Below are positions 1 to 12,872 of a DNA stretch of 12,872 nucleotides, one piece after another. This DNA is from a virus. Lineage: Duplodnaviria; Heunggongvirae; Uroviricota; Caudoviricetes. The notes beneath the pieces are model-generated. The model made no database searches and had not been told where the DNA came from. It was given only the letters and a program-made list of their open reading frames with translations. The stretch lies in the IMG/VR virus record IMGVR_UViG_2737471845_000023. One strand, 5' to 3'. Each line of letters starts with the position of its first letter. The stretch's first letter is position 1. The translations under genes and the position numbers were made by a program.

Positions 1-79
1 CGAATAGAGCGGAATACGCACATAGGCGGGTTCAAGCATCAGCGGCTCATTAAAAGCCATGCTGGCAATATGCGGGAGA

Positions 80-99
<20 letters not shown>
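1..99 (-). CDS. C: head protease/scaffold protein C, 5' end only (gene continues past the window start)
   Basis: Minus-strand ORF with GTG start at 97-99 preceded by SD GAGGAGGAGAAG. Start lies 20 nt inside the 3' end of the portal gene, the same overlap as lambda B/C. N-terminus (V/M)TAELRNLPHIASMAFNEPLM matches lambda gpC as I recall it. Confidence 0.8.
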
Positions 100-3780
<3,681 letters not shown>

Positions 3781-3806
<26 letters not shown>

Positions 3807-4326
3807 TCAGCAACCCCGGTATCAGTTCATCCAGCGCGGCTGCTTTGTTCATGGCTTTGATGATATCCCGTTTCAGGAAATCAACATGTCGGTTTTCCAG
3901 TTCCGGAAAACGCCGCTGCACCGACAGGGGGATCCCGTCGAGAATACTGGCAATTTCACCTGCGATCCGCGACAGCACGAAAGTACAGAATGCGGTTTCC
4001 ACCACTTCAGCGGAGTCTCTGGCATTTTTCAGCTCCTGTGCGTCGGCCTGCGCACGCGTAAGTCGATGGCGTTCGTACTCAATAGTCCCTGGCTGGAGAT
4101 CTGTCTCGCTGGCCTGCCGCAGTTCTTCAACTTCCCGGCGCAGCTTTTCGTTCTCAATTTCAGCATCCCTTTCGGCATACCATCTTATAACGGCGGCAGA
4201 GTCATAAAGCACCTCATTACCCTTGCCACCGCCTCGCAGAACGGGCATTCCCTGTTCCTGCCAGTTCTGAATGGTACGGATACTCGCACCGAAAATGTCA
4301 GCCAGCTGCTTTTTGTTGACTTCCAT
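3781..4326 (-). CDS. Nu1: terminase small subunit (lambda gpNu1), 181 aa
   Basis: 181-aa ORF MEVNKKQLADIFGASIRTIQNWQEQGMPVLRGGGKGNEVLYDSAAV... recognised as lambda Nu1 (winged-helix DNA-binding N-terminus); sits directly downstream of cos. Confidence 0.97.
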
Positions 4327-4560
4327 TGTTCATTCCACGGCCAAAAACAGAGAAAGGAAACGACAGAGGCCCAAAAGCTCGTTTTCAGCACCTGTCGTTT
4401 CCTTTCTTTTCAGGGGGTATTTTAAATAAAAACATTAAGTTACGACGAAGAAGAACGGAAATGCCTTAAACCGGAAAATTTTCATAAATAGCGAAAACCC
4501 GCGAGGTCGCCGCCCCGTAACCTGTCGGATCGCCGGAAAGGACCCGCAAAATGATAATAA
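4327..4560 (-). other. cos: lambda-type cos packaging site: cosB (Nu1-binding R1-R3 repeats), cosN (12-nt cohesive-end sequence at 4504-4515), cosQ-side flank
   Basis: Plus strand 4504-4515 reads AGGTCGCCGCCC, the reverse complement of the lambda left cohesive end GGGCGGCGACCT, with flanks cccgcg / cgtaacctgtcgg matching lambda. Three copies of the Nu1-binding motif CGTTTCC(T/G)TTCT lie between cosN and Nu1 (about 4347-4365 rev, 4394-4409 fwd, 4441-4460 rev). Confidence 0.9.
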
Positions 4561-4714
4561 TTATCATCTGCATGTCACAACGTGCATCTACGCCATCAAA
4601 CCACGTCAAATAATCAATTATGACGCAGATATCGTATTAATTGATCTGCATCAACTTAACGTAAAAACAACTTCAGACAATACAAATCAGCGACACTGAA
4701 TACGGGACAACCTC

Positions 4715-4948
4715 ATGTCAACGAAGAACAGAACCCGCAGAACAACAACCCGCAACATCCGCTTTCCTAACCAAATGATTGAACAAATTAACATCGCTCT
4801 TGAGCAAAAAGGGTCCGGGAATTTCTCAGCCTGGGTCATTGAAGCCTGCCGCCGGAGACTGTGCTCAGAAAAAAGAGTTTCTTCTGAAGCAAACAAAGAA
4901 AAGAGTGACATTACTGAATTGCTCAGAAAACAGGTCAGACCAGATTGA
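4715..4948 (+). CDS. small ribbon-helix-helix (Arc/MetJ/CopG-like) DNA-binding protein, 77 aa; probable YnfO-like cos-proximal ORF
   Basis: ATG ORF with Arg-rich N-terminus MSTKNRTRRTTTRNIRFP followed by a strand-helix-helix pattern (NIRFPNQMIEQINIALEQKG / NFSAWVIEACRRRL). An equivalent ORF is present at the lambda right end in the same position and orientation, as I recall it. SD is weak. Confidence 0.7.
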   Translation: MSTKNRTRRTTTRNIRFPNQMIEQINIALEQKGSGNFSAWVIEACRRRLCSEKRVSSEANKEKSDITELLRKQVRPD

Positions 4949-5005
4949 AGCAATTTAGATAATCGTGCAGACTACGCCCCCTCATATCACATGGAAGGTT
5001 TATCT

Positions 5006-5416
5006 ATGGATCAGGTAGTCATTTTTAAACAAATATTTGATAAAGTTCGAAACGATTTAAACTATCAATGGTTTTATTCTGAGCTAAAACGTCACAATGT
5101 CTCACATTACATTTACTATTTAGCCACAGAGAATGTTCATATTGTATTAAAAAATGATAATACAGTGTTATTAAAGGGCCTAAAAAACATTGTGTCTGTC
5201 AAATTTTCAAAGGATAGGCATCTTATAGAAACGACCTCTAATAAGCTGAAATCCAGAGAGATCACATTTCAGGAATACAGAAGAAACCTTGCTAAAGCAG
5301 GAGTTTTTCGGTGGGTTACAAATATCCACGAACAAAAAAGATATTACTATACCTTTGATAATTCATTACTATTTACTGAAAGCATCCAGAAAACTACACA
5401 GATCTTACCACGCTAA
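5006..5416 (+). CDS. ydfO: DUF1398-family protein YdfO-like, 136 aa (ORF-track start at 4991 is probably an N-terminal over-extension)
   Basis: [49 protein letters not shown]... recognised as Qin prophage YdfO. ATG at 5006 has GGAAGG about 8 nt upstream. AT-rich, low-GC moron-like composition. Confidence 0.85.
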
Positions 5417-5510
5417 ACCATAACGTCCGGCTTCTCTCACTCCTGAGCCGGACTGCATTGGTTTAATAAAAACCATCAACAATTGTGATTTAGATATTCG
5501 GAACCATTCA

Positions 5511-5540
5511 AATATAACAAAACCCCGTAAAAACGAGGTT
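5511..5540 (-). terminator. candidate intrinsic terminator downstream of gnsB
   Basis: Minus-strand RNA would form a 6-bp stem CCUCGU / ACGGGG (one G-U pair) with a U5 loop, followed by UUUUGUUAUAUUU. Confidence 0.45.
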
Positions 5541-5567
5541 TATGGATAAATTTTATTATTGAATACA

Positions 5568-5741
5568 TCAGATTAAATTAATCTTGACATCATAGCTTTC
5601 AAGACCCGTCATTTTTTCCCGTGCGGTAAACTGAATACTGGTAACTTCTTTCCCGGTCTTTTTCTTAAGTTCAATAATTTTTTTTGTTATATATTCAGAA
5701 ATATCTGCTTCTGCTTTTGTTTTTAAGTTTTCAATATTCAT
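5568..5741 (-). CDS. gnsB: GnsA/GnsB-family small protein, 57 aa
   Basis: ORF below the track cutoff, translated by hand: MNIENLKTKAEADISEYITKKIIELKKKTGKEVTSIQFTAREKMTGLESYDVKINLI. Matches E. coli GnsB (Qin) as I recall it. SD GAGGAA immediately upstream; an alternative ATG one codon upstream at 5744. Confidence 0.85.
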   Translation of the reverse strand: MNIENLKTKAEADISEYITKKIIELKKKTGKEVTSIQFTAREKMTGLESYDVKINLI

Positions 5742-5912
5742 CATTTCCTCTTTTAGTCTGTTATGACTTTCCAGTTACACAGTAAGTCGATTATATGGTG
5801 CAAACGTGTAAAAGATAAGATGAAACATCGCAATAATCAACATACGATAGTCTAAATTTTACACAAACAGACAAAGAAAATTTTCCTGAATTATCAATAC
5901 AATAGCATCAAA

Positions 5913-6143
5913 TCAACTCAAGAGCCTTATTGCTGCTTCCAGAATTTCTTCTGAAGTAACATGTCGATCCGCGGCTACATAAATGACTTTATGATCTCCG
6001 GTCAGAGATGGAAACCCTGCGGCCATTACAGTAAGGTGTGTTTTTTCGCCATTTGGATATTCACGCATGATGGTGTTAACTCCAGTCATCGCTGGCACTA
6101 CCACTGCAGGTTCTGAGTTAAAAAAAACTATGATTTTTTTCAT
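5913..6143 (-). CDS. small hypothetical protein, probably YnfN-like (76 aa from the ATG at 6143; a 51-aa version from the ATG at 6068 is also possible)
   Basis: ORF MKKIIVFFNSEPAVVVPAMTGVNTIMREYPNGEKTHLTVMAAGFPSLTGDHKVIYVAADRHVTSEEILEAAIRLLS. Position between gnsB and cspI matches ynfN in Qin, and the internal Met gives 51 aa, the size I recall for YnfN. No strong SD at either start. Confidence 0.6.
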   Translation of the reverse strand: MKKIIVFFNSEPAVVVPAMTGVNTIMREYPNGEKTHLTVMAAGFPSLTGDHKVIYVAADRHVTSEEILEAAIRLLS

Positions 6144-6185
6144 GATGTTACCGTAGTATGTGAGTATCCATCGAATAGATACCAA

Positions 6186-6208
6186 GCAAAAAAGCTCCCG
6201 AAGGAGCC
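6186..6208 (-). terminator. intrinsic terminator downstream of cspI (UUCG-tetraloop hairpin plus U-tract)
   Basis: Minus-strand RNA GGCUCC-UUCG-GGAGCU followed by UUUUUUGCUU. Confidence 0.6.
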
Positions 6209-6414
6209 TTCATTTTCACTTTTTTAAATCCAACGACAGACGGCTGGCATTTAAGTATTGTGAAATATTATCAAATGTAATCATCATTGATTTACAAAAG
6301 ATACATTTTGCCCCGAAAGGATTCATGTCAGAAACATCAAAAGATGATGTTCTATACTGGGAACCATGACAACACGGGCATCTAAAGTGAATATGGTTTG
6401 TAATATTGTCTACC

Positions 6415-6627
6415 TCAAAGCGCCACTACATGAACAGCGGCAGGACCTTTAGGTCCGTTCTCAATACCAAATTCAACTTCCTGATTCTCAGTTAATGTTT
6501 TGAAATCGTTGCTCTGAATTGCTGAGAAATGGACAAACACATCTTTGCTGCCATCTTTCGGCGTGATGAAACCAAAACCTTTTTCAGGGTTAAACCATTT
6601 CACTAAACCAGTCATTTTGTTAGACAT
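6415..6627 (-). CDS. cspI: cold-shock protein, CspA family (CspI), 70 aa
   Basis: [70 protein letters not shown] with the RNP1 motif KGFGFI and RNP2-like VFVHF; matches K-12 CspI as recalled. SD AAGGTAATAATTATG. Confidence 0.93.
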
Positions 6628-6990
6628 AATTATTACCTTTTGAAGAAATTAGCCCTTGGGCAGAATGGTCCGAAAAAAAATATCAGAGAGAAAAACCAAC
6701 AAGGAAATCTCAAGAGGTACAAATAATAAAATTATAACAATGACTGCTTCAGATAAATTTGTAACAAACCAGAACACCATTAACGCATGATTAACCACCC
6801 ATAGCAAGGATTACTTTTGTAAAGAAAAACACAGCAATGAAAGAATAGCTTTATTTATTAATAATAACGTGTCATTCTGATTAAGACCTTTTATCTTACC
6901 CTTAAGATTTCAGGAATTTTGGCTCATGGAAGAGTCCTTTTTATTTAAATTTTACATTCCGCGATGTAAATGTTCCGATTTAATATTACC

Positions 6991-8014
<1,024 letters not shown>

Positions 8015-8018
<4 letters not shown>

Positions 8019-8326
8019 ATATATTTATGATGAGGACGCTCGTGCTTATTGGCAGGATTTTCAATCTTAAAGGAGTACTGATGCTGCAGATAAGACTCAA
8101 CTTTTTCTGACAATTTTTCTGCTACTTCCAGGAAGACTTGCCGGACGCTCCTTCTGGCTGCTGCCTCATAAAACTCCAGCGCAGCTCCTTCAACACGGTC
8201 CATGGCGACATCCAGGTCAAAAATTTCACCGTCAAAGCGTTCTTTGTCCTGTAAGGCTACAGTTACCGTAACTTTATTCTCAAAATTACGGACTCCTTTC
8301 ACAACCAGTTCATAGTCTTGAGTCAT
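8015..8326 (-). CDS. ydfR: DUF1327-family protein YdfR-like, 103 aa, encoded between holin and endolysin
   Basis: MTQDYELVVKGVRNFENKVTVTVALQDKERFDGEIFDLDVAMDRVEGAALEFYEAAARRS...; strong SD AGGAGAG; stop overlaps the endolysin start (ATGA). Same size and position as K-12 YdfR. Confidence 0.85.
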
Positions 8327-8330
8327 TGGA

Positions 8331-8546
8331 TTACTCTCCTCTCGCAGCCTTACGCCTGTCTTCTTTAATCTTGAAATAAAGATTTGTCAGATACGTCAGC
8401 AGGCCAAAAACCAGGCTACCCAGCACACCGATTGCAGCCCACTGTGACGGAGTTACTTTATCGAGTAACTGCAATGCCCAGAAACCAGCATTACCCGCCG
8501 ATGTGCCATAGGCAACACCTGTTGTTAACTTATCCATTGATTTCAT
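8331..8546 (-). CDS. essQ: class II pinholin (S21-like) with a dual-start motif, 71 aa (ORF-track start at 8621 is an over-extension)
   Basis: [71 protein letters not shown]: two TM segments, the first Gly/Ala-rich (SAR-like), and a charged C-terminus. SD GGGTGAGGAT before the ATG at 8546. Met1 and Met4 give the antiholin/holin dual start known for S21. Confidence 0.88.
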
Positions 8547-8765
8547 ATCCTCACCCCGATGTACACGGATGGTGCAATATGTTTGAAAAGATCGGAGTCT
8601 ACGGGGTAGTTTTGACAGCACACGTTGTTCTCAACGGCGCTAAAAAAACATACACATTAAAAATGTGGGTAATTATTTTGAAAGAAAGTCATATATAAAA
8701 TAATAATACGAGAAATGTTTTCATATTTAGTGTACTGTATACGGCCATTTATACAGGAAAAGCCT

Positions 8766-8936
8766 ATGTCAGAACGTAAAAACTCAAAATCACGCCGTAA
8801 TTATCTCGTTAAATGTTCCTGCCCAAACTGCACCCAAGAGTCAGAACACAGTTTTTCAAGAGTACAAAAAGGTGCCCTTTTGATCTGCCCTCATTGCAAC
8901 AAAGTATTCCAGACAAATCTTAAAGCTGTAGCCTGA
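8766..8936 (+). CDS. small zinc-ribbon protein (CxxC...CxxC), 56 aa; possibly the Qin small protein YnfU
   Basis: MSERKNSKSRRNYLVKCSCPNCTQESEHSFSRVQKGALLICPHCNKVFQTNLKAVA with two CxxC pairs about 20 residues apart. SD AGGAAAA 7 nt before the ATG at 8766. On the strand opposite to the late operon. Confidence 0.55.
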   Translation: MSERKNSKSRRNYLVKCSCPNCTQESEHSFSRVQKGALLICPHCNKVFQTNLKAVA

Positions 8937-8990
8937 TTGATTTTATTAGTAACAAGTATTTTTTATATTTTAATAATATATTTAAAGCAG

Positions 8991-9016
8991 ATAATAAAAA
9001 ACCCGCCTGAGCGGGT
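8991..9016 (-). terminator. intrinsic terminator downstream of cspB (a weaker terminator for the plus strand as well)
   Basis: Stem ACCCGC-CTGA-GCGGGT at 9001-9016; on the minus strand it is followed by UUUUUUAUUAU; on the plus strand only UUUGAG follows. Confidence 0.6.
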
Positions 9017-9299
9017 TTGAGATTGTGGTGCTTTTTGTGGGAGTCATCCACTTACGCACTTTGTTTTGCCATGCCAGCAGTTAGCTTCTGCTGTAAAACT
9101 ATTCATGCAGCAAACCTGCACTTCACCACAATGGTTAGCATACTTTTCCTGATTAAGATTTTGCCAAATATGCTAGCCATTGTTTCATGTATTGGACCTC
9201 CTTACTTTTTATTAAAGAGATCCAATATTCACTACTCTGTCCGTATCTCTACTCAGGCATCAGCCTTCTTCGTTATCGTATACAGACGAGCGATGAATT

Positions 9300-9515
9300 T
9301 TAATCAGTAATGATGACATTTGCTGCTGCAGGACCTTTAGCACCACTCTCTATAGAGAAGGTAACCTTTTGACCTTCAAATAAGGTTCGATAATTATCAT
9401 TCTGAATCGCAGAAAAATGCACAAACACATCTTTACTACCATCAACAGGAGAAATAAAGCCGAAACCTTTATCAGCGTTAAACCATTTTACTAAACCAGT
9501 CATTTTATTTGACAT
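9300..9515 (-). CDS. cspB: cold-shock protein, CspA family (CspB), 71 aa
   Basis: [71 protein letters not shown]; matches K-12 CspB as recalled. SD AAGGAA. Confidence 0.93.
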
Positions 9516-9815
9516 TCTACATTCCTTAACTTGAGCCTTTCGGCATAAATGGTTTGCATAACAGAAACGACTTCGTACTTAATTGGAGAGACTCAAAGAA
9601 GGAATAAGTGAATAACACCTGAAATGAGAACTGCTTTAGTAAACTACTTCGTATATCGTCTGTTCTTCAAACCGACGCAATCATTAACGCATAGTTGAAC
9701 ATATGAAGCAATGTTTATTTTAGACATCCAGCCATCTTCAACCCCATCAAAAAACTATAGCTTTCTTCAGGAACGTGTGTATAGTGCGCCAAGTTATCAG
9801 TATTAAGGAATTTTT

Positions 9816-10028
9816 TTGTCCCGTAAAATGACAGGAATTGTCAAAACCTTTGACGGCAAAAGCGGCAAGGGTCTTATCACCCCATCCGATGGTCGTATCG
9901 ATGTCCAGCTTCATGTCTCAGCGCTCAATCTCCGCGATGCAGAAGAAATTACCACCGGATTACGCGTGGAATTTTGCCGGATAAATGGTCTGCGTGGCCC
10001 TTCAGCTGCCAATGTTTACCTTTCATGA
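9816..10028 (+). CDS. cspF: CspF/CspH-type divergent cold-shock-domain protein, 70 aa, TTG start
   Basis: [70 protein letters not shown]: cold-shock-domain fold with a degenerate RNP1 motif, as in CspF/CspH. TTG at 9816 with AAGGAA 7 nt upstream. Divergent from cspB as in Qin. I cannot separate CspF from CspH by memory. Confidence 0.85.
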
Positions 10029-10082
10029 GCTATATTAAAGCTTTAATTTCAGGCCCCATCGGATCACACATGGAGAGTTTTT

Positions 10083-10172
10083 ATGAATAACCCCGTCTGT
10101 CTTGATGACTGGTTGATTGGCTTTAAAAGCTTATGCTGTACTTTGGCCGTAATAGCTCTGCTAATAATATAA
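10083..10172 (+). CDS. candidate 29-aa hydrophobic small protein (unannotated)
   Basis: ATG at 10083 preceded by GGAGAG at 5-nt spacing; [29 protein letters not shown] with one predicted TM segment; followed by the bidirectional terminator at 10321-10354. Below the ORF-track cutoff. Prediction only. Confidence 0.3.
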
Positions 10173-10317
10173 TAAGCAGACTCATTGTGTTTAGGGACAT
10201 TGTACTGGAAGAAAACATTTTAAACATCAGGCAAATAACCAAGTCACCAGCTAAATAATAAGTTAACAGACATGAGTCCCGGGATGAGATTCAACATTAC
10301 CATTGCCCCATTTAAAG

Positions 10318-10354
10318 CACAAAACCCGCTCATCAGCGGGTTTTCTACTTTTTC
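10318..10354. terminator. bidirectional intrinsic terminator: tR' for the short pR' leader on the minus strand and the terminator for cspF-side transcripts on the plus strand
   Basis: Stem CCCGCT-CATC-AGCGGG at 10325-10340, flanked by TTTTCTACTTTTTC on the plus strand and by UUUUGUGCUUU on the minus strand. Confidence 0.7.
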
Positions 10355-10376
10355 TTAACGTCGGGTATACAAAGCC

Positions 10377-10418
10377 CATCGTTGAAAAAATTTTATCCAT
10401 ATTTTTTGAAAAATGCAA
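10377..10418 (-). promoter_or_regulatory. late promoter pR' with a sigma70-dependent promoter-proximal pause element (Q engagement region)
   Basis: On the minus strand, 32 nt after the Q stop: TTGCAT (-35), 17-nt spacer, TAAAAT (-10), then ttttttC-AACGAT-GGG. The -10-like AACGAT just after the predicted start and the CAACGATGGG string match the lambda pR' initial transcribed region as I recall it. tR' follows about 60 nt downstream. Confidence 0.7.
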
Positions 10419-10449
10419 ACATCATGTCGCCATCTTCAGCAAAAATCAT

Positions 10450-11202
10450 TTATCTCGTCACCTTCCTCAATTGCGCTTCCGCGTATGCTTCTTCCTGCCA
10501 GCACTTTGTTACCAGTTTACCAATGACGTCCGCATACCCCTTATACCACTGATAATCGGTCAGGTCTGGTACCAGCTTCTGGACATGACGTCGTGCCAGC
10601 GTGGTCGGTAAACGACTAAACCGGTTTCCATTACAACGCCCACAAATCTTATATACCGGTACGCCATGAAACCGGGTTCTTTTTTCATCCAGAACAATCC
10701 CTTTACCCTTACACCCTCTGCACGCTGTGCTGGCTTCGCCCTTACCATGGCAATGCTGACATAGTTCCTTCACCCATTCTTCCTTGATTACAGATTCCCC
10801 GCGTCTGTAGTGTTTCACCACTTCGCGCAATACATTATAAAATCCCGTACCTGAACAATGCTCACAGCGAGCCTTACTTGCCGCAGACCTGGAGTAATCA
10901 GCAAAGGCAAAACTCACGAGGTAAGGAATAATCTGTAACCGGATTTCTTCACTCAATTTGTTCAATGTCGGGTTATCCAGTGCCATCGCGTAATTTAGCA
11001 GGCCTTCAATCGCAAACTGAGGGTCCTGAACACCAACTTTTGCCAGAAATAAGGCCAACCCAAGTGGTGCTTTCGACTGCACCATCCCCTGCGCTGCCAT
11101 TACATCCGTAATTGTTAAACAACCGGTGCCTGTCGCTGGAGCGTCATCGCTCAATTTTGGAGATTTTGGGGAGTAATATTTTGGTAAGGCTTCAAGGTTC
11201 AT
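10450..11202 (-). CDS. quuQ: late-gene antiterminator Q (phage 82/21 QuuQ type, multiple CxxC zinc motifs), 250 aa
   Basis: MNLEALPKYYSPKSPKLSDD...CEHCSGTGF...CQHCHGKGEASTACRGCKGKG...CGRCNGNRF. SD GGAGAA before the ATG at 11202; the ORF-track start at 11232 adds 10 residues. Sits immediately upstream of pR' and downstream of ydfU, as in Qin. Confidence 0.88.
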   Translation of the reverse strand: MNLEALPKYYSPKSPKLSDDAPATGTGCLTITDVMAAQGMVQSKAPLGLALFLAKVGVQDPQFAIEGLLNYAMALDNPTLNKLSEEIRLQIIPYLVSFAFADYSRSAASKARCEHCSGTGFYNVLREVVKHYRRGESVIKEEWVKELCQHCHGKGEASTACRGCKGKGIVLDEKRTRFHGVPVYKICGRCNGNRFSRLPTTLARRHVQKLVPDLTDYQWYKGYADVIGKLVTKCWQEEAYAEAQLRKVTR

Positions 11203-11215
11203 GCTCGTTCTCCAC

Positions 11216-12872: not shown

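Follow-up and report, generated by a model that had tools for sequence, protein, structure and literature searches.

Fur binding in the noh prophage remnants of Escherichia coli K-12 is documented by the in vivo selection of the nohA Fur site on a Sau3A fragment (Vassinova and Kozyrev, 2000, according to PMC2189734), and by a study that placed the nohA site at −233 with 22.3 bits, demonstrated its gel shift by 150 nM Fur, and described a second walker of 12.6 bits that overlaps the main one at an offset of 6 bp (Chen et al., 2007; PMC2189734). The Fur cluster of nohB, with 25.3 bits, was only predicted, and its offset is printed as −133 in the table of that study, while the DLP12 sequence gives −233 (Chen et al., 2007; PMC2189734). 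For FNR, ChIP-chip gave peaks at nohA/ydfO as well as nohB, the nohA/B fragment was retarded by purified FNR D154A in EMSA, and a lacZ fusion to the nohA fragment showed low activity with marginal fnr dependence (Grainger et al., 2007; PMC1802558). The Fur papers, including Chen et al. (2007; PMC2189734), present the site as a chromosomal "nohA promoter" site; neither they nor the FNR paper mention phage or cos, and ynfO and ylcI are absent from the latter (Grainger et al., 2007; PMC1802558). No paper on a Fur box at cos emerged when we searched the literature for Fur in connection with phage cos sites. A sigma-SELEX paper contains nohB matches that lie downstream of nohB, and these were set aside as irrelevant. 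Fur and FNR sites have already been mapped in prophage remnants of E. coli K-12, and what is described in the following is in this respect largely known biology. Our analysis of a cos-proximal interval in a lambda-type prophage now indicates that a Fur box and an FNR box, both belonging to host regulators, together with chance resemblances to an ATCTGC sequence, very probably explain the motifs for which the initial annotation had considered a neighboring ribbon-helix-helix (RHH) protein or the packaging machinery.

The window, by which we mean the whole analyzed stretch of 12,872 nucleotides, is a lambda-type prophage in reverse orientation, with the genes for portal, W, terminase A, and Nu1 on the minus strand. 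The gene of the terminase small subunit Nu1, a homolog of nohA and nohD, covers positions 3781–4326 (minus strand; Pfam Phage_Nu1, E = 2.4e-101), and the Fur offset of −233 is counted from its ATG at 4326. The cosN cohesive-end 12-mer AGGTCGCCGCCC can be read directly at 4504–4515 as the reverse complement of lambda bases 1–12, and positions 4330–4877 share 95.6% identity with the cos/right-end region of lambda. At 4519–4534 follows an R4-like element, AACCTGTCGGATCGCC, which has the direct repeat ACCTGTCG in common with a cosB R element at 4390–4397; the homologous block in the phi80 record, in its whole length of 55 bp, is labeled "cosQ; aka R4 region." The cosQ sequence AGGACCC itself occupies 4539–4545 (reverse complement of GGGTCCT; lambda 48473–48479), and this heptamer is annotated as cosQ in the curated phage 21 record. 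The interval 4520–4714 thus lies between the cosQ side of cos and an ORF of the DUF3950 (YlcI/YnfO) family, and the location that had been given for the motifs, on the cosQ side of cos and just upstream of this ORF, is correct. To the right of cos, the order of DUF3950, DUF1398, gnsB-like, and csp-like genes equals the order nohA-ynfO-ydfO-gnsB of the K-12 prophage Qin, and a 634-bp segment is common to 4635 of the 5426 complete E. coli genomes that were searched. In our interpretation, 4520–4714 is a regulatory spacer next to cos in a lambda-type prophage, and it contains sites of host regulators and not operators of the RHH-like protein.

The most conspicuous element of this spacer is the palindrome ATGATAAT-A-ATTATCAT at 4551–4567, which is found exactly at the position given by the initial annotation and which is perfect rather than near-perfect. 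Perfect palindromes of the 8-N(0-3)-8 type occur in only 0.7% of the dinucleotide shuffles of the 195-bp interval 4520–4714; for the whole window of 12.9 kb, about 0.9 perfect palindromes with 8-bp arms are expected, and a second one is found at 7825. The palindrome includes a perfect Fur 7-1-7 sequence, TGATAATAATTATCA (TGATAAT-N-ATTATCA; motif TGATAATnATTATCA), at 4552–4566, which is unique in the window. The 19-mer at 4547–4565 agrees with the Fur consensus GATAATGATAATCATTATC at 16 of 19 positions, which is the best match of the window, and a score of 16 was attained in only 2 of 200 shuffled windows. The complete Fur box hence extends from 4547 to 4567, with its center at 4559. According to the alignment, the palindrome center of the window is 233 bp upstream of the ATG of the Nu1 homolog, and the distance is the same for nohA of Qin and for nohD (formerly nohB) of DLP12. 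The 19-mer of the window is identical to the DLP12 copy (nohB/nohD), and it differs at 2 of 19 positions from the gel-shifted allele of Qin and lambda. The latter two carry GTGATAATGATTATCA at the Fur box, which is also a perfect 7-1-7 sequence and which in lambda adjoins cosQ, with the box at 48452–48466. When a second Fur cluster was sought at 4606–4648, no 19-mer with at least 13 consensus matches was found. Judged by its consensus match and its orthology, the palindrome at 4551–4567 is a Fur box, and Fur binding is known for the orthologous copy.

The distribution of the palindrome was assessed in 134 lambda-type cos modules, which were obtained by an IMG/VR pattern scan for the cosQ context together with fetched phages. 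With up to three mismatches, the palindrome is present in 114 of these modules at a distance of 4–8 nt from cosQ (7 nt in the window), and 82 of the 134 modules have the perfect 7-1-7 sequence. Sixteen unrelated right-flank clusters carry the palindrome, lambda, 21, phi80, and N15 among them, and a comparison of one representative from each cluster shows 80–100% conservation of the palindrome arms. The A-rich spacer between cosQ and the box varies in length (4–8 nt) and sequence, and the conservation fades about 7 nt past the Fur box. In BLAST comparisons, the homology to phi80, 21, N15, Stx1a phages, mEp237, HK225, and others ends just past the palindrome, and the sequences further rightward are unrelated; in phi80 and N15, what follows there is the 3′ end of a gene on the late strand. 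The palindrome is thereby found beside cosQ without ylcI in at least 15 contexts, which include phi80, 21, N15, the Stx1a phages, and mEp237. It travels with cosQ and not with the RHH gene. The other 20 of the 134 modules, one of them from the isolated phage IdasGreatGrand, do not have the palindrome, and no substitute was found in these within ±400 bp; therefore, the palindrome is not essential for packaging.

As to what Fur may control at this position, a scan of the minus strand revealed a sigma-70-like promoter directed toward cos and Nu1 (4551–4578), with a −35 element GTGACA at 4578–4573, a 16-nt spacer, and a −10 element TATCAT at 4556–4551. It has 10 of 12 consensus matches, its −10 element lies within the Fur box, and its start would fall in cosQ. 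Fe2+-Fur dimers would bind TGATAAT-N-ATTATCA at 4552–4566, and because the box covers the leftward −10 element, Fur would be expected to repress iron-dependent transcription that runs from cosQ across cos toward Nu1. Repression of the leftward promoter is the regulatory consequence that we infer for Fur at 4552–4566, and it would be the most economical mechanism for the window. In lambda and Qin, the leftward promoter is weaker, with GTGATA and TATCAC. The promoter form of the window is present in 52 of the 80 perfect-palindrome modules and missing from the other right-flank contexts. A leftward promoter conserved across cos contexts was considered and had to be rejected, as the −35 element is confined to the ylcI-linked flank. 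As the leftward promoter is absent in other flanks, it cannot account for the conservation of the Fur box across phages. With respect to the putative rightward start described below, the Fur box is at about −130 and thus ill placed for classical repression there.

The second host-regulator site is TTGAT-CTGC-ATCAA at 4641–4654 (center 4647.5), which is the only perfect match to TTGAT-N4-ATCAA in the window, with 0.04 expected per window, and which contains the second ATCTGCAT at 4644–4651. The published 24-mer that had been predicted as the FNR site of nohA/nohB, TTAAGTTGATGCAGATCAATTAAT, corresponds to positions 4636–4659 of the window on the minus strand with 0 mismatches. This identity makes the second ATCTGCAT the core of an FNR site, and the identical 24-mer has bound FNR in vivo and in vitro. 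In 87 related loci, neither FNR half-site is altered: 80 of these are identical to the window, and 7 differ only in the spacer (CCGC), which is not contacted; four further related loci have one half-site mismatch in the box. The distance from the FNR box to the ATG is fixed across related loci, and the box center is 67.5 bp ahead of the ATG of the ylcI-like gene. Lambda has a perfect FNR box at 48364–48377, upstream of an unannotated ylcI-like ORF of 64 aa (start 48303, complement strand). The initial annotation had missed the FNR box at 4641–4654.

The primers of Grainger et al. (2007; PMC1802558) map to 4831–4851 (minus strand) and to 4324–4348 (HindIII end), and because of these primer positions, the published lacZ fusion reads toward nohA only. 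In the rightward direction, the consensus scan yielded no promoter on the plus strand. Chosen purely by geometry, a candidate −10 element GACAAT at 4676–4681 (plus strand), with 4 of 6 matches and its center 31 bp from the FNR box center, would give a start at about 4688–4689. A start at about 4689 would position the FNR center at −41.5, which corresponds to the geometry of a class II FNR promoter. By analogy with such promoters, FNR at 4641–4654 may activate transcription and thereby switch on the ylcI-like and DUF1398 morons anaerobically. In K-12, ylcI is transcribed according to RNA-seq data, as seen for the ybcW-ylcI excludon. The two genes in question are the 77-aa YlcI/YnfO-family ORF at 4715–4948 (plus strand; Pfam DUF3950, E = 2.7e-21), which is so annotated in relatives, and the DUF1398 (YdfO/YbcV-like) ORF at 4991–5416 (plus strand; Pfam, E = 1.7e-46). 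They are probably co-transcribed, as suggested by the gap of only 42 nt and by the finding of no plus-strand terminator.

With the FNR box assigned, the repeated ATCTGC(A/G)T motif that had been proposed for this region appears in a different light. Direct copies of ATCTGCAT are indeed present, and the second one is at 4644–4651 as reported, but the first one is at 4566–4573, one base off the previously assigned 4565–4572. A direct 8-mer repeat occurs in 36% of the shuffles of 4520–4714, which is chance level. The first ATCTGCAT (plus strand) abuts the Fur box, coincides in part with the place of the second, weaker Fur walker of K-12, and needs the minority allele G4570. The inverted copy TGACGCAGAT at 4621–4630, which is complementary at 9 of 10 positions to ATCTGCATCA at 4644–4653, and the dyad GCAGAT-N13-ATCTGC at 4625–4649 were confirmed by our repeat search, and the GCAGAT arm is perfect only by virtue of the minority allele A4629. 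Among 73 related loci, the haplotypes at 4570/4629 are A/G in 56, G/G in 11, G/A in 5 (the type of the window), and A/A in 1; in lambda, Qin, and DLP12, the corresponding sequences are ATCTACAT and GCAGGT. The ATCTGC triple thus exists in only 5 of the 73 loci, and all four haplotypes are found alongside the same RHH N-terminus. As G4570 and A4629 are minority alleles, the repeated ATCTGC(A/G)T motif is not a conserved feature, and the initial annotation had in this case described a rare combination of alleles. The repeat would consist of the core of the FNR box and two chance resemblances that arise from minority SNPs.

Other elements of the spacer were also inspected. An inverted repeat of ATCAATTA (4613–4620) and TAATTGAT (4638–4645) spans 4613–4645, and its right arm overlaps the left FNR half-site. 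It is invariant in the near-identical ylcI-linked module, and for all dyads in 4568–4714 it has to be considered that the 87 ylcI-linked loci (31 unique sequences) represent one near-identical module that offers no covariation depth. RNA folding of 4600–4720 (plus strand) and 4520–4720 (minus strand) gave non-significant z values of −0.5 and −1.3, respectively, Rfam had no match in the region, and a full match to the IHF motif WATCAANNNNTTR or to the CRP motif TGTGA-N6-TCACA was not seen by eye in the inspected sequence.

The initial annotation had regarded the palindrome and the ATCTGC motifs as candidate operators of the adjacent RHH-like YlcI/YnfO protein, which would then be autoregulated. 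Autoregulation is common among RHH proteins, the sites lie upstream of the ORF, and the ORF product resembles RHH proteins in its pattern and in its model. An AlphaFold2 model based on a 20-sequence alignment reached a pLDDT of 70–82 for residues 11–50, with an extended segment at 13–18 and helices at 19–32 and from 37 onward, and the single-sequence model was poor (pLDDT 57). All top Foldseek matches in the PDB were RHH proteins (StnY/CopG, MazE9, Arc, NikR, and ParD), with superpositions at an rmsd of 1.2–1.7 Å over 35–38 residues, but none was significant (E ≥ 0.7). A sequence search of the ORF against the PDB gave nothing significant, and the profile match to a CopG chain had an E-value of 1.2. 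The position of the ORF at 4715–4948, just to the right of the motifs, stands as described, and from the model, an RHH fold of the YlcI-like protein is plausible, albeit with the non-significant Foldseek E-values counting against the assignment. The palindrome fits Fur perfectly, its ortholog binds Fur, and it is kept beside cosQ in those at least 15 contexts that have no ylcI; two of the ATCTGC copies depend on minority SNPs, and the third is the core of the FNR box. Moreover, both cos and the motifs are missing upstream of distant YlcI homologs from Tatumella, Rouxiella, and a satellite-like island that has integrase and primase. Many alleged YlcI homologs from unrelated taxa were left out of the alignments, since they seem to be lambda spike-in or control-DNA contamination, or error-laden reads of it. 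Because the distant homologs lack the motifs, which the initial annotation itself had expected to be conserved along with the ORF, the proposal of RHH operators is refuted, and we regard it as very unlikely. Nothing links the ORF protein and the motifs. The idea of operator-type, protein-binding sites can be retained, but as the binders we propose Fur and FNR instead of the RHH-like protein.

A different role of the palindrome, as an accessory of lambda-type packaging or of DNA-end handling, draws support from its linkage to cosQ at 4–8 nt in 85% of the sampled modules, whatever the right flank, from the collapse of conservation about 7 nt past the palindrome, and from the label that the phi80 record applies to the whole 55-bp block. 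A further point in its favor is that the different contexts share no promoter to which the conservation could be attributed. Either bound Fur or the sequence itself could slow the terminase before cosQ and so aid termination, or the palindrome could organize the DNA end that is injected first. However, one would then have to explain the 20 modules, with that of IdasGreatGrand among them, that manage without palindrome or nearby substitute, and the 4-nt variation in the cosQ spacing argues against a fixed stereospecific contact. Saturation mutagenesis is said to have defined cosQ as the 7-bp GGGTCCT alone. The cosQ sequence at 4539–4545 lies outside the palindrome, and together with the modules that lack it, this speaks against the packaging-termination elements that the initial annotation had offered as its alternative. 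The packaging reading is therefore weak, and we consider it unlikely. That all motifs are functionless chance features of an AT-rich spacer is the least credible explanation and in our view extremely improbable. It can draw on the frequency of 8-mer direct repeats in shuffled sequences and of perfect 8-bp palindromes expected per window, on the unconserved ATCTGC repeat, on the RNA folding that is non-significant on either strand, and on the ylcI-linked module, which is near-identical everywhere and whose conservation is thus uninformative. On the other hand, a perfect Fur 7-1-7 sequence and a perfect FNR box within 100 bp are improbable (2 of 200 shuffles and 0.04 expected, respectively), both orthologous sites have been bound experimentally by Fur and FNR, and the palindrome is kept across diverged cos modules while their flanks diverge.

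The assignment to Fur and FNR transfers two motifs to known host regulators and keeps them from being misannotated as RHH operators or as packaging signals. Beyond that, the conservation of Fur box and cosQ without a common promoter suggests a possible link between the iron status of the host and events at cos. Host Fur that is bound a few base pairs upstream of cosQ could have been selected as an iron-coupled accessory, be it of lambda-type cos function or of the transcription that crosses cos, although this is rather improbable. Fur bound at cosQ might act as a roadblock that aids cosQ recognition by the terminase, or that gates read-through into the terminase/head operon. If this were true, Fur would play a part at the termination side of cos like that of IHF at cosB, and it would be explained why a perfect Fur box is kept beside cosQ in lambda, 21, phi80, N15, and Stx1 phages, whatever genes adjoin it. 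A companion proposal is that the unannotated ylcI-like/DUF1398 morons of lambda may constitute an FNR-activated operon for gut anaerobiosis. If the rightward FNR promoter is real, ylcI-DUF1398 would be anaerobically induced prophage genes in the 4635 of 5426 E. coli genomes mentioned above.

In summary, the locus can be compared with several described systems. The RHH operators of Arc/Mnt of P22, CopG, and MetJ likewise consist of short repeats upstream of a small RHH-like gene, but the repeats of the window are uncoupled from the gene, unconserved, and covered by the Fur and FNR consensus sequences. The cosQ/"R4 region" of lambda, known from the Feiss laboratory and from the GenBank annotations of phi80 and 21, is the same conserved block on the right-end side of cosN; the palindrome, however, lies outside the 7 bp of cosQ, with a variable spacer in between, and about 15% of the modules do without it. 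Further counterparts are the noh loci of K-12. The FNR target of nohA/nohB has the same 24-mer as the window (Grainger et al., 2007; PMC1802558), and we add to it a putative class II arrangement directed at the ylcI-like ORF. The Fur sites of nohA and nohB are at the same orthologous place, between cosQ and ynfO/ylcI. The leftward promoter is better in the window allele (GTGACA/TATCAT) than in Qin or lambda, and whereas the K-12 sites reside in cryptic remnants, the site of the window is part of an apparently intact lambda-type late/packaging region.

The Fur palindrome is absent from about 15% of the lambda-type cosQ modules (loci L138, L152, L157, L065, L080, L180, and others), and in these palindrome-free modules other sequence follows directly after cosQ, which is annotated as coding in IdasGreatGrand. 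In N15 (locus L054, palindrome at 48-62), the minus-strand gene gp59 terminates within the right palindrome arm, with its stop codon at locus 57-59, and this arm of the Fur-type palindrome is therefore also under coding constraint. The CDS of phi80 (locus L052) that is homologous to N15 gp59 ends at locus position 71, a few bases past the palindrome. Escherichia sp. MOD1-EC7003 (locus L010, about 1200-1500) has kept the right part of cos, with cosN, cosQ, Fur box, FNR box, and ylcI, and unrelated AT-rich sequence takes the place of the cosB/Nu1 side; immediately left of cosN, there is a recombination or decay breakpoint.

In the lambda reference annotation (NC_001416), neither the Fur box (48452-48466) nor the FNR box (48364-48377) carries any feature, and the 64-aa YlcI/YnfO-family ORF (complement, 48303 downward; locus L002) is missing. 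The label "head protein" that is given there to lambdap78, the lambda homolog of the DUF1398 (YdfO/YbcV) ORF of the window (4991-5416, plus strand), looks like a misannotation. The Fur cluster of nohB was printed at -133 (Chen et al., 2007, Table 4; PMC2189734), but the DLP12 sequence places the Fur site 233 bp from the nohD ATG, with an equal offset at nohA, and the printed value is therefore probably a typo or refers to a different start annotation.

Further along the window, two full-length cspA thermoregulator leaders were identified by Rfam on the minus strand, one in region 9284-9676 (158.8 bits), upstream of the cold-shock-domain ORF 9300-9515, and one in region 6388-6773 (112.8 bits), upstream of the cold-shock-domain ORF 6415-6627, so that the late region contains two cold-shock moron cassettes. 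A GnsA/GnsB-family ORF is found at 5568-5744 (minus strand), and a second perfect 8-1-8 palindrome, GGAAAAAC-N-GTTTTTCC, is located at 7825-7841 within the lysozyme-like ORF 7485-8018.

Matches to "YlcI" occurred by the dozen in assemblies of unrelated organisms, including Streptomyces, Cohnella, Pedobacter, Staphylococcus, and a spider (loci L011-L041 and L043-L048; proteins P0014-P0120). The contigs that bear them are about 3.5 kb long and share about 98% identity with the right end of lambda; the matches look like contamination by lambda spike-in or control DNA, and frameshift errors are present in many of them. Other homologs are fusions, in which a Terminase_2-like HTH, albeit with a weak match (Pfam, PDB 2cmp), is joined to the DUF3950 domain (P0190 and P0208; locus L178, 3001-3390), and one such fusion resides inside a satellite-like island together with an integrase and a primase. 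Together with the listing of YlcI/YnfO proteins in E. cloacae cf-PICIs by a 2026 paper, the HTH fusion and the satellite-like island hint at a packaging-related role of this family.

Follow-up and report, generated by a model that had tools for sequence, protein, structure and literature searches.

A Qin-type cold-shock and stress gene cassette in the bor slot of a lambdoid prophage

The window, a 12,872-nt stretch of viral DNA (Caudoviricetes; IMG/VR record IMGVR_UViG_2737471845_000023), reads on its minus strand as a lambdoid prophage. By sequence comparison, positions 5006–6627 are the already known and annotated cold-shock/stress genes that Qin-type lambdoid prophages carry in E. coli, and the stretch is therefore an ordinary one. 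Two parts can be separated. A lambda-type backbone (approximately 4327–5435) consists of cos and the plus-strand gene pair ynfO–ydfO, both also found in lambda. A mobile unit of approximately 1.55 kb, cspI–ynfQ–ynfR–ynfN–gnsB (about 5436–6990), occupies the bor slot of lambda. The preferred reading, to which we give a probability of roughly 70%, is that this unit is a stress moron cassette on a lambda backbone that would help the lysogen in the cold or under stress, with transcription proposed to run in two parts.

The packaging end of the region is marked by cosN, the 12-nt lambda cohesive-end sequence, at 4504–4515 on the minus strand, an exact match to GGGCGGCGACCT for which 0.05 matches are expected by chance. 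The packaging gene Nu1 lies at 3781–4326, terminase A is full, lambda-like and 641 aa long, and the lysis gene Rz (rzpQ) lies at 6991–7488. Comparison with lambda by blastn gives 98% DNA identity over window positions 1830–4877 and 84% over 4932–5435, and no lambda match for 5436–6990, the site that bor occupies in lambda. The lambda bor region (Rz–bor–lambdap78–lambdap79–cos) has the same place between the lysis genes and cos, and lambda shares with the window a lambda-type cos, Nu1, A and a DUF1398 gene oriented opposite to the late genes. Each phage carries a lysogen-expressed accessory gene in the bor slot; however, bor is a lipoprotein gene antisense to late transcription, whereas the window has a five-gene cassette in the sense direction, and lambda has approximately 560 extra bases between its ynfO-like and ydfO-like parts. 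Bor has a role in serum resistance.

The gene ynfO (4715–4948, plus strand; 77 aa) runs antisense to late transcription and encodes a DUF3950 protein of the YlcI/YnfO family (PF13132, E 2.7e-21; NCBIfam NF041551; RefSeq annotation) that is identical in K-12; its DNA is common to lambda as far as position 4877. The gene ydfO (5006–5416, plus strand; 136 aa) is a full-length DUF1398 member (PF07166, E 1.7e-46, model positions 1–119 of 119 covered), and its product is identical to the K-12 copy and matches PDB 2HH8 (‘hypothetical protein ydfO’) at 135 of 136 residues (E 9.5e-87). A PDB profile search with YdfO found 2HH8 itself only, and the AF2 model, for which the alignment was shallow (identities of 71% or more), is poor, with a pLDDT of 49. 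The names ‘head protein’ (PHROG) and ‘putative envelope protein’ (lambda) are unsupported and were not adopted. A homologue of the C-terminal part of lambdap78, ydfO is a lambda-backbone gene, and together with ynfO, at 84–98% identity to lambda, it is placed outside the mobile unit. Downstream of ydfO is an unstranded hairpin without a U-tract (5425–5453; −19.1 kcal/mol, z −5.0, with none of 200 shuffles as stable). As lambda homology stops within this hairpin (at approximately 5435), it forms the junction between backbone and cassette.

The sequence-only reading had described 5006–6627 as a low-GC moron block between the lysis genes and cos; its observation is partly confirmed and its interpretation partly supported. 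The position and composition stand, with a GC content of 0.35 for 5006–6627 (0.347 for the cassette alone) against 0.541 for Nu1 and A and 0.469 for the lysis genes. The limits of the block do not, as the promoter and 5′UTR of cspI and the whole of ynfO fall outside them. The genes that it named (ydfO, gnsB, ynfN and cspI) are all present, but ynfQ and ynfR were missed. Its assignment to the bor slot is correct for cspI to gnsB and incorrect for ydfO, a homologue of which lambda carries next to bor. Nor is there one coordinated block, given the lambda-backbone character of ydfO and ynfO and the presence of a DUF1398 gene in only four of 46 species-level YnfN loci. The moron reading is supported for the cspI-to-gnsB part. 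The DNA of 5436–6990 is additional, lies between conserved phage genes and is absent from that place in the close relative lambda; it is low in GC, it has a cspA-type 5′UTR and, as predicted from likeness to cspB and cspG, a promoter of its own, and two putative terminators (hairpin plus U-tract), here termed T1 and T2, are seen in the sequence. All five of its genes share the orientation of the late genes.

The same genes in the same order, orientation and spacing make up K-12 Qin (nohA–ynfO–ydfO–gnsB–ynfN–ynfR–ynfQ–cspI–rzpQ; b1548–b1553, b4533, b4724, b4749), which is 99.3% identical in DNA to window positions 4330–7000. The two differ in that the packaging region of Qin is truncated, nohA being followed by tail-fibre genes, whereas the window has a full lambda-like terminase, and in that ynfN is frameshifted in Qin and intact (76 aa) in the window. 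E. coli IAI1 is 99.9% identical to the window, with every gene annotated there by RefSeq. The cassette is found, as two sequence variants, in 2101 of 5426 complete E. coli genomes (approximately 39%) and in six sequenced phages. The cassette of Tritos, an LF82 prophage, is 99.8% identical to that of the window, and both Tritos and PhiR42_1 carry the cassette and have retained virion formation.

The first gene of the cassette, cspI (6415–6627, minus strand), encodes a 70-aa CspA-family cold-shock protein that matches the Pfam CSD model PF00313 over its full length (E 1.6e-31), contains the RNP1 (KGFGFI) and RNP2 (VFVHF) motifs and is identical to the K-12 copy. It is preceded by a 5′UTR of approximately 146 nt (6628–6773, minus strand) of the cspA RNA thermoregulator type; the Rfam RF01766 match spans 6388–6773 at 112.8 bits (gathering score 78; E 9e-29; model positions 1–428). 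A promoter is predicted at 6779–6807 on the minus strand (−35 TTGCTA, 17-nt spacer, extended −10 TGcGTTAAT) from its likeness to the cspB and cspG promoters: when the upstream regions of the three genes are set side by side, TTGCT...ATGCGTTAAT is common to all. For the K-12 cspI gene, identical to that of the window, induction on temperature downshift is reported by Wang, Yamanaka & Inouye (1999), cited in PMC7406224. Qin has a further low-GC csp moron, the cspB–cspF pair, between Q and the holin gene (window approximately 9284–10028). It has the same Rfam cspA thermoregulator (158.8 bits at 9284–9676) and a promoter motif near-identical to that of cspI, and like the cspI cassette it is associated in the literature with lysogen expression and a long-term stationary-phase phenotype. 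In contrast to the cassette, the two csp genes are divergent and have cspG/cspH as their paralogues, and the pair lacks genes of the ymcF, ynfN or gns type.

The next gene, ynfQ (6216–6404, minus strand; 62 aa), begins with an ATT codon 10 nt past the cspI stop, the same start and spacing as in its paralogue ymcF. The match to PF23641 (E 1.3e-11) is limited to the C-terminal 36 aa (model positions 28–62), and the full ORF contains CPCC...CIFC, four cysteines in a zinc-ribbon pattern, as in YmcF-like proteins. YnfQ is identical to the K-12 copy and is named ‘cold shock small protein YmcF’ or ynfQ by RefSeq; the ‘ynfQ’ of PMC6001520 is another ORF, now ynfT. Five nucleotides past the ynfQ stop begins T1, an intrinsic-terminator-like hairpin (6188–6210, minus strand) of the form AAGGCUCC-UUCG-GGAGCUUU followed by a U-run, for which a 61-nt stretch, with its hairpin at 6191–6210, folds at −15 kcal/mol (z −1.7). 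A counterpart, hairpin and U-tract after the stop of the ymcF-like gene, is present in Escherichia, Citrobacter and Klebsiella/Raoultella and at chromosomal ymcF, although among the 46 loci compared a T1-like hairpin is absent from many YnfN loci of other genera, for example Scandinavium. The seven pairs of the core are paired in 7/7 distinct sequences with one compensatory series (UA/UG/CG); this covariation concerns one pair only and is equalled by 73 of 500 shuffles, and so gives weak support. Since T1 lies approximately 200 nt downstream of cspI, after ynfQ and within ynfR, it does not belong to cspI alone, and it is proposed to be a leaky terminator between cspI–ynfQ and ynfR–ynfN. The RefSeq-annotated ynfR (6148–6213, minus strand; 21 aa, MKAPSGAFLLGIYSMDTHILR) has the T1 hairpin and U-tract as its codons 2–9 and stops 4 nt short of the ynfN ATG. 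YnfR differs from that of K-12 by one residue (I12V), its ATG is missing from most Citrobacter cassettes, and the ORF is not kept outside Escherichia.

The window carries ynfN (5913–6143, minus strand) in its intact 76-aa form, which is conserved in Enterobacteriaceae and matches PHROG 3425 over its full length (E 7e-54). The K-12 allele has lost one nucleotide from a T8 run, which shifts the frame, and is annotated as 51 aa. The only matches of YnfN are PHROGs of no assigned function, with no hit in Pfam, NCBIfam, PADLOC or PDB; the AF2 model has a pLDDT of 88, and a structure search found no structural neighbour for it. The gene has neither a promoter nor a terminator of its own, and no terminator separates it from gnsB.

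After a 171-nt spacer follows gnsB (5568–5741, minus strand), whose 57-aa product belongs to the GnsA/GnsB family (PF08178, E 3.3e-35), is homologous to the GnsA crystal structures 4XO1/4XO2 (E 5e-20) and is identical to the K-12 copy; in DNA the gene is 73% identical to chromosomal gnsA. Within the otherwise diverged spacer, the promoter-like element TTGATT-N17-TATCTT (5812–5840, minus strand) forms an island conserved in Escherichia and Citrobacter, and from this conservation we infer it to be the gnsB promoter; it was not detected by a consensus promoter scan. An E. coli-specific TATAAT at 5790–5795 was also considered, but it is not conserved in Citrobacter and the conserved element is therefore preferred. 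The gene ends at the intrinsic terminator T2 (5511–5541, minus strand), a 9-bp stem followed by UUUUGUUAUAUUU that was found by the terminator scan at 5541–5520; a 63-nt fold of the hairpin at 5520–5541 gives −14.1 kcal/mol (z −3.0). The hairpins that the sequence-only reading had placed at T1 and T2 thus both fold, but the idea that each gene has its own terminator fails for cspI and ynfN.

The order of the cassette is paralleled outside any prophage by the chromosomal cspG–ymcF–ymcE–gnsA locus at 22 min, which has cspH divergent to it. In both, a cspA-family gene is followed after 10 nt by an ATT-initiated YmcF-family ORF, a hairpin with a U-tract, a 76-aa ORF and a gns gene, and the csp plus ymcF and the gns parts are 73–74% identical in DNA. 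The middle genes are unrelated, as chromosomal YmcE is hydrophobic, prophage YnfN is soluble and the two do not align. The chromosomal ORFs overlap and gnsA is without a separate promoter region, in contrast to the spacer before gnsB in the prophage. More widely, the core csp–ymcF–ynfN recurs across Enterobacteriaceae: in the 46 species-level YnfN loci a csp gene is upstream in 37, a ymcF-like ORF in 36 and both in 32, while a gns gene is downstream in 17. Synteny between genera is kept at 50–75% protein identity, and in other genera csp–ymcF–ynfN adjoins a divergent csp pair in a chromosomal setting outside prophage.

The published expression and phenotype data all come from K-12 Qin or from Tritos, 99.3% and 99.8% identical to the window, respectively. 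Expression in the lysogen or in the cold had been named by the sequence-only reading as a test of a host-benefit role, and it is already answered: CspI and YnfN in the lysogen of Tritos exceed the prophage background 93-fold and 27-fold, respectively (PMC9928086), and YnfR-SPA of K-12 rises strongly after cold shock (PMC6001520). The gene gnsB is outside the Tritos set at least 5-fold above background (PMC9928086), which leaves coordinated expression of the whole cassette unproven. Induction by AZT is 6.5-fold for cspI, 5.9-fold for ynfQ and 5.8-fold for ynfN, and the same three genes depend on SspA by 38-, 42- and 51-fold (PMC11228462). In long-term stationary phase the fold changes of cspI and ynfN run in parallel, and a cspI knockout is outcompeted, at 37 °C and not in the cold (PMC7406224). 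What is described for GnsB comes from overexpression only: growth that is defective at low temperature is rescued by a gnsB plasmid (bioRxiv 10.1101/2024.03.27.586906). The fatty acids were measured for gnsA, whose expression restored the levels of 16:1 and 18:1, and the same preprint, citing Sugai 2001, reports a rise in unsaturated fatty acids for gnsB too.

In the preferred reading, a cspA-type sigma-70 promoter would give an mRNA with a long thermoregulated 5′UTR, through which cspI and the ATT-initiated ynfQ would be expressed chiefly in the cold, with further expression in long-term stationary phase and following replication stress. Most transcripts would end at the conserved T1 directly past ynfQ, and the fraction that reads through would carry ynfR–ynfN, the close spacing of which suggests translational coupling. 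Because there is no terminator between ynfN and gnsB, read-through could reach gnsB, which apparently also has its own promoter, with its transcript ending at T2. CspI would act as an RNA chaperone and GnsB would raise unsaturated fatty acids, so that together they should aid the lysogen in the cold or under stress. Since E. coli has several cold-inducible csp genes that are redundant, one prophage copy may bring only a small benefit. The leakiness of T1, the co-transcription of cspI, ynfQ and ynfN, the gnsB promoter and a net benefit at low temperature are all put forward here as probable features of the cassette.

A more specific version, which we regard as tentative and rather unlikely, holds that the conserved hairpin past the ymcF/ynfQ stop is a regulated attenuator at which read-through is set by the Csp product, by translation of ynfQ, or by both. 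CspI, the first product of the cassette, might then act as an antiterminator at T1; CspA-family proteins are reportedly transcription antiterminators, in work attributed to Bae et al. in 2000. Alternatively, or in addition, read-through might respond to ribosomes that complete ynfQ, a gene weakly initiated at its ATT start, 5 nt ahead of the T1 stem.

It is unlikely, to a somewhat greater degree, that the cassette chiefly benefits the phage and not the lysogen, with Csp chaperones or antiterminators and altered lipids aiding late expression, lysis or assembly in the cold. The cassette lies in the path of the late transcript (Q, cspB, lysis genes, cspI to gnsB, cos, terminase), and during lytic growth it would thus be strongly expressed by Q-antiterminated transcription; its five genes are oriented accordingly, and the terminator scan found no minus-strand terminator in the Rz–cspI interval. 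The second cspA-type element, cspB (9284–9676), between Q and the holin gene, and the capacity of PhiR42_1 and Tritos to make virions point the same way, as does the position of the cassette always 3′ of the lysis genes: the same four-gene cassette is found there in prophages with GpA-type and with HNH/TerS/TerL-type packaging modules. However, a cold-shock promoter and 5′UTR and terminators of its own would be needless for late-operon expression, the genes are active in lysogens without induction and also in K-12 Qin, a defective prophage, and the same gene set occurs on the chromosome outside prophages, as cspG–ymcF–ymcE–gnsA and elsewhere as csp–ymcF–ynfN.

We consider it improbable that the cassette is a neutral hitch-hiker, left over after lambdoid phages recombined with the chromosomal cspG locus and not under selection for any role in the prophage. 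The paralogous arrangement of that locus, the frameshifted ynfN of K-12, the restriction of the ynfR ORF to Escherichia and the number of uncharacterised proteins would all be in keeping with such a remnant, but the ORFs and regulatory elements remain intact, as two variants, in approximately 39% of the complete E. coli genomes, synteny persists across genera, and a competition phenotype has been measured for cspI (PMC7406224).

Most improbable is a toxin–antitoxin or anti-phage defence module with GnsB as toxin and a small neighbour such as YnfN as antitoxin: the Pfam and RefSeq titles (‘GnsA/GnsB toxin’ and ‘addiction module toxin’), the listing of ymcE–gnsA as a type II pair (PMC8484670, citing Wei 2015), the place of the 76-aa YnfN in the position of the 76-aa YmcE and weak matches of the CSD to defence-associated models (PADLOC CSD_V, 3e-15; retron Se72 effector, 50 bits against a cut-off of 82) are outweighed by the undetectable similarity of YnfN to YmcE, a homologue of which is found in 0 of 46 YnfN loci and not in the window, by a gns gene downstream in so few YnfN loci that the pair is not obligate, by the distance of gnsB from ynfN and the separate promoter-like element of gnsB, which do not resemble a tightly coupled toxin–antitoxin operon, by the generic CSD as the only PADLOC-DB match (the other six of the seven block proteins had no hit at E ≤0.1), and by gnsA and gnsB plasmids that rescue growth and do not kill (bioRxiv 10.1101/2024.03.27.586906). 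YnfN was accordingly rejected as an equivalent of the YmcE antitoxin.

The value of the locus as a discovery is small, since it is present in K-12, annotated gene by gene in RefSeq and has published expression data for lysogens, cold, stationary phase and DNA damage. It is nevertheless a common cassette in which five of the seven block proteins are uncharacterised (PMC11551758), and the statement of the sequence-only reading that YdfO and YnfN are without known function agrees with this. The conserved form of YnfN is 76 aa long and the K-12 reference allele is frameshifted, which is relevant to work on YnfN in K-12. The conserved terminator in the middle of the cassette offers a simple regulatory hypothesis. 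If it were a true attenuator, csp–ymcF–ynfN would be a self-timed two-stage cold/stress operon of the prophages and chromosomes of Enterobacteriaceae, and YnfN would be its late effector.

The block lies in a lambdoid prophage whose late genes are on the minus strand. The genes for the terminase large subunit, A (1881-3806, -), and Nu1 (3781-4326, -; Pfam Phage_Nu1, E 2e-101) are followed by an exact match to lambda cosN, GGGCGGCGACCT (4504-4515), and beyond the block lie the Rz gene rzpQ (DUF2514; 6991-7488, -) and the lysozyme gene (7485-8018, -). GC content falls to 0.30-0.40 between cos and Rz; the value of 0.35 for 5006-6627, against 0.54 for Nu1 and A and 0.47 for the lysis genes, bears out the low-GC block proposed here by the sequence-only reading. 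rzpQ contains an embedded 90-aa ORF in another frame (7041-7313, -) with a lipoprotein-like N-terminus (..LIVLTSC..), the counterpart of the o-spanin rzoQ annotated in K-12. The Rz-cspI spacer contains a plus-strand terminator-like hairpin with a T-run (6921-6946), antisense to the late genes, with no obvious plus-strand gene upstream.

By sequence comparison the block is the Qin locus of E. coli K-12 MG1655, already known. The order nohA-ynfO-ydfO-gnsB-ynfN-ynfR-ynfQ-cspI-rzpQ is the same, the window is 99.3% identical over 4330-7000, and the proteins CspI, GnsB, YdfO, YnfO and YnfQ are identical. The two differ in ynfN (5913-6143, -), which is intact in the window and in strain IAI1, where it encodes 76 aa; its product matches PHROG 3425 over its full length and has no match in Pfam or NCBIfam. 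In K-12 a T8 run close to the 5' end (6113-6120 in the window, ~5155-5161 in the K-12 record L004) has been shortened by one T, which explains why the annotated K-12 ynfN starts at an internal methionine and encodes 51 aa. The deletion takes away the conserved N-terminal 25 residues. The form conserved in Citrobacter and other genera is the 76-aa one, of which the 51-aa 'YnfN' of K-12 is a truncated version.

The four genes named by the sequence-only reading are all found: ynfN, ydfO (5006-5416, +; DUF1398, E 1.7e-46), gnsB (5568-5741, -; PF08178, E 3.3e-35) and cspI (6415-6627, -; CSD, E 1.6e-31). YdfO matches its NMR structure, PDB 2HH8, at 135/136 residues, and its AF2 model is of poor quality. 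Three genes were missing from that list, ynfO (DUF3950; 4715-4948, +), ynfR (21 aa; 6148-6213, -) and ynfQ (62 aa; 6216-6404, -; Pfam YmcF-like), all annotated by RefSeq on the 99.9%-identical IAI1. The 200 nt from cspI to the second hairpin are not empty but occupied by ynfQ: a 36-aa ORF (6216-6326) gives a match (E 1.3e-11) to Pfam YmcF-like, in the C-terminal half of the model, and the ORF's frame is open upstream to an ATT codon 10 nt past the cspI stop. In K-12, ynfO, ydfO, ynfN, ynfR and ynfQ were listed as uncharacterised in a 2024 survey (PMC11551758). Genomic SELEX placed a PdhR-box-like site, AAcaGGTcagACCAgaT (10/14), in the ynfO > ydfO < gnsB region of K-12 Qin, at ~1635002-1635148 in an older K-12 coordinate frame (PMC7660256). 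Elsewhere in the window ynfU (PF23499, a putative zinc-binding small protein; 8715-8936, +; L001 10437-10607) lies between cspB and holin on the opposite strand, and YnfU-family ORFs recur beside the cassette in Citrobacter-type prophages (L007-L011).

The chromosomal cspG-ymcF-ymcE-gnsA locus has a parallel arrangement, with 73-74% DNA identity for csp plus ymcF and for gns; the middle genes differ, as YmcE and YnfN do not align. The rare ATT start of ynfQ is also annotated for ymcF (2185-2373 in the chromosomal record L003), each 10 nt past the preceding csp stop, which GAGG or AAGG overlaps.

Comparison with lambda DE3 (record L005; blastn) separates backbone from cassette. Identity is 98% over 1830-4877, spanning A, Nu1, cos and most of ynfO, and 84% over 4932-5435, where ydfO is the counterpart of the C-terminal part of lambdap78; no match is found for 5436-6990, where lambda carries bor. 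Homology stops within a strong hairpin (5425-5453) after ydfO, and since it runs to 5435, ydfO lies outside the bor replacement. The assignment of bor to this slot was thus correct; the inclusion of ydfO among its replacements was not. Between its ynfO-like and ydfO-like sequences lambda has ~560 extra bases (L005 3048-3662; window 4877-4932), and its annotation differs from that of Qin, lambdap79 being on the opposite strand and lambdap78 a 177-aa 'putative envelope protein'. Among 46 species-level loci encoding a YnfN relative, a csp gene lies upstream on the same strand in 37, a ymcF-like ORF directly upstream in 36 and a gns gene downstream in 17, with all three present in 14. A DUF1398 gene occurs in only 4 of the 46, all lambda/Nu1-type Escherichia and Shigella loci, which, with the ynfO/ydfO part carried by lambda, argues against the block as a single unit. 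Citrobacter-type prophages carry the same four genes (csp, ymcF-like, ynfN, gns) after the lysis genes; because the adjacent packaging modules differ (GpA-type or HNH/Terminase_4/TerL-type), the mobile unit is csp-ymcF-ynfN(-gns). A MAG labelled Veillonella parvula (L012, JAGZPX010000007.1) contains the lysis genes and the cspI-to-gnsB region, its proteins there sharing 98-100% identity with those of the window, and a different ydfO variant (78%), and a 'Chryseobacterium sp.' assembly (L039, CACSKA010000011.1) contains an enterobacterial csp-ymcF-ynfN locus; both probably reflect misbinning or contamination in the public records.

Each gene had been credited with its own terminator. By scan and folding this holds for gnsB, where a hairpin (T2, 5520-5541, -) with a U-rich tail would make a good terminator, but ynfN has none and the hairpin assigned to cspI (T1) comes after ynfQ. 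The T1 core (6191-6210, -, U-run to 6188) begins 5 nt past the ynfQ stop and forms codons 2-9 of ynfR (..APSGAFLL..), upstream of ynfN. Equivalent hairpins with U-tracts lie 0-9 nt past the ymcF-like stop in Escherichia, eight Citrobacter loci and Klebsiella/Raoultella, the last with a different stem sequence; among the 46 loci the hairpin is absent in Scandinavium and some other genera. Another follows chromosomal ymcF within ymcE codons (L003 2377-2400, GGCUCC-CUCGU-GGAGCC plus U-tract, ..LPRGAFF..). Across the seven distinct sequences whose loop is 4 nt long, all seven pairs of the core stem are kept and one of them runs UA/UG/CG, a covariation that is not significant for so few sequences (73/500 shuffles as good). 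As the ynfR start codon is absent in most Citrobacter cassettes, the hairpin rather than the peptide is the conserved feature, and translation of RNA extending past the terminator may be how ymcE and ynfR originated.

Upstream of cspI, a promoter of the cspA type and a thermoregulated leader are predicted. Rfam gives a full cspA-thermoregulator match (6388-6773, 112.8 bits, gathering score 78), and the putative promoter (~6779-6807) has the TTGCT...ATGCGTTAAT motif common to cspB and cspG; both it and the 146-nt 5'UTR fall outside 5006-6627. A second match (9284-9676, -, 158.8 bits) is cspB, within a second low-GC csp moron (9284-10028) between the Q antiterminator gene and holin, where cspB is divergent to cspF and the pair has 76% DNA identity to chromosomal cspG/cspH.

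The main transcript would be cspI-ynfQ, with T1 leaky and ynfR-ynfN, possibly gnsB, expressed by read-through. The GAGG before ynfQ overlaps the cspI stop and its ATT start is weak. The end of ynfR and the ynfN ATG lie 4 nt apart, and no obvious Shine-Dalgarno sequence precedes the ATG, suggesting that ynfN is translationally coupled to ynfR; the 171-nt ynfN-gnsB spacer has a conserved TTGATT-N17-TATCTT element, and T2 marks the end of the cassette. In published data cspI, ynfQ and ynfN respond in parallel to AZT (6.5-, 5.9- and 5.8-fold) and depend alike on SspA (38-, 42- and 51-fold) (PMC11228462), and in long-term stationary phase cspI and ynfN change in parallel, and a cspI knockout loses in competition (PMC7406224).

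The cassette might instead serve the phage, as it lies within the late transcript path with no minus-strand terminator found between Rz and cspI; its own putative promoter, its chromosomal paralogues and the expression seen from prophages that are uninduced or defective make this unlikely. Neutral cargo is less probable still for a cassette kept in 2101 of 5426 complete E. coli genomes and across genera. A toxin-antitoxin or defence module, suggested mostly by database names, is very improbable, as it fails on adjacency and homology and PADLOC gives a generic CSD match only.

The sequence-only reading, which allowed a host benefit, was largely correct but incomplete in observation and partly supported in interpretation, and published work already covers its proposed tests for the most part. 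Lysogen-state expression is published for the Tritos cassette of LF82, 99.8% identical to that of the window (CspI 93-fold and YnfN 27-fold over prophage background; PMC9928086), and cold induction for YnfR-SPA (PMC6001520). A relA fadR strain regains growth at low temperature with gnsA and gnsB plasmids, and gnsA expression restores its 16:1 and 18:1 levels (bioRxiv 10.1101/2024.03.27.586906). The cassette would join an RNA chaperone to a membrane-fluidity modulator, to the benefit of the lysogen. A role for T1 as an attenuator, responsive to Csp proteins or to translation and giving a two-stage operon, has a probability of roughly 0.2.

Follow-up and report, generated by a model that had tools for sequence, protein, structure and literature searches.

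Why a divergent pair of cold-shock genes should lie inside a phage late transcription unit, between the late promoter and the lysis genes, is the question raised by this locus. The window (the whole stretch of DNA that was analysed, 12,872 nucleotides) is the late region of an Escherichia coli Qin-type lambdoid prophage in which late transcription runs on the minus strand. The original prediction placed cspF and cspB between pR'/tR' and the lysis genes and proposed that the encoded proteins may assist late read-through or translation at low temperature. The position of the pair was borne out, all the features involved being found at or near their predicted places, and the proposed function is weighed below against other explanations.

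Organization and distribution of the prophage late region

Open reading frame listing and Pfam searches gave the minus-strand order ydfU (DUF968), Q, cspF (plus strand), cspB, ynfU (plus strand) and a P21-type holin, followed beyond the holin by ydfR, lysozyme, an Rz-like protein, cspI, gnsB, nu1, the large terminase and the portal. The holin, the DUF1327 protein, lysozyme, the Rz-like protein, nu1, terminase and portal are all encoded on the minus strand, as expected for a Q-dependent late unit. The same order and orientation, with coordinates that differ by a constant offset (1960 for ynfS), is found in Qin, the cryptic prophage of K-12 MG1655, where the genes are listed as ydfT, ynfS, cspF, cspB, ynfU, essQ, ydfR, rrrQ, rzpQ, cspI and gnsB. 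Qin of K-12 is truncated at the packaging and head genes, whereas the copy in the window retains nu1, terminase and portal, like those of IAI1 and PhiR42_1. The features to which the text refers are the following (window coordinates):

10450-11202, minus strand: Q late antiterminator of the ydfT/quuQ type, 250 aa (Pfam PF03589 Antiterm, E 4e-54)
10390-10418, minus strand: pR'-like promoter found by consensus scan (TTGCAT at 10418-10413, 17-nt spacer, TAAAAT at 10395-10390)
10317-10344, minus strand: tR' intrinsic terminator (GC-rich hairpin at 10344-10321, then the U-tract UUUUGUGC)
10083-10172, plus strand: ynfS, small ORF of 29 aa (K-12 annotation, transferred with the offset of 1960), antisense to late transcription
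9816-10028, plus strand: cspF, degenerate CSD protein (Pfam CSD, E 5.6e-22, 78 bits; K-12 cspF), antisense to late transcription
9516-9676, minus strand: cspB 5'UTR, cspA-type cold-box/thermosensor leader (Rfam RF01766), with its own promoter just upstream
9300-9515, minus strand: cspB, canonical CspA family (Pfam CSD, E 9.8e-32, 109 bits; K-12 cspB), sense to late transcription
9187-9232, minus strand: 18-bp hairpin at the dominant cspB 3' end, 113 nt past cspB (-18.6 kcal/mol, z -5.6)
9019-9178, minus strand: conserved structured non-coding RNA of 160 nt with 5 helices, between the 9187 hairpin and the terminator
8999-9018, bidirectional: intrinsic terminator separating ynfU from the cspB unit (by scan, 8 pairs and UUUUUUAUUAU for the minus strand)
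8766-8936, plus strand: ynfU, 56-aa zinc-ribbon protein (Pfam PF23499 YnfU, E 6e-31; K-12 annotation)
8331-8546, minus strand: holin of the essQ type, first lysis gene (Pfam PF04971, E 1e-33; K-12 essQ)
6415-6627, minus strand: cspI (CSD, E 1.6e-31, 108 bits; K-12 cspI), with its leader, 6388-6773

Besides the csp pair, the interval contains ynfU, ynfS and the structured RNA, and the late region holds a third csp gene, cspI.

Of 5426 complete E. coli genomes, 1616 (~30%) contain at least 80% of the segment 8300-10700 of the window, and the records of this search that carry the cassette at an identity of 99% or above number 1227. IAI1 and similar strains match the whole window at 99.9%, and phage PhiR42_1 is 100% identical to it across 8300-10700. 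Five sequenced phages carry the module (PhiR42_1, 2H10, HannyBb, PhiR63_1 and Tritos), and the architecture of the window was dominant among 120 viral contigs surveyed, being found in most of them. PhiR63_1 and HannyBb contain an extra 1.7 kb, in which no tRNA genes were found and for which the cspB leader was the sole match in an Rfam scan. The Q/cspF/cspB/holin arrangement is already known: it is annotated in K-12 Qin and in phages, so that the observation is real yet already standard annotation. A literature search on csp genes, lambdoid morons and quuQ/ydfT/essQ returned nothing on the present locus and brought up no paper in which csp genes were tested while a Qin-type phage grows lytically.

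The Q, pR' and tR' block

The Q gene, named ydfT in K-12 and annotated as 'antitermination protein Q' in PhiR42_1, lies immediately upstream of the late promoter, with its stop codon at 10450 and the promoter at 10418-10390. The pR'-like element, which is sigma-70-like, begins 32 nt past the Q stop codon and predicts a transcription start at about 10383, the same start that had been proposed originally for the late transcripts. Alignment showed that the pR' block is conserved with SfV, mEp460 and Lys8385Vzw. The predicted RNA running from pR' to tR' (79 nt folded) has a folding energy of -30.4 kcal/mol (z -4.7). In the K-12 Term-seq data of Adams et al. 2021 (PMC7815308, supplementary file 1) a minus-strand 3' end was recorded in all three conditions at position 1642356, which corresponds to position 10317 of the window. 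Since this 3' end lies just past the hairpin, the pR'/tR' assignment is well supported, the start being a predicted one. Promoter consensus across phages, the hairpin with its U-tract and the K-12 3' end thus agree with a constitutive pR' followed by a nearby tR'. The terminator scan also scored the tR' hairpin as a terminator on the plus strand, and it could for this reason serve cspF and ynfS.

The predicted start at 10383 and the holin start at 8546 are 1837 nt apart, in agreement with the ~1.8 kb estimated before. Along this stretch, and before it reaches the holin, a late transcript has to pass through cspF, to which it is antisense, through cspB in the sense direction and through at least one intrinsic terminator, as had been foreseen.

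The csp genes, their products and the cspB leader

CspB, CspF and CspI all matched the Pfam CSD model (PF00313, cut-off of 27 bits) along their full ~65 residues. CspB and CspI retain both motifs (RNP1, KGFGFI; RNP2, VFVHF). When CspF was aligned to the structures of CspA (2l15) and CspE, its RNP1 read SGKGLI as against KGFGFI and its RNP2 read VQLHV as against VFVHF, and the CspA residues W11, F18, F20, F31 and F34 were all found to be replaced. CspF is thus a protein without canonical RNA-binding motifs; the degeneracy, which had been noticed for RNP1, extends to RNP2 as well. According to the literature, CspF has three aromatic residues, compared with about eight in other Csps (PMC6719143), and overproduction of CspB and CspF has little effect on two Csp-responsive mRNAs (PMC11648934). 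In long-term stationary-phase competition the cspB and cspI mutants lose and the cspF mutants are unaffected (PMC7406224); the cold induction of cspA-type genes is likewise taken from that work (PMC7406224).

The Rfam model of the cspA thermoregulator (RF01766, gathering score 78) matched in full length at 9284-9676, which comprises the cspB leader and coding sequence, with 158.8 bits, and scored 112.8 bits on the leader and coding sequence of cspI. These full-length matches indicate that cspB and cspI each have their own cold-type leader. Upstream of cspF the Rfam scan gave no match to the RF01766 thermoregulator. The cspB transcript differs from the cspA thermoregulator at its 3' end: the terminator section of the model is unmatched by cspB, which has instead a 113-nt 3' region ending in a different hairpin. 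Within the cspB leader a Rho-dependent K-12 3' end maps to position 9595 of the window (PMC7815308), and Adams et al. reported that transcription of cspB is terminated by Rho at 37°C, either in the 5'UTR or in the ORF (PMC7815308).

Genes and 3' signals between tR' and the holin

Four genes are located in the interval between tR' and the holin, and among them only cspB is oriented in the sense of late transcription. ynfU is convergent with cspB, antisense to late transcription, and accompanies the cassette in other genera.

A cspB terminator had been predicted at 8991-9016. The hairpin exists (8999-9018; -12.8 kcal/mol, z -4.7) and lies 280 nt past the cspB stop codon, but it is not the dominant cspB end. 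In K-12 Term-seq the minus-strand ends at 1641226/1641224, equivalent to 9187/9185 of the window and with scores of 0.6 to 2.5 million, are located at the base of the 18-bp hairpin (PMC7815308). For the 8999-9018 hairpin the same data give a plus-strand 3' end at position 9021, which fits ynfU, and list no minus-strand 3' end at 37°C (PMC7815308). The ends at 9187/9185 on the minus strand and at 9021 on the plus strand indicate that the 8999-9018 terminator is a bidirectional one and that the cspB mRNA has its main end elsewhere at 37°C.

Two further open reading frames of this region were considered and rejected as genes. One is an 11-codon ORF (9188-9153, minus strand) with a perfect Shine-Dalgarno sequence; this sequence is the 3' arm of the 18-bp hairpin, the ATG contains the RNA 3' end found in vivo, and conservation is confined to Escherichia. 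The other is a 97-aa ORF (9017-9310, plus strand), annotated as 'hypothetical' in PhiR42_1, the frame of which is broken by indels in Cyrano and PHB10, with nucleotides and base pairs conserved despite the frame breaks.

A conserved structured RNA behind cspB

The 160-nt element at 9019-9178 is better conserved than the neighbouring sequence, both in phages and across genera, and contains no conserved reading frame. From an alignment of 17 sequences a consensus fold of 33 pairs was obtained, 12 of them with compensatory changes. In this fold 96.6% of the cells were paired, compared with 23-59% in partner-slid controls, and of 500 shuffles none reached the observed value on four of five measures and one did so on the fifth. 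G:U pairs are frequent in the element and fit only the strand that is sense to cspB. In the search pattern used to collect homologues the helix 4 core and one unpaired motif were fixed, and the conservation of these two parts follows by construction.

The covariance model of the element (R1) gave one match per locus, only 3' of cspB, and the RNA was seen in nine enterobacterial genera; no second copy was found behind cspI either in the window or in K-12 Qin. A permissive search of 8940-9330 against Rfam 15 yielded no credible family for the element: the best scores, at most 22.5 bits and far below gathering, belonged to unrelated families, and 13 of 15 overlapped the terminator hairpin. A literature search for the RNA core sequence found no paper containing that sequence. 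In K-12 Term-seq at 37°C no minus-strand 3' end is listed for an RNA ending at the 8999-9018 terminator (PMC7815308). This structured RNA with covariation support may be new, and a processed 3'UTR RNA or a stability element are the obvious candidate roles for it. With compensatory changes across nine genera and its absence from Rfam, it is the more useful lead from this locus and is worth following up: the cold-shock response of a model organism could have in it a previously undescribed regulator derived from a 3'UTR, or a stability element.

The csp cassette occupies a variable slot and is found outside late operons

Megablast homology between the window and SfV, mEp460, the stx1 phage Lys8385Vzw and 17 Stx2c phages was limited to positions 10321-10698. 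This shared segment comprises pR', tR' and the 3' portion of Q; in the alignment, unrelated sequence begins directly past the terminator hairpin. Downstream of tR' these phages carry orf47/48 (SfV), a DNA methylase (mEp460), stx1 (Lys8385Vzw) or stx2c (the Stx2c phages). Since homology ends at tR' and the cargo differs, the Q/pR'/tR' block works before varied cargo, also in the absence of csp genes.

Morons, in the sense of Hendrix and colleagues, are autonomous accessory units in phage genomes. At the tR' boundary the slot is differently filled in related phages. The base composition of the cassette is unlike that of the backbone, with 37-41% GC (8400-10200), whereas the lysis genes have 44-49%, Q and ydfU 48-54% and the head genes 53-59%; the same drop in GC occurs in the region of cspI and gnsB. 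cspB has a promoter and terminator of its own, as seen in the leader starting at ~9676, the 3' hairpin, the terminator and the K-12 3' ends, and the promoters of cspF and ynfU are predicted ones. By slot, own signals and composition the cassette falls within the working definition of a moron, and cspI is a second csp moron, located between Rz and the packaging genes.

Outside the Qin-type prophages, the motif search behind cspB found the unit cspF/cspB/RNA/ynfU in Kosakonia, Enterobacter, Phytobacter, Kluyvera, Superficieibacter, Pseudescherichia and Raoultella. Two loci were examined, those of Kosakonia and Enterobacter, and there the unit is flanked by umuC or umuDC on one side and by a SRAP peptidase or AcrB on the other. 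Homologues of Q and of the lysis genes were sought in the loci of the other genera and none was found, save weak holin/lysozyme matches in Superficieibacter. In the PHB10 record the csp pair lies between umuDC and an integrase, and in the 108-kb phage Cyrano cspB and the RNA are located between a DNA polymerase gene and hicAB, with cspF and ynfU absent. cspB and the RNA alone are carried by five of the 120 viral contigs, and phage Tritos has cspB and lacks cspF. In the viral contig survey all phage copies of the cassette showed one orientation and one junction pair, with cspB sense to pR'. The dominance of the window architecture is consistent with a single capture followed by spread; since the phage copies look like one capture event, their orientation says little either way. 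As cargo, csp genes are met again in phages of Morganella, Lactococcus, Pasteurella and Acinetobacter, which are unrelated.

Role of the cassette and alternative explanations

We consider it likely that the csp pair is part of a self-contained cargo cassette (moron) of ~1.5 kb placed in the slot between Q and the holin. Four of its grounds were observed in the present analysis: which genes are present, the match to the thermosensor model, a mosaic boundary located at tR', and the occurrence of the cassette outside late operons. Two more come from published data, namely the 3' ends mapped in K-12 to tR' and to the hairpin behind cspB (PMC7815308) and the effects of cspB and cspI on fitness (PMC7406224). 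The losses of the cspB and cspI mutants in competition support a benefit on the side of the host (PMC7406224).

In the proposed cassette, arranged as cspF leftward, cspB rightward, the structured RNA and ynfU leftward, transcription in the lysogen would depend on the cassette's own host-type signals, which would be active at low temperature as well as in long-term stationary phase, to the benefit of the host. cspB would be expressed from its own promoter, through the cspA-type cold-sensing 5'UTR, up to its own end hairpin, behind which the intrinsic terminator would follow; at the same time pR' would fire constitutively, with transcription from it halting at tR', as is shown by the K-12 data and parallels the Stx phages (PMC7547250). 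After induction, the Q-modified polymerase would ignore tR', the Rho site of the cspB leader, the 9187 hairpin and the 8999-9018 terminator and would thus arrive at the lysis genes. As by-products of this read-through a sense transcript of cspB and antisense transcripts of cspF, ynfS and ynfU would be formed. Polymerase modified by a lambda-type Q (lambda, phage 82) is itself resistant to terminators and to Rho. We infer read-through across the cassette from the action of Q in lambda, 82 and the Stx phages, and it would probably co-express cspB during lytic growth, as occurs with stx. If the parallel with stx holds, induction should yield cspB RNA at 37°C, bypassing the Rho-dependent attenuation.

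Two observations speak against the cargo explanation, namely that cspB is sense in every phage copy and that three csp genes are present in one late region. Both also fit a selection for Csp production during lytic growth. They likewise favour the proposal closest to the original one, in which CspB, maybe together with CspI, acts as an RNA chaperone or antiterminator that aids the completion of the ~25-kb late transcript, or its translation, in the cold. CspB would then be made from the late transcript or by cold induction, and the late programme would include the cassette as a working component. The recurrence of csp cargo in the unrelated phages mentioned above also favours this proposal. 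Q-modified polymerase, from what is generally known of Q, would moreover bypass the Rho attenuation of the cspB leader (for the attenuation, PMC7815308), and CspA-family proteins are reported to affect expression via antitermination (PMC11228462). Comparison among phages and genera disfavours such a role. The same Q/pR'/tR' block serves phages that have no csp genes, and Tritos has the module without cspF. The Q-modified polymerase of lambda and phage 82 is resistant to terminators unaided. The cassette predates its location in the phage and is autonomous elsewhere, outside late operons, as in the other genera and in PHB10; within the interval cspF, ynfS and ynfU are antisense, cspB alone being sense. 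The small effect of overproduced CspB and CspF on the two Csp-responsive mRNAs (PMC11648934) also argues against it. On this balance, a late-programme function of the Csp proteins, which the mechanism does not require, is judged unlikely; the phage may still benefit conditionally at low temperature.

It is improbable that the cassette is a neutral hitch-hiker, captured once by illegitimate recombination in a slot that tolerates insertions and of no benefit to host or phage. The single orientation and junction pair of the phage copies, the loss of cspF that Tritos tolerates and the lack of a long-term stationary-phase phenotype in the cspF knockout (PMC7406224) would be expected of it. However, conservation across genera extends to the ORFs, to the thermosensor leader and to the structured RNA, which shows compensatory changes; the cspB and cspI knockouts lose in competition (PMC7406224); and the cassette is carried by ~30% of complete E. 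coli genomes, with 1227 records at an identity of at least 99%.

Another reading would join cspB and the 160-nt RNA in an undescribed cold-linked RNA module that couples Csp/RNA activity to lytic growth, in which temperature would tune the timing of lysis or the output of the late genes; taken as one joint claim, this has a small probability in our estimation. Since the module lies inside the Q transcript, only induction would give the full cspB-plus-RNA transcript at 37°C in such a case, because Q-modified polymerase bypasses the Rho site of the leader and the 3' signals.

Finally, it is very improbable that the functional core is cspB with the RNA acting as a regulatory small RNA or a cis stability element, released from the cspB 3' region or made by read-through only, so that the link to the late operon would go through the RNA and not the proteins: the RNA does stand behind cspB even where cspF and ynfU are missing (Cyrano and the five viral contigs), its covariation is strong, and the dominant cspB 3' end is 8 nt 5' of the element, as expected from processing, but K-12 Term-seq at 37°C lists no 3' end for such an RNA (PMC7815308), and the helix 4 core and one single-stranded motif were fixed by the search pattern.

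Comparison with known systems

The cargo cassette has a counterpart on the E. coli chromosome in the cspH/cspG locus (cspH, cspG, ymcF, ymcE, gnsA), where a Csp with degenerate RNP motifs and a cold-inducible Csp are likewise divergent. This locus is ~77% identical to positions 9401-10018 of the window, intergenic region included, and the genes that follow cspG mirror those that follow cspI in Qin (ymcF/ynfQ, gnsA/gnsB). In contrast to the prophage pair, cspH/cspG is without flanking Q or lysis genes and adjoins IS1D.

The pR'/tR' block finds its parallel in lambda 6S RNA and in StxS, which are short constitutive transcripts from pR' to tR'. The Qin-type counterpart would be a predicted RNA of 67 nt (10383-10317), which ends at the 3' end found in vivo in K-12, where read-through by Q is not expected. 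In Stx phages, according to one report, pR' is constitutive and terminated in lysogens, and StxS is a by-product of pR'-tR' transcription (PMC7547250).

The closest parallel to the position of the csp genes is that of the Shiga-toxin genes. In Stx phages these genes fill the same slot, just past a Q/pR'/tR' block ~86% identical to that of the window, and two reports describe co-transcription of stx with the late genes after induction (PMC8065619, PMC6266700). The two cargoes differ in that the annotated stx1 phage has its two toxin genes oriented in the sense of pR', whereas here this holds for cspB only, which has a strong and independent cold-regulated leader. The location of the csp genes in the late unit would thus reflect a cargo hot spot shared with the Shiga-toxin genes and not a built-in antitermination helper.

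Transcript ends and a structured RNA in the Q-to-holin interval

The features of this interval, which holds the cspF/cspB cassette, are the following:
10317-10383, minus strand: predicted 67-nt transcript from the late promoter pR' to the terminator tR', with an in vivo 3' end in K-12
9187-9232, minus strand: 18-bp hairpin with K-12 Term-seq 3' ends at its base
9019-9178, minus strand: structured RNA of five helices, defined by conservation and compensatory changes

Published 3'-end data from E. coli K-12 were mapped onto the window. Very abundant Term-seq 3' ends at positions 9187 and 9185 (PMC7815308) fall at the base of the 18-bp hairpin, which is the true terminus of the cspB mRNA at 37°C. 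The perfect Shine-Dalgarno sequence and 11-codon ORF found there do not represent a gene; the hairpin mimics both.

Several phages and nine genera of enterobacteria carry the conserved five-helix RNA directly 3' of cspB, and it is retained behind this gene even at loci lacking cspF and ynfU. Compensatory changes were present in 12 of its 33 pairs, with pairing of 96.6%, and neither an Rfam family nor a literature match was found for it.

The 3' end of the predicted pR'-tR' RNA was well supported in vivo in all three K-12 Term-seq conditions (PMC7815308), and this RNA could be a Qin-type counterpart to lambda 6S RNA or StxS. One additional minus-strand 3' end, at position 10149, was observed in a single condition (PMC7815308). 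It is located downstream of tR', antisense to ynfS and after the hairpin CTGCTTATTATATTATTAGCAG, and suggests that tR' is partly read through in the cryptic prophage.

Late-promoter modules and cargo in related loci

In phage PhiR63_1 (3229-5343) and the same region of phage HannyBb, a window-like Q 3' end, pR' and tR' adjoin cspF. This fragment is followed by 1.7 kb of additional sequence, devoid of tRNA genes, which includes a 94-aa ORF whose product is hydrophobic over a stretch at its C-terminus. Both phages also carry a second, differing Q with a variant pR' besides the retained fragment, and therefore possess two tandem late-promoter modules.

Two further features were located in the window:
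6388-6773, minus strand: cspI with its own cspA-type leader
12673-12852, minus strand: ORF in the last 230 nt (12643-12872)

Homology of IAI1-type genomes to the window ends at 12642, which points to a strain-specific junction past ydfU. The cspI gene shares with gnsB, ydfO and ynfO a second AT-rich cargo block (4500-6900; 33-39% GC), flanked by Rz on one side and nu1 on the other. The chromosomal cspG-ymcF-ymcE-gnsA locus, adjoining cspH and IS1D, looks like a paralogous copy.

The PHB10 record (1858-8228) contains umuD, umuC, the ynfU side, cspB, cspF and SRAP. The record is labelled as a phage, and its gene order from umuD to SRAP is identical to that of Enterobacter chromosomes. Its cassette may lie within a cargo or attachment-site-proximal region, or else within prophage-flanking host DNA.

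Follow-up and report, generated by a model that had tools for sequence, protein, structure and literature searches.

A hydrophobic reading frame of 29 codons, lying between a cold-shock gene and the antitermination gene of a lambdoid prophage, raises the question of whether it encodes a real protein and, if so, what kind of protein this would be. The frame occupies positions 10083-10172 on the plus strand of the window, by which we mean the whole 12,872-nucleotide stretch of Caudoviricetes DNA analysed here (IMG/VR record IMGVR_UViG_2737471845_000023). A preliminary description had presented it as an unannotated membrane peptide with a strong ribosome-binding site, similar in size and composition to small membrane proteins and type I toxins.

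Identity of the reading frame and its product

Reading the sequence together with the list of open reading frames places the ATG at 10083-10085 and the TAA stop codon at 10170-10172, with a second TAA directly behind it (10173-10175), and the list contains no earlier in-frame start. Direct reading also confirmed the Shine-Dalgarno sequence GGAGAG (10072-10077) that had been described 5 nucleotides ahead of the start, the two being separated by a TTTTT spacer (10078-10082). As a chance check, all 82 ATG-initiated reading frames of 20-50 codons in the six frames of the window were compared. A Shine-Dalgarno core lies 4-10 nucleotides ahead of 6 of these and a 19-residue window with KD >= 2.0 occurs in 4, while both features are combined in the frame at 10083-10172 only, with about 0.3 such frames expected. 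This suggests that the combination is mildly unusual; taken alone it is no proof of a gene.

Judged by its sequence, 10083-10172 is the known small-protein gene ynfS of Qin-type lambdoid prophages, and its recovery here is a rediscovery. The translation is identical to that of ynfS (b4750) at 1642122-1642211 of E. coli K-12 MG1655, within the cryptic prophage Qin, and the gene order, with cspF followed by ynfS and then by the convergent ydfT/Q, is common to the window and K-12. The Pfam family PF23697 ('YnfS') matches residues 1-29 of the 29-residue product at E=4.7e-23, its score of 80.9 bits lying above the curated cut-off of 27, the protein cluster holding the exact sequence carries the source name 'Protein YnfS', and the UniProt entry name is YNFS_ECOLI. 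In strain IAI1 the matching position is annotated by PGAP as a 90-nucleotide CDS for a hypothetical protein (WP_120795389.1), and a megablast search against complete E. coli genomes likewise returned annotations in which a 'hypothetical protein' separates cspF from ydfT. The description of the frame as unannotated was therefore wrong: ynfS has been a named gene with a b-number and a Pfam family since 2018-2019, and four independent methods have demonstrated its translation.

The prophage in the window is a fuller Qin-like element carrying terminase and portal genes, 99.7-99.9% identical to sequences from NCTC9112, IAI1 and others, and is closer to E. coli IAI1 and NCTC9112 than to K-12. Given that the interval from the start of cspB to the stop codon of Q (9516-10449) differs from MG1655 at only one base (position 9917), experiments performed in K-12 apply directly to the window. 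Start-site ribosome profiling and tagging had been proposed as ways of checking the frame, and both have given positive results in K-12. The gene was a previously unidentified positive in a tetracycline-arrested ribosome-profiling screen, and an SPA tag on chromosomal ynfS, listed with the same coordinates and sequence, produced a specific band (VanOrsdel et al. 2018; PMC6001520). The tagged protein accumulated from the native K-12 locus in both exponential and stationary phase (PMC6001520). Weaver et al. observed 'strong start peaks' with retapamulin and with Onc112, together with a modest protein level (bioRxiv 10.1101/511675). A transcriptome study includes ynfS in a gene table alongside ldrB and ldrC (PMC10100675), and in 2024 a survey of the E. 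coli y-ome continued to class it as uncharacterized (PMC11551758). Our literature search turned up no paper that localises YnfS, names a binding partner or describes toxicity or a mutant phenotype, and no over-expression screen naming its sibling small proteins.

The peptide consists of a short acidic N-terminus followed by a hydrophobic C-terminal stretch of 19 residues. Over residues 11-29 the Kyte-Doolittle hydropathy averages 2.46, and the insertion energies on a Hessa-type scale sum to about -1.0 kcal/mol. This segment is hydrophobic enough for a single span, which bears out the one membrane segment predicted earlier, and YnfS is most probably a tail-anchored, single-span inner-membrane peptide. 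In Pfam the YnfS family was the sole match for the peptide, NCBIfam and PADLOC gave zero matches, and the best PHROGs match (13.8 bits, E=0.12), a family of unknown function, is meaningless. A paralogue was sought elsewhere in the window and none was found, leaving ynfS as a single-copy gene.

Surroundings and a model for expression

Upstream on the same strand lies cspF (9816-10028), which was taken from the list of reading frames, matches the Pfam cold-shock domain (CSD) with E=5.6e-22, and is annotated as cspF in K-12 and IAI1. It directly precedes ynfS at 128 of 128 loci. The 54-nucleotide spacer between the two genes (10029-10082) holds the ribosome-binding site and no terminator-like hairpin, and the mRNA around this site folds no more stably than shuffled sequence (z=-0.84). 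On the basis of this leader fold, the idea of a toxin mRNA whose structure blocks its own translation was set aside. Behind ynfS, an untranslated stretch of 148 nucleotides (10173-10320, +) reaches to the terminator; apart from the terminator itself this stretch is also no more stable than shuffles (z=-0.74), and a structured 3'-derived small RNA was set aside on that account. About 290 nucleotides separate the cspF stop codon from the terminator.

The terminator is an intrinsic hairpin at 10321-10344 (AAAACCCGCT-CATC-AGCGGGTTTT), recovered by a terminator scan as well as in the MFE and centroid folds and kept in all four aligned alleles. With an A-run flanking one side and a T-run the other, it is able to stop transcription coming from either direction. 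On the plus strand it probably ends the cspF-ynfS transcript. Further on, and just downstream of Q on the minus strand, a consensus scan returned the promoter-like sequence TTTGCA-18-TAAAAT (10390-10419), a candidate pR'. The gene for the antitermination protein Q itself (ydfT/quuQ, 10450-11202, minus strand; Pfam PF03589, E=3.6e-54, and annotation) is convergent with ynfS and lies downstream of it at 117 of the 118 loci that extend far enough. The late genes on the minus strand comprise ydfU, Q, cspB, essQ, ydfR, rrrQ, rzpQ and the packaging genes. The position given in the preliminary description, downstream of cspF, ahead of a bidirectional terminator and opposite the late operon, is accordingly correct.

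From this arrangement we infer that ynfS would be the promoter-distal cistron of a bicistronic plus-strand cspF-ynfS RNA ending at the hairpin, since the spacer holds no hairpin and cspF lies directly upstream at every locus. A plus-strand promoter scan found none, even for cspF, and such a scan cannot decide whether ynfS has a promoter of its own. By analogy with lambdoid phages, the minus-strand site at 10390-10419 would be pR' and the hairpin probably the tR' of a short pR' transcript. The cspF-ynfS unit would be a 'moron' that the lysogen expresses and that sits between Q/pR'/tR' and the lysis genes, pointing the other way. Once the prophage is induced, RNA polymerase modified by Q would pass tR' and transcribe across ynfS in antisense. 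Because the terminator stands between pR' and ynfS, the gene would be antisense to Q-dependent read-through only. The earlier claim that the frame is antisense both to the pR' leader and to late read-through thus holds for the read-through and fails for the short leader.

Two further roles were weighed against the arrangement of the genes. A leader peptide or upstream regulatory reading frame is excluded, the next plus-strand feature being the terminator and the next gene, Q, being convergent. A lysis-cassette protein (holin, antiholin or spanin) finds no support: ynfS is on the strand opposite essQ-ydfR-rrrQ-rzpQ and outside that cassette, and it has no significant PHROG or Pfam lysis match.

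Several other features of the neighbourhood were recorded in passing. The cspB 5' UTR and coding start (9284-9676, minus strand) match the Rfam cspA thermoregulator RF01766 with 158.8 bits, well above the gathering score, while the cspF leader (9747-9846, plus strand) gives only a partial match of 14 bits to the same family. Another known small-protein gene, ynfU (8715-8936, plus strand; Pfam PF23499, E=6e-31, zinc-ribbon-like), has the holin gene on one side and cspB on the other and is oriented against the late operon. Within Q, beside PF03589, is a stretch matching the central CXXCXGXG zinc-finger domain of DnaJ with 35.4 bits, above the cut-off. A second hydrophobic reading frame of 29 codons, MSGFCALNGAMVMLNLIPGLMSVNLLFSW, is found on the late strand (10244-10333, minus), with its ATG in the loop of the tR' hairpin; it has no obvious Shine-Dalgarno sequence and is probably fortuitous.

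Distribution and sequence variation

The full stretch from cspF to the terminator was found in 1406 of 5426 complete E. coli genomes, nearly always at an identity of at least 99%, with a minority allele of the region that is about 90% identical. About 216 further E. coli records match the distal 44 nucleotides only (216 of 1623, or roughly 13% of carriers). In the example examined (locus L005, 1299-1544), this short match reflects a 258-bp deletion, corresponding to about 10021-10278 of the window, that joins the last codons of cspF to about 10279 and removes ynfS. Phage Tritos shows the same short match, and neither an intact cspF nor ynfS is annotated in it. By contrast, ynfS is carried by the phage genomes HannyBb, PhiR42_1, PhiR63_1 and 2H10.

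Homologues were sought with a back-translated degenerate DNA pattern for 10 residues, with tblastn and with an exact cluster look-up. Among GTDB representatives of 185,579 species the pattern hit three contigs only, all of them from E. coli or Shigella, and in IMG/VR it was found on at least 120 contigs; ynfS was present only in Qin-type prophages of Escherichia and Shigella. Together with the control region that they share, the divergent genes cspB and cspF (9401-10024) are 76% identical to chromosomal cspG-cspH of K-12 (locus L129, 2468-3076), and this homology stops no more than four bases from the cspF stop codon. No ynfS-like reading frame follows cspH, a 76%-identical cspF-like gene on a Salmonella fragment, or a 64%-identical cspF-like gene of phage PHB10. 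Since nothing similar stands behind any of these three genes, ynfS is embedded in sequence that one prophage lineage alone possesses.

Two observations concern the region next to ynfS in individual carriers. At nine loci, HannyBb (2980-4533) among them, about 1.55 kb is inserted between ynfS and Q, flanked by a duplicate of the 3' end of Q and the pR' region, so that 10367-10507 of the window occurs twice, and holding a reading frame of 94 amino acids that ends in a hydrophobic C-terminal tail and matches nothing in Pfam. The deposited HannyBb annotation (PP925841.1) shows a string of 'hypothetical proteins' of about 30 codons on one strand and leaves cspB, cspF and ynfS uncalled, which looks artefactual.

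Nine haplotypes of the reading frame were found among 127 ynfS loci, without a frameshift or nonsense change and with a single ATG-to-ATA replacement. The frame is thus kept in related prophages, being intact at 126 of 127 loci, although the divergence is too shallow to prove selection. Across 39 haplotypes, variable sites made up 15.5% of cspF, 16.7% of the spacer and 10% of ynfS, as against 51% of the columns in the 3' stretch, where there are also indels (25 gap columns). The much lower variability of ynfS than of the 3' stretch, together with the intact frame, leaves room for some constraint on the reading frame.

At codon level, ynfS showed 1 synonymous and 8 non-synonymous variants, no different from the neutral site ratio (p=0.39), in a shallow within-species sample of nine haplotypes in which such sampling inflates non-synonymous counts and the search pattern, by fixing codons 6-15 at the protein level, biases against them. 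The corresponding variants in cspF were 19 synonymous and 12 non-synonymous, biased to synonymous (binomial p=3e-5), and the two genes differ from each other (Fisher p=0.02). Thus, cspF is under purifying selection, whereas the ynfS sequence shows little sign of selection. The replacements seen in YnfS (A22T/G/V/S, V23L, I29M and L11M/V) are conservative for a membrane helix, and the protein cluster adds V5F, C6Y, D9N, L11M/V and I12T, some of them on hundreds of contigs. One cspF haplotype carries a nonsense codon (Q31*); given this haplotype and the ynfS locus with ATA in place of ATG, neither gene is strictly maintained.

Competing explanations and known systems

These results are best explained if YnfS is, most likely, a young, dispensable, efficiently translated accessory peptide whose function is weak, conditional or absent. 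We favour this reading because the gene is confined to Escherichia and Shigella, lies in lineage-specific sequence, is often deleted, and varies mostly by amino-acid changes while its neighbour cspF is under purifying selection. Taken as a whole, with the identity of ynfS, the model for its expression and the young, dispensable peptide together, we consider this explanation probable. YnfS is probably neither a toxin nor an essential part of the phage.

Many characterised E. coli proteins of this size act on larger membrane proteins, with AcrZ, MgtS, MgrB and the superinfection-exclusion peptides of phages as models, and YnfS might similarly be a functional inner-membrane regulator that binds a larger host or phage membrane protein and brings the lysogen a conditional benefit. 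Such a role would suit its predicted single span and its production in growing cells, as well as its frame being intact in nearly all loci, with replacements that preserve hydrophobic character. It would also suit a reading frame that varies less than the stretch downstream of it and that phages such as HannyBb, PhiR42_1, PhiR63_1 and 2H10 have retained. Against it stand the lack of detectable purifying selection next to a cspF that shows it, the deletion of the gene from about 13% of cassettes as well as from phage Tritos, and the absence of homologues outside one prophage lineage; the literature found supplies no partner, phenotype or localisation. A regulatory role is the main rival explanation, and we regard it as rather unlikely. 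A more specific proposal, that YnfS is a lysogen-expressed membrane effector (for superinfection exclusion, abortive infection or as a mild toxin) that convergent, Q-dependent late transcription shuts off on induction, appears improbable to us, as does its softer version, in which ynfS would be a de novo gene caught at its birth in the untranslated tail of cspF.

The likeness to type I toxins drawn in the preliminary description found no positive support. A membrane-damaging toxin restrained by antisense RNA made on the other strand would agree with the size and hydrophobic composition of YnfS, which resemble those of TisB, ZorO, ShoB and Ibs, and with the presence of hokD and relBE in the same prophage according to the K-12 annotation. 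The published table that groups ynfS with ldrB and ldrC (PMC10100675) and a sigma-70-like match on the minus strand (10193-10164), overlapping the ynfS stop codon, could be read in the same direction. Yet this promoter-like site matches at only 9 of 12 positions, and three bases of its hexamers (10169, 10189 and 10191) are not the same in the two main alleles. Moreover, 10029-10253 contains no Rfam family at E<=1 under permissive thresholds, K-12 carries no annotated RNA gene in this stretch, and the ribosome-binding region is no more structured than shuffles. Pfam and PADLOC return no toxin-family match and there is no paralogue. In addition, strong initiation and a tagged protein made constitutively from the native locus in healthy LB cultures of K-12 are a misfit for a repressed toxin, and we judge the toxin explanation very improbable. 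Equally hard to credit is the idea that translation of ynfS matters and its peptide does not, with ribosomes shielding the cspF 3' region from Rho, RNase or antisense late RNA. A strong ribosome-binding site and strong initiation set against a comparatively low YnfS level would be accounted for in this way, as would an apparently unconstrained peptide whose start, frame and stop are kept, and the roughly 290 nucleotides between cspF and the terminator also count in its favour. However, cspF is already complete upstream, so that later premature termination would have no effect on CspF synthesis; the 148 nucleotides after ynfS stay untranslated in any case, and the deletion allele removes the whole region. 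The young, dispensable accessory peptide remains the reading that we prefer.

What the present analysis adds is the confinement of ynfS to Qin-type prophages, its linkage to cspF, the lack of a counterpart behind cspH and the more distant cspF homologues, the deletion allele, and the pattern of 1:8 synonymous to non-synonymous variation against 19:12 in cspF. The comparative results argue against spending effort on the toxin hypothesis. The natural alleles, namely the 258-bp deletion (as in Tritos) and the ATG-to-ATA change, together with the carriers 2H10, PhiR42_1 and HannyBb, provide ready-made controls for functional tests. As a tidy case of a strongly translated, apparently unconstrained and lineage-restricted small reading frame, ynfS bears on the debate over how many of the 'small proteins' detected by ribosome profiling are functional.

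Among known systems, the type I toxins TisB, ZorO, ShoB, IbsC, Ldr and Hok share with YnfS a short, hydrophobic, single-helix product, and YnfS likewise resides on a mobile element that carries hokD. Unlike them, YnfS is constitutively translated from an unstructured leader, with no conserved antisense RNA gene or promoter and no family match. AcrZ, MgtS, MgrB, YnaM and other products of the Hemm and Storz screens are of similar size with a predicted single segment, and YnfS came from the same screens; small membrane proteins with known roles, however, show conservation beyond a single genus, and their partners have been identified, whereas YnfS belongs to one prophage lineage and shows no detectable purifying selection. 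A third set is formed by YnfQ and YnfR (by cspI), YmcF (by cspG) and YnfU (between essQ and cspB), which like YnfS are encoded by short reading frames flanking genes of the cold-shock family and were described in the same studies. YnfS is without sequence similarity to any of these four. YnfR rises strongly on cold shock (PMC6001520) and ynfQ is described as cold-shock induced (PMC11228462), while no such response has been reported for YnfS; for YmcF a counterpart exists on the chromosome, but cspH is followed by nothing like ynfS. The closest comparison of all is with YnfS of the K-12 Qin prophage, which has 100% amino-acid identity, the same neighbours and nothing different at gene level, the difference being that the prophage in the window is the fuller of the two, with its terminase and portal genes still present.
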